A stretch of 63,344 nt of DNA, counting the filler. It is 14 parts of 14 records of this genome, joined end to end, with 100 filler letters (N's around TTAATTAATTAA, not from the genome) between each part and the next. Parts side by side here need not be neighbours in the genome. Positions count along the whole stretch, not along the records: positions 33,478 to 55,087 come from SRR9188676_2991; 13 more parts are not named here. One strand, given 5' to 3'. The translations under genes and the position numbers were made by a program. Under the pieces are notes generated by a model. The model searched no databases. It was not told the origin of the DNA and worked only from the letters and a program-made list of their open reading frames with translations. Below, in pieces: positions 1 through 63,344 of this stretch; position 1 is the stretch's first letter; every line of letters begins with the position of its first letter.

Positions 1-17
1 ACCTCTACCCTGGTCTG

Positions 18-3000
18 TTGATCCTGGCTGGCTCTCAGTCCGTGCGCAAGATCACCAGCATCTCTGCCACAAGCGGTACCATCACCGTGGACTCTGCCTA
101 CACCATCTCTGACACCGCCGTGGTGTCCAACTTGTACCAGGCCACGTACTACTACGTCAACCTGAACAACATGGAGTTTGTCTCTGACGTGGACTCCATC
201 ACCCCTGGTTACTACGTGCACATCAACGGTTACGAAACCCGCCAGGTGTCAGCCCAAACCGACAGCTACATCACTCTGACCACGGCGCTATCCGGCTACG
301 TGGCCTCTGGCGCCTCGTTTGCCGTCAGCTCTGTGCCCGTGCTCGGCGGCTACAACGGCCTGCCCTTCGAGACCGGTACCAGCGTGTGCAGTGCTGGCCT
401 CTATGCTGGCGTGTACTCTGACACTGCCTCTGACGATGCCAGCCGCACCTTCGTGATGACCATCATCAGCACCACTGCATCCACCTCCTCCCCGACCACC
501 GACACCTCCAAGACCGCCCCGATCATCGTGCCCTCTGCCCCCGCTGGCCAGCTCCGCGGCTTCTTCCTGACTCAGGGCACCGGCTTCACCAGCACTGACA
601 CCAACCTGTTGGGCTATGGGCGCCTTGCCCAGCAGGCGGGCCACGGCATGACCTACGCCGTCAAGTGCCCTGCGAGCTGCTCCGTTGCCTCTGGCTCCAT
701 CTCTGGTGACAACACCGATGGCTACACCGAGTCGTCAGCGATCTGCCAGGCCGCCGTGAACGCCGGCATCGCCACCGCCACCACCAACGTCATCTCTGCC
801 GACACCTACTTCCAGGTCACCACTCTGCTTGCCGACGACGGCAGCCGCAAGTTCGTGATGAGCACCGATGCCCTTGCTGACCCTACTTCTGGCTCTGACA
901 TCCGCCGCTATGTTGCCGCTGATAGCACATACCGCCGCGTGCGCGTCATCCCCACCATCAACCAGGACGGTCAGACCGTGGTCTCTGTCTCTCTCATGTC
1001 CTCCTCGTCCGCTGGTGATACCTTCCGCTACATTGTCAGCCCTGTTGCTGATGGTGTTCACGATGGTCCCATTGACATCCTGGGCTACGAGTCCGGTCAC
1101 TCCTGCTATACCTATGGCGGCGAGAGCCAGTGCATCATCGTCCTGGACCCCGGCCAGTTCCTGTACGACACTGACGGCTCTGAGAAGATTGTCTCTGGCA
1201 CCTTCACCGTGAACCTGCCCGACTCGACCTTCACCGTGTTCAACATGACCAACACGTCCAGCATCTCGCAGCTCTGCTCAGACACTGCCACGTGCCAGTT
1301 TGACCCCATTGTGAGCAGCTACCTGATGTCCACTGTGATCGGTATTCGCCCGCCCGTGAACTATCCGCGCGTCGAGAACGGCCAGGATGTTGGCGAGTTC
1401 AGCATCACCATCACGGCCAAGACCAACGAGTCCGCGTGCGCTGGCAGCACATGCCCCGATGTGGACAAGTTCCGCCCCACCACTGCCAGCATGAGTGTCA
1501 CTGTCAAGCCCGTCGCCGATCAGCCGACTATCTCCCTGTCCCTGAGGAACGTCGCAGCCACCTCCATGACTCTGTCCTACACGCAGGCCATGACCGATAC
1601 CGACGACTCCGAACAGCTCAACACGTTCCAGCTGTACGATATCCCGTCGCCCTTCACCACCACCGTGGGCAGCTACGGCTACCACGCGTGCGGCATGAGC
1701 GGCATCAACCGCGGCGCCATCAACTGCGATGCCAGGTTCTCCGACTACAGCGGCTGGTCCTCCATGACCGACGGCATGCAGATCTACGTGTACTGCCATG
1801 CCAACTGCTTCGCCGCCACTGTGTATGGTGAGCAGGCGTACGCGCCGGGCTCCTCCATCTGTAACTCTGCCATCCACGCCGGCATCGTCACCCAGGCCGA
1901 TGGTGGCTGGGTCCGTGTGACCAAGAAGTCTGCCACCTCTGGCTCTACCAACTTCGTGTCTCTCATGAGCCGCACGCCCGTGACCCGCAACGGCGTCACG
2001 CCCGTGTCCACCACCTCCACCGTCAACTCCGGCGACTACACCAACTGGGCTGGTATCGTCGACACCCCCACCATCCCCGGTGAGTCTGCGTTCACTGCCT
2101 CTGGACACACCACCAGCTCCACCACCACCACATTCTCTGTTAACGGCACTCCTCTCCTCTCTGACGGCATTTCCGTGCGCATGACTGGCTGGACCGTGCT
2201 GAGCGCCGATGGCATGACCGACGTGTCGGACGACTTCAACTATGCCTACTTCTCTGCCACTAGCACATCCACGAACAACGCGCAGAACAAGATTGCCTTG
2301 AGCGTGGACATGCGTGACCTGATTGTGTTGTCTTATGGTCAGCTTCTGCCCCTCTACCTGCGCTGCAAGGCGTTCTACCTCAACACCACCGAGGTCACGT
2401 CCATCCCCTTCACCAGCGTGGTTGACGGCCGCATCACTTGGATCGGTACCGCTACCACCCAAGAGAAGGAGCCCTATCCCGGCCTTGCCGCTGACTCCGA
2501 GGATCTGTACAACTACCGTTCTGGTGCCACCACATACAGTGTGACGCCTGTGATCAACGCGCCCACCGTGTCCATCTACTCTGAGGACGGCACCACTCGC
2601 ATGACCTCCATGTCCTGGGACACCACCACCAGCACACCCACCATTGTGTTCAACCTCGTGGTCTCTCGCTCCGACGTTGACGAAGTTCTTGGCAACGTTG
2701 TGCTCTCCAGCCTGCCCTCTGGGTTCGACATCTACCTGAACGGCGTGAACCAGACCCGCTCTGGCAGCGCCAATTTCACTTTCACCCACATTTCCAGCAA
2801 CGCGTTCTCATGGAACTCTGGCTCCCTCACCGATGCCATTCTCGCCGACGCCACCACCACTCCCAGTGATGCTGCCTATGTGACCCTTGTGGAGATCCGC
2901 GGCCCGACCACCATGAACCCCACAACCCCTGTTGCTTTCACCGCCAGCGCCATGGAGCCCACTCTCTGCTCATACTCCACCAGCACTTGGTTCTCTTCCT

Positions 3001-4727
3001 GCACTTCCTACACCACGGGCACCACCAACATCAACCTGGTTGCCGATCTGCCTTTCATCGTGACCAACAACACCGTTGGTGACGAGGACACCTTCATCCC
3101 GATCGACTTCCTTGCGTCCACCTATGACACCGAGAGCGGCGAGTACCTCACCGTCAAGTTCGGCTACGTCTCTGGTGCCTCTAGCTACGCTTCCACTCTT
3201 CAGTTCTCGTTCACCTCCAGCACCTCTGGCCTCATTTCCCAGAACATTGATGGCTACTGGTACTTGTACAAGTATGTGAACCAGAACTACTACCAGAATG
3301 CTCTGTCCTCTCCTACCTACACCTCCAGCACTATCTACGTGCGCTTGAACCAGGCCGATGGCAACCAGTACCTGTACGGCAACGTGACTCTGTCCGGGTC
3401 TGTGACGTCCTCTGCCCACCCAACCACCTCGTCCACTGGCCAGTTCTTGCTGACCGTGCAGCCCACTAACGATGCGCCCACGTGCGTCACCGTGGATCCC
3501 GCCTCCGGCGAGAACTATGCCACTGCATCTGGCTCCGTGTCCATTGGCGAAGACACCACCGTTAGCAACAACCATGGCGCCACTGTAGGCTATCTGTACG
3601 CTGTGGATGTGGATGTGACCATCGAGGGCGGCGAGTCACACAGCTTCGTGTTTGTGTACTCCAATGGCACCACCGGCACCACTTCTCCCGATGAGCACTT
3701 CTCCATCTCTGGCAACACGCTGCGCCGCACGTCCACCGACATTGACTACGAGACCACTACCTCCTTCACTTACACCATCCGCACTTCGGATAAGGCCAGT
3801 CTCACTGGATCATGCTCCGTCACCATTGACGTGACCGATGTGAACGAGGCGCCAACCGCCGTGTCCGTGGTCAGCCCGTACTTCGCGTGCGGAGTGCTCG
3901 CTGACGGCACAGCCTACCCGTCTGACACTTGCGCCTTCGCCGTGCCGGAGAACCTCAACGTCAACACCATCATCACCTACGTGCGCACCACGGATGTCGA
4001 CAACGCGCACGGCGACACCCATTCCTACTCTTTGCCCTCGTCCTCCAACAACGACACCGTGCGCACATACTTCGGTGCGACTGCGTACAACTCCACTCAC
4101 GGTGCTGTGTACGTCAAGACCGCCATGGACTACGAGTCGCTCTGCAGCCCGACTCAGGGATGTCACTTCACTCTGACCGTCCAGGCCTCTGACTCCGGCA
4201 GCCTCACCTACTCTTCGACCTACCTGGTCACTCTCCGTAACGTGAACGAGGCCCCGACTGCCTCCGTGACCACTCAGACTGTCACCGTCACCAGTTTGCT
4301 CGCCTCTGCGTCCTACGAGCCCGCCTTCGTTGATCCCGACAACCAGTTCTACATCGATGCTGGTGTGACCAACCCGACCACCGGCGAAGTGGAGAGCTAT
4401 GCCGACTTCTCTGTGCGCATGCAGGTTGCCTCCAACCAGAACAACCTGATCAACAAGAACAACTTGGCGCTGGGCGTGTGGACCAACTACTTCGTGCTGA
4501 GCACCGTGACCCCGACACAGGTGTGCGGCTGTACCTACGAGTTCGGCTACGACCCCATCACTGTGGGTTACTTCTTCACCAACAGCGCGGCCGTGGGCTC
4601 CCAGGCCATCACTTACCTCGAGTACACTGACAACGGTCTGCCCGATGCCGCTGGCCCCATCTTCCCTGGCATGAACAGCACCGGTTCCCTGTCCATCACC
4701 ATCACCTTCACTTTCACTCGAGGTTAA
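18..4727 (+). CDS. 5'-truncated giant extracellular Ser/Thr-rich protein with LCCL domains, Ig-like adhesin repeats and cadherin-like repeats
   Basis: 1569-aa intronless ORF, open from the window edge, with strong C-ending codon bias. LCCL signatures: VKCPASC..YTESSAICQAAVNAGI (~654-830) and YCHANC..VYGEQAYAPGSSICNSAIHAGI (~1782-1930). Cadherin motifs NDAP, DYET, DVNEAP, PEN, DYES, NVNEAP (~3468-4256). Stop at 4725-4727, followed by an AT-rich 3' region. Confidence 0.8.
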   Translation: MILAGSQSVRKITSISATSGTITVDSAYTISDTAVVSNLYQATYYYVNLNNMEFVSDVDSITPGYYVHINGYETRQVSAQTDSYITLTTALSGYVASGASFAVSSVPVLGGYNGLPFETGTSVCSAGLYAGVYSDTASDDASRTFVMTIISTTASTSSPTTDTSKTAPIIVPSAPAGQLRGFFLTQGTGFTSTDTNLLGYGRLAQQAGHGMTYAVKCPASCSVASGSISGDNTDGYTESSAICQAAVNAGIATATTNVISADTYFQVTTLLADDGSRKFVMSTDALADPTSGSDIRRYVAADSTYRRVRVIPTINQDGQTVVSVSLMSSSSAGDTFRYIVSPVADGVHDGPIDILGYESGHSCYTYGGESQCIIVLDPGQFLYDTDGSEKIVSGTFTVNLPDSTFTVFNMTNTSSISQLCSDTATCQFDPIVSSYLMSTVIGIRPPVNYPRVENGQDVGEFSITITAKTNESACAGSTCPDVDKFRPTTASMSVTVKPVADQPTISLSLRNVAATSMTLSYTQAMTDTDDSEQLNTFQLYDIPSPFTTTVGSYGYHACGMSGINRGAINCDARFSDYSGWSSMTDGMQIYVYCHANCFAATVYGEQAYAPGSSICNSAIHAGIVTQADGGWVRVTKKSATSGSTNFVSLMSRTPVTRNGVTPVSTTSTVNSGDYTNWAGIVDTPTIPGESAFTASGHTTSSTTTTFSVNGTPLLSDGISVRMTGWTVLSADGMTDVSDDFNYAYFSATSTSTNNAQNKIALSVDMRDLIVLSYGQLLPLYLRCKAFYLNTTEVTSIPFTSVVDGRITWIGTATTQEKEPYPGLAADSEDLYNYRSGATTYSVTPVINAPTVSIYSEDGTTRMTSMSWDTTTSTPTIVFNLVVSRSDVDEVLGNVVLSSLPSGFDIYLNGVNQTRSGSANFTFTHISSNAFSWNSGSLTDAILADATTTPSDAAYVTLVEIRGPTTMNPTTPVAFTASAMEPTLCSYSTSTWFSSCTSYTTGTTNINLVADLPFIVTNNTVGDEDTFIPIDFLASTYDTESGEYLTVKFGYVSGASSYASTLQFSFTSSTSGLISQNIDGYWYLYKYVNQNYYQNALSSPTYTSSTIYVRLNQADGNQYLYGNVTLSGSVTSSAHPTTSSTGQFLLTVQPTNDAPTCVTVDPASGENYATASGSVSIGEDTTVSNNHGATVGYLYAVDVDVTIEGGESHSFVFVYSNGTTGTTSPDEHFSISGNTLRRTSTDIDYETTTSFTYTIRTSDKASLTGSCSVTIDVTDVNEAPTAVSVVSPYFACGVLADGTAYPSDTCAFAVPENLNVNTIITYVRTTDVDNAHGDTHSYSLPSSSNNDTVRTYFGATAYNSTHGAVYVKTAMDYESLCSPTQGCHFTLTVQASDSGSLTYSSTYLVTLRNVNEAPTASVTTQTVTVTSLLASASYEPAFVDPDNQFYIDAGVTNPTTGEVESYADFSVRMQVASNQNNLINKNNLALGVWTNYFVLSTVTPTQVCGCTYEFGYDPITVGYFFTNSAAVGSQAITYLEYTDNGLPDAAGPIFPGMNSTGSLSITITFTFTRG

Positions 4728-5501
4728 GCAGACTGAATATCTTCGCGAGTTTTTTGTGGGGGTTTCCACTCCTGCGAGAGGAACTGCGAGCACAAGTTTG
4801 CTTGTCATTTATTTTGTTTTGTTTATTCAATTCGAACAAAATGATAGCATCCACCTCCTCGAAATGAAGTCTGTTGTGAGGACATTTTGATGTATTTCAT
4901 GTATTTATTTTCTCTTGGTTTTTGCTTTCTTTTCGATATATTTCTAAAACACATTTTTTTTTTTCTCTCTCCCCTCCCAAGTACTGTACACTTTCGCACT
5001 TTCAGTCCCTTTTTGTGATTCTCACCCACACCTTCATAATTGATATATATTCATGTGGCCATTGTATTTTTTTTAACCGCGAAATATAATTGCCATTTTT
5101 CGACATTAAATCCCAATCTAATAATAATCTTCGCACCTTGCACGTTGCGTCCTTGGTTGTTGCTGCTGATCTTCTGAACGAGCGAGTGCGAGCGAGAAGA
5201 ACTAAGTCTGCAAACGATGGAATTCGGAGGAGGCAAGTGCGGTAACCTACGTCTAACGATCGTTGTACATAGTGCGAACGTGATACAGATAAAATGAACT
5301 GAGATGTTCTCCGTGATCGTTGTGCAGGGGGCTGTTCCTAACTGCTGCTTCGTAGATTACATCGTATATTGTCAGGCATGCAAAAATGTTCATCGTTTAG
5401 GTTTCCATCTACGCCAGTCCACGCCAGTCTTAGAAGGATCTCACAAGGAACAATAAAGATACACCGGGAAGCATATGCCCGCTGGAGTTCAATGGATACC
5501 C

Positions 5502-5601
5502 NNNNNNNNNNNNNNNNNNNNNNNNNNNNNNNNNNNNNNNNNNNNTTAATTAATTAANNNNNNNNNNNNNNNNNNNNNNNNNNNNNNNNNNNNNNNNNNN
5601 N
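5502..5601. other. Artificial contig linker N44-TTAATTAATTAA-N44 (first of 13)
   Basis: Identical 100-bp spacer with stops in all six frames. Also at 8838-8937, 11004-11103, 15040-15139, 19549-19648, 22303-22402, 25838-25937, 28194-28293, 30470-30569, 33378-33477, 55088-55187, 57235-57334 and 60999-61098. Confidence 0.98.
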
Positions 5602-7542
5602 GTCGGTTTTGATTTGCGGTGACCCAAATGACTATGTGTGATGTGATAGAATGTGGTGTGGTGTGTGATATTGTGTGAGGGGTACCATTTAAAAGGACCA
5701 TGAGGGTGCGGAAGGCATCACGCGTGGTGGAGTCGCCAATGACCATTACCCACTTCCCTCTCAGGCACTGCCGGGTCAGTGTATGGTCTGCCGTCACCAT
5801 GTGTGCACTCGCAGGCGGCTGCCACGCAACGGAATGCTCCCCCTAACGTATACGCATCGAGGCAGCAAGAGACAATGACCATCCATTTCTTTCTCTTGTA
5901 TTTTCGGGCTGAATGTGAGATTTTTGCGCTGGCTTCGAGTGAGATTTGAGATCCCCTTGGATACTGAATCACATTTTCGTTGCATTTCTGGTTGATTGAA
6001 TTGCATCCTTGAAAGAGGAGTATGGATCGAGAAAGAATTTTTTTTCATCATCAAAAACCTCCGAAGGATAAACTGATTTAGCATTCTCTCCGATATTTTT
6101 GGCCAACGAGTTCGATACAAGTTCATTGCACACATCACCATTCTTTCTATCACCACTTAAAAGGGAGAACCTACCGATTGAGGATGGGTAACGTTTTTCC
6201 AAAAGCAGGGGCCTGATGCGTCCCCCCCCCTGTGACCGTGTGCAGGCAGATTCAGGGGGTGCATGCGGGACTGAGGGGAACACTCGGGGATGGCCCCGGA
6301 GTACAGTCGAGAGAGAAAGGAATACATCGGCCGGTTCCAGAAATGTATGTCGTGTCCTGAAGAGGTCCTAAAACGGGAATCAAAAGTGAATGAGCGGTGA
6401 GAAAAACAACAAAGTTCTAGGAGCACACCGTGCTCACTCACCGAGTGTACAGGCCAGCTTCGGAGTTATACCGCGCATGTGTAAGATTTCGCAGAGGGGA
6501 AAAAAATGATAAAACGGAATCATTTCCCAAGGTTGATTCATCCGTGGAAGGATATGCTGATCCACTCATCCGCGATTCATCAACATCGGACGAAAAATAT
6601 GTGGGCAGGTCATTCACGCTAAGGTCCACACCCGACATGATCTCTCGTTTAAATGCGATCACATCAGCTTCACTCGCAAGGGAGGTCACGTCCACATGGG
6701 TGAAGTATTGAACATCTTGTTGTTTGCTTGCATGTTGGGTGAATTTTTCCAGAAATAGTCTGTTTTGCCACATTTGTATTTCGCTTCCATGACGTAGTGG
6801 TCGAAACGGGAGAATCCACTTGGAGTGGGATAGATATGCCCCAATTTTCCAGGGATTCGCCGAGAATGATTGTGCTATGACGAAAAGAACATCATTTGAA
6901 AGAATATGTCGCTCCTGAAGGCTGTCTCTGATTATTGCACAGTGAGCGTACGAATATCGACACACAAGAAGAACGGGAGCAACGGGATAGTGCTGAGCCC
7001 AGATTAGTGGCAGAATGTGAGAAATGATCTGCTGTAAAGTGTCCTCTGGAGTTAAGTCCACAACAATGGAAATGTAATCAATGTTGGGCCTGTGATCTTG
7101 ATCTTGGAATGAGCTGGCAGTAGGCACCACACTGAAGGGTAATACAGAGTAATAAATAGTTGCATATTCATCTCGTTCCGTATTCAAGGTGATGTTTAGA
7201 CGTAAACCTGTTGAAGTAGGTGGAAAGGCAAAACCGTAGATGATCGACGAAGTGTCTTGCATCACAAGATGGGCGTTTTGAACATTTCCCCATCGACCAT
7301 CCAGCTCAGATGTCAGTGTTACCTGAGACTAATATCACCAGAATCAGAAAGTGCCGAACAATTTTTCAAGGAAACCCTACATGACTTGAGAAAGATTGTT
7401 TAGAGAGCACAACATAGGGCAAATCGAAAGGCACAAATGAATTGTTCGAAGGGTAGAGAAGAAAGTCGACAGGGGCACTAGCAGTAACTAAAAAATAGGC
7501 CAAGAATAGCAGCAAACGCAAGAACCGGGTGAGAAAATCCAT
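5602..7542 (-). CDS. Multi-exon secreted protein with a CASD1/PC-esterase (SGNH-like) domain start, 3'-truncated
   Basis: Signal-peptide-like MDFLTRFLRLLLFLAYFLVTASA at 7542 and a long exon at ~6443-7320. The exon near 5685-5845 reads WQPPASAHMVTADHTLTRQCLRGKWVMVIGDSTTRDAF, matching the WQP..CL..K...IGDS..R motif. Joining of all exons into one gene is inferred. Confidence 0.55.
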
Positions 7543-7778
7543 CTGAGGGGTCCGGGCTACATCAGTCAAAAGCGACGGGACCACTAACATGAATTGAAAA
7601 TTTCCTCAACATTCCCTTTGTCCGTTGAGTTCGGTTGTTCCTGTGTCTATTTTTATGTTCATCAATGCTCGAAGTTTTTTGAATTAACTTTTCGAAATTG
7701 GAATACATTTCATTCAGCATTGGCATTATTTCTAATTTATATATAGTACAATAGTCGTACCTCGAACTCCCGAAAAAG

Positions 7779-8752
7779 ATGTCGGATCAACCAGCGGAAG
7801 CTGCCGGAGGGGCCCCTTCATCGCTGGATCCGCGATTGGAGTTCCTCGAGAGCCATTTCCGGACATCCCTTAAATTACCAGAGGCAAAGATCCGTGAAAT
7901 GAGAAATAATGACGAGTCGAGGTATCACAACATCCCTCTATCCCTTCACTACTTTCCGATCCACGATTCATCATTTTCGACGTTCCCTTTCTATCTTCTT
8001 TCCGATCCTCTATTTTATCACATATATTCACATATATACATTTTTTTTTCTATATTCTTCTCTTGAAATATCTAGTGCTGCGGTTTCTTCGTTCTTGGAC
8101 TCTGCCAACGAGCGATTCCTCATCGTTTACACCGATAATAAGGATTGGCTCGCTTCTCTTCGACTTCCCAAGACCATTAAGAAGAATAGTCGAGCTTGTC
8201 TTGCTTTTAAACCTCAAGCCACTCAGGTATTGATCCCTTTCTATTTTTGGGTTCAGCAAACCTTGAAAATTCTAATTCTCATTTCCATCATCTAGATCAA
8301 AGCTGAAGAACTCAAGACTGCCATCAAGATCCATAACGTTGTTTTCCAAAATGCTAGTATCCTGGAATTTTTGCTCTCCTTATCCCAGGATGTATTTTTG
8401 CCTCTTATCACGAATCCACGCATGCAAGATGGCTGGCCCGATGTCATCTGCAAAGAAGTGCTTAATTCTTTCCACCAATTCTTGGCTAATTTATATGTTA
8501 CTATCGGCCAAACAAAGGGAAAGACCCTTCTTCCACTCCCTCCCAAAGATATTGCTCCTGATGATCGAGCAGCGAAGGACAAGGATAGGTATTGCAATTC
8601 TTTTTCATTTTGATACTTTTTCGCTTCATTTTAGTATACCGATCCTCATCGCTCCCCTCTCAGAGTTCACATGCTTGAATCTGCTCTTGTCACCTGGACG
8701 AAACAAATCAACAATGTACTCAAGTCTGACCCCGAAAGCATCCTGAAAGAAG
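7779..8752 (+). CDS. Axonemal outer-arm dynein heavy chain (beta/DNAH9-11-17 type), N-terminal fragment
   Basis: Phase-consistent exons 7779-7921, 8076-8226, 8296-8588 and 8664-8752 with GT-AG introns. Peptides LYVTIGQTKGKTLLPLPP and DKDRVHMLESALVTWTKQINNVLKSDP. Truncated by the contig end. Confidence 0.88.
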
Positions 8753-8937
8753 GTAGGGCTCTCATTCCCCTAATATTCCGTCTATTTTCTTATGTTTTGC
8801 CGCTCATATCTCTCTATCCCTCGTTTTCTAAGGCTTCNNNNNNNNNNNNNNNNNNNNNNNNNNNNNNNNNNNNNNNNNNNNTTAATTAATTAANNNNNNN
8901 NNNNNNNNNNNNNNNNNNNNNNNNNNNNNNNNNNNNN

Positions 8938-9900
8938 TGACAGCCTTGATGCTGAGAAAAGGCAGTCATACATTTTTGCGAGAGAAGAAGGCATGTTGAC
9001 ATCATTGATGCTCGTCAGTGCAAATGGGAATGTGGAGACAGGAAAAGTGCTGCTGAACTATCTAGATGTACCACTTCGCTATGAATATTTTCTATTCGCT
9101 GACTCTAGGTCAATGACTGCACTTTCTCATTCATTTTCGCATCCATCTGTCCTCCGCTTGCTCATGCCGCAGCTCTCACTAGCTAATACCTCACCTGATC
9201 AGAACCAGAAGGGCATTCTTCAAGTGGAATTCTGCAAGCTACTCTCTCCTCGCACAACATATGATCCAATCCATGTACTTGAGTTCCTTCCTTTGCTGCC
9301 CCTTGACTGCCCTCTGTCATTCTTAAATTCTTGACAAGACTATTTCCCTGCTCTGATTTCCAAACCAGACGTTTTCTTCTCAAGTGTCCATCATCTCTAC
9401 CATATCCTCTGCTTGCTGAATCTTCTCCCCGATCGCAATGCAGCCTTCCCAAAGACGATATTTCATCCAAGGCAAAAGAAACGATCAATTGGCTTGACCT
9501 TGCTGCGAAGCTGGTGCTGAGTGCTTGATGTGGTGTGTGATATTCCTTCGTTGAGATGCCTTGGGGATGTGAGGCAGGGTGTGAGGCAGCAGGAAGATGC
9601 ATCATTGGACTTTCACATAGGTAGAATGGATATGAGTCTGGAGGTGGATATATGGATGTGGTAGGCTCTAAGCCATTGACAGAAACTCTCATTGACTTGT
9701 ATCCTACATTGGCAAGAAACACAAGCACGCACATCCACCCTTCGTGTCTCTCGACTTCCCAGCTTGATAATGACGATTATTCCTTGCTGTTTTGGGCTGG
9801 GGAAGGAAAGTTTGGCAGCATCATGGTCATTCTTCCTGTTCGTTTCATGGCTACCTTCAGTCGCGATATTTACCTCCCCACCCTTTGCCATACCAACCAG
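8938..9900 (+). pseudogene. Degraded paralogue of the 39-aa ankyrin-repeat family gene at 25956-28046
   Basis: Collinear peptide similarity to 25956-28046 (SLANTSPDQNQK, DYFPAL..HLYHILCLLN, SWC*VLDVVC, SLLFWAGEGKFGSIMVILP). Interrupted by in-frame TGA at 9332-9334 and 9518-9520 and by several frameshifts. Confidence 0.8.
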
Positions 9901-11339
9901 CACTATGATTTCGTGAATTTTGATCGTCCCATCTACAATTGTGACAAGGATTCGAGGGCTAACATCGGAGTGGAGGCAGTGAGAACAAGATTATCCAAGC
10001 TGAACAATCCTGTGGAATTCCTCGAAACCATTTGCAGTTACATCATTTTTTTTTTTATTGTTGCTGCTATCGCACTAGTTGCCCTGACGGAAAACAAGGA
10101 AATAGACGTCCTTGGAATGAGGGCAATCGGAGCGTAAGATGATGTACATCTTCCTGACTCCTCCCAATGTAACTACACGATATCACATGAATAAATCGAA
10201 CATTTTTTGTTCTCTTAGAATCGAATTCCATAAACTTCGATTTTTATCCTCCGTTCTGGTAGCCCTCATTCCATTGGAAGAAACTACCTGTTGGCAGTCA
10301 GTATCCTATCATTGTTGGGTGAATTCCCAAATTGATCCTCTTAAGTCTCCTTCTTGAGTAAAAACCCTCATTTTCTGGGGGAAAGTCCTCGGCATTAGAA
10401 TCCTTAGGGTAATTATGAATTTATTTTATTCATTTTTCTGTTTCAGTAATGTACCAATTCAGGAAATCCTGGGAGAGAACCGTCCCAACTTCATGCCTCC
10501 TCTAGAAAAGCCAAGGAATACCCTGGAAGAGAAAGGAGAGCATAGAAAAAAACGAGATTAGGATATGGAATGATGCGCAGTACGATACTAGATACATACT
10601 ATCACTGGGAAAAGGGGGAGTCGCTCCATCAAGTAAGACGTGTAGGGCAAATAAATGTGTGTCCATCAAGTAAGTTTCATCACGTTTCATCCCAATCCGG
10701 CTGATGGAACGACACCCCACCCTTTTCCCAGTGTATACATATGATCCCTTCATTCATCACTCAAAGAAACATACAATAAGATTCACATGAGCGAAAACAG
10801 AGAAAAATCAACATTCATATATTTAGTAACGTCCACAAAGTAGGAGTTCATAAATAAAAATCCTATACTGCTGCGTCGCGAGGGGTCATCACCTCCAGTA
10901 TGGCTTTGTATTTTCAGATTTTTCTCCATGGTTCTTCCATGAATCCAAGTGCTATTTCAGCATCCTGTGCAGTTCTCGAAAATTGGCAATTAATTACCCA
11001 TGTNNNNNNNNNNNNNNNNNNNNNNNNNNNNNNNNNNNNNNNNNNNNTTAATTAATTAANNNNNNNNNNNNNNNNNNNNNNNNNNNNNNNNNNNNNNNNN
11101 NNNTATGTGTGTGTGTGTGAGAGAGAGAGATAGTATGTATGCAGATGCTTTAGCATGAAAAACGCAGATTGCCTCACCGGTCTGAAAAAGTTTTGGTCGA
11201 AAAAGTATATCTATAGACCGAGAATGATATCGGCCGAGAAAATCCTGCGAAGGTCATGGTAGTGGGCCTCAGTCAAGTCAATTCAGTGTGACTTCGAGAA
11301 AGGAGACCGGATCCGATCACGGTTTTATCCGGTATGCGG

Positions 11340-14300
11340 TCATCGTGTAAGTTGATATTTCCAGTCCATTCTAGAATCAGAATCCCAAAGACAATGAGCA
11401 TCAGAATCTGAAATTGATTCATTCGAAACAGAATCGTTCACCTCAAACCCGACAATACCACTTTTTCCAGGAACAAAATGGCCATTTTCCTCCAGAGGAT
11501 TTTTTTCTTCCTTGATCAGTCCTTCGGGAACATTTCCTTCCTTAGTAAATCCTACAGCGGCAGTTCGTTCTTCGGATTGTCTCAGATCCCGCATAGTGGC
11601 GATGATCAGAGACAGAGTGGTCTCATTGGGCAGCGAGATTATTTGCTCAAGATCCCACCCAGCCCTGTGCAATATAGTGCGCATTTCATGCATGGTTCTT
11701 TCGCGTGCACCCTTGCCCATCGTGGTCATCATCATAAGGTCAGAAAACATCTTGTACTTTTCGTTGCGAAGGGTAGTCTGAGACTGGTCCAGGTCGAGAA
11801 TATGCTCGAGAATGATCAACCTTTTGCCCGAATTGGGGTGCTGTTGAGAGTGCGGGTGAGAGTAAGGGTGTGGTGGATGTGATTTGGACCCGGAAGAAGA
11901 TTGAGAAGGTGATGGAGTGTGAGGGGTACCTGCAGTAGGAGCCAAAATTGGTGAAAGCTGTGTATCCGTGATGGAAGATGAGTGATGGGTGTCAGGATTT
12001 GTACACATGGTGCTCGTTTTTTCGAGTTCATCATGATGAAATGATACGTTCTTGGAATCTAACTCAGGAGATGAATTTTGAGCGAGTGTGGAATGCAGAT
12101 CTGGAGAGCCTGAAAGGTAGGATTGTGAAGGAATTTGGTGCAAATTATGGAGTAGCTTCGTGATATCTTCATCGTTCCAATCGTGCACGATGGACTTGAG
12201 TAAAATTACAGAGCAGTCCGAGAAAGAATGGCGGAGCAAGGTGGTGTTGAAAAACGAGCCAGGGTACAGCGAAATCTGAGACGAAACTGGAGTGCTGTTT
12301 AAATAGGACGGCGCGTGATCAAGTACCTGAGGAAAAGAGCCACAGCAGCACAGAAGCACAGGACGAGGATTCCTTGAGTTTTCAATAGACAGAATAAACA
12401 GCGTACTCCCAGAAAATGAGAACTAAAAGAAAGGTAAGATGAATTATCACGAAGCTGTAGTTCGAATCAAGACATTACGTGCATGAATTCTGGTTTCATC
12501 AACGGGAGAAGTGGGTACTCGGAATCAATAAAGGGTATAGGATGGAATCTGGCATTAAAATCGTCACTAAAAGTGATCAATCCCCCTCAGGTGTACATTC
12601 ATTCGAGAGACACTCTCGAGAAGGCGGGGTAAGAATGAGAGTTCCTAGGGACCAGGAGAACATTTTCCGCCAGGATAAACTGTGAAAAATGAACGTGTGT
12701 CCCTCGAAGTGGCGTCGAGAAGCAGGATACGTGCGGAATAGAAATTGACTAGTGACGAGTTTTACGTGGGATTGCTTGCTCCGAGTGAAACTTGAATTGG
12801 TGAAATTCCACCTGGTAGATTGCCGTTGGAATTAATTGATTCGAAATAAGAGCGATTTTCTTCGAAATGGGAAATGCACGAGAGGGGAATCTTTTCAGGT
12901 AAAAATTTAAATGTGTGGAAATGAGGCCAGACTATACCTGAGGCAGGTCCAACAGCTTGCCATGCAGTGTAGGGTTCATTTCCAAGAGAGTTGCCAGGAA
13001 TGCCCCGCGCCCTCCCCCAATATCACACACCACATCGTGTTCAGAGAGTGGCACATATGGCCCATACACGCTCGCAAGCTATACAATAAAAACGTACTTT
13101 GAGGCATTAATTTAAAATCCCGATTCCGATTTAGCTATTCAAGGTAGCAGCCGTAAGAAGAATGATTTTTCACATAAAGCGTTGATGTAGAATAGAGAGC
13201 TGAGATCCAGAAATCTAAATTGTTAAATGCCATAACAGCACAGAATCTCAACAGGACCGCCTTGATCTCCGTTGGATGTGCTTGAGAGATTGAACATGAT
13301 ACAGAGATGGAATCTTCTTTCTCGCTCTTCCAAGACTTACCATTTGAGACGATGAGATCATAGCCTCATCAAACAAATCCAGGTACTGAGGATTAGAGGC
13401 GAGATATTCCCAATAAGGCGTGTGATAATGGTGGTGGAATGATGGCAGGCCTGTGCGGATGCTGTGTAGAAGCTGAGCGAATGGTGCCATGTGCACTTCA
13501 ATAGTCAGCTCGATCCAGGTTTTCATCGACTGGCGCTCTGTGAATTTGTGATGAAAGTGAAAATGACGAGAAAAGAACAAGGCGGAGATTAGTCGAATGG
13601 TTGAGTTAGATCTTGTGTAGTAAATGATCCCCGGCTCATAGAGTATGAGGCGGATAATGGAGCCGTACCAGCGCGGATGCTGTGTAGGAAATGAACAAAT
13701 GATCAGATCGATCCAGCGTTTCATCGACTGTAAATCTGCTGGTTTGATGTGATGATTGGAATGTTGGAATGATAAGAAAGAAGAAAACGGAAATGAATCA
13801 GCCAACGGTCATGAGTTGAGTTATAACCTACCGCAGCTCGAAACAAATCCGTCGAGAGATTAAGATGTTGTATGTGGGAATGGAAGAGATTCACATAACA
13901 AATTGTATTGTTGTATGAAATTAAACGATGGGTCCAGAGATTGACAGTTGTTTCGGGGGGAAACACGCCTGAAGATTAACAATGTCAACTTGCTCACCTG
14001 TTTTGGAGGTAAGTGCGCCATAAGGTGTCGCTCTGTAGATATCTGAACCATCTACATTCGTAATGCGCTCAGCAAGGCCCAGCTGAGAGCTTGCGAGTAG
14101 CAATCGACAGAGATTTGGTGGGTCCACCTTGCCATCCATTCGCAACGCGATTCCTTCACATGTCATTTCAGCATGTCTTCGCAAAATATCATGAATATCT
14201 GAAAGAAAGGTATCAATAATATGAGGACTATGATATTTTTAGTCTGCTACCGACCCAACTTGGTGAACATCCATGTCACAACCGACGCGTGAAAGCCGAC

Positions 14301-14435
14301 GACATCATATCGCATACGAAGTTGAAGTGATTCTGGATTTGATGGTGGATTGACATGTATATAGGGATAATATAGCCATGTAGTAAATGAAAATGTGAGC
14401 AAGACGGTGCTCAATAGAGAAAAAGCCTGCGACAT
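11340..14435 (-). CDS. SAM-dependent O-methyltransferase (Methyltransf_2 / ASMT-COMT-like), multi-exon
   Basis: The exon at ~12938-13078, missed by the ORF track, reads DVVCDIGGGRGAFLATLLEMNPTLHGKLLDLPQ. The last exon has LLKSIVHDWNDEDITKLL and GARERT. An N-terminal dimerisation-type region includes FDEAM. Hydrophobic N-terminus. Confidence 0.85.
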
Positions 14436-14590
14436 CTTGATGCGAACATGCAAAATTTGGTTGTTTTTTTTGCAACGACAAATTCAAGCCACGTGCCTTT
14501 ATATATTTAGGAACCTTTCGAACTTGGCGCGACGAATGCGGTACAATTGGCAGCTCTATGGTCAGGAATAAGTCTAAATTCATTTTTTTC

Positions 14591-15039
14591 ATGTCGACCG
14601 TTTTACACATCGAGCAGAGTCTGCCAGAGAATCTCAGAGCCGACTATGCACAATATCTTGCAGAGTATGGTGGCACTCTGCTCCTTTGGTGTGCAAGAGA
14701 AAAACAAACCGAAATCGCTCGCAAAGTCATGTCATCTCTCTCAGAAGTCGAAATCTTTGAATATCTTCAGAAAGTCGATGCTTCATATCAAAACGCACTA
14801 TGCTGCTCTTGCCAGCATGGCGATTTGGACATGATTCGTATTCTACTCTCTGCGCTCTCGCCAGCTGAACGTCAGCAATACATCATACAGCCGGATGGCT
14901 ATGGGCGGACTTGTGCCATGTATCTCGCCGATTCTGGAAATGTTACTGCTCTAAATGAAGTCATTACTCAACTTTCATCAGAATCCATTCTCCCCTTTCT
15001 CCAACAAAAGGATCACATTGATTGCACAGCTTTGATATA
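14591..15039 (+). CDS. Ankyrin-repeat protein (39-aa repeat family), N-terminal fragment
   Basis: Repeats such as QYIIQPDGYGRTCAMYLADSGNVTALNEVITQLSSESIL with ~39-aa period; runs into the linker. Confidence 0.72.
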
Positions 15040-15139
15040 NNNNNNNNNNNNNNNNNNNNNNNNNNNNNNNNNNNNNNNNNNNNTTAATTAATTAANNNNN
15101 NNNNNNNNNNNNNNNNNNNNNNNNNNNNNNNNNNNNNNN

Positions 15140-16258
15140 TCGTAACCTCTTGCTGGCAGGCACTGTAGCCGGGCCAGCGCGTTGGTGGGAAAAAAAAAAA
15201 AAAAAAAAAACGCAAAATCTGGTGGCAAGAAATATACCTGTCAGGATTGAGATTCTTCTGGGCAGCATTGGCGTGAGCGCTGTGGATGAGGTTCTGAAGA
15301 GAATAACAAGACACAAAAGTACCATGAATCCAGATAATTCAGGACATAGAGCACAAAATCAGCGAATTTAAGATCGATTCCTGAGGACTGTGACCAGAGA
15401 TCAACTCTGGATTGATCACTTGCTAGAATTTATTTAGTTTGGTATTTACAATTCTTCGATTTATACTGCCTGTGACGCAGAAAACCCACATTTGGACGAT
15501 CCTTCTGATATCTGATCCAGGAGCAAACACTTACATAGAGGAAACGAGCTGGCTTCTTGGGAAGATGTTTCAGCTGTTGAAGCGCATCTTTAACACTCAT
15601 TCTCCGGACAAGCTACATGAGAAGAAAGGAAGAAAGAGTTCTTCAGACGCTTGAAGATGGCTTTGTTGAGACAAGATTGGCGAGCGAAATATTGAACAAT
15701 CACAACCAGTAGAATAGGAATCAGAATATTGATAGTATGGGAGCAGAATGCAGTATAGGGAGTTCGAATGGAAGATATCTAAAATTCGGACGAGCACAGG
15801 CAATTAGTTCAACATCAGTAACACCTTCGGTCAAGATTGATGCGCTGTGAAGTACCTGAGCAACGAAATGCATCTTTTTCACAGATGTCTTGAGATTTAG
15901 ACTCTTTGCCGTGATACATTTGTCCTTCACTTCTTTAATCAGTCCCTGCTTCACCATCTGAAGTTTATCGATGCTGTCAACATTTCGACTGGTTCGGTGG
16001 AAATGCTTCCATGGATGTCGATGAGCTTCCAATACTTTTGCGAAAGAAGCCTACAGAATTCAGAGTCAATCCGACAAAGCTTCCTCACGATGACGCTGAA
16101 GAACCTACAGGATATGGACAAAGAGGTCCCGGGATGACGACTTTCCCTTTAATAGGGTGACCGGAGGCTGGGTATAAGACTGTAGGTTTCGGTTGGACTC
16201 GAATCACAGGTGCGGTCGAGAAATTCCGCACCGCAATGCTTCGGAATAAACTCGCCAT
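15140..16258 (-). CDS. MRPL22: Mitochondrial ribosomal protein uL22m, multi-exon, 3'-truncated
   Basis: Mitochondrial-type presequence MASLFRSIAVRNFST. Spliced peptides TAKSLNLKTSVKKMHFVAQ | LVRRMSVKDALQQLKHLPKKPARFLY | NLIHSAHANAAQKNLNPDR match the L22 core. Confidence 0.8.
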
Positions 16259-16441
16259 CGCTGTGCTTCTTCCCCGGCAGCGCGATCCCCTTATACTTTC
16301 CTTCCCCAGCAATGTGATGTGCTTTTGATCACGCTCTCGTCGCGCCATTCGTCCTGCCCACACTATTTTGCCTCCTTTCTGAAAGTTTTCTCATCAATTT
16401 TGAAGCCATTTCGAAACGAAATAAATATAATAAACATAATT

Positions 16442-19400
16442 ATGATCAAAGATTCTTTGGTCACTCATTCTGTTGAAAATGATAGCATCACGGAACTGGA
16501 AAAGGCACTTTCTGTGTATCCTGATGAAGCAGATGTCAATTCCTTTGCCAACGAGGAGAATGAGTCTCTCCTCATGGTTGCAGCTGGACTAGGCTATGCT
16601 AAACTATGTGAATTTCTGATTTCGAAAGGTCGGTTTTCTTTCGAGGCTGATGATCATGCTCAACTCACTTATCTGCCGCGCATCACAGGAGCCACAGTGA
16701 ATTTTATCCATACGAGCGGTGCTGTGAGAAGGTCAGCTCTCCTTTGCTCGGCATTCGAGAACCAGCCTGATACAGCTGAAGTTCTTCTGCGACATGGTGC
16801 TGAGGTCAACTTTGAAAATGAGTATGGATCAACCCCGATCCTCGGTGCATCCAAGGTATGAGGGTTGAATGTACTCTGAGATAGGAGAGTCTTTGATTCT
16901 GGAAGAGATATACCTCAAGGAATACGTTATACCAAACCAGCCCTCATCATCACCCGCTCCCCATTTTTCGTCTGTAGCGATTGCCCGAATTCGAGGAAAT
17001 TCTCTTCCTCACCGAAACTTTCCAACCTCCCTGTCTGACAACTACAGAGTGGCTCGATTCCTTTGATCACCATGTTACATAAGTTCCATGCGGATTTGAA
17101 CCACCAGAACGTGTTCGGCACCACCGCATTGATGCTCGCAGCAAGGGGCAACCATGCGCACGTGGCGTCCACTCTCCTCTCTCTTGGGGCCGACCCAGTC
17201 ATCAGCAATAAGAAAAATCAGGTGATTGTGCTTTCTCATGTGTTTTTTTAAAAAAATTCTCAACAACACAGAATGAGAATGCAGGCTTGGAAGTTGCGCA
17301 TGATTATTGTAACACCTGTAAAGAGTAATGCCTTTTACAACACTTGACCTGTCTGGTCTTTGGTCTGTCCGAGCAGAGAAGTCGGTGAGCGCAAGAAATA
17401 TTTGAATCTTGCACGCAGCGGATGTCAGCTTCGGAAAATAACAATAAGTAACTCAATCGAATGACTGAATGATACCAGCTGCAGTCAATTTTCAGAACTG
17501 CATGAGCCACTCTCAGCCCAAGGCGTGGATAACATCAACCCTTCTTTTCCTTCGTAGAGTTCGAAATCGACCCTTCGTTCTCCCATCGAAATGAGTCTCT
17601 ATCTATTTTTCTGTGGGTCCTTTTCGACAGAATGCATCGGATATCGCGATGGAAGAGGGCCATGCCTCACTGGCCAAGCTCCTAGCTGATCACATCAACC
17701 ATGCACAGCTCCACACACATCATGCCTCATACACCCACCCCCCCCCCACCCCCTCTCACACCGACATTGATCACTCAGACCCCCATGCACACACCCACAC
17801 TCCTACCCACCCCCCGACCCCGGACCCCACCACAGAACCGAACACTCAATCAGTTGTAAAAGACCAAAAACAGGCGCAACCGGCGCATGATATTTCTCCA
17901 GAGCATTCGAGCAAGATAGAAAAAGCTGAATCTCCCCTGCAATCAAGCGCACCTGATTCTGCGCCTGGTCCTGTGCCTGTGTCTGTGGCTGTGGCTGATC
18001 CTCACATTCCCCGATGTGGTTCACCCACCCCCCCCTTTCCCGCCTCTCTTCACAATGCCACCAACAGTCTTGATCAGAACGGCATTACTGACGTGCGGGT
18101 ACGTTGGAATTTGAGCCTGCTGTATGTATTTCCTCGACCTCAGAAAGGGTTCATAAAAATGCACGGTTCATCAACAATTCAACTCAGGACACACATGAGG
18201 GGTACAAACCATATTCTCTTGAGGGAAATCAGATACTTCCTCAACATTTATGGATTTCTAGTCCTTTCCCGCATTCATCCTCTCATGTTGGAGCGCTTAA
18301 TTCTCGCGATGGAAGTCCTCCCCCGAATGCGACATCCGGGAACTTCCTCGAAGTCGAATTTTGGAGGGTTTTTTTTTCTCTCTCGAGAATACGCTAGGGA
18401 TGGGATATCTTACTCTTTCTCCCATTCATTATTCTCTTTTCGGTATTTCCCTCTCAGCCTGTGTGGGCACGCCACGTCAGGGTGCACCCTACCCTGTCCT
18501 ACACACACAACCCTGTACCCCCCGGTGCGACGTACCCCCCCTACACACACCTGCATCATTGGATCTCAGCCACGTCACAGAAGTACCCGCGTGCCCCTTG
18601 CATCATATTCTCACCCCCCCTCACCCCGGGTATGCATTATTTGATGGGATATTATTTTATTCTATCCAAAGATGATGATGATTCGATCCATTATGTCTTT
18701 TTTATTATTTATTATTATCTGAATCGAGGAACAGAGATATGAAACATCGAGACCGGTGAATTTGCTCGTCGGATTCTTTCAGGCCTTCCGCATTTGCAAT
18801 GCTTGAAGTTTCAAGAGCACCTCAAGTCGACTCCATCCTCACCAGTTCCAATCCATCCCACGCACTATCACCTGATATGCACGCATTCTTTCTCACGCAC
18901 TCCCTCTCTCTTACACCCTCCTCCTTTCTGTCTATCTAAGTGCCTGTTTCTCTATCTCATGATCATGATCAGATCCTTATGTGGCACACAGCCAGCCATG
19001 GACACCGCCCTTGTCTGTGGCACATGCAAACCCCGGTGGTACCGAACCCGAGGCTCGGGACGGGGGTGGACGCTACCATATGATAACCTTTAATCAAATG
19101 GAACAGCTGACAGACATAATCGCTTCTTCACTGCGCGCGCTCATGCCCTCCTTGCGCCGTCATGCAAACGGAAATAGGGATGGAAATGGGGATGGAAATG
19201 GGGATGGAAATACGCCTGGCGAATCGCATGGAAATGGACAGAGGAATGGATCTGGTGATCTGATTCAGGAGCATGAAAATCAGCAAACTGCTATCGGTGT
19301 GTGCGTAGTGCGGTCACATCTCACCCCGCTGGTGCTGGTGGGTATCCTGAAGGCCGGGTGTATGTATGTACCGCTGGACCCTCGGGCTCCCCCACGCACA

Positions 19401-19548
19401 CTCGCACACGTGGCCTCTCACTCCCGCATGGCGTGTGTACTGACTGATGTGACATGTGCCAGCATGCTGGTGCACACCCTCCCCGATATATTCACGCGTG
19501 AGTGCTCCACATACTCCCTCATCTATCACTACCCCACGCTATACACAC
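16442..19548 (+). CDS. Ankyrin repeats + Pro/His linker + discoidin-like segment + NRPS-type adenylation domain, 3'-truncated
   Basis: Phase-consistent exons 16442-16628, 16689-16855, 17048-17221, 17631-18098, 18233-18367, 18458-18629 and 18973->19548. Ankyrin motifs GSTPILGA and GTTALMLAA. A1-like ITFNQMEQL and A2 GILKAGCMYVPLDP motifs. Confidence 0.7.
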
Positions 19549-19815
19549 NNNNNNNNNNNNNNNNNNNNNNNNNNNNNNNNNNNNNNNNNNNNTTAATTAA
19601 TTAANNNNNNNNNNNNNNNNNNNNNNNNNNNNNNNNNNNNNNNNNNNNGAATGGCATTCATGTTGTTCTGGATATTATTGGTCAGTAGAATGTCCTTGCA
19701 CGGGATGTGTTCGGTGATGTCAGGGGTCCTATGTTACTTCTCTAGGCTCCGCGAGATCAAAATACATCAGAAATATAGAAATATAATTCAATATGCAACG
19801 GACACGGAATCCGTG

Positions 19816-19875
19816 GTCACGTCCGTTGGCACGGGATGTGTCACGTCCGTTGGCACGGGATGTGTCACATCCGTG
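19816..19875. repeat. 24-bp tandem repeat (2.5 copies)
   Basis: GTCACGTCCGTTGGCACGGGATGT at 19816 and 19840, with a partial third copy at 19864. Confidence 0.85.
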
Positions 19876-20578
19876 CGAGGACATTCTACTGACCAGATAT
19901 TCTATACATACTTGACTTCACGATATTTTCCATTGTCTTCGATATTCTACCTATATTTTCCATACTATCGACGGCAGAAAAAAAACGGAAATAGTTTCTA
20001 ACCCTCAGAGACGAAAGGCAAAGGGGGGCAAAAAAAGGGTTTCACAGGCAGTCAGTCTTGCCGGAACCACATATTAGATACATTCGATGCAGCATTATGA
20101 AAAAGTGCGAAAACTGATTGAAGAGGGATGAAGATTTGCCTTCGGCCCTTCGCCCCTTTGCCTTTTCATGAATTTTTTGGGGGGGTCCATCAACCAGGAA
20201 TCGACGCATAAAATCGGCAGACGAACTAGAATTAGAACAACAGGGCATTTTCCCGTCATTGAGTGTGGGAAGTCAAAAAATCAAGAAAGACTCGCTGAAT
20301 CTTCAGGTTCGGAGACGAAGGTCAGCCCCTATGCTGCCTACAAGGGTCCTACGATGACCACTGTTTTTGAACTTGCGTTTTTGCTACCTCCCTATACGTT
20401 CCTCTTCGTACGAATACCCCCAAACGAATTTGGTGGCAACTGAATCAAACCCAAGCATCGATGACGGATGTCAAGCGCCCCAAAAAGAGAAGATGACCCT
20501 TCGCGAAAAGTGGAGGGGAGTAATTGTTGAGAGAAAAAAATCTAGTCATATAACAATATAATAATAGCAAATCCTCAC

Positions 20579-21182
20579 CATTGTAGCCATCAATGACAGA
20601 GTCCACGATCGGGCGGGCGGCCATGTTGTACACATCGATTTGTAGTGATCTGCACAGGATAGAGAGAAGCGATTTCATATGAGAAATCTGACAAATATAG
20701 TGAAGATAATTTTTAATAGATCTGAGAATCCTGGGAATCGAATATGACCAGTCGAGGAGCCGTTGAAATCGGAGAGAGAGCGATGAGAGGAGCCAAATCG
20801 ACTCGAAAGAAAGAAGGTGATGTCAGATTGAAAAATTGAATTAAATTGAGTGATTTTATATAAGTTTGATAATTGAATTGATCATAACAATTGGCAGGCG
20901 AATGAATGATCAGAACAATTGGGATGCGAATGAGACTACTTACTCCATATCAAAAACAGCATCGAAAGTGAAAGCCTTGTCTTCACCACCATCTGGGTTA
21001 TGGAGGCGAATTTGACCCAAAGGACAATCAACATCAACAATACTAGACGAACACGGTGTTTAGTAGAATGATCGATATGAGAATCGTAATGTGAGTTACC
21101 ATTTGCGGCTTTCAGCTCTTTCCTTCGCGTTTGGAGGACGGCATCGCACCACGACCTTCACGGTCTCAGATGTTTTGCTCAT
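20579..21182 (-). CDS. Kinesin-2 (KIF3/FLA10-like) motor, N-terminal exons
   Basis: Exons 21182-21100, 21042-20944 and 20649-20579 splice to MSKTSETVKVVVRCRP...[37 protein letters not shown]. The P-loop exon was not found on this contig. Confidence 0.88.
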
Positions 21183-21315
21183 AGATGAATCTTTAGAGCA
21201 AAAATAGCATATAATCTCCTAGCAAAAACCTTTTGTTTCCTCGGTGCGATTTTCCGTTAGATCTTCTAGAATCTCTAGAATCAGGAGAAAGTACCCGTCA
21301 CGTCTGGCCAGAAAA

Positions 21316-21912
21316 ATGGGTCCAAATTCTGCGTTCGTGTTTCATACGACATCAAACGCCCATTACAATGACACTTTGACAAATGTATGCACTACGAAAC
21401 AAGCGAATGGTAGATCCTTCAACTTTCGTGTTTATTTCTCTCAAAAAGCTCGAGAAACATCTCAAATATGTCTCGGAGATCTCCCGAATGCATTGACCCC
21501 TCCTGGACATGGATCAAGACGGAAACCCGACTCTCCAAAACTCATTATTGCTCGGTATTGTATACTATTCTAGCCCAATGAGAGCATTTCTGACAGCATC
21601 TGTGGCATTTTTAGCGCCGGAACGATCACTCGAGTTTTTCGAGTGGTTCGCGCATATTTCAATTCTCTATTATCCTGGCTTGAAGACCCAGAAAAGATTC
21701 TCAGGCAAGCTGTATATGATGTATGTATGATCCAATGGATTTTTTCTTGTGATTTCTTGCTTTCATCTATGAGAATAATCATTGATCCATTCCCTATCCC
21801 GCCAGATGGAAGCAGACCTCCGAAGGCTTCGTGTCGGCCTCGCCGAAATCTCAGCAAGCAAAGTACGACTCGAGAAGCAAAAGAATGAGACTCAACTTTC
21901 AGTATCTCAATG
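21316..21912 (+). CDS. VIPP1: Vipp1/IM30 (PspA family) protein with N-terminal presequence, 3'-truncated
   Basis: Splicing the 21721-21805 GT-AG intron gives RVFRVVRAYFNSLLSWLEDPEKILRQAVYDMEADLRRLRVGLAEISASKVRLEKQKNETQLSVSQW, containing the PspA/Vipp1 EDPEKIL motif. An upstream exon in the same frame starts MGPNSAFV; the first intron boundaries are ambiguous. Confidence 0.8.
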
Positions 21913-22624
21913 GTATATCCCTGCCTGCTTTGTGTTGGATCAGTTGCCGTGCTGTGCGAAATCGTTTGTGATTGTATCGAATCGATTGACTAGTCTCTGG
22001 TTTCGGTTCATAGTTGAACGCTGAAAAAGGAAATGAGTACTGAATCAAATCGCGGATTCAGAGACTCGCTGAGAACTCTCTTCTAAAACATCCCTTAAAA
22101 AGATCATAGATCCATGAAGAGCATCTTCCGCTGATTAGAAAAAGAATTATTCTACTTTCTCTCGATCGTTTTCATTTTTTCTCCCCGCATCTACGCGCCC
22201 TCCCCTCTTCTTACTCCTGGCGATTTCATGCGCTCTCTTTGCTCACGTTACTCCATCCACCCTATGCTGTTACCATACGGTTTCCATACGGTTTCCATAC
22301 GGNNNNNNNNNNNNNNNNNNNNNNNNNNNNNNNNNNNNNNNNNNNNTTAATTAATTAANNNNNNNNNNNNNNNNNNNNNNNNNNNNNNNNNNNNNNNNNN
22401 NNAAAAAAAAAAAAAAAAAAAAAAAACATCGCTAAAAATTAGCACCGCGATATGTATGACAATCCAAGTTATTATGGCGAGGATCCTCGTTTGTGTCCTC
22501 ATCCGAGGGAACAAGAATAACGACACAAGGCCGAGGATCTCCGTGTCAGAAAGTCATGTGGTTGCTCTGCCTTGTGTCACCTCACCAATCAAAAGTGAAA
22601 GAGAAGCAAAGAGGGAACGCTTAC

Positions 22625-24508
22625 GCGTCGGCGGAGATGAATTCTTCGTCATCTTTTCGAAGAAGCTCATTGAACGTGTTGTCCATACCACCCTGCAAGA
22701 GAAATTCAGGAAAAATAAAAAAGTGAAAAAAAAGAATCGAACATAATCATCAGCGAAGCCCGGGAAAGTGTAAAGTGAAAAGTGAAATGAGGAAAGTGAA
22801 TCGATCGAGAGGCGGATTGTTTGCGGATTATCTCAGTCCAACTTATTACTTAAACAAGGAGAGGAGAGCGCTCGATCGGCGCGAAAATAACATGGGGGGA
22901 TGGTATACCCGTGCTTTCGATTCGTAAGAATGAGATACGTGAGATGTCTCTTTTTCATTCTGACTCGTAAATTACATGAATCGGGTCCCTGTCTGTGTGA
23001 CAATTAAAGAACTGTCACAAAGTGCAATCCATATTCGATTCGGAAACATTCGAGATGGGTGAAATCGTTAATGTTCCGAGCAGAATTTTTTCTTTCAGCT
23101 TGTGGTTTTTGCCTTAATGTAAGAGACTTTTCCAGTTTATGATTACACGCGTTGGATACTGTGCAAAAAGTATATCGAGCTTACTTTCACCTGTCATGCC
23201 TTGGTGGATAGATTCTTCCGAAACAAAAAAAATCAAATTTTCGAAAAGGGATATCTCAACCAGAACTTAAATTTTCTCGCGAGTGTGGAACGGAAAATTT
23301 CATCCCCCGAATTGCGATTTCAGCCAAATCATAGCTGAATATTAGATGCAGGGAGACCCTTGTCCTAGATGCTCATAGTAATAGATTAAGGCTGGTTGCG
23401 TCGAGGAAGATTCGCCGCCCCGAAAAACACCCTCATAAGTAAGTAGCCTGAATAAATTACTATTCCCCTCAGAATATCGCGACCTTTGACCGATGTAAAA
23501 TCAAAAGTGTGACATAAATCAATCTTGATTGCGATATTGAGTAGTCACGATGTTCGCGAAAAAGCAATAAAGAACAAAGATAAAAGACTATTGACATACC
23601 ATTTCGTCACCACCTTTCTTCAGCAGGAAGCGTCGAAGTCGCTCTGCACGCTGAGCAACAGTCTCCGCAAAGTACGTCGCCACCTAGAACATTCCGAATG
23701 AAATAACTGGGACTCAGAACAGGCATATCTGGCACGATTACGGCGGACAATAGCAAAGTTTTGGGTCGTTGTACAATGAGGCATTGTGGGTTTGAATCAA
23801 GATATGGGGATAGGCAACCAAGAAACACATTTTTTAAAATTGAAATACCCAAAAGAAAATGAATCAAATCGAGATTGTAGTGCATCTCGGGAATTGTTCT
23901 CGTACCTGATTGTACCTTCGCAACATGGAAATCACTTCATCGACTGGAAGTGTAGGCTCTGGAAGTTGAGAATCATCCTCCTGTAACATAAAAATGTTCC
24001 GAAAGACTGAGAATTGAAGAAGACAAAAAAACCAATTCAATCGGAAACGTACGAGCACGCGCTCTCCGAACGTCTTTTCGCTTTGCTTTTTCTTTTCAAG
24101 ATTCTTTGGTTTATTCGCAGCAAAAAGCTATTCAAGGGAAAATAGCTCGAATAAGCAGCAAATACAAGGAAAATGAATCAAGAATCGCCAACCTCGTCTT
24201 CATCTACAAGACCGAGCTTTTCTCGGCGCTTCTTTTCCTGCAAAGGGCCAAGCAATATATATTAAAATTTCAGTGCGCATGCATTGTCTTGATCATACCT
24301 TTTCTTCATCTCTTTTCTTCTGTTCTTCACGATATACTTTCTCTTTTTCCGACAAGATCTCTCCTTTCCGGACAAACTTCTTGCGGCCTTCGCCTCCGCT
24401 GCCAGCACCATCATCATTTCCGTTTCCATTCTCGGCATTTGGCTCAGTACTCGCGAGAGGCCTTTTCCTTTTCGCCTTCTCTCTTTCCAAGATCGCAGCG
24501 AGATCCAT
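22625..24508 (-). CDS. PRPF18: Pre-mRNA splicing factor Prp18, N-terminal exons
   Basis: MDLAAILEREKAKRKR..KKFVRKGEI; PRP4-like motif split over exons (LPVDEVISMLRRYNQ | VATYFAETVAQRAERLRR); then GGMDNTFNELLRK. Truncated by the contig end. Confidence 0.75.
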
Positions 24509-24646
24509 TTTTTCGAAGTGTCCCTTTCCTTCCCCGCACAAATCAGTGATCGGGTTCTCGATCCTGATTCCCGTTTTTAAAGAAAGGTTGCGATGTGTGA
24601 TGTGACAAGAATTTCTTGCGCCTTGCGTGCCTGCTGCTGGCTTGAA

Positions 24647-25257
24647 ATGGAGAGAGAACCCAAGAGACTGTGTACTCGCGATGAGGTAAATATTCTCTAC
24701 AGTTCCGAAGAGAACTGGGTGATCTTTTTCTCTCTGAAACGGGATCGGTGTGGAAAATTCTCATGGATGTCCGGCGCGGTGTTGGGTTTTAGCTGGTTGA
24801 TTTCTTTTTGATTTATCAATCGATCTGCGAGAGTGTGAATTATCTGCTGATAACATTATACATGGAGCTTAAACAACGTCTGGACTTCTTTCGCCTATGA
24901 TCAGTTGCAACACCACGAAATAGTTTTGCTAAATAGAATATCCTATTGTGTCCCGACTTCTTTCTAATCTGTTTCTTGATCTTGGCAGAAATTTTCTGAC
25001 GAGACAAACTCAAATGATTTCCAAAGCACGACGGTGAACGAAATCAAATCCCTCTGGCAGCATGTTCATGCCCTTGAAGAAATAATTAAGAAATCTACAA
25101 GTCCACCCGCTCTTCAGAAGGATGAGATTCCCTATCAAATTGACTTCAATGTCGGAGGAAAGCTCTTCTCGCTCTCCAGAGAGACCCTAGGCAAATATCC
25201 TGACACCTATTTTACTGCCCTCCTGAACAGCACGAAATGGTCTACAGCTCAACAAGG
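24647..25257 (+). CDS. KCTD-type BTB/POZ domain protein, partial
   Basis: The exon at ~24989-25257 has QIDFNVGGKLFSLSRETLGKYPDTYFTALL. The start codon and exon linkage are uncertain. Confidence 0.65.
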
Positions 25258-25955
25258 TGCGCCTCTCCACAGGACATCTTTTCATATCATATCATACACC
25301 ATCCTCTTCGAATTGGTATTCAGTGACTCCTCTTCGAATTGATATTCAGTGACCGGTTTGGGCAGAGCGCATAATTCATACCTCCACATCCACAGCCACA
25401 ATATTATTGTTCCGCTGGGGGCTGGAAACGTCATTCTGCAGTTTTGATATTTCTCTCCCGGCCTTATCGACATCTTCAATGTCTACAATTCTTCCTACCA
25501 TCGGTTTTCAGCTCGGCCTTCGGCCTCGCTTCGTCGCGACGCGACTCACAAGCTATAATACTTCTAGTTGTCAGGAGAATCAACAGTTGATCATTTGTGA
25601 GATCGGTCTCGATTCTTCCGGCTTCATAACACATATTATCCCGCTATCAGATTGGAAATTCGATGGCTGGGTACTAGGTTCTCTATCATCCAGGCAGACT
25701 AGTTCCATAAGGTTGCAAATTTGAATATCTATATTTAATGCGTTTTTCGAAGAGAAATCGCGAATAGTGATGAGAAACAACTTCATTTTCTCCATAATGT
25801 TATGTGTTCCTCTGCTTATCCTAACGGGCAGAGGAATNNNNNNNNNNNNNNNNNNNNNNNNNNNNNNNNNNNNNNNNNNNNTTAATTAATTAANNNNNNN
25901 NNNNNNNNNNNNNNNNNNNNNNNNNNNNNNNNNNNNNTCCAATCTCTCGCAGATT

Positions 25956-28046
25956 TTGAAGGACACCAACGTCCAGACTCTCTTCATGGTAGTTCTCCAA
26001 TCCAATGATCATCACATCCAACCACATCAGCAGAAGGAACCGAAAGAAAGAGGTATTGTTGCTCGTCTTCTCGAATGCCTTGATGTCGATTCAAGGGAAT
26101 CATATATAACCCATTCGTGCAAGAAGGGATGGACAGCATTGATGTATGCCAGCGAGAATGGGCTGACAGCCACGGTAGCTTTGCTTCTTGAAGGCCTTGA
26201 TGTCCAACGGAGACTAGCATACATTCTTCATTCCTGCGAGTATCTTGGACAAACTGCACTGATACTAGCTTGCAGAAACATTGATATCGAAACTGCATCA
26301 CTCCTTGTTGAGTCCCTTGATTCCAAATCTCGACCAGCTGCGATCCTTCATGAAGACAAATATGGATACACTGCTCTCATTGGTGCCTGTGATGCCAAGT
26401 CCACATTTCCTCTTTCCCTCCTTCTAGAGCCACTAGACAACAACCAGAGACAATCTTACATTCTTCATCCACATTCCAGTGGAAGAACTGCTCTCTTCTT
26501 TGCCTGTAGGATTGGCAACATTGCAGCAGCAAGAGTCCTTCTCGACTCTCTAGATAGCAAGCAAAGACCCGACTATGTCTTCCATCAAACTCGAAGAGGA
26601 GAAACAGCTTTGATGTGTACTGCCCGGCCAGACCTGATTGCCCTGCTTCTTGAATACATTGACACGCGGCAGAGACAACAAGATTACATTCTGCATTCAG
26701 ATAATAATCGTTCAACTGCACTTATCTATGCCTGCACCTTTGGTTTTGCGGCTGCTGCCTCTTTCCTTCTTGAGTCCCTTGATCCCGAATCTCGCCATTC
26801 ATATCTCTTTCATGAAAATCTAACTGGAATGAATGCCCTCTTTGCTGCTTGCCGTTGCCTTGAAACAGTATCCATCTCATTCCTTTTTGAGTCACTCGAC
26901 AAGAGTCAGATGCAACAGTACATCTCTCACCGCAATTCCAGACAAGACTCGGCACTTGATATTGCTTGCTCTACTGGATTGACTGCTGTGGTCACCGAAA
27001 TCCTTCAACTTCTTGATTCAATTGCGCCTGGGTTGAAGCAGCAGCTCATTCTTGAACAAGATAGGTTCGGCAGTACAGCGTTGATGGTCGCATGTCAAAG
27101 TAATTCTGTCGAGATCGTCTCACTCCTGCTTGACGCTCTCCTGGATGAATCACAGCGATATGCCTACATTCTCCTAGAACCATCTCATCCATTTCGTCAT
27201 TCAACTTCAGCGCTCTCCTGCTCAAACTACGATCCAGCTACTTTCAACTTGCTCCTGCGCCACCTCATCTCGGCCAATCTCTCACCGAATGAGAATCAGA
27301 AAATGTCACTTGAGCATACATTTTCTCATTTTCTCTCTCATCCTACGCAGCCTAGATTGGTCCACGAGCTCTTGCTCTTCCTGCCTGCTGACTCTGCTCT
27401 CCCGCCCACACTCCTTGACTATTTTTCTGCATTCATCCATCCCAAGATACATCCATTCTTTCAGCAGTCATGCTCTCCTCATCTCTACCATCTCCTCTGC
27501 ATTCTCAATGCCCTGCTAAACCGTAATGCATCCCTCACAAAGACCATCCTTGCACGAATTTCATCCGAGGCAAGAGAATCAAGCGGGAAAACCGCCATGG
27601 AATGCTTTGTGTTGACTATGCTGCAAAAATGGTGCCGAGTGCTTGATGTGATTTGTATGAGGAAGGAGGATGTGAATGTTGCATCAGTGCCTGGTGATCC
27701 AATGGATCATTTGGATTTGGATATGGATATGGGTAGGGGTATGGGCATGGATTTGGATATGGATATGGAAAGCTTCGAGCTGCTGAAAACCGCTGTCATT
27801 GACTTTGTCCAGCATTGGCAAGAGAGCATTGCATCCTCATCCTCACACTCGCATGGGGCCTCATTGACTGCCTCCCGTTCTTCCTCGCTGTTTTGGGCTG
27901 AAAACGGACATTCTGGCAGCATCATGGATATTCTTCCCTTGACTTTCCTGGCTGCATTTCATCGAAACGTTCTTCTGCCTGGCATTTCCAACATGATTTC
28001 TGATGTCACTGATCTCATTGCGGATGTCGCTGATGTTACTCTTTAA
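25956..28046 (+). CDS. Ankyrin-repeat protein with ~10 elongated (39-aa) repeats and an unknown C-terminal domain, 5'-truncated
   Basis: 696-aa intronless ORF with unit SYILHPHSSGRTALFFACRIGNIAAARVLLDSLDSKQRP; (MD/MG)n tract near 27700-27770. Confidence 0.85.
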   Translation: MKDTNVQTLFMVVLQSNDHHIQPHQQKEPKERGIVARLLECLDVDSRESYITHSCKKGWTALMYASENGLTATVALLLEGLDVQRRLAYILHSCEYLGQTALILACRNIDIETASLLVESLDSKSRPAAILHEDKYGYTALIGACDAKSTFPLSLLLEPLDNNQRQSYILHPHSSGRTALFFACRIGNIAAARVLLDSLDSKQRPDYVFHQTRRGETALMCTARPDLIALLLEYIDTRQRQQDYILHSDNNRSTALIYACTFGFAAAASFLLESLDPESRHSYLFHENLTGMNALFAACRCLETVSISFLFESLDKSQMQQYISHRNSRQDSALDIACSTGLTAVVTEILQLLDSIAPGLKQQLILEQDRFGSTALMVACQSNSVEIVSLLLDALLDESQRYAYILLEPSHPFRHSTSALSCSNYDPATFNLLLRHLISANLSPNENQKMSLEHTFSHFLSHPTQPRLVHELLLFLPADSALPPTLLDYFSAFIHPKIHPFFQQSCSPHLYHLLCILNALLNRNASLTKTILARISSEARESSGKTAMECFVLTMLQKWCRVLDVICMRKEDVNVASVPGDPMDHLDLDMDMGRGMGMDLDMDMESFELLKTAVIDFVQHWQESIASSSSHSHGASLTASRSSSLFWAENGHSGSIMDILPLTFLAAFHRNVLLPGISNMISDVTDLIADVADVTL

Positions 28047-28603
28047 TGGAGTGTTGACCACATTTCATTTCACTCATTTCATTCCCTCCTTTGGTCTTAT
28101 TGCTTAAGATCGCACTATTTTTTTGTTAGTGTATTTCCGTCCATTCATTTTATAGTAATAACATGCAGGCCTCGAGGGTGACGACACTAGCCCNNNNNNN
28201 NNNNNNNNNNNNNNNNNNNNNNNNNNNNNNNNNNNNNTTAATTAATTAANNNNNNNNNNNNNNNNNNNNNNNNNNNNNNNNNNNNNNNNNNNNCCCCCCC
28301 CCCCCCCAAATTCTTTGTATCATCCTCGCTTCCTCAAATGCATACATCGACATGAATTATTTTTGTTTCTTTTCTTCGGCGAGAATATCGAATAGCGAGG
28401 CATGCTGATGCCCGATGTACCTTGACTTTGTTTGCCTTGTGCCTTTGTATCAGGTTATTTAAAGACCCCCCCAAAAAAATGCCAGAATCTGAGAAGTCTT
28501 TTAGAGACATGTGACATTCTTCTGTCTTTACTGATTTTATTTTTACTCTGGCTGTCGTTTTTTGAGGGAACTTGAGGGCCGATTTTTTTTTAAATTTTTT
28601 TCC

Positions 28604-28690
28604 AAGGATCCTATCTTCTTGGTGCAGCCTGACTTCACGAGACCCTTTGAAGTTCAGACTGACAATTATGGGATTGGTGCGTCCTTATTT
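28604..28690 (+). mobile_element. Ty3/Gypsy-type RT-RNase H connection relic
   Basis: KDPIFLVQPDFTRPFEVQTDNYGIGASL resembles PDFxxPFxVQTDASxYGIGAVL with a small deletion; no flanking pol sequence. Confidence 0.6.
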
Positions 28691-28797
28691 TTAATTCCTC
28701 GATTCTCCCCTTGTATTTTAAATAAATCGGTAATGTGTCAAAACTCTGCCGAAGGGAGCGAGGGTGGCTGCAACAAAATCCGGAAGAATTACAAAAA

Positions 28798-29418
28798 ATG
28801 AAAAATAAAAAAAAGATTGGCTCCGTCAGGACTCGAACCCGAACCCGAGCAATTGAACTTTCTCTGGACAGAGGTTTCGAAAGAACGAACCTCTTCCACT
28901 CGTTTTGGGAAGATGTCTCTTCCGGGCCAGGTAATGCTTTCTCAATTCTAATATTCCTATTTTTTTTGTCTAATCAGTGTGTAATATTGATGCCATCTCA
29001 TAGCCGAAGCCCGTGAACGAAAATGAGAAGGTCTATTGTGATTCATGCCGAGATTATGTCAATAAGGCGAATTTCTCGTAAAGATTTCCCTTTATTCTAT
29101 CTCTTTTCTTTATGTTAACCGATTTTATGTGTAGAGCGCATCAAGAGTCAAAAGGCCACACGAACATGATTCTCCGAGGTTCGCACTCGCATCGCTCTTC
29201 TTTCCTCGGGCTTTTTCTCACTTCCCTTTTGATGGTTTGGGCAGTGGAGAAATCTCTACAAGCATTAGACGATATAGCTAAGGGATGGATGTACATGCCG
29301 GCAACTGGACCATTTCGTGTTCGATGCCTTGCATGCGATTGGGAAGGGGCGGGTGTTATGAGCCCTGAGATGATCCAATTGCACGTTCAAGGGAAAAAAC
29401 ATAAGAAGCGAGCTGAAG
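28798..29418 (+). CDS. U1/matrin-type C2H2 zinc-finger protein, partial multi-exon model
   Basis: CLACDWEGAGVMSPEMIQLHVQGKKHKKR at ~29325-29411, followed by a GT donor at 29419. The start is tentative. Confidence 0.5.
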
Positions 29419-30261
29419 GTATTTCTTCAAACTCTCATCACTCACTTTTCATCCATAGGGCACTTATGACACGTCTTTCACTCTCTTTCATCTCACTACT
29501 TTTATCATATTATATTCATCCAGCCCATTGTTTCTTATTCTTTTAAACCACTTTTCAGATTCATTCTATTACTTTTTCGAGCGATTCTATCCGGGTATTT
29601 CGTTTCTTTTGCTTATGATGATGGAAAGTACGGGATGATCTCCTCTTTATCATATGTAACTGATCATTTGTGGCTTTTCTAACTGATCAAGGTGAGGAGA
29701 ATGATCCATGTAATCCATCTGAGAACAACCCGCCACAAATATAGAATATAATGTCGCTCGTCGAGATTGTCTGGAAAATGTGTGTTACGAAAGCGTTATG
29801 TGCTACTCCTCAGAAGAAACTGCGAATATGATAAGGCATGAGGCATTCAACACTGGCATACACTTTCTCTCTCAAAAAACACATTCGATACTAGATGAAT
29901 AAGGCATGAGGCTTGAATCTTTTCCCATCAGACATTCAACATCTTCACCGACAAAGAAAAACCACATTATTTCCTCGGATCTTGCAATTGGATTCATCTG
30001 AGTCTCTGGATTGCAATGCAATCAATAGCTCGTCTGTGTGATTCATCTGCAATTCATCGTCACGCCCATCTTCACACAGATTTTGATCATCACAAGCAGA
30101 AAGAAAGTATTAGTTCCCTCAACATTTTTTGTCATCAGCTCCACTGGAGGATTATTCATTGTGTGTGGAAAATAAGAAATGATAGGCATTAGATCAAGAC
30201 AATGTTCATGCTGACAATAATAATGATTGGAAAACAATATCCCCGTGCATCATTCGAGTGT

Positions 30262-30382
30262 TACCTCGAATTCTGGCCATCCTCAAATTCTGGTCATAGG
30301 GGGGGCAACAAAGGGGTTACGTTGGAGCCTTTTTCTTGTTACCCCCCGACCAGGATATGAGGTAAGACCAGAATTTGAGGTA
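30262..30382. mobile_element. MITE-like foldback element
   Basis: Left end TACCTCGAATTCTGGCCATCCTCAAATTCTGGTCATAGGGGGGGCAACAA matches the reverse complement of the right end, TACCTCAAATTCTGGTCTTACCTCATATCCTGGTCGGGGGGTAACAA. TA at both extremities. Confidence 0.65.
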
Positions 30383-30836
30383 GCATTCTACTCAATGAAT
30401 TAACACGAAACACTCACAGAAATAATGATGCTGTTGTTTGTGATCATCCTTTCCAGGAAAATCCCCCCCNNNNNNNNNNNNNNNNNNNNNNNNNNNNNNN
30501 NNNNNNNNNNNNNTTAATTAATTAANNNNNNNNNNNNNNNNNNNNNNNNNNNNNNNNNNNNNNNNNNNNACTATCCCAACAATTAAGGTAGAGCAGATGG
30601 ATAGATAGATAAGCCCATAACGGATAGAATTTACTGGCCTTACAGGAGTCATGAAAGATAACGACCCGCGCAAATAATGACATGACCAAAATCAGGACAT
30701 AATCTATTGCGAAACTATCCCTCCAAATATGTCCAGTTGCAAACAGAGTCATTGGAAAATAGATGGCTTTGGGGTAGAGGGGTGGTGGGGGTGGGGATGA
30801 ATATTAAATGACGTGTTTGTGAATGATGCCGAGTCA

Positions 30837-31717
30837 TCATTTTGATTTTCTGTAATTATACTCTGCTTCGAATGACTCGGGTCGGGATTTCCATTCCATC
30901 TTAGGTCCATACCGGTAGGGGGTGGCCTCGACCTTCAGGAAATATCCAACATCCGCATCAGCAGGTGTGTACAGCACGTATTGGCCCACTTCTTCCCACG
31001 ACGTGACATGTTTGCTGCTGCTGCCTCGTCCTTTCATCGAAAAGTGGAGGATATGAAAAGACAAAGAAAGTTGGACATAAGATATTGAAAACAGCGTTTT
31101 TTGACATATTTACGCGGGTCGAGTAGATCAACATTAAAAGCTGACCTTCCACACTTGCTAAGCGAGATAGAGAAAAACGAGAGAAAGAAAAAAGAGAGAG
31201 ACAGAAGTGGGCATACCACGGTACCACTTCCATTCGACATCAGCCGTGTAGACCGAAGTAAACTCCACAGGACCTAATGCATACCCGCCCGAAAGGGGAA
31301 GCAGGTTCGTGATGGATATACTTTCGACCAAAGGGGTGTTGAGTTCGACTTCATATGTATCTTCGTTCAATTGGAGGAGGTAGCCAGCTTTCCATGCGTC
31401 GATATGATGCAGATTCCCTTCAATTTTCCTTCCATATGAGTCACTCAAGGTTGGAAAAGGCAGAGGGGTTGTCGCAAGCTCGACTTGTTGCTTGGTTTTC
31501 GTTTTCTGGAGGCAATTGGTGATGAGCGATCATGAGAATTGAAGGGAGAGGGTCTTACGGGCTGAGAAAGCGACGTATGCAGTCGTGATAGAACTTTATC
31601 CAAAGGTTCAGAGGGTTCCCTGGCGAAATTCCTTTGCAGTCCATTCGGAAGAGTGAGAGAAATCTTGAACAATGGCTCCCCAGCTAAATATCTGACAAAC
31701 ACGCGTCGCCGAGCCAT
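30837..31717 (-). CDS. PDE12: 2',5'-phosphodiesterase 12 (CCR4-like deadenylase), N-terminal exons
   Basis: VFVRYLAGEPLFKISLTLPNGLQRNFAREPSEPLDKVLSRL, IDAWKAGYLLQLNEDTYEVELN and LYTPADADVGYFLKVEATP match the PDE12 N-terminal region; the catalytic EEP domain is not seen. Confidence 0.78.
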
Positions 31718-32215
31718 CCAGAAGTCTAGAAGCAAGTCACTGCTCTCACAATTCGCGAATATGCAGTCCAAGGTTTGGTTCTCGCTTTTGAACTGTTCAC
31801 TTCCGAGCCAAGTGGTCGCAAACGAAATTTTTCGTCTTTCGCGTGGCAGTGTTCATAAAATGTGTGCATGCCAACTTTACGAACCAGTTTAGTAACTTTC
31901 CCCGACAAGGCGTGAGCACACTTTTGTTCAACAAGGGACCCGAATTCGGGAGTTTTTCGAGAGGCCTGAAGCAAAGAAAGTCCAGGTGAGAGCATGTTAT
32001 CGAAATGAAATGAAGAAGAGATTCCGAGATTCCTTTCCCTCGTTTTACATTCCCCTGAAGGTACTCGTTGTCAGGAGAAAGTTTCTCCTGTCTTTGTTTT
32101 TTCAGCAGAGAGTCTCTTTGTAGCTCACTGTTTCCGATTGAATTGGGCTATCAGTTGTGATAATTCGACGACCAACTGACTTCGCTCATCATCCTCTCAT
32201 ACTCTCTGAAGAATT

Positions 32216-32552
32216 ATGGCCCATGTTCCTTTGCTTGAGTGGGAAGTTGATGATTTAAAGGAGAGGTACTGCGTTTCGGACCTTTTCCCCATATTTCAGA
32301 GACCAGTTCGACCGATTTTATTTACAATTCTTCGCTTCTTATAGATGCACACACTGCGATAAAGATTTCTGGCTCCTGTCCCGTCGCCATCATTGTCGTC
32401 TATGTGGACGCATCTTTTGTGCAGATTGTTCCTCCAACATTGAACTTCTTCCTGCTTACGGTTTCACTCAAACTCCTGTCCGTGTTTGTGCGTCATGTTA
32501 CTCCTCCGTTGTCTATGAAACAGCTGGGTACGTACTTAATGTATCATATTGA
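32216..32552 (+). CDS. Small FYVE zinc-finger protein
   Basis: Exons 32216-32265 and 32345 onward give WEVDDLKERCTHCDKDFWLLSRRHHCRLCGRIFCADCS..PVRVCASCY, with WxxD, RRHHCR and RVC motifs. Not in the ORF track. It ends at TGA 32550-32552 unless the 32528 donor is used. Confidence 0.85.
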
Positions 32553-33723
32553 GCAGCAACATCCACCAACTTCATCGACTCAAAGCATTATAATCAGAGC
32601 TGGAAGAGACAACAATAGCACATCAGGCTGCACCAATCATATCTGTCATTGACACTCATTTTTTATACCACTGAATCTGGTCAGCGACAGACACACACAT
32701 AGGCACACATTCATTACATCGTCGTCATAACAGACAAATACAACTGATTCACTGCTCTCTAAGTCAATTATCATTTCTGAAACTCTACTTATCACGATTT
32801 ATTTTGCTCTCCCTACCCTCTTCCCCACCCCATCTCTCCCTTTTCCAATGAAGCTCGAAGCGAGCAGCCCTTGAATCTGAAGCCTTTCTTGAAGAGCCAG
32901 GAACTCTTTCTTCAACTTGGACCAAAGTGACTCTTCGCCTTGTTTTAAGCTCGAAGAAAAAAGGGCGTGTAGGGCCACGAGTCGAGCTGTTTTCCACGGT
33001 ACGCCACATCTTGTCATATTATGTCCTGCAGAAGCCTGCTGGAATGATTGATCCAGGAGGGAGGATACAAAATGGTACGGAGAGGAGTTTTTTGTTGGGT
33101 AATGTAGGGTGCCCCTCGGTACTACCACTACCAGATTTGGCAATCCCTCTCAACTTTCCTCTCTCGTTGATTCATTCAGGAATATCTTTGCGCTGAAGAT
33201 CTGTTCGAGAACATCTTCTGAAAAGTCTTTCCCCATAATCTGTTTTTTCCCCCTTTCTTTCTTCCAGGATTGAATACAAGTCGAGGGAGAGAAGGGTGGG
33301 AAATGAGTTTGATGAAGATGGAGAGTGATATTCCTGGTATTCTGTATATATCTGTGTGTATTTTTTGTCCTGTACTANNNNNNNNNNNNNNNNNNNNNNN
33401 NNNNNNNNNNNNNNNNNNNNNTTAATTAATTAANNNNNNNNNNNNNNNNNNNNNNNNNNNNNNNNNNNNNNNNNNNNTTGAAAAACTATTTTGTAGGGTA
33501 GAAAAAATATTTTTCACCCTTGAAAAAATTCTCTTATCACCCTCTCATTTTTTGTCTAAGTTTCCTAAGTCATTTAATTTCTGTAAAGCTAAATTATTAA
33601 AACTAATGAATAGTGTCTGTTGGCAATTGGTTTATTAGTTTACATTATATACTTTTAAGAAAAAACGCAAGTATGAGTATATTTATCAGTTATATGTCAT
33701 TACAAACAAGCATTTTACACTAA

Positions 33724-34332
33724 ATGGGAACATGGTTAGAAGACATTGTTCAATCAATGACTGAATTAGGAGGAATAAGTCATTACTCCGATTTGTATAA
33801 GAAAGTCAGTGAAATAAGAACCCAAACTCTGCCCAAGAGTTGGCAAGCAATCATACGTAGAGCAATTGAAGTAAATTCTTCAGACTCTGAAGCCTTCGCA
33901 GGCAATGACGATTTGTTCTTTTCTATAGAGGGGCTAGGAAAAGGAATTTGGGGACTTCGCAATTATGTTCCTGCAATCATGAATGTAGATTTAACGGAGG
34001 ACGATATTGAATTTCCCGAAGGAAATGAACTACTTAAAAGACATATTATTCGTGAGCGAAATCCACGTTTAGTTTTCGAAGCAAAAAAAGCATTTAAAGA
34101 AAAGAATGGAAGACTTTATTGTGAGGTTTGTGATTTCGTCTTTGTTGAGAAATATGGAAAAGTAGGTGAAGATTTTATTGAAGCACATCATATAAAACCT
34201 ATCTCGGAAATGACAGTAAACGAAAATACTAAAATTAGTGACTTAGTCATGGTTTGTTCTAACTGTCATAAAATGTTACATCGTAAAAGACCATGGTTGA
34301 CTAAGGACAGTTTAAGATTACTTCTAAAATAA
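33724..34332 (+). CDS. HNH endonuclease (McrA-like putative restriction nuclease)
   Basis: EG..ERNPRL..CEVC..IEAHHIKP..DLVMVCSNCHKMLH. Confidence 0.88.
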   Translation: MGTWLEDIVQSMTELGGISHYSDLYKKVSEIRTQTLPKSWQAIIRRAIEVNSSDSEAFAGNDDLFFSIEGLGKGIWGLRNYVPAIMNVDLTEDDIEFPEGNELLKRHIIRERNPRLVFEAKKAFKEKNGRLYCEVCDFVFVEKYGKVGEDFIEAHHIKPISEMTVNENTKISDLVMVCSNCHKMLHRKRPWLTKDSLRLLLK

Positions 34333-34470
34333 CGAACCTTGATTGCCCCCGCTGTTCCAAGTCTTTTTTGACTTGAAACAATAAATAAAATGCAGACTCA
34401 GTCTGCAAGTGTAAGTACTTTCCAATAAATTAGAACATTATTTAATTGGTCATCATAGCAATAATTTCAA

Positions 34471-35214
34471 ATGGACTATTTACAAAAAATTATTGGAGAC
34501 TTTGAAATTCACTCAGTGGAAGGAATTAAGGAATGTTTTGAAAATGGTATTGACCCAAACCAAATACACAAAGACAAACCTCTTGTTTATGAAATGATAA
34601 ACATGTATTTACGAAGTCCTAAATTCAAAGACTGTGTTAAAGCTTTTGTAGATTATGGTTTAAAATTTGACGACAAAGTATTATTGTCCGTTTTACTTGA
34701 TGATGCAAAAACACTTGACAGACTTCTGACTAAGGACAAAACATTATTACACAAAAAATATTCATTAGACTGCACTTTTACTCCTCTGTATGAAGCATCC
34801 CTTTTACATATTTGTGCAGAATATAATCATTTGTCATGTGCTAAAATTCTTGTAAATCATGGAATAGACATCAATAACAAAGCTGGATTTGACAATTACG
34901 GATTTGGAGGACAAAGCCCAATTTTCCATACTGTTAATCAACATGCAAATGCTTGCTTCGACGTAATGGAATATCTTGTTTCACAAAATGCAGACTTATC
35001 ATTAACAGTACAGGGACTTATATGGGGAAAAGGTTATGAATGGGAAACATTTATTCCTTCTGTAAATCCAATAAGTTATGCCATGATGGGATTACTTAGA
35101 CAATTTCAAAGAACAGAGCAACAAATCTATAAAGTAGTCTCTTTGTTGTTAAAAGCAGAATATGGTACAGACTATTTTCCTACCAATGTCCCTAATAAAT
35201 ATTTAAGCAATTAG
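34471..35214 (+). CDS. Ankyrin-repeat domain protein
   Basis: ASLLHICAEYNHLSCAKILVNHGIDIN and GQSPIFHTV motifs. Confidence 0.8.
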   Translation: MDYLQKIIGDFEIHSVEGIKECFENGIDPNQIHKDKPLVYEMINMYLRSPKFKDCVKAFVDYGLKFDDKVLLSVLLDDAKTLDRLLTKDKTLLHKKYSLDCTFTPLYEASLLHICAEYNHLSCAKILVNHGIDINNKAGFDNYGFGGQSPIFHTVNQHANACFDVMEYLVSQNADLSLTVQGLIWGKGYEWETFIPSVNPISYAMMGLLRQFQRTEQQIYKVVSLLLKAEYGTDYFPTNVPNKYLSN

Positions 35215-35370
35215 CAAAACATTGTATTTCGCCCTCCTTAGACTTATCTCTACAGCCATTTAAACAGCCCAAAATACAAGAAAAAAGAAAACCTTTTCAT
35301 GTATTTAATTTAGTTAGAAAAAGCAATGTAAATTTGACTTTCTAATCAATCTGTTAAACCATGAAAAACA

Positions 35371-36390
35371 ATGCTTAAAAAACACAATCTTTTACTATTA
35401 ATGCTTCTATTAATAGTCCCTGCCACGCTATTCTCACAGAATGTTACGAATAACAATGTAGTAATTCCCCGAATGCGTGTAATTGTTGATAATGATTTCA
35501 GTGGCGACCCTGACGGACTCTTCCAGCTTGCACATCTTTTACTCTCTCCTTCTGTAGAAATAAGAGGAATTATTGGTTCGCATTTAAGTGTAGGAGATGG
35601 TTTCGACCCTTCTAAAACACAAGCAGAGAATGCGGCAAATAAAGCAAAAGAATTATTACAAGTAATGGCTGTTAAAAACAATATTCCAGTTTTTGCGGGT
35701 TCAAATACTGCCATGCTGAATGATAGTACGCCTGTAAAAGATGAAGCAGTGAATTTTATTATCCAAGAAGCTTTACGGACGGATACTAAATTGCCTTTAT
35801 ATATACTTTGTGGAGCAGGTTTAACGGAGATTGCTTCAGCAGTTTTAACGAATCCACAAATTGCGAATAAATTAACATTGGTATGGATTGGCGGTCCAGA
35901 ATATAACGATTTAGCGTTACCTCCTCCCAATTTTTCTGACCCAGAATATAATCTTAAAATAGATATTTCGGCAGGTGCAGTTATTTTCAATAAATCAAAT
36001 ATTTCTATCTGGCAAGTACCAAGAAATGCTTATCGTCAATGTTTGATTTCATATAATCAGTTACTGAGCAAAGTAAAATCAAAAGGAAAAACTGGAAATT
36101 ATTTGGTTACGATTTTAGAGAATTTAATGAAGAGAATCCAACCATATTATAATATTGGCGAAACTTATGTATTGGGCGATAGTCCTTTGGTATTATTAAC
36201 AGCTCTTCAATCATCCTTTGAAGCTGACCCATCATCTAGTAAGTATGTAATTAAATTAGCACCAAAAATCAACAAGCAGGGAGCTTACGAGTATAATCAT
36301 AAAGGCAGAAACATAAGAGTTTACAATCATTTAGATACTTACTTAATGTTTGAAGATTTTTTTGCAAAATTAGAATTAGCGAATCAATAA
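35371..36390 (+). CDS. Exported nucleoside hydrolase-family protein
   Basis: Signal peptide; RVIVDNDFSGDPDG N-terminal Asp motif, LVWIGG, EYNLKID. Confidence 0.85.
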   Translation: MLKKHNLLLLMLLLIVPATLFSQNVTNNNVVIPRMRVIVDNDFSGDPDGLFQLAHLLLSPSVEIRGIIGSHLSVGDGFDPSKTQAENAANKAKELLQVMAVKNNIPVFAGSNTAMLNDSTPVKDEAVNFIIQEALRTDTKLPLYILCGAGLTEIASAVLTNPQIANKLTLVWIGGPEYNDLALPPPNFSDPEYNLKIDISAGAVIFNKSNISIWQVPRNAYRQCLISYNQLLSKVKSKGKTGNYLVTILENLMKRIQPYYNIGETYVLGDSPLVLLTALQSSFEADPSSSKYVIKLAPKINKQGAYEYNHKGRNIRVYNHLDTYLMFEDFFAKLELANQ

Positions 36391-36435
36391 TGATTTCTTT
36401 AACGAATAGAGCAATTTTAAGAATCGTATTATCAC

Positions 36436-36473
36436 AAAAATGCCCAGCTGAATGATTTCAACTGGGCATTTTT
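36436..36473. terminator. Bidirectional intrinsic terminator
   Basis: AAAAATGCCCAGCTGAA-tga-TTTCAACTGGGCATTTTT between convergent genes. Confidence 0.88.
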
Positions 36474-36493
36474 ATATTGATAATTAAACCAGA

Positions 36494-37990
36494 TTATGGG
36501 TTTGGAGCACAATCTTTGTTTACGTTAATTTCCGATTGAGGAATTGGCCAAATATAAGCTGGCGATGTTACTGGAATTGCAGCAATATTCGCTTTAGCAG
36601 GAAGTGGTAAATTATTACGTTGCAAATCAATTGAACGGAAACCTTCACCTAAGAATTCAATTCTTCTTTCTGTCAAAATTGCATTAACTAGCGCTGTACC
36701 ATTAGCAAAATCAGCAGCAGTATAAGCAGTAGTTGAACGGCCTCTAACAGCATTCAACAAAGCTAATGCCGAAGCATCAACACTTGCACCTGCTAATCTA
36801 GCTTTTGCTTCAGCAAGGTTAAGCAATACTTCTGCATAACGTAATACTGGAACAAAATCTTTATGAACAGGACCCGTTGGATATTTAGTTAGACGGAAAC
36901 GACCAGCATCACTTGCAAAATCATTTTTTACAAAATTTGTACGTCTAGCATCTGTAGCACTGAAAGCTGCATTTCCTAAAATACCAGCAGGGTTTAATGA
37001 GAAGTCACCAATACCAATTAATGGTAAATAATAACTAGCTAAACCATTTTGAGTACCCGGTAAGTCGTTATCACCCATTGGAAATGAGAAAATAGATTCA
37101 ACCGTTGTATATGGTGCTGCAAAAACCGAAGCAACTGATGCTTGTAAAGCATTCGCTACACCAGTACCTGCTTTAAATGGAGCAGTAGCTGATACAATTT
37201 TATTAGCTTCAGTAACGACATCTGCCCATTTACCCATTGTTAAATAAGCACGTACTTTCATGGCAATCGCACTGTTTTTATGAGCACGAGTAGTGTTCAA
37301 AGCAGCCGACGTATAAGTAGCAGGAAGGTTTTGCTCAGCATAAGTTAAATCAGAAATGATTTGAGTATATACTTCAGCAACCGTACTTCTTTTCAAATTA
37401 TTATTACCACTACCAACTTCGCCAGTCAAACGCAAAGGTACACCTAAGCTTGCACCAGCATCTTTAGTATATGGTTGAGCATAAGTATTTACCAAAGAAT
37501 AGTAAATCAAAGCTCTTAAAAATCTAGCTTCAGCCTTGTATTGTGTTGCCAAAGTAGCATCAATAACACCAGCGTTTTTATCTAAACCTTCAGCAAACAA
37601 GTTAGCACGGTTAACTGCTAAATATGCAGCATTCCACATGTTTGTTGGCTCATTTGATGAAGAGTTGTTAGTATGGTTCCAAGTTTGTAAAGCAGTAACA
37701 CCATTTGATGTTACGTTCAAAAACTCTTCTCCACGTACATCGTTATAGATATAATAACGACCACCATAAAGTTGCCCAGATTTTGTACTTGAATACAAAC
37801 CATTCACTTGAGCCAATACACGGTCAGGAGTTGAGAATGCTTGTAAATCAGATAAAGATGTAATCGGAGTTGGTTCAAGCAAACTTTTTTCATCACAAGC
37901 TAACACAGCTGTTAGCATCATGATAGAAGCCATCGATACTTTGATGGTTTTCCCTGCGTTTTTAAAAGTAATATTTATATTTTTTTTCAT
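36494..37990 (-). CDS. susD: SusD/RagB family lipoprotein
   Basis: Lipobox VLAC, AEARFLRALIYY, RYAEVLLNLAEA, ERRIEFLGEGFR, WPIPQSEI. Start corrected to ATG at 37990, just downstream of the susC stop. Confidence 0.93.
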   Translation of the reverse strand: MKKNINITFKNAGKTIKVSMASIMMLTAVLACDEKSLLEPTPITSLSDLQAFSTPDRVLAQVNGLYSSTKSGQLYGGRYYIYNDVRGEEFLNVTSNGVTALQTWNHTNNSSSNEPTNMWNAAYLAVNRANLFAEGLDKNAGVIDATLATQYKAEARFLRALIYYSLVNTYAQPYTKDAGASLGVPLRLTGEVGSGNNNLKRSTVAEVYTQIISDLTYAEQNLPATYTSAALNTTRAHKNSAIAMKVRAYLTMGKWADVVTEANKIVSATAPFKAGTGVANALQASVASVFAAPYTTVESIFSFPMGDNDLPGTQNGLASYYLPLIGIGDFSLNPAGILGNAAFSATDARRTNFVKNDFASDAGRFRLTKYPTGPVHKDFVPVLRYAEVLLNLAEAKARLAGASVDASALALLNAVRGRSTTAYTAADFANGTALVNAILTERRIEFLGEGFRSIDLQRNNLPLPAKANIAAIPVTSPAYIWPIPQSEINVNKDCAPNP

Positions 37991-38009
37991 CTTAAAATCA
38001 ATTTTAAAA

Positions 38010-41000
38010 TTAGAAACTAACTGATAGACCAACTGTGTAAGTACGAGCTTGAGGAGTAGAGTTACGGTCAACACCAGGAGCAATGTTCGAGTTACGGTTT
38101 GTTGAAATTTCAGGGTCAGCACCAGAATATCCAGTAATAATGAAAGCATTTTGTACTTGAGCGTATAATCTAGCACTTGAGATTTTAGCTTTTTCTAATA
38201 AACCTTTCTTGAAAGTATATCCCATTGAGATATTACGCATACGGATAAAATCACCTTTTTCTACGTTTTCAGAAATTGGCGTTGAAGAACCATTAGAGAT
38301 GTTATCACCATATACTAAACGTGGTATATTAGTAATATCACCTTCTTTTTGCCAACGATTCAAAATCTCTGTGTGGTTATTCCAAGCACGTTGGTCACGT
38401 AAACCAGCTTTTGTACCATTATAGATATAATTACCACCTGAGAATTGTAAGAAAATTCCTAAATCAAATGATTTGTATTTGAAAGTATTGTCTAAACCTC
38501 CAAAGAACGTTGGGAAAGCTGTTCCCCATACTTTACGGTCAGAACCAGTAATAGCAGGAGCAGTTCCACTACCATCCACATAAGTCCATTTTCCTGGATG
38601 AGAATATTGAACTTCTTTACCAGCAGCATTTACAAAAATACGTTGTCCATTTACTGGATTCACGCCTCTTGTTTCTACTACGAAAATACTACCTACTGGA
38701 TAACCAACACGAACAATGTTTGAACTTTCTAAACCACCAGTTGAAGCAATGATGTCAGCATTATTGTTTGCTAATGCTAATACTTCGTTAGAGTTCGCCG
38801 AGATGTTAAAGTTAGCGTTCCAAGTAAAGCTTTTCTTTTCTAATACTAGAGCGTTTAATGTAAATTCCCAACCTTTATTCACCATCGAACCAATGTTTGT
38901 GTTGATTGAGTTGTTCGGTACACCACGTGAAGGAGCTTGTGGCTCTGCTAAAACTAAATCAGAAATATCGTTTTTGTAATAGTTAATTTCTCCAGAAATT
39001 CTGTCATTAAATAAACCATAGCTCAAACCAATATCTAATTTAGTACTTTGTTCCCATTTCAAGTTTGGATTTCCTGCTTGTACAAATACCCAAGTTGGTG
39101 AAGAACCATATAAACCAGACCCAAATAAACTTAATGAAGCAAAATCACTTACACCAGTATTACCAACACGACCCCAGCTAGTACGTAATTTCAATTCGTT
39201 TACTGTATTCGCTAATGATGAGCCTTTCCAGAATTCTTCTTCAGATAAACGCCATCCTAAAGATGCACCAGGGAAGTTACCCCATTTATTACCAGAAGCA
39301 TAAGCAGAATATCCATCACGACGTAATGTGAATGAAGCAATGTATTTCTTGTCGTAATCGTAGTTCAAACGTCCAAAATAAGACATCAATCCATTTTGAG
39401 TTTGATAGTTACTACCTACTGTATTATTCACAAAACTACCTTGGAAACTAGTAAAGAATGGATCTGATACGTTGTTTCTTGAAGCACCCCAACGGTTAAT
39501 TGTAAATTTCTGAGATTCAGTACCTACAACTACTGTAACGTTATTTTTTGCTACATCGAAATCGTATGTCAAATAGTTTTGGAAATTCCATTGTTTGATG
39601 TTTGTGTAAGCATTAGTAGCAATACCATTACTTCCACCACCTTCACCATGAACAGGGTTACTAAAGCTGATATCTTCAACCTGAGTATTGTCCATACCAT
39701 AAGATGTTCTGAATACTAATCCCTTGTACAATTTAACATCAGCAAAAACATTAGCAATTAAGTGCGCATTTTCAGAAGTAAATTTACTTAAATCCAAATC
39801 TGGAATTGGGTTATAGTATCCACCAGGACCAACCAAGTTATTACCTAAGCCCATGTTGTTACCTGCTTTGTTGATGTTGTATGAACCATCAGCATTGTAA
39901 GGAGCAATGTTTGGAGCTAAAACCATTGGTAAACGACCTAAACCACCTGTAGAGAAAGCTCCAGTTGTACCAGTATTTGGCGATTGGTTAAAGCTGTTTG
40001 CATAAGTAATGTTCGAACCTATTGTAATAAAGTCATTTAATCTATGAGATACGTTCATACGTCCTGTCATACGACTAAATGTGTTTTTCTTAATCATACC
40101 ATCTTGGTCAGTATAACCAACAGAGAATGAATACTTAGTATCTTTATTACCACCATTCAAACTCAAGTTATGGCTTTGAGAAATACCAGTTTGGTAAACA
40201 TAGTCATACCAATTAGTATTGACTAAGCTTCCATCAGCATTGTATGAAGGGAAAAATTGATTAGCCAAACCAGCATTTTTAGAAGCCTCATTTTTAACAT
40301 CCATGAACTGCTGAGCATCTAACATTTTAAACTTTCTGAATGCTTGAGTAGAACCCACCCAAGTATCATAAGTTAATTTAGCTCTACCTTCTTTTCCTTT
40401 TTTAGTAGTAACCAACATTACACCTGCAGCAGCTCTCGAACCATAAATAGCTGTAGCAGAAGCATCTTTTAGAATTTCAACCGATTCAATATCTGACGGG
40501 TTAATATCTCCAAGTGGGTTGTTTACGGTATAACCACCAGCAGAAACATCACCTGAGTTAATTGGCATTCCATCAATAACGATTAAAGGAGATGAACTTT
40601 GGTTTATTGAAGATGTACCACGTACACGAATCACTGGAGCATTATTCAATACACCATTTGGTGTAGTAATGTTAACACCAGATACACGACCTTGCAAACC
40701 TTGGTCGAATGACTGTAATGGCTGTGAAGCTATTTCTTTTCCTGAAACAGAAGCTACAGCACCAGTAATCACTTTTTTACTTTGAGTACCGTATCCCACA
40801 ACAACAACTTCATTCAATTCAGAAATGTCTTGGTCTAATTGAACGTTGATTGTGCTTAATTTACCTACTTTTACTGAAGTAGCTTTAAAGCCTACAAAAG
40901 TAAATACCAATGTTTCACTTGGTGAAGCGTTGATTGTGAACACGCCATTCGCATTTGTTGTAGTTCCACGAGTAGAACCCTTAACAGATACGCTTACTCC

Positions 41001-41114
41001 TGGTAGCTCGGAGCCATTCTCAGACGTTGTAACTTTTCCTGTAATCTTACTTTGAGCAAAAAGTATGCTCACACTGAAGACCAACAGCATGGTAAGTAGA
41101 AGTCTCTTCTTCAT
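38010..41114 (-). CDS. susC: SusC/RagA family TonB-dependent transporter
   Basis: LNEVVVVGYG, DIESVEILKDASATAIYGSRAAAGV, GNPNLKWEQS, C-terminal F. Confidence 0.96.
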   Translation of the reverse strand: MKKRLLLTMLLVFSVSILFAQSKITGKVTTSENGSELPGVSVSVKGSTRGTTTNANGVFTINASPSETLVFTFVGFKATSVKVGKLSTINVQLDQDISELNEVVVVGYGTQSKKVITGAVASVSGKEIASQPLQSFDQGLQGRVSGVNITTPNGVLNNAPVIRVRGTSSINQSSSPLIVIDGMPINSGDVSAGGYTVNNPLGDINPSDIESVEILKDASATAIYGSRAAAGVMLVTTKKGKEGRAKLTYDTWVGSTQAFRKFKMLDAQQFMDVKNEASKNAGLANQFFPSYNADGSLVNTNWYDYVYQTGISQSHNLSLNGGNKDTKYSFSVGYTDQDGMIKKNTFSRMTGRMNVSHRLNDFITIGSNITYANSFNQSPNTGTTGAFSTGGLGRLPMVLAPNIAPYNADGSYNINKAGNNMGLGNNLVGPGGYYNPIPDLDLSKFTSENAHLIANVFADVKLYKGLVFRTSYGMDNTQVEDISFSNPVHGEGGGSNGIATNAYTNIKQWNFQNYLTYDFDVAKNNVTVVVGTESQKFTINRWGASRNNVSDPFFTSFQGSFVNNTVGSNYQTQNGLMSYFGRLNYDYDKKYIASFTLRRDGYSAYASGNKWGNFPGASLGWRLSEEEFWKGSSLANTVNELKLRTSWGRVGNTGVSDFASLSLFGSGLYGSSPTWVFVQAGNPNLKWEQSTKLDIGLSYGLFNDRISGEINYYKNDISDLVLAEPQAPSRGVPNNSINTNIGSMVNKGWEFTLNALVLEKKSFTWNANFNISANSNEVLALANNNADIIASTGGLESSNIVRVGYPVGSIFVVETRGVNPVNGQRIFVNAAGKEVQYSHPGKWTYVDGSGTAPAITGSDRKVWGTAFPTFFGGLDNTFKYKSFDLGIFLQFSGGNYIYNGTKAGLRDQRAWNNHTEILNRWQKEGDITNIPRLVYGDNISNGSSTPISENVEKGDFIRMRNISMGYTFKKGLLEKAKISSARLYAQVQNAFIITGYSGADPEISTNRNSNIAPGVDRNSTPQARTYTVGLSVSF

Positions 41115-41561
41115 GCAATAAAGGGGTTAATTTGTTGATGGTTATTACTTATACGTTACTGATTATTAACAAATGGTTAACAAAACCAGTATGTGAAAAT
41201 ATGTATTAACTGTTGTTAAAGCAACAGTTTTTTTAACATATAGGCATAAAAATAAAATAAATACAACAAAAAGAAAAATAAATACCATTATTTCACATAT
41301 TCCAATAATTCCCTTCAACAATCATCTTTACCAAAAAAACAATATCACAGAAGATTTATCCAGAAAACCACTAAAACAACCGTTCATTATATGGTTATTA
41401 TTACTTATAACCAAATATTATTTCATAGCCTAACTTGGGATGGTCAAGTAGTTATACGTATTCATTGTTCATCATAAACATTAAATAAATAGTATTATCT
41501 AATATTCTGAGTACTTTCTCTGTCTTTTTTACTTTTAAAAAAGGCAAAGTCCAATAAATAG

Positions 41562-41593
41562 AAAAGCCACTGCAATTTCTCACAGTGGCTTTT
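41562..41593 (-). terminator. Intrinsic terminator of deaD
   Basis: AAAAGCCACTG-loop-CAGTGGCTTTT just downstream of the stop. Confidence 0.85.
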
Positions 41594-41615
41594 AGTATTT
41601 ATTATTTTATTGAGA

Positions 41616-43436
41616 TTAATTGCTTGGTTTAGCAATCTCAACATTTACTCTTTTCCCTTTGATAGAAGCACCTTCCATACGGTTCAATACAGTAGTTGCG
41701 TATTCTTTCGGAACGTCAACAAATGAATATTTATCGAAAATATTGATTTGACCTAAAGTGTTTCCAGGAATTCCTGACTCTCCAGCGAAAGCTCCTACGA
41801 TATTAGCAGGAGAAATCTTTTCATCAAAACCAATGTTTACAAACATTCTTACCATGTTAGCATCCTGACGGTATGGTTTACCAGCTTTGTCTGTACGAGG
41901 GCCACGATCTTCAAAAGAACGTTGACGGTCGTTTGAACGACCACCAGAAGAACGGTCATCACGTGAGTTACCACGGTCAAAACGGCTACCACCTTCTCTG
42001 TTTCCAAAACGATTTCCTGATTCACGATTTCCACCACGACCAGCATCTCTACTTCCGAAACGGTCGTTTCCACGATCATTTCTACGTGCATTGCGTTCTG
42101 CTTCTCCGTCTAAGTTTTCGTCAGCGAATTCGTTTTTAGCAACACCCATATTCATTTTTACTAAAGCTGCAATAATTTGCTCAGCAGTAAATCCTGAATG
42201 TTCTAATGAAGCATAAACATCACCGAACAATTCTAAATCACCTGCTTGGATAGTATTTTGAAGGCGTTCAATAAACATACCTTTTTTAACTCCTACTACA
42301 TCCGAGAACGATGGAATAACACCTTTGTCAATTTTAACTTTAGTGTAATTCATGATGTCACGTAAACGGTTACGTTCTGAACCTACTACTAAAGTAAATG
42401 CTTTACCAGATTTACCAGCACGTCCAGTTCTACCGATACGGTGTACATAATATTCTTCATCTAATGGAATATCGTAGTTGAATACTGCATCAACATCACT
42501 TACATCAATACCACGAGCCGCAACGTCAGTAGCTACTAAAATATTTACAACACCTGAACGGAATTTAGCCATTACGTTAGTACGTTGTGCTTGACGTAAA
42601 TCTCCATGAAGACCTTCAGCTGCATAACCACGTAATACTAATTCTTCTACTACTTCGTCAACTTTTTTCTTCTGGTTACAGAATACTAAAGCTAATTTAA
42701 CAGTATGTAAATCCATCAAACGAGTCATTACTTCTAATTTCGCTTTTCCTTTAACGTCGAAGTATAATTGCTCGATGTTTGCATTAGTAATTTCGTTTTT
42801 CACTACTTTCACTAATTTAGGATTATTCTGGTAGCGAGAAGTCAATGCCATGATAGGCTTAGACATCGTTGCTGAGAAGAAAACTGTTTGACGGTCTTCG
42901 TTAGTTTCTTGTAAGATACTTTCGATATCTTCACGGAAGCCCATGTCTAGCATTTCATCTGCTTCGTCAAGAACTGCCATTTTAACATTTTCAAGTTTCA
43001 AAGCACGTCTTTCGATTAAATCGATAACACGTCCTGGCGTACCAACAACGATGTTTGCACCTGCTTTTAAAGACTTAATTTGACGTTCGATTGAATCACC
43101 ACCGAATACAGTAGTTACCCAAACGCCTTTTTTGTATTTTGATAATTTTTTAATTTCTTCAGTTACTTGTACAGCCAACTCACGTGTTGGGCAAAGTACT
43201 AAACCTTGTACATATTTATCGAAAGCGATAACTTTGTCAATCATCGGAATACCAAATGCTGCAGTTTTACCTGTACCAGTTTGCGCTTGTCCGATTACGT
43301 CACGACCTTCTAATAAATAAGGAATTGCTTCTGATTGGATTGGTGAAGCAGTTTCGAACCCCATGTCCTTTACTGCATTTTTGATGTCTTCCGACACGGA
43401 AAGTTCATCGAATCTTAATCTTGTGATTTCACTCAT
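41616..43436 (-). CDS. deaD: DEAD-box RNA helicase DeaD/CsdA with C-terminal DbpA domain
   Basis: Q motif, AQTGTGKT, PTRELA, DEAD, SAT, HRIGRTGRAG, RG-rich linker and RNA-binding domain. Confidence 0.95.
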   Translation of the reverse strand: MSEITRLRFDELSVSEDIKNAVKDMGFETASPIQSEAIPYLLEGRDVIGQAQTGTGKTAAFGIPMIDKVIAFDKYVQGLVLCPTRELAVQVTEEIKKLSKYKKGVWVTTVFGGDSIERQIKSLKAGANIVVGTPGRVIDLIERRALKLENVKMAVLDEADEMLDMGFREDIESILQETNEDRQTVFFSATMSKPIMALTSRYQNNPKLVKVVKNEITNANIEQLYFDVKGKAKLEVMTRLMDLHTVKLALVFCNQKKKVDEVVEELVLRGYAAEGLHGDLRQAQRTNVMAKFRSGVVNILVATDVAARGIDVSDVDAVFNYDIPLDEEYYVHRIGRTGRAGKSGKAFTLVVGSERNRLRDIMNYTKVKIDKGVIPSFSDVVGVKKGMFIERLQNTIQAGDLELFGDVYASLEHSGFTAEQIIAALVKMNMGVAKNEFADENLDGEAERNARRNDRGNDRFGSRDAGRGGNRESGNRFGNREGGSRFDRGNSRDDRSSGGRSNDRQRSFEDRGPRTDKAGKPYRQDANMVRMFVNIGFDEKISPANIVGAFAGESGIPGNTLGQINIFDKYSFVDVPKEYATTVLNRMEGASIKGKRVNVEIAKPSN

Positions 43437-43773
43437 GATTTTTCTAAAACGATTTCAAAGACGCAAATAAACCTGAAGAAATAGCTTTGGAAAACCGATT
43501 TCTTAATATAAGTTGCTTTCAATGATTTCGTTGCCTTTGTTTGTATAGCCTACCAAACGACATGAAGAAGATTGAGGGCATCGACCTGATGCTCCACTCG
43601 TTCCTGAGACTAAATTTGTAATTGATTTGAAATAATTGCTTTAATGATGCCTGAACATCCGTTAAAGCTCTGGGAGACCGACTTAGAACTGTAAAAAGTT
43701 CCTGAGAAGAATAGTTTCGTATCCAACGAAACGTACACAGAGACGTGCGGATGTTTTTTGTACTAATTTTCCA

Positions 43774-43804
43774 CAAAGGTACGTCAATCTTTTTTATTCG
43801 CAAG
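43774..43804 (-). promoter_or_regulatory. Bacteroidota housekeeping-type promoter of deaD
   Basis: -7 TACCTTTG (43781-43774) and -33 CTTG (43804-43801) with a 19-bp spacer. Confidence 0.6.
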
Positions 43805-44066
43805 TGTTTCTTGCATTTTTTTTAGAAAATAAAAAAAACACTTCCGGTTATTTAGCACAAATAGCTGCTATCTTTCATTAAAAGCCCTTTTATGAAAAAT
43901 AAATAAATTGTAAATACCCAAGTTTTCACTAAAATAGCTATTAACCTTATTCGCTTTTCAAAAATTATTACAGAACCAAATAGATTTTTGAGAAATAAGT
44001 GAAAACTTTAACCAATATTTCACAAGACCTAAGCGTTTAATTAAAAATAACATTTTGTATTATTTC

Positions 44067-45290
44067 ATGAAAAAAACAATCTTATTAACTGCTATCGGCT
44101 ATCTGTTTTGTACTTATGCAGGATTCTCCCAAGTATTTTCTGATTCAGTATTTATTAATATTCAAGGCTCACTTGGTAAACTACAAAGTGAAAATGAAAA
44201 TTTGAAAAGTCGTTTGGAAATGCAAAGTCGTTCTTTAACTGATATTTCAAAAAATCAATCAATAAGCGACAAAACTAAATGGGAAAAAATTAGAACAAAC
44301 TTGGTAAAAAGTGCTGAGGTTTATAAAATTTTGAGTGAAGATATTATTGATTTAAAATCTCAGGTAATCAATCAAGACTATCAAGGTTATATCAAGAAAT
44401 TGAGTTCTGTAGAAAAAGGCCCATTAGGTTTTTCTTTTGAAGAAGTAATTATGAAAACGGCTCAAAACAAAGCCATTTTCAGCAAAAAAGAGAAAAATGA
44501 ACGTTTCATGACGGTACTAAAAAGCTTGAAAGATAGCCCAATCGTAGGCTTAATTCCTTATGCTTCACAGGCTGTCAATCTTTCTACAGCAGCAGTAAAT
44601 GTGGCTTATGCGGCTGGAGTACAAGACAAAAAAGTGAATTTTGATAAAATTCGTGAATTTGAAAAAGAGCTTCAACGCTACACAGGCTTCTATAATGCTT
44701 TAGATAAAGCCAATTTAACCAATGCAAATGCAAGTTCACAAACTGTTACTTTGTTAGAAGCATTACAATTAGATTTACTTGAAAAATTCAAAAAAGATGT
44801 TCAAAAAATTGGGTACAATCCAAGAGATATAAGAAATGAGGAATCTTTAGATGATTACTTCAATTATATGGTGAATGAGTTTTCTACGGATTATGTAAAG
44901 AAAAGAATTAGCGATATTGAAAGTAAATACACGCAAAAAGATGGCAAAACGAATTTGACAGATATGTTACAAACTGAGTTAGATATTCGTCATGTGAACA
45001 ACAATTTAGATTATTTACAAAATTTGTGCAATCGTTTTATTGGCATTCATGACCAATATTTTGATTTAGAAAACCGTTACTTTGATTTAGTGAAGCAGTC
45101 AATCAATGTTGCTAAAAGTAATAATATTATTGAAGCCGTAGGTGAACGTTCAGCTCAAATGGTTTATGATGATTTGATTAAAGAATTGGGTGCTAAAAAG
45201 AAAAAGAAAGATTCAGCTATTAAATCAAGTATCAATATTAAAGAGTTAAAAGATAAAATTGATGCCGTTGATATTTATAAAATACTTTAG
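44067..45290 (+). CDS. Hypothetical exported helical/coiled-coil protein
   Basis: Signal peptide MKKTILLTAIGYLFCTYAGFSQ; long ORF followed by a terminator. Confidence 0.8.
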   Translation: MKKTILLTAIGYLFCTYAGFSQVFSDSVFINIQGSLGKLQSENENLKSRLEMQSRSLTDISKNQSISDKTKWEKIRTNLVKSAEVYKILSEDIIDLKSQVINQDYQGYIKKLSSVEKGPLGFSFEEVIMKTAQNKAIFSKKEKNERFMTVLKSLKDSPIVGLIPYASQAVNLSTAAVNVAYAAGVQDKKVNFDKIREFEKELQRYTGFYNALDKANLTNANASSQTVTLLEALQLDLLEKFKKDVQKIGYNPRDIRNEESLDDYFNYMVNEFSTDYVKKRISDIESKYTQKDGKTNLTDMLQTELDIRHVNNNLDYLQNLCNRFIGIHDQYFDLENRYFDLVKQSINVAKSNNIIEAVGERSAQMVYDDLIKELGAKKKKKDSAIKSSINIKELKDKIDAVDIYKIL

Positions 45291-45310
45291 TTTTTAAAAT
45301 CTTAATCCAT

Positions 45311-45345
45311 AAAATACCTCTTTCTGAAAAGAAGGAGGTATTTTT
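45311..45345 (+). terminator. Intrinsic terminator
   Basis: AAAATACCTCTTTC-loop-GAAGGAGGTATTTTT. Confidence 0.8.
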
Positions 45346-45388
45346 ATGTTTAAATCTCTTCAATTATTCAGCAAACCAATTTTCAAAT

Positions 45389-46342
45389 ATGTATTATCGT
45401 CTTTTAATTTGCTTTCTATTATTTTCAGCAAAGCTTTTTGCACAACAAAAGCAGCCTGCAACCTTTCAAGTTGTACCTTTGGGCGTAAAAGGTGGAACTG
45501 ATGAAAAGAACCTTTCCGCCTACCTCCTCGCTCCTATTTCAACAAACGATTATGTATGTTTAGATGCTGGAACTGTTTATGCAGGCATAGAAAAAGCTGT
45601 ACAAAATAAAGTATTCAACGTTTCTGTTAGTGAAGTACTTAGAAAATACATCAAAGGCTATTTCATTTCACACGCTCATCTCGACCATGTTTCAGGTTTA
45701 ATCATTAATTCTCCTGGTGATTCTTCCAAAACAGTTTATGCTACACAAAAATGTATGGAGATGATGCAAAATCATTATTTCAACGATGAAACTTGGGCTA
45801 ATTTTGGAGATGAAGGCAAAGGCTTTCCACTAAAAAAGTACCATTTTCAAACGTTAAAGACTGGGGAAGAAAGTGCTATCACGAATACTTCTATGACGGT
45901 GAAGGCTTTGGCACTAAGTCACGTAAATCCATATCAAAGCACTGCTTTCTTAATTAAAAACCAAAATAATTATGCTTTGTATTTGGGCGATACTGGTCCA
46001 GATGAAGTAGAAAAAAGTGACAAATTAGCTTTACTTTGGAAAGAAATTGCGCCACTCATTCAGCAAAAACAATTGAAAGGCATTTTTATTGAAGTATCAT
46101 TTCCAAACGAACAAGCTGATAAGTTTTTATTCGGACATCTTACACCTAATTGGCTGATGAAAGAAATGAATAAATTAAGTGAGTTGACAGGAAAAGAAGC
46201 ATTAAAAGGCTTTAAAGTCATCATTACGCATTTAAAACCACCAGCAGTGAATGAAGTAAAAATCAAAAAACAATTAATCGAACAAAATACTTTAGAATTA
46301 AATCTTATTTTTCCGGAACAAGGGAAGAGATTTGAGTTGTAG
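45389..46342 (+). CDS. Class II 3',5'-cyclic nucleotide phosphodiesterase (CpdP-like, MBL fold), exported
   Basis: Signal peptide; LDAGT, SHAHLDHVSGL, GDTGPD, LFGHLTP. Confidence 0.88.
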   Translation: MYYRLLICFLLFSAKLFAQQKQPATFQVVPLGVKGGTDEKNLSAYLLAPISTNDYVCLDAGTVYAGIEKAVQNKVFNVSVSEVLRKYIKGYFISHAHLDHVSGLIINSPGDSSKTVYATQKCMEMMQNHYFNDETWANFGDEGKGFPLKKYHFQTLKTGEESAITNTSMTVKALALSHVNPYQSTAFLIKNQNNYALYLGDTGPDEVEKSDKLALLWKEIAPLIQQKQLKGIFIEVSFPNEQADKFLFGHLTPNWLMKEMNKLSELTGKEALKGFKVIITHLKPPAVNEVKIKKQLIEQNTLELNLIFPEQGKRFEL

Positions 46343-46407
46343 CATTGAATATTGATTTAATGAGTTTTTTTCTCAAAATAACTTTAGTTTATTGACTTGG
46401 CACTACA

Positions 46408-46466
46408 AAATAAAATTCTGCAAAATTCCTAATTTTACTCATTAGGAACTTTGCAGAATTTTATTT
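46408..46466. terminator. Long inverted repeat / bidirectional terminator
   Basis: AAATAAAATTCTGCAAAATTCCTAAT ... ATTAGGAACTTTGCAGAATTTTATTT between convergent genes. Confidence 0.8.
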
Positions 46467-46492
46467 GAATATTCATAAAAACTTAGAATTAT

Positions 46493-47941
46493 CTATCCAA
46501 CTGAACCCTCTAATGATACTGCCAGCAATTTTTGTGCTTCAACAGCAAATTCCATTGGTAATTGGTTCAATACTTCTTTAGCATAACCGTTTACAATTAA
46601 AGCAACGGCTGCTTCAGTAGAAATACCACGTTGGTTACAATAGAACAATTGGTCTTCTCCGATTTTAGAAGTCGTTGCCTCGTGTTCTACAGTAGCCGTT
46701 TTATTTTTTACTTCAATATATGGGAAAGTATGCGCTCCACAACGGTCGCCCATTAAAAGAGAATCACATTGAGAGAAGTTACGAGCATTATCTGCACGTT
46801 TCATTACTTCTACTAATCCACGATATGAATTATGAGATTTACCAGCAGAAATACCTTTAGAAACAATTCTTGATTTAGTATTCTTACCAATGTGAATCAT
46901 TTTTGTACCAGTATCAGCTTGTTGCATATTATTTGTAACCGCAACTGAATAAAATTCACCAATAGAATTATCTCCTTTTAAAATAACAGAAGGATATTTC
47001 CACGTAATCGCCGAACCTGTTTCTACCTGCGTCCAAGAAATTTTAGAGTTTGCTCCTTCGCAAATACCACGTTTTGTTACGAAGTTATAAATTCCACCTT
47101 TTCCTTCTTTATCGCCAGGATACCAATTTTGTACAGTTGAGTATTTTACTTCAGCATTTTCATGAGCAACAATTTCAACTACCGCTGCGTGTAATTGATT
47201 TTCATCACGCTGAGGAGCTGTACAACCTTCTAAATAACTAACATAAGAACCTTCATCTGCAACAATCAAAGTACGTTCGAATTGTCCAGTTCCTGCGGCA
47301 TTAATACGGAAGTAGGTTGAAAGTTCCATCGGGCAACGAACACCTTTTGGAATATAGCAGAAAGAACCATCAGTAAATACTGCGGCATTGAGAGCTGAAA
47401 AGAAGTTATCTTTTACTGGCACAACTGAACCTAAATATTTTTTGATTAATTCCGGATGATCTTGAATTGCTTCCGACATCGAGCAGAAGATGATTCCTCT
47501 TTTCGCTAAATCTGCCTTAAAAGTAGTTGCTACCGAAACAGAGTCGATAACGGCATCAACAGCAACATTTGATAAACGTTTTTGTTCGTTTAATGAAATA
47601 CCTAATTTCTCAAAAGTAGCACGTAATTCTGGGTCAATATCATCTAATGATTCCAAAACTTTTGCTTGTTTTGGAGCAGAATAATATTTAACAGACTGAT
47701 AATCAACTGGTTTGTAATGAACGTTTGACCATTTCGGTTCTTCCATTGTCAACCAAGTACGGTAAGCACTTAGTCTTAAATCAAGCATCCATGCTGGTTC
47801 GTTTTTCTTTGTTGAAATCAATCTGATTACGTCTTCACTCAAACCTGCTGGCACTTCGTCAGTTTCGAAGTGACTTTGAAAACCATATTTGTACTCCGAG
47901 GAGGTAACTTCCTCTAATATATCAATTTCTTCTTTTGCCAT
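46493..47941 (-). CDS. sufB: Fe-S cluster assembly protein SufB
   Basis: [52 protein letters not shown]. Confidence 0.97.
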
Positions 47942-48045
47942 TGCTTTAGGTAGTAATTATCCTACAAAAATAAGCCAAAAAAACGAAGAATAGTTCGCCT
48001 GTTTAGATTTTTTCTAAAAAGGCTACCCAGAAAGTGCTAAAATTA

Positions 48046-48519
48046 TTAACCTTTATAGCCAAAAGGTACTGAACGATTTATACTTTCTTCTAAAGAAATA
48101 AATGTTTCAGTTCTTTGAATGCCCTGTACTTTTTGAATTTTATCGTGAAGCACTTCTCTTAAATGAACAGTATCACGACAAACAATTTTCGCAAAAATTG
48201 AATAAATACCTGTTGTATAATTAATACTTACTACTTCTGGAATTTTGATAAGTTGTTCGGCAACTTCAGCATAGAGCGAGCTTTTATCTAAATAAATTCC
48301 CAAAAAGGCAGCAATGTCCCAACCCAATTTAGTATGGTCTATCACCAATTGTGAACCTTTAACAATTCCAGCTTGCTCCATTTTGCCCATTCTTACATGA
48401 ACGGTTCCGCCCGAAACATTGATTTTTTTACCAATTTCAGTGTAAGGCATGGTGGCATCCTGCATCAAAAGTCCTAAAATTTTCAAATCAGTTTCGTCGA
48501 TTTCGACATTCTTTTCCAT
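48046..48519 (-). CDS. asnC: Lrp/AsnC family regulator, AsnC-like
   Basis: HTH VSGGTVHVRMGKMEQAGIV and RAM domain YTTGIYSIFAKIVCRD..KIQKVQGIQRTET, closely paralleling E. coli AsnC; ATG at 48519. Confidence 0.88.
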   Translation of the reverse strand: MEKNVEIDETDLKILGLLMQDATMPYTEIGKKINVSGGTVHVRMGKMEQAGIVKGSQLVIDHTKLGWDIAAFLGIYLDKSSLYAEVAEQLIKIPEVVSINYTTGIYSIFAKIVCRDTVHLREVLHDKIQKVQGIQRTETFISLEESINRSVPFGYKG

Positions 48520-48657
48520 AATATAAGTATTTAGACTCAAATAAAATTTAAAATTTTACAAAAAACAACACTTTTGAAAAGAAATTATTAACAAATTTTA
48601 AATAAATCTACTCCACAATTGAATATAATGTAAATTTTAAGTTTTTTTTATGTAAAA

Positions 48658-48689
48658 TTTGCAAAATAATAAAAGGTGCGCTAACTTTG
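48658..48689 (+). promoter_or_regulatory. Consensus Bacteroidota promoter driving the tRNA-like RNA
   Basis: -33 TTTG (48658-61), 20-bp spacer, -7 TAACTTTG (48682-89). Confidence 0.8.
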
Positions 48690-48724
48690 CATTGTCAAGT
48701 TAAAAGAAACGAAGACAACCACAC

Positions 48725-48887
48725 TGTAGGGTGATGAAATTTGGCAGACGTACCCTCCTGTCTCGGGGGTGGTGAACATGAAATAAAGTAAGTGTAATGC
48801 CCATCGCAAGATGGACTGGGGTTGACCACCAGACTTTGTACTTTACCTAATCACACCGTGGAGGTTCGAATCCTTCTCCTACAGCCA
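48725..48887 (+). ncRNA. tRNA-Asp(GTC)-like RNA with a 90-nt branched variable arm
   Basis: Acceptor TGTAGGG/TCCTACA + G + CCA; class-II-like D arm ATG-AAATTTGGCAGA-CGT; anticodon arm CCCTC-CTGTCTC-GGGGG; T arm GGAGG-TTCGAAT-CCTTC; insertion at 48770-48859. Confidence 0.85.
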
Positions 48888-49023
48888 ATTATTTGATATA
48901 TTTTGAGGATAAATTGTTGTCAAAGCACAATTTTATTATTACCTTTATTCTCAAATTATCAGATTGACTACAAGATATCAAGTAGTTTTATTTGGTTTTT
49001 AGTTTGTTGATGAAGTGTAATTC

Positions 49024-49055
49024 AAAAAAGCAGTCTTTGTAAGTCTGCTTTTTTT
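49024..49055 (+). terminator. Intrinsic terminator downstream of the tRNA-like RNA
   Basis: AAAAAAGCAG-loop-CTGCTTTTTTT. Confidence 0.75.
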
Positions 49056-49074
49056 GTTTTCAGCCCTTATCAAT

Positions 49075-49111
49075 AAAAAGCCGTAGTATTTCAGGAATAC
49101 TACGGCTTTTT
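49075..49111 (-). terminator. Intrinsic terminator of the CocE/NonD gene
   Basis: AAAAAGCCGTAGTATT-loop-AATACTACGGCTTTTT. Confidence 0.85.
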
Positions 49112-49147
49112 ACTTTGAGTACTTATACTTATCTGAAATTCAAAAAA

Positions 49148-51031
49148 TCACTCCAAAATTCCCACTTTCAAATAACTTGCTGCAGATTTTTGATGGTAAA
49201 CTTTCTGAGTAGCTTTTTGATAATCCTTTTCTTCTGCTTTAAAAATATCCATAAACTTTTGCGGATTTCTGTCGGCAAAAGGAAAGCACGAACTTTGAAT
49301 TTGCACCATCATCTTATGCCCTTTCTTAAATGTGTGCAAAACATCTTGTAATTCCACATTTACACTTGTTACTTGATTAGGCACAAAAGGCTTTGGCTTT
49401 GAAATATCATCACGATATTTTCCTCTGAAAATTTCAGAACGAACTAATTGCTGATAATTTCCATAAATTACTTCAGGTCTTTTAGGATGTTCTGGAGCGT
49501 CGGCTGGATAAACATCAATTACTTTCACAATCCAATCAGCATCCGTTCCAGAAGTCGCCACTTTTAACATCGCTTTTATTTCTCCTGAAAGTGTGAGGTC
49601 TTTTTCTAAAACATCTGTTGAAAACGACAAAACATCTGGACGAGTATAAGCAAAGCGTTGGTCTTCTACCATATAATCTGCCGAAAACCCATCATTGATT
49701 TTAGAAGAAAAAGGAACAGGTCGATTTGGGTCTGAAACATAGTCAGAGAACGATTTTTCATTTGTTGGTGCAGAAAACGATAATTTACCATTTGAATGAA
49801 AGTATAGATTTTTCTCTTGTGTACCTTTTGCTGGATAAGTATCAAATGAACGCCATTTGTTTGTTCCAGTTTCAAAAAGAGTTGCTTCTGGTAAATCGAG
49901 TGGTTTTGAATCATCAATTAAATAGTAGTTGAAAAATTTAGCTTCAATATTTTCTTGATAAAATGGTGATACTTTTGAGCCAAAATCTACATCAGCAAGC
50001 ATTTGTCCAGACGAACCAGCCCATCCGCCATGAACCCAAGGACCAACTACAAAAATATTTTTGATATTAGGATTCTGTTTTTCGATAGCTTTATAAGTAT
50101 TGAACGTGCCATATAAATCTTGTTCGTCATACCAGCCACCAACTACCATCACAGCATGTTTAATACCTTTTAAATGAGGTAGAATATTTCTTTTCTTCCA
50201 ATGTTCATCATAACTTGGATGATCAAAATTGTCATGATAATAAACGTTTCTTCCTTTATAAAAACCGTCTTCTGAATTTTTGGTTGTTTTTACTTCATTC
50301 AAATAAAAATCATATCCATCAGGATTATTGTTTTCAAAATATGCTGGCGGACGAGTAATTGTTGGTTTTGTTTGTTCCTGAAAGAAATTATAAAAACCAA
50401 AATTGGCTGCAATCATAAATGCTCCGTTATGAAAAGCATCATCTCGCCAAAGGTCTGCCATTGGTGCTTGTGGAGAAGAAGCCATCAGAGCTGGATGTTC
50501 TGAAACGGCGCCAGCAGAAGTAAAAAAGCCAGGATATGAAATTCCCCATTGACCAACTTTCCCATTATTGTTATTGATATTTTTTGTCAGCCAATCGATA
50601 GTATCATAAGTATCTGTAGATTCGTCAATATCAGTTTTGGCTTTCTTTGTATCAAGATGAGGCGTCATTTCTACGAATTTTCCCTCTGAAGCCCATCTTC
50701 CTCTTACATCTTGATAAACTACGATGTAATTACTTCTCAACATAAATGGATTGGGACCGATTCTTTTTTTATACTTATCCGTTCCATAAGGCGAGCAAGT
50801 ATAAGGCGTTCTCTGCATCAAAATTGGATACTTTTTACTTTGGTCTTTCGGAGCATACACTTGTGTAAAAAGCTTGATTCCGTCACGCATTTGAACCATA
50901 AACTCCATTTTCTGATAATTTTCACGGATGTAAGCGCTGTCTTGAGCGACTGAAAAAGGATAAGGAGATTCCGTTTTTTGGGCATAACTACAAACAGGTA
51001 TTAGAAGTAGCCACAAGAAAAGTTTTTTCAT
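49148..51031 (-). CDS. CocE/NonD family serine hydrolase (alpha-amino acid ester hydrolase-like), exported
   Basis: Signal peptide; MRDGIKL, RTPY, QDVRGRWASEG, nucleophile GISYPG, GPWVHG. Confidence 0.9.
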   Translation of the reverse strand: MKKLFLWLLLIPVCSYAQKTESPYPFSVAQDSAYIRENYQKMEFMVQMRDGIKLFTQVYAPKDQSKKYPILMQRTPYTCSPYGTDKYKKRIGPNPFMLRSNYIVVYQDVRGRWASEGKFVEMTPHLDTKKAKTDIDESTDTYDTIDWLTKNINNNNGKVGQWGISYPGFFTSAGAVSEHPALMASSPQAPMADLWRDDAFHNGAFMIAANFGFYNFFQEQTKPTITRPPAYFENNNPDGYDFYLNEVKTTKNSEDGFYKGRNVYYHDNFDHPSYDEHWKKRNILPHLKGIKHAVMVVGGWYDEQDLYGTFNTYKAIEKQNPNIKNIFVVGPWVHGGWAGSSGQMLADVDFGSKVSPFYQENIEAKFFNYYLIDDSKPLDLPEATLFETGTNKWRSFDTYPAKGTQEKNLYFHSNGKLSFSAPTNEKSFSDYVSDPNRPVPFSSKINDGFSADYMVEDQRFAYTRPDVLSFSTDVLEKDLTLSGEIKAMLKVATSGTDADWIVKVIDVYPADAPEHPKRPEVIYGNYQQLVRSEIFRGKYRDDISKPKPFVPNQVTSVNVELQDVLHTFKKGHKMMVQIQSSCFPFADRNPQKFMDIFKAEEKDYQKATQKVYHQKSAASYLKVGILE

Positions 51032-51212
51032 AATTGATTTTGTTGATTAAGAAATATCAATGATTTCTTGACAATTTACAGAAAAGCCGTCAAAACCTAA
51101 ATTGGATTGCGTAATTTTGCAGTCCGCTAGCTTTTACCTAAATAGACAAAAACAATCGTAATTAATCATTTTTAGGAAATGTTAGTATTGTGGACTAATA
51201 AATAACTGACAA

Positions 51213-52073
51213 GTGACTCAAAATTTAAGAATTGCCGTTCAGAAATCTGGACGCTTAAGTGAAGATTCCCTCAATCTTTTTAAGGAATGCGGAATCAAGT
51301 TTGATAATGGAGCAGGAAAGTTAAAAGCAACTTCTTCAAACTTCCCAGCAGAATTTTTGTTTCTTAGAGACGACGATATTCCCGGCTATGTAGAAGATGG
51401 CGTTGCGGATATTGGTATTGTCGGACAAAATGTTCATGTGGAAAGTAACAAAAACGTTTCAGAAGTGAAATTGTTAGGCTTTTCAAAATGTCGTTTATCA
51501 ATTGCTATTCCAAGAAGCGAGGTTTACAATGGCATTGAAGATTTAGAAGGAAAAGACATTGCTACTTCGTATCCAATCATTTTAGGAAATTACCTAAAAG
51601 ATAATGGCGTTACTTCTCATATTCATGAAATTTCTGGTTCAGTAGAAATTGCACCAAGTATTGGTTTGGCGCACGCTGTTTGTGATATTGTTTCGTCTGG
51701 CGGTACATTATTGAGTAACGGTCTGAAAGAAGTAGAAGTAATTTTCCGTTCGGAAGCGATTATGATTGGTTGTCCAACCATGTCGGCTGAAAAACAAGAT
51801 ATTCTTAATCAGATTTTGTTTAGAATTGATGCTGTTCAAAGAGCAAAAAACAATAAGTATGTTGTGTTGAACACCAAAAATGAAAACATCCAAGCAATCA
51901 GCAAATTATTACCGGGAATGCAATCTCCATCTGTGATTCCTTTGGCACAAGAAGGCTGGTCGGCGATGAGTTCAGTAATTAACGAAAATGACTTTTGGCA
52001 AAATATCGAAAAACTACGTGAAGCAGGCGCTGAAGGTATTTTAGTAATGCCGATTGAAAAAATGATTTATTAG
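51213..52073 (+). CDS. hisG: ATP phosphoribosyltransferase (long form)
   Basis: LRIAVQKSGRL, LRDDDIP, GSVEIAP, DIVSSGGTL, GAEGILV; GTG start. Confidence 0.96.
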   Translation: MTQNLRIAVQKSGRLSEDSLNLFKECGIKFDNGAGKLKATSSNFPAEFLFLRDDDIPGYVEDGVADIGIVGQNVHVESNKNVSEVKLLGFSKCRLSIAIPRSEVYNGIEDLEGKDIATSYPIILGNYLKDNGVTSHIHEISGSVEIAPSIGLAHAVCDIVSSGGTLLSNGLKEVEVIFRSEAIMIGCPTMSAEKQDILNQILFRIDAVQRAKNNKYVVLNTKNENIQAISKLLPGMQSPSVIPLAQEGWSAMSSVINENDFWQNIEKLREAGAEGILVMPIEKMIY

Positions 52074-52078
52074 GTTCC

Positions 52079-53335
52079 ATGAAAATTATAAAATATCCCA
52101 AACAATCCGATTATCAAGCCTTACTAACACGCCCAACACAGGATATTGCTGTGATTGAACAGCGTGTAGCACCCATCTTGTACAGAGTAAAAACTGAAGG
52201 AGATATTGCCCTTCGTGATTTTGCTTTGACCTTCGATAAAGTCCATTTAGAATCAATTGAGATGCCTTCTATAGAAATTGAAAAGGCAGCATCATTGCTT
52301 TCTGATGCTTTGAAGCAAGCCATTCATCAAGCTTACAAGAACATTCATAAATTTCATGAAGCTCAAAAGAGTACTCCTGAAAAAATTGAAACGATGTCGG
52401 GTGTTACTTGCTGGCGCAAGACTGTCGGAATTGATAAAGTTGGGGTATATATTCCGGGTGGCACAGCACCTTTATTTTCAACAGTATTGATGTTGGGCAT
52501 TCCAGCACAAATTGCAGGTTGTAGAGAAATCGTTTTGTGTACACCATCAAACCATCCAGCGATTTTGTACGCAGCTTCGCTTTGTGGTATTACCAAAATT
52601 TATAGAATTGGCGGAGCGCAAGCCATTGCGGCAATGGCTTATGGCACAGAAACTGTTCCACAAGTATATAAAATTTTTGGACCGGGCAATCAGTACGTTA
52701 CTGCTGCCAAAATGTTAGTTAATAAAGAAGGAATAGCGATTGACATGCCTGCTGGACCTTCTGAAGTAGCCGTTTATGCAGATGATTCAGCCAATCCTGC
52801 TTTTGTGGCGGCTGATTTATTATCGCAAGCAGAACATGGTGTTGATTCGCAAGTATTGTTGGTTTCAACTTCGGGAAAAATAATTGAAGCAGTAAACGAA
52901 GAACTTACTAAACAATTAGCCGTTTTACCAAGAGCAGATTTTGCTTCAAAAGCCCTTGAAAATAGTCAAGCTATTTTGGTAGAAAATCAGGAAATTGCTT
53001 TAGCACTTTTGAATGATTACGCTGCAGAACACTTGATTTTATCAATAGAAAATGCGGAAGAAGTATCTGAAAAAATTTACCAAGCTGGTTCAATTTTCTT
53101 AGGAAATTTTACGCCCGAATCTGCTGGAGATTATGCCTCAGGTACAAACCATACTTTGCCAACAAATGGTTATGCAAGAGCTTATTCTGGCGTAAGCTTG
53201 GATAGCTTCGTGAAGAAAATAACGGTTCAGCATATTACCAAAGAAGGCATTCAAAACCTCGGAAAAACAATTATTGAAATGGCTGAAGCTGAGTCTTTAG
53301 ATGCTCATGCTAATGCAGTGAAAATTAGAATGTAA
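52079..53335 (+). CDS. hisD: Histidinol dehydrogenase
   Basis: GVYIPGG, GPGNQYV, DMPAGPSE, LLSQAEH, GDYASGTNHTLPT. Confidence 0.97.
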   Translation: MKIIKYPKQSDYQALLTRPTQDIAVIEQRVAPILYRVKTEGDIALRDFALTFDKVHLESIEMPSIEIEKAASLLSDALKQAIHQAYKNIHKFHEAQKSTPEKIETMSGVTCWRKTVGIDKVGVYIPGGTAPLFSTVLMLGIPAQIAGCREIVLCTPSNHPAILYAASLCGITKIYRIGGAQAIAAMAYGTETVPQVYKIFGPGNQYVTAAKMLVNKEGIAIDMPAGPSEVAVYADDSANPAFVAADLLSQAEHGVDSQVLLVSTSGKIIEAVNEELTKQLAVLPRADFASKALENSQAILVENQEIALALLNDYAAEHLILSIENAEEVSEKIYQAGSIFLGNFTPESAGDYASGTNHTLPTNGYARAYSGVSLDSFVKKITVQHITKEGIQNLGKTIIEMAEAESLDAHANAVKIRM

Positions 53336-53347
53336 ATTATTTAAATT

Positions 53348-54403
53348 ATGACTTTCAACTTACAAAGTATCGTTCGTAAACATATTCTTAGTCTTGCTCC
53401 TTACTCTTCTGCTCGTGATGAATATACCGGTAAAGAAGGTGTTTTTTTAGATGCTAACGAAAACCCAATTGGTTCGGCTACGCCAGAAAATTGGAACAGA
53501 TATCCAGACCCATACCAAGCTGCAATCAAAGAAAAAATTGCACCAATAAAAGGTTGTCGTCCAACACAAATTTTCTTAGGAAATGGTTCTGACGAACCGA
53601 TTGATTTAATTATCAGGTTGACTTGCGAACCTAAAGAAGACAATATCATTATTCTTCCGCCAACTTACGGAATGTATGAAGTAAGTGCTTCGGTGAATAA
53701 TGTTCAAGTTCAAAAAATTGATTTAACAGAAGATTATCAATTAGATGTTGATGCAATTATTGAAGCTATCAACCCGAAAACAAAATTGATTTTTATTTGT
53801 TCGCCGAACAACCCAACAGGTAATATTATCAATCGTGAAGCAATTTTAACCATTATCGACAATTTTGAGCATGGTTTGGTAATTATTGATGAAGCTTATA
53901 ATGATTTTTCTGATGAGCCATCTTTCATTCCTGAATTAGATAATTTTCCGAACGTAATGGTACTTCAAACGTTCTCAAAAGCTTGGGGTTTAGCTGCTTT
54001 AAGATTAGGAATGGCTTTTGCTAATGAGGAATTAATCAAACTTTTGAATAAGATTAAATATCCTTACAACATTAACGGATTAACTCAAAAACTGTTAATT
54101 GAAAACATCTCGAATACTGATTTCGTAGTAAATTCCGTTAATACGCTAAATAATAACCGTAAGCTATTAGCAGAAGCATTATCTGAATTATCTATCGTCG
54201 AAAAGATTTTCCCATCGGATGCCAATTTCTTATTAGTGAAATTCCAAGATGCTAAAGCGGTTTTCGATTACTTAATTGAGCAAAAAACCATCGTTCGTGA
54301 CCGCTCAAAAGTAAAACTTTGCGATAATTCTTTAAGAATTTCGGTTGGTACGGCAGAAGAAAATACTCATTTGATGAATCTACTGAAAGCTTACAAATCA
54401 TAA
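53348..54403 (+). CDS. hisC: Histidinol-phosphate aminotransferase
   Basis: LDANENP, NRYPDP, GNGSDE, SPNNPTG, DEAY, TFSKAWGLAALRLG. Confidence 0.96.
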   Translation: MTFNLQSIVRKHILSLAPYSSARDEYTGKEGVFLDANENPIGSATPENWNRYPDPYQAAIKEKIAPIKGCRPTQIFLGNGSDEPIDLIIRLTCEPKEDNIIILPPTYGMYEVSASVNNVQVQKIDLTEDYQLDVDAIIEAINPKTKLIFICSPNNPTGNIINREAILTIIDNFEHGLVIIDEAYNDFSDEPSFIPELDNFPNVMVLQTFSKAWGLAALRLGMAFANEELIKLLNKIKYPYNINGLTQKLLIENISNTDFVVNSVNTLNNNRKLLAEALSELSIVEKIFPSDANFLLVKFQDAKAVFDYLIEQKTIVRDRSKVKLCDNSLRISVGTAEENTHLMNLLKAYKS

Positions 54404-54414
54404 TCTTATTTCTT

Positions 54415-54921
54415 ATGAAAAAAATTGCTTTTATCTGTTCTCTAATGCTATTTGGTTTTTCTGGGTTTTCGCAATACAAAACTTGGGCTGTTGGTGCAAA
54501 ACTTGGTGACCCTTCAGGTTTATCTATTCGTCATTATTTAAGTAATGATAAAAATGCTTTAGAACTTAATGTAGGTGTTTATGGAGCACTTTGGGGATTG
54601 AGAAGTCCATATAGAGATGGACATTTTGATGGAGCAGGTCTTTCTTTTAGCGGAATTTATCTTTGGCATCAGCAATTGGGCAATTCTCCTCTAAGATGTT
54701 ATTATGGTTTTGGTGGACAGATTACTTCTCGTTCATATATTTTAGCGAGTAAGCAAACAGCCAACACTGGAATTGGTGGCGTTGGACAAGCTGGACTAGA
54801 GTATGGAGTACCAGATTCACCTTTGTCAGTTTTTGGGGAATTAGGACTTTACATAGAACTTGTACCTGCTTTCTTTTACACGCATCCTCAAGGTGGTTTT
54901 GGAGTAAGATACAATTTTTAA
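54415..54921 (+). CDS. Small outer-membrane beta-barrel protein
   Basis: Signal peptide, Gly/aromatic amphipathic strands, C-terminal GFGVRYNF. Confidence 0.75.
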   Translation: MKKIAFICSLMLFGFSGFSQYKTWAVGAKLGDPSGLSIRHYLSNDKNALELNVGVYGALWGLRSPYRDGHFDGAGLSFSGIYLWHQQLGNSPLRCYYGFGGQITSRSYILASKQTANTGIGGVGQAGLEYGVPDSPLSVFGELGLYIELVPAFFYTHPQGGFGVRYNF

Positions 54922-54981
54922 GAAATTACCTTCTTCAATTTTGCTTACTAGTTCATATTGGATACTTTTGTGAGTATTCTT

Positions 54982-55055
54982 GGGGGCTTAGCTCAGTTGG
55001 CTAGAGCGCTACGCTGGCAGCGTAGAGGTCATGGGTTCGAATCCCATAGTCTCCA
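54982..55055 (+). tRNA. tRNA-Ala (GGC)
   Basis: Cloverleaf with G3-U70, anticodon arm CTACG-CTGGCAG-CGTAG, TTCGAAT loop, A73; CCA not encoded; TACTTTTG -7 box at 54963-70. Confidence 0.95.
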
Positions 55056-55061
55056 CTAAAA

Positions 55062-55087
55062 ACCTTTGTACAAGCTTGTACAAAGGT
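55062..55087. terminator. Perfect palindrome / probable terminator at the contig end
   Basis: ACCTTTGTACAAGCTTGTACAAAGGT. Confidence 0.65.
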
Positions 55088-56385
55088 NNNNNNNNNNNNN
55101 NNNNNNNNNNNNNNNNNNNNNNNNNNNNNNNTTAATTAATTAANNNNNNNNNNNNNNNNNNNNNNNNNNNNNNNNNNNNNNNNNNNNCTCGTGTACGCTC
55201 GGTCAGCTACTAGCCTAATCATCCCCGCCAAAAAAAAAATGTACATTTATTTGCGCCTTTTCATCTGGCATTCACATACAACTACCTTCACGCACATCCA
55301 CACACTCGAGCAGCAGCTCTAATGTCCATAAACATAGCAGAGGATATTTATCCTCCTCGCTCACACCCTCCACAGCTCACGACGAAACTCATAGTTCATA
55401 CACACCATCCTACCCAAACACATCACCCCCCACACACCCAGAAAAAAAAAAACAAGTTCCTTCTTTCCACACCCCTTGTGGGATTCGAGATCGAGGGCAA
55501 GGTCGAGAAGAGTGCGGAGATAGGTTGAGAGTGGCTGAAAAATGAAGAGATTGCCTGGAAAGTGGTGGCGCAGGAAAATGACATTCCGAGCTATCTGTGT
55601 GGAAACGAAGATACACACGCACCCACCCACCAAAGTTGCTTGTCTGGTGTGCTTTGAATTTATTGCGAATCAAATAATCCTAGTCTTTTCATTGTACCCA
55701 ACAGAGCTGGGAAATGCCAAATTGGTTCTAATTTTCCATTTCATGATCAGGAGGAAGTTAAACACGCTGTCCGATGTGTAGAGAGTCCTGGGGGAAAAGC
55801 GAAGAATCCAACTGAATCAACCGTTACCGGCAGTAGATGTTAGTACTCAGACATTGAGCAGCCGAGAGTCCTAGGGCGGCCACCCTTCCTGACCTTGGAC
55901 GGCTCTTGAAGGGCACGAGGGCGGCACGGCCGACCCCCTTGACTGTCGAAGCGTCAATATAAAAGGTGTGTTATTTGAGGATTTGTACAATATATCTTCT
56001 GATGTGTAAGAAAAAAAAAAGCGCGTTAACCGCTTGAACATTGCAATCCTTGAATGTTGTCGAGTCTCTGATTTTGGTATTGTGGTCGAGATTGATATTC
56101 AATGTGGTATGGTCAGGCTATGATGTGCTGTATGTGGACCGGCTTCAGAAGTCAGCTACCAATCTCATCATCTTCCCATGTTACCGTCACATCCTCTTCA
56201 CATTGAATTGAAAAGAATGGCAGCATTACATAGATATGCATGATGTGTGAGGATAAGCTACCGCTGCCGGTATCTTGTCAGATCTTACTCCATTTTCTCC
56301 CCGTCGCCATTGTCAGAATCCCCGCTCGGGTTCAGAAACATGGCGGCGTCAAATGGGCATGAGGGGCTCTCAGGCGGAACCCCCA

Positions 56386-57234
56386 TCATAGCCATAGCCA
56401 CGGCGTTCGCGGGATCAGCATTAAGACTATCAGCCCCAACTTCGAGAATTTCCTCGCCCTCCACCTGACAGAGATTAGGAGCATTTTGAACAGTATCATC
56501 ATTCTGAATGCACCCATTTTCGCTTGAATTTGGAGAAGGTGAAAAGGAGAGTGAGCCCGAACTATAGCCGCAATGCTCACTGCTGATGAGAATGATGAGA
56601 ATGATGCACTTCTGTTGCATGGGGCGCTGGGTGTGAATTGGACATGAGTAGGGCGGGAAGGGTGCGAATCAGCCTTCTTGGCAGTGTAGATGGGGCTGTG
56701 ATAGCTGTTGGTAGGAGCAGCATCGGCATGCGGAGGCAGAGAACGATATGAAAAATGATGAGAATGGGTAGGAGAGTGAGGATGGTGATGAGGAGCGTAT
56801 GTGGCCAAAAATGCCGGGAGTGAGCGGGGGGTGGGGGACTGTCTGATACTCGTATTGGACTGTGTAAATTGGGCGATTTGGGTATTCACATTTACTTGGG
56901 CCCCTCCAAGAGGAAGAGGTGCAGCAGAATGGGGTGCACTCGAAGGGGAGGGAAAGATCTTAGAGTGTTGATTTATGCTAGCTGCATTCGAAGATGTGGT
57001 GTGGGTATGCAGGGAGGTGTGGGAGTGTGTAGGATTGCGGGTTGTGGAAGATAGGTTCACGGGTTGCTTCGTGAAGGGGTCTATGATTCTGATTCTAGGA
57101 GGAGGGTGGGGGGGTTGTTGCTCTGGAGGTAGAAGCAAAGGATTCGGTGGAAATGGAGATGGTGGTGTTGGTGTTTGATGCGAGTGGGTAGGTTGACTTG
57201 CTTTCGTCTGTGCCTTTCTGGGTGATTGCGCCTG
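56386..57234 (-). CDS. Pro/His/Ser-rich low-complexity protein exon(s), partial
   Basis: Long ORF from the contig edge; no recognisable domain; splice structure unresolved. Confidence 0.4.
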   Translation of the reverse strand, partial: QAQSPRKAQTKASQPTHSHQTPTPPSPFPPNPLLLPPEQQPPHPPPRIRIIDPFTKQPVNLSSTTRNPTHSHTSLHTHTTSSNAASINQHSKIFPSPSSAPHSAAPLPLGGAQVNVNTQIAQFTQSNTSIRQSPTPRSLPAFLATYAPHHHPHSPTHSHHFSYRSLPPHADAAPTNSYHSPIYTAKKADSHPSRPTHVQFTPSAPCNRSASFSSFSSAVSIAAIVRAHSPFHLLQIQAKMGAFRMMILFKMLLISVRWRARKFSKLGLIVLMLIPRTPWLWL

Positions 57235-57334
57235 NNNNNNNNNNNNNNNNNNNNNNNNNNNNNNNNNNNNNNNNNNNNTTAATTAATTAANNNNNNNNNN
57301 NNNNNNNNNNNNNNNNNNNNNNNNNNNNNNNNNN

Positions 57335-58796
57335 GGGGTGTGGGGAGGTCCGGGACGGCCGGGGGGGGACGGTGGAGAACGGGCTGCTGGGATGCGAATC
57401 TGCATGCGATTGTGAGTGGGAATGTGGAGGGGGGTGAGGGTGGGCATGGGGTTGGGATTGCGGGTGTGTGTGGAATCTGAAAGTGCGAGGCGGAGTGACA
57501 GAGTCATCCCAGGTGAATGGTACTCCCCTCGAGGGACCGATAGGAGACACGCATTCGGTGTCACACATTGCTGGCTGATGTGCACCTGCCGCTGGTACTC
57601 GTGTTGGTGAGGGAGTCGGTGTTGGTGGTGATGTTGATGCTGGGGCTTGGCCAGGTGGAGATGGTCCGCGAATAGATGAAGGATCATTCTTATTCATAGG
57701 CGGAGACACGGGCAGAGGCACCAGCGCTGATACAGGGTCAGGGATAGGGGCGAGTGCATGTACATGGCTTGTAGAAGAAGGTTTATCGGGTAAGGTAGGT
57801 GTCTGATTTGCGTTTTGGCCTTCCACACTTTTTGTGGTGTCGGAAGGTTGTGAGTGTTTGAGAGGAGGATTGGTCTGTGAGAGTTGAGTTTTATCGTGAG
57901 TTCGAGAATGACTGTGTGTACGAGAGGGGATCCTTGTGAGTGAGGCTTTGGCCGCCTGAGTAGCTGGATGTGGATGGGTGTTACTCTCGGGCTCTGACTG
58001 GGATTGAGAGGAATGAGTATGGGTGTGTGTCTGTGAATGTGTGGGGCGCAGAGAGGCGGACACTGATGAGGGGGGAGGCTGCGCAGTGAGAAGTGAGGGC
58101 AGGCATGTCATGGGCAAGAAATCATCAGGCTGATGGCGATGATGATGATTTTGCTGTTGCTGTAGTGCCTGCGCCTGGAAGAAGTTTTCCCATCTTTTAG
58201 CATCGCTGTCCTCCAAAGGTATGTTACTCTGAATTATCCCCTATATAATCGCATGAGATAAAAGATCAGGAAAAAGAGGAATATTGGCAGAGCGACAGCT
58301 GAGAATGTAGTGTTGCAATTTCAGCGTACGTTGAGATGCATCCATAATCGTTCAAACAGTAAAATAACTTATTCAAACAAAGCATAAAAGAAAATATTCA
58401 AAATAGCAAGTCTATAGATGGGTAACGTACCGGTTCATCAATCGCAACGACAGCATCTTGTGCACTTTCAGCAGGATTTCGACTTAAGTTCGGCTCAGCC
58501 ACCGGACTCGTAGAACTTGATAATAACTGGGCAGGCTGTGGTTGAGGGGTCAAAACAGAACAGGAACGGGTGCGTGATGTCTCACGTGGGGTTAGAAAAC
58601 CATGCCGAATACAGTGTTGTTCGAGAATCTCGAGCCTATCAAAAAAGATACGTGTTTGTAAGGGAGTCATGAGGATCGATTGTAATAAATTAAGAAAATA
58701 TCCATGACTTTTCCCTCTCAAAGTGAGAGAAAATGTGCATGGTTCTAGTTCGCCCCCGTTAGTAAACGTCTGTGGCAATGACTTTCCTTCACTCAC
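57335..58796 (-). CDS. Pro/Ser/His-rich low-complexity protein, multi-exon, partial
   Basis: ORFs 58398-58796 and 57335-58216 with a plausible intervening GT-AG intron; start uncertain. Confidence 0.45.
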
Positions 58797-58894
58797 GCCG
58801 CGATGGTAAACAGAAGCTGGAAAATCTAGAATTTCGCGAGCGTTTTTTGTGAACGGAATACCTTCTCGACGTTTCTTCCTCCAGATATTCCAGC

Positions 58895-60167
58895 ATGGTT
58901 CATATCAATCACGCTCACAAGAAGGCTCTACTCATCGGCTGGTTTGGCTGCCAAGAAAAGTATTTGACGCGCTATGTCGAATTGTACAAGCGTCTCGGAT
59001 ACGATGCGAAGACACATATCTTTTCCATTCCTGATGGTATTCCATTTTCCACCCCTATTCATTGATTTAGTCAGTATGACTCATATACCTTCTATCTTGT
59101 AGCGATCACTTTCACTGGCTGGCTGAAGACCCGCGAGAAGGCCCCCTTCAAGGGACAAAAGTTCGATGTTGTTCAGACCTTCAGTGGAGGTGTGTTCCCG
59201 TTTTTCAATGGCACACACTCGCACAACTTTGACTTGGGTCAGAAGGTCCATGTGTTTGATTCCGGCCCGTACTTCCCGACCCCAACGCAGGTATGTATCA
59301 TCGATGTTCGCATTTTTTTTCCGTGCTCAATTCCTGTTGTGATGTTCTGTCATTTTTCTCTCTATAGCTTACAAACTACATGTCTGCGCTAATGCCTCCT
59401 CATGGAAGGACATTCTTCAAGAGAACCGGCGCACAGGCTATGTTGAACGCCATGATCAGTAACTACTGGGCAGTTGAAATCAAGAAATGCAAGATGGGTA
59501 AGTATGATTATCAGGTCTCCAAGATCAACATCTCAATCCTTCCATTTCCCCTTCATCGTACACACTACAATCTGGATTTCATTTTACAAACCTTCGACTT
59601 GAGCGCTCATACCATTCCTAGATAGATATTCCCTCTTTTTGACTTGATTCGACCCTCCTTGTACAATCTTTTTATCCATGCGTTCTCATGGCCTTCCTGA
59701 CTGATCTCTTTCCACGAGGATGGGATCAACTCTGATTCTTTCTTGTTTGCTTGTTTGCGTGCTTTCCCTCCTCCCACATCCCATCCCCTCCCCTCACCTT
59801 CTATTGCATCGCATCATCTTATATCCACCTCATTCACTCGCATCCCATCCTCATCCCATCACTTTTTATTTTCTTTCTTCTTTTATCACACCCCTTCATT
59901 TCCACACCTGTAGACTATTCATGGAAGCAAGCGCACAACGAGTACATCGAGGCATTCTCATGCGAGAGGCCCAAGCTGCTCATCAACGACCCGCGCGACA
60001 ACTTCATCGTGCAGGAGGACCTGAAGCACTTCGTGTCCGTGCTCAAGCACAAGGGTCGCAAGTACCACGAGCACCACTTCCACTCCCCGCACGTGCAGCA
60101 CTTCCGCTTCCACCCCAAGGAGTATGAGGACGTCCTGGCTGACTTCTTGAAGAAGAACATGCACTAG
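58895..60167 (+). CDS. TMEM53/DUF829-family alpha/beta-hydrolase-like protein, complete 4-exon gene
   Basis: Phase-consistent exons 58895-59036, 59103-59290, 59368-59497 and 59914-60167. Motifs LLIGWFGCQEKYLTRYVELY, TFSGG, VFDSGP and SPHVQHFRFHPKEY. Confidence 0.82.
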
Positions 60168-61486
60168 AATGGACAGAAAAAGAACCGACTAAATTGACGA
60201 CTAAACCAAGAACGAAAAGATGAACGGGACGAAGCAGCTTGGAGATAGGTAGCATAAATGTGCGTCTGTGTGTGTTATCTCTGTGTTTTTTGTATATATC
60301 TTTAGTATTTTATTATTAAGTGCGCGAATGTCACCGCGCCTTTCACCTTTGACACTAACCATTTTGTACTTCATTGTTCCCTGCTTCCTCATTTTTGTTG
60401 GGAGTTTGTGCTTGACCGCTATTCTTTCAACTCCTTGCACCATTCGCATCATACGAGTTGCCATCCAGCATGTAGCTATGACTCTCATGTTTCTCCTTTC
60501 CATCTTTGGCTGGGAGTCATCTGCGCCGATAGGATGTTCCACTCTTTTTGATATTTGATGGATTATCATCCGTCTCTTTTTTTTTATTACTTAACTGCGT
60601 CAACTGCGAGTGTTGCCACATGTCATATATCACATCACTGCGAGTGTATATCTCAAATCTCAAGCTATCCCAGCTCGAGCACTGTGAGCACTGTGAGCAC
60701 TGTGAGCAGTGTCATCGCTGACAGTCATCGCCGATACCGACGTCATCACGTCATTATCCATTCATTCAGGTCACTCTTTCGAACTTTCGGATTGCTTGTT
60801 TCTTAAAATATTAAATCATTCCATTATTCTAAACTTCTAAAGTACTCTGGCTGCCTGAGGTTCGTGACATGTGACCACTGCATTCGTTACTCGTGGGAAT
60901 AGTAGCGCTGCTCTTCGACGACCCAGCAACCTAGCTATAGTCCACAACAATACATCAATAGTCTTGAGAAGAACACCATTTATTAAACAATAAAGTGGNN
61001 NNNNNNNNNNNNNNNNNNNNNNNNNNNNNNNNNNNNNNNNNNTTAATTAATTAANNNNNNNNNNNNNNNNNNNNNNNNNNNNNNNNNNNNNNNNNNNNTT
61101 CCAGGATCAGACCCCCTTTCCCCTGTGAATCTGAACAATCTGAGCACGTATTCGAGAAGGTACCATATAGATATAGACGTTTTACTTGTATACAGAAAAA
61201 AAGAAGCCCATAATGGATAGTATTGTGACTATATTCTAGGCAAAGTGTGATAATGTTACCAATGAGTGTAGTTTCGGTTGGAGTTGTGAGAGTCCGGATT
61301 CACTGAAATAAATAATGGTCCAGCAATAAGACAGGAACAGTTGTTCGCCCTGTAGACCAGGTACAGGCATTAGCGTCGGAGGAAGATGGATATATTCTGT
61401 GTGTGGTGGCATTGTGAACAAACCCTATTTACCCTAATTTTGAAAACAACGAAGCACGTAAAAAAAATCTGCTGATATCGATGACA

Positions 61487-63344
61487 CTATGGTCTCTGAT
61501 GCTGATGTTGCTGTTTTTTCGGTGTGATTGGGGGATGGGATTGCTGTGCGCCAGGTCCTGTGCCATGCTTGTTAGGGGATGGCAGCATACCGGAGGAAGA
61601 CGGGGAGGGGGAGGGTGATAAAGACGGGAATAGACCCGACCGATCCCCGCCACCTCCATTGCCCTGGCCGATCCAGGTTTCCGATGTGCCCATGCGACCT
61701 GAGGTCCGTTTCATGCTATCAAACTGTTGGTTTGAATTGTGGGAATGATGTGGGGATTGGGGCGCATATGATGCATGCGGGGAGGGACTATGGGGTGATC
61801 TGGATTTGATGCTAGTGTAGTGAGAGTGTGTGGAGGAGGGTATGGCATGAGGACTACCGCCGTTCGCATAGGCATGTACATGGTGATGTGTCTGGTACGT
61901 GAGATCACCAGGATAATGAATGTTCGACTCGAAATTTCCGTTTGCACTGGCATTTGGATTTCCATTTCCGTTTCCAGTTGCGTTTCCGTTTCGTGATGGA
62001 GGCTGGGAGAGGGAGGGGAGGGTGGCCGAGGAATGGAGTGCGGGTGGTAGGGTGTGTGTAAGGGATGCAGGGGTCGGGGACAGCGCGCCTGCAAGAGGGT
62101 GGTGTCGTGTAGGGGAGGGCATGGCAACGGACCTGTCGGGGATGCTGTCTGCGGTTAGAGACCGCTGTAAGACAGGTTCAGTGCTATGGGATCGTATGCC
62201 CGCCATCATGCGTGTCTGTGACTGTGATTGTGTGCTATTGGGGTTATGCACGATGCTGTGGGTGTGGGGATATGTATGTGTGTTGCCATTGGTGTGGTCC
62301 ATGAGCACGACGCGTTTGTGCCCAGGTGAGGCTGGCGTCACTGTGCTTTGCTCACTGCTCGATCCATATCCAGAACCATACACATATGCATACCCCTGTT
62401 GTGTGGACTGTGAATGTGGGTGTGATGAAGAAACGGTGTAGTATACGGGATGGTTAGGTAGGGCAGAGGGTGGCGCTGTTTTCGGGGGATGGGCCAGGTG
62501 ATGACTCGGGTTAGTGCTGTGGTGATGAGGGTTGTGTGTATGCGTGCTGTGCGGAGTATGAATACTGTGTGTAGTGCTGGCAGATGTCTCGGCCACTGTC
62601 GGCAGAGGGTCAAAATCTCTCTGAGGAAGCAATGGTGGGAATTGGGGCGTGGATGACTGTGAGAGGGAGTATGGATCAAGATTCGCATTTGGGCCGTCCT
62701 CATTCTTCACATCGACATAGCGAATGTGGTGAGGTTGGGGCGGAGGGGGGGATGACGCGCCATTGTGATCTGCATGGGGATCACGTGCTGGGTCCCAAGA
62801 GGGCGAGGAAGGACTGTGACCATCATTCGAAAATTTCGGGGAGGGAGACATGGCTGACTGGGGTATTGGCATATGAATACCATCTGTTTCTGCATTATTG
62901 GGATAGGAATCGTAGCCAGAAAGCGAATCAAAATTGGTGTTGCTTTGATTTGGTATTCCGTGCAAGTTCATGCCCAAGGCCGCAAGTGTGTTGGTATTCG
63001 TGCCAATGAAAATTGCACCAGTGCTAGACCCTCCACGCATACTCCGCTGACCAGAGTCTCTAGAGTCTCTGTTATCCAGTGCCTGTGCCATGGTGTCAAC
63101 CATCTTCTGGAGATACTGTACCTCATCCATCAGCCTGTGGTTCTCTCGTTTCGACACGTGCAGCGCCTTCATGTGGTCCAGTTTCGCCTGCAGCAGCTCC
63201 TTCTCTGTGGCCCATAGCTGCTGCTGCACCTTGCTGCCACTGTCCTTACCGCGTAAGTTCTTGCTACTACCATTCGCACCCTTTCCTGGTGTGATGTGCT
63301 GATGCGGGCTATGTCCCTGTGCCTGTGCCTGTGCCTGTACCTGT
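61487..63344 (-). CDS. Coiled-coil + His/Pro/Ser-rich disordered protein, 5'-truncated
   Basis: >580-aa ORF open to the window edge; short coiled coil followed by low-complexity sequence. Confidence 0.6.
   Translation of the reverse strand, partial: QVQAQAQAQGHSPHQHITPGKGANGSSKNLRGKDSGSKVQQQLWATEKELLQAKLDHMKALHVSKRENHRLMDEVQYLQKMVDTMAQALDNRDSRDSGQRSMRGGSSTGAIFIGTNTNTLAALGMNLHGIPNQSNTNFDSLSGYDSYPNNAETDGIHMPIPQSAMSPSPKFSNDGHSPSSPSWDPARDPHADHNGASSPPPPQPHHIRYVDVKNEDGPNANLDPYSLSQSSTPQFPPLLPQRDFDPLPTVAETSASTTHSIHTPHSTHTHNPHHHSTNPSHHLAHPPKTAPPSALPNHPVYYTVSSSHPHSQSTQQGYAYVYGSGYGSSSEQSTVTPASPGHKRVVLMDHTNGNTHTYPHTHSIVHNPNSTQSQSQTRMMAGIRSHSTEPVLQRSLTADSIPDRSVAMPSPTRHHPLAGALSPTPASLTHTLPPALHSSATLPSLSQPPSRNGNATGNGNGNPNASANGNFESNIHYPGDLTYQTHHHVHAYANGGSPHAIPSSTHSHYTSIKSRSPHSPSPHASYAPQSPHHSHNSNQQFDSMKRTSGRMGTSETWIGQGNGGGGDRSGLFPSLSPSPSPSSSGMLPSPNKHGTGPGAQQSHPPITPKKQQHQHQRP

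Follow-up and report, generated by a model that had tools for sequence, protein, structure and literature searches.

A tRNA-shaped RNA family of Bacteroidia that carries AspRS identity nucleotides together with the U1-A72 pair of GatCAB substrates

Introduction

What purpose is served by an RNA that is shaped like a tRNA, carries the nucleotides by which AspRS recognises its substrate together with the first base pair that GatCAB recognises, and lies back to back with a gene for an AsnC-type regulator? The locus that raises this question occupies positions 48046-48887 of the stretch of DNA analysed here (the window; 63,344 nucleotides, filler included) and falls within the part that comes from SRR9188676_2991 (33,478 to 55,087). 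In PMC9976931, G34, U35, C36, C38 and G73 are given as the strong determinants of AspRS, U1-A72 and G1-C72 as the determinant and antideterminant of GatCAB respectively, and G1-C72 also as the pair that sets the position of the 3' end in E. coli AspRS. The initial annotation proposed that the RNA is charged with Asp, amidated to Asn by GatCAB and kept off the ribosome, thereby supplying free Asn.

Results

The locus pairs a tRNA-shaped RNA with a divergent regulator gene

The initial description of a tRNA-like RNA opposite an AsnC-type gene was confirmed by the sequence, by a comparative fold and by Pfam domains (Table 1). Read from the sequence, the RNA is a cloverleaf of ~160 nt on the + strand with a variable arm of ~90 nt. 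The longest ORF of the regulator gene opens with the TTG at 48540; the ATG at 48519, its residue 8, is the likelier start, judging from homologues that align from residue 4-11 onward. The trailer that follows the RNA is probably removed during maturation. RNA-library contigs cover 48735-49033, starting inside the tRNA-shaped RNA and extending to 48991-49033; the contigs of libraries X6, X7 and X13 leave parts of the stretch uncovered and are uninformative on the transcription of those parts. A simple terminator scan of the window called none at the 3' side of the RNA. The trailer hairpin surfaced among chance alignments to Rfam, and in other genera a hairpin and T run lie no more than about 10-20 nt 3' of the RNA.

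Table 1. Features of the locus, in window positions
Feature	Position	Strand	Basis or detail
AsnC-subfamily (Lrp/AsnC) regulator gene	48046..48540	-	ORF list, Pfam domains, PDB relative
Divergent control region, AT-rich, common to both genes	48541..48724	.	Inverted repeats, promoter motif
Candidate Bacteroidota-type promoter for the RNA	TTTG 48658-48661; TAACTTTG 48682-48689	+	
tRNA-shaped RNA gene	48725..48887	+	160 nt up to G73 (48884), then encoded CCA (48885-48887)
Acceptor stem, 5' strand UGUAGGG	48725..48731	+	Partner 48877-48883; U1-A72, G2-C71, U3-A70
D arm	48734..48751	+	3-bp stem 48734-48736 with 48749-48751; G18 G19 equivalents 48743-48744
Anticodon arm	48753..48769	+	Stem 48753-48757 with 48765-48769; loop 48758-48764
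Giant variable arm, about 90 nt	48770..48859	+	Covariation of base stems; RNAalifold for distal helices
Variable-arm base stem	48771-48774 with 48854-48857	+	Covaries; 4-nt bulge next
Variable-arm 3-bp stem	48779-48781 with 48851-48853	+	Covaries
Variable-arm internal loop GAUAAA / UAA-like	48782-48787 and 48848-48850	+	
Variable-arm 8-bp stem	48790-48797 with 48836-48843	+	Double changes in 5/8 pairs (RNAalifold)
Variable-arm three-way junction, hairpin 1	48801-48814	+	GCAA-capped
Variable-arm three-way junction, hairpin 2	48818-48830	+	Near-invariant GGGGUUGACCACC
T arm GGAGG UUCGAAU CCUUC	48860..48876	+	100% paired; 4/5 pairs covary
3' trailer, non-conserved	48888..49056	+	Imperfect hairpin and T run at about 49030-49055

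The cloverleaf is supported by comparison across the family

The RNA shows the canonical features of a cloverleaf, namely a 7-bp acceptor stem, GG in the D arm, a 5-bp anticodon stem with a 7-nt loop, and UUCGA in the T arm, and both the GG of the D arm and the GTTCGA of the T arm are invariant in alignment A1. Folded as a single sequence, the window RNA was no better than its shuffles (z 0.22), and the support for the fold is therefore comparative. In an alignment of 32 sequences, 98.3% of the cells of the 27-pair cloverleaf were paired, compared with 88.6% in shuffles, and double changes were found in 15 pairs; none of 500 shuffles was as good, and slid controls of the cloverleaf were 51-62% paired. 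The seven acceptor pairs and the anticodon stem were paired in 100% of the 32 sequences, with covariation in three of the five anticodon-stem pairs and in two of the three D-stem pairs (AU, GC, UA; UA, CG, UG). Applied to 18 long forms, RNAalifold independently recovered all helices bar the 3-bp D stem and found three extra helices in the arm.

With R1, the covariance model of the family, the window RNA reaches 152 bits; the model also cross-matches 82-86-nt tRNAs at about 50-60 bits. Across the family the variable arm measures about 5 nt at its shortest (L096) and about 140 nt at its longest, and its near-invariant hairpin is absent from the short forms. As with tRNA genes, some genomes contain the RNA in tandem copies, and the pattern at the 3' end (the discriminator, then C, with CCA encoded in some members) is that of the canonical tRNA genes of the nearest genome, referred to below as the kin genome.

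The RNA escapes tRNA finders and is apparently an undescribed family

On the window, ARAGORN reported a tRNA-Ala only, with no call on the RNA and no tmRNA. Across 24 loci of the family no long form was called. The one family member that ARAGORN did call is the short form of genome G049 (76-77 nt), as 'tRNA-Asp (atc)'. Rfam 15 gave no tRNA match at the locus, either at gathering threshold or at E<=10; the matches at E<=10 were chance matches to downstream hairpins, plus an 11-nt match to the T loop of tmRNA (RF00023; 5.8 bits, E 5.4), which is the sole trace of tmRNA here. No description of the RNA was found in the main texts of the openly available literature searched, nor in PMC7609411. The tRNA-shaped RNA represents a real and apparently undescribed family. 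The kin genome contains a separate canonical tRNA-Asp (G1-C72, A37) as well as a tRNA-Asn with U1-A72. An origin from either was considered and rejected: the core of the RNA is identical to them at 46/73 and 34/73 positions respectively, as against 49/73 for a tRNA-Arg.

Synthetase identity nucleotides are conserved and decoding features drift

All five AspRS determinants (G34, U35, C36, C38 and G73) are present in the window RNA. Its anticodon loop has the sequence CUGUCUC, in which GUC occupies 48760-48762 and position 48763 is U37. Among 74 family matches, U1-A72, G2-C71, U35, C36 and C38 occur in every one, G73 in 72 and G34 in 70. The combination of Asp elements with U1-A72 claimed in the initial annotation is therefore borne out, and comprises the most conserved features of the 74 matches. 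The conservation anticipated for U1-A72 and the GTC anticodon is complete for the former (74/74) and breaks down for the latter in four matches (L036, L067 twice and L096), where position 34 is C, U or A. In all 74 matches, G1-C72 is replaced by the GatCAB-type first pair. The distribution of first pairs on which this argument draws holds in the kin genome, where tRNA-Asn and tRNA-Gln begin with U1-A72, and tRNA-Asp and tRNA-Glu with G1-C72. Since this genome has a G1-C72 tRNA-Asp and a U1-A72 tRNA-Asn as separate molecules, the hybrid make-up of the RNA is real.

The U33 and purine 37 of decoding tRNAs are not maintained: the window RNA has U37, and both positions drift in the family, position 37 being U in most of the 74 matches, G in five and C in three, and position 33 being G or C in about a quarter. 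This pattern indicates that the AspRS identity set is under selection while the features for decoding are not, making the family a clean natural separation of the two. Position 10, where G is an AspRS identity element in E. coli, is A in the window, and the 10-25 pair is A-U in 24, G-C in three and U-A in two of 32 sequences. The D loop from the GG onward reads GGCAGA or GGCAGC in the RNA, while the D loops of kin tRNA-Asn and tRNA-Asp are of equal length and read GGTTA. In tRNA-Asp, U20a is a D-loop antideterminant for GatCAB, and the numbering of the corresponding position in the RNA is ambiguous.

The family occurs together with gatB

The family is spread across the class Bacteroidia. We used a class sample of 151 genomes and an order sample of 61, with further carriers taken from a phylum sample, and scored the presence of gatCAB by gatB. 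The long form was found in 28 of the 151 class-sample genomes; within the window's own family, nearly every genome sampled has the RNA, and blastn matched it in 49 of the 61 order-sample genomes. In the class sample, gatB accompanies all 28 long forms and the RNA occurs in none of the 40 genomes that lack gatB, counts which overstate independence because the sampled genomes are kin to one another. These two figures support the proposed link to GatCAB. The short-form genome G049 also has gatB, as do five of five further carriers in the phylum sample and 48 of 49 carriers in the order sample, the exception (G005) being a genome only 77% complete. Conversely, 82 of the 111 class-sample genomes with gatB are without the RNA. 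In families f69, f103, f25 and f23, RNA and gatB are both missing from the gatB-less members.

Within the gatB-positive genomes of the class sample, the RNA was found in 12 of 16 with both glnS and asnS, in 11 of 64 with asnS but no glnS, and in 5 of 31 with neither. In the order sample the corresponding figures were 37 of 38 genomes with glnS and gatB versus 11 of 20 with gatB and no glnS. Three of the four RNA-less genomes of the gatB+ glnS+ asnS+ group (G246, G284 and G317) encode GatB fused to a second AspRS in a single ORF of 1110-1120 aa, by which the two enzymes would be coupled through protein instead.

An AsnC-type regulator is the only recurrent neighbour

The product of the adjoining gene has HTH_AsnC-type and AsnC_trans_reg Pfam domains. 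Among proteins of solved structure, the best relative is E. coli AsnC (2cg4, E 1.2e-30; Lrp, 3.7e-7), to which the product is identical at 62 of 148 aligned residues (42%) and with which it has the stretch YTTG.YSIF.K..CR in common. An AsnC ortholog is adjacent to the RNA and divergent from it in 25 of 28 class-sample carriers, and the same arrangement of RNA and regulator is present in G184, a genome from a different class. Among 36 oriented loci AsnC is the only recurrent neighbour (27/36), with a DUF819 membrane protein in six. The expected asnC linkage is thus seen in most carriers, but the regulator itself reaches 161.2 bits against the NCBIfam AsnC equivalog NF008384, below its cut-off of 227, with the next family at 76 bits. 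As a partner of AsnC in Bacteroidia, asnA was rejected: in all five sampled genomes with asnA, the flanks to about 1.5 kb contain no AsnC homologue. In six RNA-less genomes, the genes beside the AsnC ortholog had nothing in common, and their products included glycosyltransferase, DsbD, amidohydrolase, P5C reductase, LuxE-like, TPR and RecJ proteins.

In the control region, an inverted-repeat scan picked out candidate AAATTTTAAA-like palindromic repeats at about 48543-48556, 48593-48603, 48631-48639 and 48650-48660. The elements TTTG and TAACTTTG presumably form a promoter of Bacteroidota type; in 24 of 31 loci, a TAnnTTTG motif precedes the RNA at a distance of 26-77 nt. A sigma-70 scan of the window found nothing on the + strand of the control region. 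The predicted promoter would leave a leader of about 25-35 nt before the 5' end of the RNA and, because it is near consensus, an activator may be unnecessary.

Asparagine genes and AspRS type in carrier genomes

The idea that the RNA supplies free Asn meets mixed evidence. In its favour, neither asnA nor asnB-family genes were found in G001 and G007, two genomes of the window's genus (both 99% complete) that have, as far as tested, AsnRS or GlnRS, one AspRS and GatB. Against it, AsnRS is absent from five of 28 carriers (G256, G272, G307, G339 and G340), and from G184 outside the class sample, and since these carriers lack the enzyme, free Asn would serve no evident purpose in the charging of their tRNAs; furthermore, 25 of the 28 class-sample carriers have asnB-family genes, many of which may be paralogs.

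For AspRS we compared the first 140 codons from 80 places in 77 genomes, out of the 147 of the class sample in which a match was found, taking AsnRS-less genomes as necessarily having a non-discriminating enzyme and GatB-less genomes as necessarily having a discriminating one. No column in these 140 codons separated the two groups (best total-variation distance 0.5), and the two sites taken as discrimination markers read RD[L/K]G and SK-N in both AsnRS-less (20) and GatB-less (18) genomes.

Discussion

The RNA is probably linked to AspRS and GatCAB, and a specific Asn-carrier mechanism is plausible as a hypothesis. Our preferred, and still tentative, reading is of a non-decoding, class-II-tRNA-like RNA that may work with AspRS and GatCAB in a non-ribosomal formation of Asn; we judge this quite possible, if somewhat short of an even chance. 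The RNA would be transcribed from its own promoter, probably under the control of the adjoining amino-acid-sensing regulator, and its transcript trimmed in the manner of a tRNA. AspRS would then charge it with aspartate via G34, U35, C36, C38 and G73, and GatCAB would accept the charged RNA because it carries U1-A72, turning the attached Asp into Asn. Three features would shut it out of decoding, namely the very large variable arm, U37 and the weak conservation of position 33, and the Asn made on it outside translation would either be freed or be formed in an AspRS-GatCAB complex held by the RNA.

Several observations count against charging by AspRS, namely A, C or U at position 34 in four of 74 matches, the missing G10 and the replacement of G1-C72. 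Additionally, the 90-nt arm might clash with AspRS, since class II synthetases approach a tRNA from its variable-loop side. A conventional alternative route to Asn also exists: according to PMC4206432, the only AspRS of a bacterium can be a non-discriminating enzyme through which Asn is formed on tRNA-Asn; this has been shown for Bdellovibrio and suggested for Bacteroidetes. In its most specific form, our proposal is that the RNA is a cofactor for amino-acid biosynthesis, a dedicated, non-translating carrier charged by a normal AspRS, amidated by GatCAB and switched by an AsnC-type regulator, which would explain the retention of GatCAB beside GlnRS and AsnRS in many Bacteroidia, with one family having substituted the fusion of GatB to a second AspRS. 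We consider this full version somewhat unlikely.

Among the rival explanations, the one that shares most of these components holds that the RNA is a transamidosome scaffold or regulator, which would contact AspRS with the anticodon loop and G73, contact GatCAB with U1-A72, and hold or tune the complex of the two enzymes that forms Asn-tRNA(Asn), with neither turnover as a carrier nor release of free Asn. Some transamidosome-bound tRNAs of Thermus serve as scaffolds. Such a role requires the same conservation pattern, and it suits carriers both with and without AsnRS as well as the complementary GatB-AspRS fusion in three genomes; transamidosomes are, moreover, tRNA-containing complexes (PMC9976931). 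The absence of the RNA from 82 of 111 gatB+ genomes speaks against it, as does the 3' end of tRNA type with its conserved discriminator, for which a scaffold has no obvious need. We regard it as unlikely. The RNA could instead act apart from amidation, as a mimic that titrates AspRS, a reporter of Asp or Asn supply through its charging, or a regulatory RNA that pairs through its GUCUC loop. The conserved UCUC of this loop, beside variable positions 32-34, is a possible pairing or protein-binding site, the near-invariant hairpin of the distal arm, GGGGUUGACCAC, resembles a binding site, and the neighbouring gene encodes an amino-acid-sensing regulator. These possibilities leave the invariant U1-A72 and the confinement to gatB+ genomes unexplained, and short forms exist without the invariant hairpin; we think them quite unlikely.

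Special tRNA-Gly species are used for peptidoglycan in Staphylococcus, and in the same way the RNA, charged with Asp or Asn, might be the aminoacyl donor for a non-ribosomal transferase that modifies the cell envelope, lipids or peptides. Retention of identity nucleotides with loss of decoding features is what such a donor would show, and it is compatible with the presence or absence of AsnRS. No transferase gene recurs beside the RNA, however, where AsnC alone is recurrent, which leaves the donor role very improbable. An ordinary decoding tRNA-Asp isoacceptor with an insertion in its variable region would account for the GUC anticodon, the cloverleaf, the T and D loops and the G37 of five matches. 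The kin genome already has a canonical tRNA-Asp, however, and in the family position 37 is mostly U, position 33 departs from U in about a quarter of matches, position 34 is A, C or U in four, and U1-A72 replaces G1-C72; the core is also no closer to kin tRNA-Asp than to tRNA-Arg, as noted above. We find this last explanation extremely improbable.

Whatever its function, this is a widespread structured RNA family, present in 28 of 151 Bacteroidia genomes, which is absent from Rfam and missed by tRNA finders. If the RNA were indeed charged and amidated as in our preferred reading, it would be the first RNA kept solely as a platform for amino-acid synthesis outside translation. It would also answer a question posed in PMC4206432, namely why bacteria with both AsnRS and GlnRS retain GatCAB.

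Comparison with known systems

With tmRNA and other tRNA-like RNAs in Rfam, the RNA shares a tRNA-like acceptor and T arm, and is likely to be processed and charged as they are; it differs from tmRNA in having a complete anticodon arm and no coding part within its 160 nt. Like the class II tRNAs (Leu, Ser and Tyr), the RNA combines a D stem of 3 bp with a long variable arm, and its D arm is, by eye, close to that of kin tRNA-Leu, but its variable arm is 4-8 times longer and branched, and G73 and GUC fit none of the three. tRNA-Sec combines a long extra arm with an odd structure, has its amino acid converted while esterified, travels off the normal EF-Tu route, and decodes UGA with SelB. The long arm, the odd structure and, as proposed here, the conversion of an esterified amino acid and avoidance of the usual EF-Tu route are features in common; unlike tRNA-Sec, the RNA has normal acceptor and T stems of 7 and 5 pairs and is not expected to decode.

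In E. coli, asnC is divergent from asnA, which AsnC activates in response to Asn. The locus described here likewise has an AsnC-subfamily regulator and a divergent neighbour, separated by a short stretch rich in AT; the neighbour is, however, an RNA gene and not asparagine synthetase A. The GatB-AspRS fusions are found, like the RNA, in genomes with GlnRS, AsnRS and GatB, but they are proteins, and their host genomes lack the RNA; their fused AspRS copy has a His at the site of a His in the mycobacterial non-discriminating AspRS.

A close parallel is the tRNA-Asn of the indirect pathway, in which a non-discriminating AspRS works with GatCAB in the Asn-transamidosome. This tRNA has in common with the RNA U1-A72, G73, a GUN anticodon for a class IIb synthetase and the L-shape (determinants from PMC9976931). 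On this tRNA-Asn, Asp is attached and then amidated, and the same chemistry is proposed for the tRNA-shaped RNA, which exists beside a normal tRNA-Asn in the kin genome. The RNA differs in its 90-nt variable arm, in U37, in drawing no tRNA call and in its anticodon, and because this is GUC rather than GUU, even a discriminating AspRS could charge it.

Conserved fold of the tRNA-like RNA

The RNA reads from its sequence as a cloverleaf at window positions 48725-48884 on the plus strand. The sole ARAGORN call in the window is a tRNA-Ala at another place, Rfam 15 returned no match at the locus either at the gathering score or at E≤10, and the sequence folded singly was no better than shuffles. 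Support for the fold comes from comparison. A 181-nt blastn query found matches in 49 of 61 related genomes, with copies 100% identical in six species; more distant genomes matched at both ends, from the acceptor to the anticodon arm on the 5' side and over the T arm and acceptor on the 3' side, and differed in the length of the middle. On a 32-member alignment (A1), 98.3% of the cells of a 27-pair structure were paired, against 88.6% in shuffles and 51-62% in slid controls. Fifteen of the pairs carried changes on both sides, and none of 500 shuffles matched the observed values for four of the five measures. RNAalifold on 18 long forms, which carry a large variable arm, gave the same helices minus the D stem. 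Judged by this comparison, the locus is more than chance. The tRNA-like RNA that the initial annotation placed opposite asnC is thus upheld by its cloverleaf, its covariation and the divergent AsnC-family gene.

Positions of features at the RNA locus and of the GatB-AspRS fusions (RNA parts read from sequence)
Feature	Position	Strand	Detail
sufB	46493-47941	-	directly downstream of the asnC-like gene, same strand
Lrp/AsnC-family regulator gene	48046-48540	-	likelier start ATG 48519
Promoter-like pair	48658-48661 and 48682-48689		upstream of RNA; TTTG...TAnnTTTG match
Acceptor stem	48725-48731 with 48877-48883	+	7 bp; U1-A72, G2-C71
Positions 8 and 9		+	U8, G9
D arm		+	3-bp stem, GG inside loop
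Anticodon arm	48753-48757 with 48765-48769	+	5-bp stem, loop CUGUCUC
Variable-loop position	48770-48859	+	arm of ~90 nt
T arm	48860-48876	+	GGAGG-UUCGAAU-CCUUC
Discriminator G73	48884	+	followed by encoded CCA
S15 X-Pro dipeptidyl peptidase gene	49148-51031	-	flanks locus
Fusion ORFs	G246:C19:17848-21120, G284:C47:25678-28959, G317:C8:94937-98209		GatB N-terminal, AspRS C-terminal, no stops

Covariation in A1 and the RNAalifold helices define the layout of the variable arm: its base stem covaries and is followed by a 4-nt bulge, a 3-bp stem, an internal loop and finally a three-way junction. The internal loop, GAUAAA opposite UAA, resembles the UAA/GAN motif. RNAalifold on the long forms added three arm helices. 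One is an 8-bp stem rich in double changes, and two are hairpins, the first variable and the second, GGGGUUGACCAC(C), near-invariant. Across the family, the arm ranges from an ordinary 5-nt loop (in genome G049) to ~140 nt. The hairpin GGGGUUGACCACC (48818-48830) has a UUGA loop and one bulged A. Nearly invariant throughout the long forms and missing in short forms, it looks like a specific binding or docking site.

Transcription unit and AsnC-type regulator

A TTTG...TAnnTTTG pair, the Bacteroidota promoter consensus, lies 26-77 nt upstream of the RNA at 24 of 31 loci. Contigs from four RNA-type libraries span 48735-49033, covering the RNA and a trailer that runs to an imperfect hairpin and T run; they give cover, neither ends nor levels, and libraries X6 and X7, with an identical contig, may be a single data set. 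The trailer lies outside the conserved RNA, since in other genera the hairpin and T run follow the RNA almost directly. Within it, position 48916 is G in the window and T in contigs of three RNA-library runs, most likely a strain difference. The interval from the trailer to the convergent peptidase gene holds two hairpins accompanied by T or A runs (49008-49117). They gave weak chance matches to several Rfam sRNA families (rli61, StyR-44, STnc40) and are probably terminators.

Among solved structures, the divergent regulator is closest to E. coli AsnC, with an E-value of 1.2e-30 and 62 identities over 148 aligned residues; Lrp is far behind (3.7e-7). Of the NCBIfam models, the AsnC equivalog fits the regulator best, scoring 161 bits; the curated cut-off is 227, and the next family is well below at 76. 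By tBLASTn, an AsnC homologue lies divergently upstream of the RNA in 44 of the first 50 loci; among the other six, three or four end at a contig edge and two are second copies whose sister copy has the homologue. All 28 long-form carriers in a class sample have an AsnC ortholog (at least 52% identity). It is adjacent and divergent in 25, so the asnC linkage proposed from the window extends to other genomes; the three non-adjacent cases all belong to family f79. In the phylum sample the ortholog is adjacent in nine of 13 informative cases, with exceptions in f28 and f30. Nothing was common among the neighbours of the ortholog in six genomes that have it and lack the long-form RNA, and no gene beside AsnC recurs widely at RNA loci. 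Six loci (L029, L030, L031, L033, L037, L046) have a DUF819 membrane protein gene 3' of the RNA on the same strand; a translational GTPase with an EF-Tu-like GTP domain and EFG domains follows this gene in L037 and L046, and follows the RNA in L028. The regulator may also be part of a suf transcription unit, because sufB adjoins it in the same arrangement both in the window and in 8 of 36 more distant oriented loci.

Distribution and variants

A covariance model built on A1 (R1) found elements of 109-212 nt at 74 bits or more in 15 genomes of a 151-genome phylum sample, all from the window's class save G184; many 82-86-nt matches at ~50-60 bits were class II tRNAs. In the 151-genome class sample, E≤1e-14 retained 29 genomes, 28 with long forms and G049 with a short form. 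Carriers span 16 GTDB families, to which the short form adds f13. We consider the RNA a new family of tRNA-like kind; no Rfam family matches it, and neither full-text searches over the main text of openly accessible papers nor a review on odd tRNAs yielded a description.

Several genomes hold two to four copies, partly in tandem. Such tandem arrays, with two or three copies spaced by 100-220 nt, occur at L051:527-1099 (G059), L067:1501-1831 (G195), L144 (G257), L148 (G288), L065 (G100), L040 and L041, and some genomes have additional unlinked copies. In f63 genomes, the second copies (L141, L151) score lower and carry U73. L136 (G272) and L143 (G255) combine a ~20-nt D-loop insertion with a long variable arm. 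The G049 short form (L096:538-614, minus strand, on G049:C23) is 76-77 nt long, with a 5-nt variable loop and anticodon loop CUAUCUC, and ARAGORN names it 'tRNA-Asp atc'. It has its own promoter-like TAACTTTA, is followed immediately by a hairpin and T run, and lies apart from the AsnC ortholog of that genome, which has asnA and lacks glnS. In another class of the phylum, L061 (G184:C26) pairs the RNA with an adjacent AsnC ortholog in one of 22 sampled genomes of its family, which suggests that the pair moves as a unit; G184 has gatB and lacks both glnS and asnS.

Retained enzyme marks and co-occurrence with gatB

Among 74 matches aligned to R1, U1-A72, G2-C71, U35, C36 and C38 are kept in all. 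G34 is kept in 70, the exceptions being CUC (L036), UUC (both copies of L067) and AUC (L096), and G73 in 72, both exceptions being lower-scoring second copies. About a quarter of the matches have G or C at position 33, and position 37 is mostly U, with G in five and C in three. The review PMC9976931 gives G73, G34, U35, C36 and C38 as strong aspartate determinants and G2-C71 as a minor one; there, U1-A72 enables GatCAB amidation of Asp-tRNA(Asn), whereas tRNA-Asp is kept from it by G1-C72 and U20a. Set against these determinants, the census shows a family that retains synthetase and amidotransferase marks and loses decoding marks. The union of Asp elements with U1-A72 first noticed in the window therefore holds across homologues, for U1-A72 without exception and for the GTC anticodon in all but four, which have C, U or A at position 34.

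In the class sample, where counts include the unpublished G293 (gatB+, glnS-, asnS+, no RNA) and would shift by one without it, the RNA occurs in 12 of 16 gatB+ glnS+ asnS+ genomes, 11 of 64 gatB+ glnS- asnS+ genomes and five of 31 gatB+ glnS- asnS- genomes. None of the 40 gatB- genomes has it; all 28 long-form carriers have gatB. Members of f69, f103, f25 and f23 without gatB are likewise without the RNA. In an order sample of 61 genomes, it occurs in 37 of 38 glnS+ gatB+ genomes (the exception is 85% complete), in 11 of 20 glnS- gatB+ genomes, and in one of three with no gatB match, that one 77% complete. Only five of the 151 class-sample genomes have asnA, none a long-form carrier; asnB-family genes occur in 136, and were not found in G001, G211 or G257 in that search, nor in G007.

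Three of the four gatB+ glnS+ asnS+ genomes without the RNA (G246, G284, G317) have one 1110-1120-aa frame that encodes GatB together with a second AspRS. These genomes additionally have stand-alone AspRS, GlnRS and AsnRS. In the fused AspRS, the RDxG motif contains His and a loop is longer by two residues, which sets it apart from all 77 stand-alone copies examined. Discriminating and non-discriminating types could not be read from AspRS sequences across the class.

Discussion

The overall pattern is the one expected if AspRS and GatCAB both read the RNA and the ribosome does not. We tentatively propose, with somewhat less than even confidence, that the RNA is a non-decoding partner for AspRS and GatCAB that stands under AsnC-type control and is most likely aspartylated and amidated. 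The initial annotation went further, to a carrier releasing free Asn for AsnRS. As the whole story this fails, because AsnRS is absent from five of the 28 long-form carriers and from G184; a free-Asn carrier within the partner reading is rather unlikely. A place within an AspRS-GatCAB complex, be it as substrate or as scaffold, suits every carrier and also suits the fusion protein being an alternative to the RNA, which is why we prefer the non-decoding partner. That the RNA is purely a scaffold of this complex is a separate explanation, which we regard as improbable. Should the proposed partner mechanism prove true, it would represent a new use of the tRNA scaffold.

Comparison with canonical tRNAs of the nearest relative genome, namely tRNA-Asp (G1-C72, A37), tRNA-Glu (G1-C72), and tRNA-Asn and tRNA-Gln (both U1-A72), indicates that the RNA core is a recent copy of none of the four; its D arm resembles that of tRNA-Leu. 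The fused AspRS reads RDHG, as do mycobacterial non-discriminating enzymes, whereas E. coli AspRS reads RDLG. For Bdellovibrio and some Bacteroidetes, PMC4206432 asks why GatCAB is kept alongside AsnRS and GlnRS. Its conventional answer, one non-discriminating AspRS that acts on tRNA-Asn, may hold here as well, since the AspRS sequences of the class do not tell the two types apart. The pattern of the RNA fits this same question of GatCAB retention beside AsnRS and GlnRS.

Follow-up and report, generated by a model that had tools for sequence, protein, structure and literature searches.

The window, the whole 63,344-nt stretch of DNA analysed here, contains on its + strand at 48725-48887 a 163-nt element that sequence, conservation and covariation identify as a real tRNA-shaped RNA. 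It lies divergent to a gene on the - strand for an AsnC/Lrp-family regulator (48046..48540, assigned by Pfam matches), after which follows sufB (46493-47941). The element is preceded by a candidate promoter and followed by a conserved trailer that ends in a terminator hairpin. An ordinary tRNA-Ala on the same contig (54982-55056) encodes C74 only, in agreement with the first-pass annotation, which had described it as lacking an encoded CCA.

All four arms of the cloverleaf are present. The acceptor stem comprises 7 bp (TGTAGGG/TCCTACA), its 5' strand at 48725..48731 (+; U1 G2 U3 A4 G5 G6 G7) pairing with 48877-48883, and the 3' segment (48877..48887, +) continues with G73 (48884) and an encoded CCA (48885-48887). 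The D arm (48734..48751, +) is of the class II, Leu-like type with a 3-bp stem and the loop AAATTTGGCAGA, and is similar to the D arm of genuine tRNA-Leu genes in the nearest genome, G001. The anticodon-like arm (48753..48769, +) consists of the stem CCCTC/GGGGG and the loop CTGTCTC, which includes GTC at 48760-48762, U37 at 48763 and C38 at 48764, and the T arm (48860..48876, +) reads GGAGG-TTCGAAT-CCTTC. The elbow nucleotides U8, G18-G19 and T54-T55-C56 are present and invariant in the alignment. In place of a variable loop, 90 nt (48770..48859, +) form a giant arm, and the 3-bp D stem together with a base-paired variable arm corresponds to the class II tRNA plan. The four intact arms, the encoded CCA, the 90-nt insert, the GTC anticodon and U37 had been read in the first-pass annotation, which called the D arm Leu/Ser-like, here narrowed to Leu-like.

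The structural case is built on conservation and covariation and not on folding energy, because the single-sequence fold of the element does not surpass those of shuffled sequences (z = 0.09). In alignment A2, which comprises 150 sequences, 97.9% of cells are paired, compared with 51.7-61.1% when the register is slid, and 17/28 pairs show changes on both sides, values that were reached by 0/500 shuffles. Acceptor pairs 4-7 covary, D-arm pair 11-24 occurs as UA in 128, CG in 15 and UG in 7 sequences (n=150), and in the T arm, with 99.7% of cells paired, both sides have changed in 3/5 pairs. The anticodon-like stem shows zero covariation and 4/5 of its pairs are invariant, which suggests a sequence-specific contact.

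The giant variable arm, likewise marked by covariation, ranges from 40 to 150 nt across copies. In the window it starts with helix P1 at its base (48771-74/48854-57), passes a 4-nt bulge into P1b (48779-81/48851-53) and, beyond an internal loop, continues with P2 (48788-96/48837-46), the variable hairpin P3 (48799-48816) and the conserved hairpin P4 (48816-48832, with GGGTTGACCAC at 48819-48829), all on the + strand; the distal helices are backed by alignment A1. Most of the folding proposed in the first-pass annotation agrees with these data. Its helices GGTG/CACC and TGA/TCA are borne out by covariation, its hairpin CCATC-GCAA-GATGG covaries with both-sided changes in 5/6 pairs (helix 6, A1), and its second hairpin, around GGGTTGACCAC, is nearly invariant in sequence across copies, with a GG[AG]T.GACCAC motif in 72/106. 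The proposed helix TAAAGTA/TACTTTA, by contrast, was in the wrong register, as comparative data for P2 give G48788-C48846 and 48790-48796/48837-48843. In the corrected register, AAUAAA (48782-48787) and CUAA (48847-48850) therefore form a conserved internal loop, and CUAA is kept in 103/106 copies. A K-turn reading of this loop was rejected, as its second strand lacks GA; an 11-nt tetraloop receptor and a UAA/GAN motif are possible readings to be taken as leads.

The first-pass annotation had furthermore credited the element with its own consensus promoter and terminator. Bacteroidota promoters follow the consensus TTG-N19-21-TAnnTTTG, and a sequence of this type was identified at 48658..48689 (+), with TTTG at 48658-48661, a 20-nt spacer and TAACTTTG at 48682-48689. 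The TAACTTTG box is partially conserved within the genus, and a sigma-70 scan gave no + strand match at this site, which we retain as a candidate promoter. The terminator lies ~140 nt downstream, past a conserved trailer (48888..49056, +; genus alignment) on which the first-pass annotation is silent. This trailer contains a possible second promoter (TTG at 48917-19 and TACCTTTA at 48940-47, +), a covarying hairpin near 48968-48986 (+), an invariant block of 34 nt in the genus alignment (48991-49024, +) and the covarying terminator hairpin (49030-49049, +), from which a run of U extends up to 49056. Folding of 48950-49058 gives z = -2.99. Other genera also have a 20-nt core of the block 3' of the element. 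The trailer is limited to one family (Spirosomaceae), in contrast to the tRNA-like unit, which extends across the order.

Three studies provide RNA-library contigs that span the element colinearly and unspliced and run past the tRNA-like part into the trailer, ~140 nt beyond CCA, which supports the earlier proposal that it is transcribed. The promoter leader and the neighbouring genes have no RNA-contig cover, a weak hint, as contigs cannot show transcript ends.

Nucleotides were counted in 106 unique copies, not chosen by loop pattern, and in a larger set of 246 copies, in 245 of which the loop is readable. U35, C36 and C38 are each present in 106/106 copies and G34 in 99/106, being replaced in 7/106; A34, C34 and U34 variants occur. 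Position 37 is U in 104 copies, C in one and A in one (n=106), a pyrimidine thus in 105/106, and position 33 is not U in 6/106 copies (30/245 in the larger set). A canonical elongator tRNA has U33 and a purine at position 37, a rule from which the element departs, and a normal tRNA-Asp(GTC) is encoded in G001. Judged by these nucleotides, the element appears unable to decode, as the first-pass annotation had suspected. An ordinary decoding tRNA-Asp whose arm is merely oversized, or a tRNA of ~75 nt formed by removal of an intron, would account for the complete cloverleaf and for the GTC anticodon of most copies, but is very unlikely. Besides the pyrimidine 37 and the replacements of U33, the variants at position 34 would alter the codon read, the insert is itself conserved and covarying, and the precise excision considered in the first-pass annotation finds no joint in the colinear RNA contigs, although contigs can miss rare forms. 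Furthermore, the self-splicing introns known from bacterial tRNA genes interrupt the anticodon loop and are far longer than the insert.

The element was identified in 25/25 genomes of the genus, in 108/151 sampled genomes of the order Cytophagales (RNA-positive at our own cut of E <= 1e-14) and also in Saprospiraceae-like families. Within the genus, its mean identity is 0.926 compared with 0.51-0.68 for the upstream flank. It is hence maintained, as had been proposed, with both homologues and covariation of the insert now at hand. Most genomes contain one syntenic, vertically conserved copy; tandem arrays, which the first-pass annotation did not report, are frequent, with as many as 6 copies in one locus and up to 19 matches to the model in a single genome. 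In agreement with the earlier failure to recognise a named family, two of the annotation checks suggested at that stage did not call the element: ARAGORN, run on the window, reported it neither as tRNA nor as tmRNA, and Rfam 15 (gathering threshold and E up to 10) returned no relevant match, the tmRNA model aligning to 11 nt of the T loop alone at 5.8 bits. In G001, a search in which 150 of 513 candidates were scored gave 39 RF00005 matches, none of them the element, and our literature search found no paper on this RNA.

The regulator is divergent from the element in 37/48 and 70/109 loci, the pairing being missing in 39/109. Its top NCBIfam model is AsnC, with 161 bits against a cut-off of 227, and the RNA-negative genome G064 keeps the regulator-sufB pair with no remnant of the RNA. 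The regulator is therefore treated as context only, and the idea of an AsnC-like neighbour dedicated to regulating the RNA is weakened by these observations. In G090 and G082, which are RNA-negative with an ordinary GatB, the regulator was not found, which may reflect a gap in the assembly or a deletion. Apart from asnC-sufBC, the flanking genes show no conservation, and those downstream differ: an AMP-binding enzyme occurs in 30 loci and LepA in 8, and the window has an S15 peptidase. The flanks examined gave no indication of a link to defence or mobile genes. This bears on whether the RNA is a decoy or target for anticodon nucleases or tRNA-directed toxins, a multi-copy sink for a reader of the U-G-U-C loop. 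Such a role would suit an Asp-type loop that appears unable to decode and the several copies of some genomes, but we consider it very unlikely given the single, syntenic and vertically inherited copy of most genomes and the lack of such a link in these flanks, and it would leave the tie to GatB described below unexplained.

The acceptor end carries U1-A72, G2-C71 and G73, each in 106/106 copies. According to PMC9976931, G73, G34, U35, C36 and C38 are strong aspartate determinants and G2-C71 a minor one, and G1-C72 of bacterial tRNA-Asp is strictly conserved and, in E. coli AspRS, aids placement of the 3' end. The nucleotides of the AspRS identity set are thus present in the element, with U1-A72 in 106/106 copies instead of G1-C72. 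The same source lists U1-A72 as a determinant of Asp-tRNA-Asn amidation, G1-C72 as an antideterminant, and the extra D-loop base of tRNA-Asp (U20a) as an amidotransferase antideterminant (PMC9976931). The U1-A72 expected of a GatCAB substrate is accordingly invariant in the element, which has a D loop of the long class II type whose numbering relative to U20a is ambiguous. C74 is encoded in 243/246 copies and the full CCA in 43/246; the genuine tRNA genes of G001 encode C74 in 39/39 cases. From these identity elements and the rules for tRNA-like 3' ends, we infer that the element can be aminoacylated.

The order sample (n=151) comprises 107 genomes with both the RNA and GatB, one with the RNA and no GatB, 30 with GatB and no RNA and 13 with neither, counts that do not represent independent events because the genomes are related. 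GatB is also encoded in 30/30 genomes of the phylum sample that were RNA-positive by BLAST. With the same genomes in both sets, group f23 has 13 genomes with both and 3 without the RNA that also lack GatB, while RNA and GatB occur together in 3 genomes of group f28 and are both missing from 2; in f25, the 2 GatB-positive genomes are both RNA-positive by covariance model. The association, on which the first-pass annotation is silent, is also seen in the 60 genomes that encode GlnRS, where GatB is found in 45/46 RNA-positive vs 4/14 RNA-negative genomes. Since GlnRS is present in these 60 genomes and AsnRS in 149/151 order genomes, GatB is unneeded for direct charging of tRNA-Gln and tRNA-Asn. 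Two of the four RNA-negative exceptions have as their sole match the long-ORF or lower-scoring kind of GatB, a kind that in G126 is a GatB-AspRS fusion. A 1108-aa GatB-AspRS fusion ORF in a relative shows the two proteins working together in this clade. GlnRS is lacking in 26 of the 30 RNA-negative, GatB-positive genomes. A three-state model, which would confine the RNA to genomes with GlnRS and GatB together, was discarded in view of 62 RNA-positive genomes without GlnRS.

AsnB homologues (PF00733) are encoded in 138/151 order genomes, a frequency that led us to reject the RNA as sole source of asparagine in general, and AsnA is absent from 5/5 genomes tested. Because only 4 RNA-positive genomes (G001, G032, G114 and G120) lack an AsnB homologue, the RNA is not generally the sole asparagine route. 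In PMC4206432, 68/547 genera are listed with AsnRS, GlnRS and GatCAB together, Bacteroidetes being among those without Asn synthetase, and GatCAB is suggested to be vestigial in some or retained for asparagine synthesis on tRNA-Asn. The ordinary account of orphan GatCAB given there is a non-discriminating AspRS acting on tRNA-Asn (PMC4206432).

Based on these sequence features, we tentatively propose that the element is a dedicated carrier that is aspartylated by AspRS and amidated by GatCAB, a reading that we regard as plausible while falling somewhat short of probable. The class II tRNA-derived RNA would be matured like a tRNA by RNase P and CCA addition. AspRS would load aspartate via G73, G34-U35-C36, C38 and G2-C71, and GatCAB would convert the loaded aspartate to asparagine via U1-A72. 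Asp codons might be protected from the Asn-loaded GUC molecule by its pyrimidine at 37, by the variability at position 33 and by the arm of 40-150 nt, and the arm base (P1, the bulge, P1b and the RAUAAA/CUAA loop) could serve as a handle for a partner or as a ribosome block. The covarying structure, the charging and amidation marks, the non-decoding marks, the C74 rule, co-occurrence with GatB and its retention, the GatB-AspRS fusion and expression argue for the carrier reading. Several observations weigh against it. Aspartylation may be lower with U1-A72 instead of G1-C72, the large class II D loop is of concern given the D-loop antideterminant of tRNA-Asp, and G34 is not fixed, with replacements in 7/106 copies. 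In addition, there is the ordinary account of orphan GatCAB, with a tRNA-Asn in G001 that has U1-A72, GatB occurs in 30 genomes without the RNA, and the RNA contigs pass ~140 nt beyond CCA, so that a mature CCA end is itself presumed.

Instead of being charged, the RNA might act by binding, either as a tRNA mimic whose tRNA body and conserved arm make it a decoy, a scaffold or a regulator for a protein such as AspRS or GatCAB, or as a stable tRNA-shaped sRNA scaffold, and in Spirosomaceae the activity may reside in the conserved trailer. The invariant anticodon-like stem, the conserved A-rich internal loop, the nearly invariant GGGTTGACCAC hairpin and the trailer, with its 34-nt block and covarying terminator spanned by RNA contigs, would fit such a role, and GatB co-occurrence suits a binding partner equally well as a substrate. 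The full set of charging marks (G73, anticodon, C38 and C74), however, exceeds the needs of a shape mimic, the one-family trailer contrasts with a tRNA-like unit that is order-wide and often in tight arrays, and when the window was searched for sequences that could pair with the conserved hairpin or the trailer block, only the elements themselves matched. We therefore consider binding in the uncharged state unlikely.

A charged RNA could also donate Asp or Asn to an envelope, lipid or peptide acceptor by non-ribosomal transfer, with the arm recruiting a transferase; the non-proteinogenic tRNA-Gly of staphylococci serves peptidoglycan. The charging and non-decoding marks would be equally expected here, the tandem arrays suggest stoichiometric use, and with AsnB in most carriers a supply of free asparagine is not an obvious need. 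This use is nevertheless improbable, as the genes beside the element, which vary downstream, include no conserved transferase, and no candidate acceptor is known.

Should the carrier reading hold, the element could represent a new class of RNA, the non-decoding aminoacyl carrier, and its gene would in effect be an asparagine-synthesis or Asn-donor gene, a broader claim that we regard as doubtful. Housekeeping AspRS would charge such an RNA, GatCAB would amidate it, its architecture would exclude it from ribosomal use and its arm would dock a partner. For the question of why GatCAB persists in bacteria with AsnRS and GlnRS, the RNA offers a testable alternative substrate: it unites Asp charging marks with an amidotransferase mark, and its presence predicts GatB retention. 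A carrier class, if true, would explain GatCAB retention in many AsnRS- and GlnRS-encoding bacteria of this group. Whatever its function, this abundant, deeply conserved and structured RNA, present in hundreds of genomes, has been missed by standard tRNA and RNA-family annotation, and it demonstrates that the tRNA variable region is able to bear a structured domain of 40-150 nt.

Parts of the transcript resemble known RNAs. The leuZ 3'ETS of E. coli is a 3' external transcribed spacer of a tRNA operon that acts as a small RNA, and the trailer of the element, with its conserved block and terminator present in RNA contigs, is comparable; it differs in perhaps having its own promoter, in its restriction to one family and in that no target was found in the window. 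Like YrlA/Y RNA (PMC4201824) and tmRNA, the element contains a tRNA-like module within a larger non-coding RNA, and it has no Rfam match to YrlA or tmRNA beyond the 11-nt T-loop match. The two ends of YrlA form a Ro-binding stem, whereas those of the element form the 7-bp acceptor stem; tmRNA has pseudoknots and a tag reading frame but no anticodon arm, whereas the element has all four arms. The staphylococcal tRNA-Gly and the allo-tRNAs (PMC5389517) are likewise non-standard tRNA genes with odd architecture or non-ribosomal use. The allo-tRNAs differ in an acceptor/T-stem split of 8/4 or 9/3 and in decoding, and neither they nor tRNA-Gly are known to have a branched arm of such size or the same set of marks.

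Class II tRNAs (Leu, Ser and Tyr) share with the element the 3-bp D stem, a D loop near that of the host tRNA-Leu, the helical variable arm, the normal T loop and the G18-G19 elbow. Their variable arms measure ~13-20 nt compared with 40-150 nt, the arm of the element being several times longer than that of any class II tRNA of G001, and the element differs further in its conserved bulge, internal loop and frequent three-way junction, in its G73 and Asp-type loop with U37, and in not being called by the Rfam tRNA model or ARAGORN. Bacterial tRNA-Asp has the same anticodon loop save for position 37 (CUGUC-U-C in the element, CUGUC-A-C in G001), shares G73 as well as G2-C71 and, within this genus, likewise encodes CCA, but has G1-C72 where the element has U1-A72, and lacks the class II D arm, the giant arm and U37. 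Finally, tRNA-Asn of the transamidosome route, on which a non-discriminating AspRS and GatCAB act, shares U1-A72, G73, G34-U35 and the co-occurrence with GatB. The element differs in its class II body and in C36, an Asp mark on account of which even a discriminating AspRS should accept it, and whereas Asn-tRNA-Asn proceeds to the ribosome, the element looks non-decoding.

The stretch at 48725-48887 (+) reads as a complete tRNA, with a 7-bp acceptor stem (TGTAGGG/TCCTACA) followed by U8 and G9, a 3-bp D stem whose loop contains GG, a 5-bp anticodon stem (CCCTC/GGGGG) closing the 7-nt loop CTGTCTC, a T arm (GGAGG-TTCGAAT-CCTTC) and a 3' end with G73 and an encoded CCA. Its variable region comprises 90 nt (48770-48859), where 4-5 nt are expected. 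The first-pass annotation's description of intact tRNA arms, an encoded CCA and an insert in place of the variable loop was confirmed, as was its remark that the window's tRNA-Ala (54982-55056) lacks an encoded CCA; only C74 is encoded there. ARAGORN did not call the element in the window, nor did Rfam 15, either at gathering scores or at E-values up to 10. The minimum-energy fold of the lone element sequence is no better than that of shuffled sequences (z = 0.09), and the structural case therefore rests on comparison across sequences. The motif UGAUGAA occurs twice in the window, at the acceptor/D-arm junction (48731-48740) and in an invariant block 3' of the element (49008-49016), which is probably a coincidence, and an Rfam C/D-box snoRNA match at 48728-48756 scored 12.8 bits, which is at chance level.

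In an alignment of 150 sequences (A2), the tested core, consisting of the acceptor, D, anticodon and T stems, the variable-arm helices P1 and P1b and the first pair of P2, had 97.9% of cells in standard pairs, compared with 51.7-61.1% when the 3' partners were slid by 1-3 columns. Both sides changed in 17 of 28 pairs (470 cells), and none of 500 shuffles reached any of five measures. A second alignment (A1), containing 33 copies that share the distal architecture of the window and a first structure drawn by hand, yielded 92.4% paired cells versus 49-57% when slid, with changes on both sides in 17 of 41 pairs. Helix 5 (P2) was only 65.4% paired in this drawing because its register was wrong; RNAalifold put the register right and introduced a further 3-bp helix, P1b, whose three pairs occur as CG 11, UA 8 and AU 4; GC 16, AU 11 and GU 5; and GC 20 and AU 13. 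Covariation, the check proposed in the first-pass annotation, is thus seen in A1 and A2 for both the cloverleaf and the insert helices; the anticodon stem is the sole helix that never covaries, with four of five pairs invariant and the fifth either U-G or U-A (A2).

The arm begins with P1 (4 bp), a 5' bulge of ~4 nt and P1b (3 bp), followed by an internal loop with RAUAAA on its 5' side and CUAA on its 3' side (CUAA in 103/106 copies), P2 and a variable distal part. In some genomes the bulge between P1 and P1b holds a whole extra hairpin (A2 columns 58-90; loci L064:486-622, L099, L100, L147 and L177) and therefore tolerates large insertions. The distal part is a three-way junction in the window and many families and a plain hairpin in other families. 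One branch of the junction is a freely covarying hairpin and the other a small, nearly invariant hairpin whose motif GGGTTGACCAC is found in 72/106 copies. The helix TAAAGTA/TACTTTA, drawn earlier from the window's lone sequence, is possible there but unsupported by the comparative data. The 5' strand of the T stem contains one or two bulged U (GGG-U-GG or GGG-UU-GG opposite CCCCC; A1 columns 161-162) at loci L031-L038, L042-L044, L047, L048, L052-L054 and L056, which belong to the window's own and neighbouring families; a bulged U is unusual in a tRNA T stem.

BLAST searches with the 163-nt query identified a full-length copy with 90-100% identity in 25/25 genomes of the same genus; 132 of the 201 order genomes searched and 30 of the 301 in a phylum-wide sample also matched, two of those 30 lying outside the window's own class. 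Scanning named genomes with a pattern recovered at least 120 stretches; among the matches listed are the Cytophagales Hymenobacter, Dyadobacter, Spirosoma, Pontibacter, Cyclobacterium, Algoriphagus, Echinicola, Persicobacter, Arcicella, Flectobacillus, Aquirufa, Leadbetterella, Fulvivirga and others, as well as Saprospiraceae. A covariance model (R1) built from 150 diverse copies scored true copies at E-values of 1e-15 to 1e-38, versus 1e-6 to 1e-13 for class II tRNAs. With a cut-off of 1e-14, which was our choice, 108 of 151 order genomes were RNA-positive (G037, G139 and G062 being the weakest and borderline), and R1 recovered copies in genomes G399 and G475, where BLAST gave none. Judged from these sequence matches, conservation of the RNA spans Cytophagales and several families beyond this order, Saprospiraceae among the named matches. 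It is a new, class II tRNA-derived RNA: no description of such an RNA was found in Rfam 15 or in a literature search that left most subscription journals outside, and the earlier statement that it is not a named family, like its novelty, holds within this scope.

Copies are 109-212 nt long and form tandem arrays in many genomes, with up to 6 units per fetched locus and periods of ~177-260 nt. Array loci L058-L062, L068, L069 and L144 contain 3-6 units each (5 in Persicobacter diffluens), two arm types are mixed within single arrays at L059, L061 and L069, and up to 19 R1 matches were scored in genome G061. At L030, one of two tandem copies (1151-1316, -) carries about six microsatellite-like ATCA repeats in its distal arm. 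Two genomes of another class encode a more ordinary copy (L229, G348) and a divergent one (L230:185-330, G488) with ~25 extra D-loop nt and the loop CGGTCAC; the latter keeps the arm internal loop and, alone among the copies seen, has a purine at position 37.

Anticodon loops were compared in 106 unique copies, taken from loci found by BLAST or the model and not chosen by loop pattern. The loop is CTGTCTC in 79, TTGTCTC in 13, CCGTCTC in 4, CTATCTC in 3, CTTTCTC and CTCTCTC in 2 each, and CTGTCCC, TCGTCTC and CGGTCAC in 1 each. G34 is present in 99/106 copies and U35, C36 and C38 do not vary, while position 37 is a pyrimidine in 105/106 and position 33 differs from U in 6/106. A larger set of 246 copies follows the same trend, with U33 absent from 30 of 245 readable loops; it was partly gathered by a pattern fixing positions 32 and 35-38 and is therefore unusable for the invariance of these positions. 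Decoding tRNAs almost universally have U33 and a purine at 37, and the nearest genome (G001, same genus) encodes a normal tRNA-Asp(GTC). These features make it very unlikely that the element would act as an ordinary decoder, in agreement with the first-pass annotation, and it is almost certainly non-decoding. C74 follows G73 in 243/246 copies, positions 75-76 vary and a full CCA is encoded in 43/246; likewise, C74 is encoded in 39/39 genuine tRNA genes of G001 and CC or CCA in only 4. This shared rule suggests that the 3' end would be matured and its CCA completed as in tRNAs.

The element is expressed. Contigs from RNA libraries of three studies start at 48729, 48735 and 48744 and end at 48991, 49019 and 49032 (an identical 289-nt contig came from runs X4 and X5, which may be a single data set; the two remaining ones are X9 and X11). 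They extend ~140 nt beyond the CCA, stop short of the promoter leader and the neighbouring genes, and run colinear with the DNA through the insert without any joint. Such contigs reveal neither ends nor abundance, and RNA libraries can hold DNA; they support the transcription proposed earlier and speak against obligatory splicing, and nothing further. A decoder or an intron-bearing tRNA, from which the insert would be removed, is the least probable of the readings weighed, given this colinearity and the nearly constant pyrimidine 37. The absence of the leader from the contigs is a weak hint that fits 5' processing at 48725. That the RNA would be a nuclease decoy is highly improbable.

Within the genus, mean identity is 0.82 in the trailer (48888-49056), compared with 0.926 in the element itself and 0.51-0.68 in the upstream flank. 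The trailer contains an invariant 34-nt block (48991-49024) that precedes a covarying terminator hairpin, a second covarying hairpin lies near 48968-48986, and a candidate promoter consists of TTG at 48917-19 and TACCTTTA at 48940-47. The 20-nt core of the block recurs 3' of the element outside the genus, in several genera of the same family (L033, L044, L127 in Flectobacillus, L140/L145/L154/L160 in Arcicella, and L165). The trailer resembles a small RNA, either transcribed together with the element or lying next to it.

Upstream of the element, a divergent gene of the AsnC/Lrp family with sufB and sufC after it was found in 37/48 loci, most of the others having short flanks, and in 70/109 named loci with at least 700 nt of upstream sequence (median gap 160 nt); Saprospiraceae, many Cyclobacteriaceae, Pontibacter and Persicobacter loci lack this arrangement, and the genes downstream of the element vary. 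The best NCBIfam model for the regulator is the AsnC equivalog (161 bits over the full length, below the cut-off of 227), and Lrp scores 38 bits. In E. coli, asnC lies next to asnA in divergent orientation, and by analogy an AsnC-like gene divergent from the element is suggestive. The regulator-sufB pair persists in the RNA-negative genome G064, in which no RNA remnant was found, and synteny is therefore weak evidence. At this locus (L239), the regulator and the next ORF occupy 1504-1980 and 2071-3459, the sufB label resting on position; the divergent neighbour is a 257-aa ORF 113 nt away, and G064 lacks both the RNA and GatB.

All 30 BLAST RNA-positive genomes of the phylum sample encode GatB (PF02934), a subunit of the GatCAB amidotransferase. 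Within the class, RNA and GatB occur together in 13 genomes of f23, whose three genomes without the RNA also lack GatB, in three genomes of f28 (two have neither), in 3/3 of f30 and in 1/1 of f34; the two GatB-positive genomes of f25 are RNA-positive with R1, and 21/22 genomes of f24 have neither. Other classes encode GatB without the RNA (f41 62/63, f44 14/14, f48 49/49, f49 15/16); in f48, the RNA was matched in two genomes. In the order sample (n = 151), 107 genomes have both, one the RNA only (G111, 300 contigs), 30 GatB only and 13 neither; AsnRS is present in 149 and GlnRS in 60. Where GlnRS is present, GatCAB has no obligatory charging role, and these 60 genomes comprise 45 with both, one with the RNA only, four with GatB only (G090, G082, G126 and G128) and ten with neither (seven of f21 plus G038, G064 and G080). 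The sole GatB match in G126 and G128 is of a long-ORF or lower-scoring kind. GlnRS is missing from 26 of the 30 genomes that have GatB but no RNA, and these 26 therefore need GatCAB for Gln-tRNA-Gln. Outside the order, RNA, GatB and GlnRS co-occur in G226, G264, G288, G304, G366, G389, G399 and G475, and G237 and G260 have GlnRS without RNA and GatB. The pattern is that GatB is kept if GlnRS is missing or the RNA is present and is otherwise mostly lost; these counts come from related genomes and are therefore not independent events.

The long ORF of G126 (L237:234-3560 (-), G126:C5) encodes 1108 aa in which GatB is fused to AspRS, with GatB_N, Yqey and a complete bacterial-type AspRS (OB fold, class II core and GAD domain). 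From its domain content, this protein would amount to a covalent transamidosome, and GatB is therefore a partner of AspRS in this clade; no title listed in our literature search describes a natural GatB-AspRS fusion. GatB matches also lie in ORFs of comparable length (1110-1126 aa) in G160, G175, G101 and G108, and in one of 720 aa in G128; such an ORF is the only GatB match in G126, G128 and G160, and the tRNA-like RNA is absent from G126, G128, G160 and G175. The best-supported mechanism, which we hold tentatively and at somewhat under even chances, is that the element would be a dedicated carrier charged by AspRS and amidated by GatCAB. That it would instead be a donor for non-ribosomal transfer is quite improbable. 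AsnB homologues are present in 138/151 order genomes, missing among the RNA-positive ones only from G001, G032, G114 and G120, and the RNA can therefore not in general be the sole source of asparagine.

G001 encodes AsnRS, GlnRS and GatB, and neither AsnA nor an AsnB match was identified in a search of its genome. According to a survey, 68 of 547 genera have all three of AsnRS, GlnRS and GatCAB, and 18 of these, including Bacteroidetes, lack Asn synthetase, and orphan GatCAB is explained there by a non-discriminating AspRS acting on tRNA-Asn (PMC4206432). As in some of those Bacteroidetes, G001 represents orphan GatCAB without asparagine synthetase (PMC4206432). An asparagine role for the RNA is favoured by this gene content, by the GatB-AspRS fusion and by the identity marks described below. 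Its wide co-occurrence with AsnB speaks against such a role, and so does the ordinary route through tRNA-Asn, which is possible in G001, whose tRNA-Asn has U1-A72.

The identity marks of the element permit a comparison with known tRNAs. In PMC9976931, Asp identity is assigned to G73, G34, U35, C36 and C38 and, to a minor degree, to G2-C71; G1-C72 aids 3'-end placement in E. coli AspRS, U1-A72 specifies amidation of Asp-tRNA-Asn, and G1-C72 and D-loop U20a block amidation of tRNA-Asp. All 106 copies share G73, U35, C36, C38, G2-C71 and U1-A72, G34 being the one mark that varies. U1-A72 and the length of the D loop may work against recognition by AspRS or GatCAB. An uncharged binding mimic or small-RNA scaffold is the foremost alternative, albeit an unlikely one, to the charged and amidated carrier. 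With these mixed marks the element is thus a hybrid, resembling tRNA-Asp in its anticodon and discriminator, tRNA-Asn in its first base pair and tRNA-Leu in its D arm.
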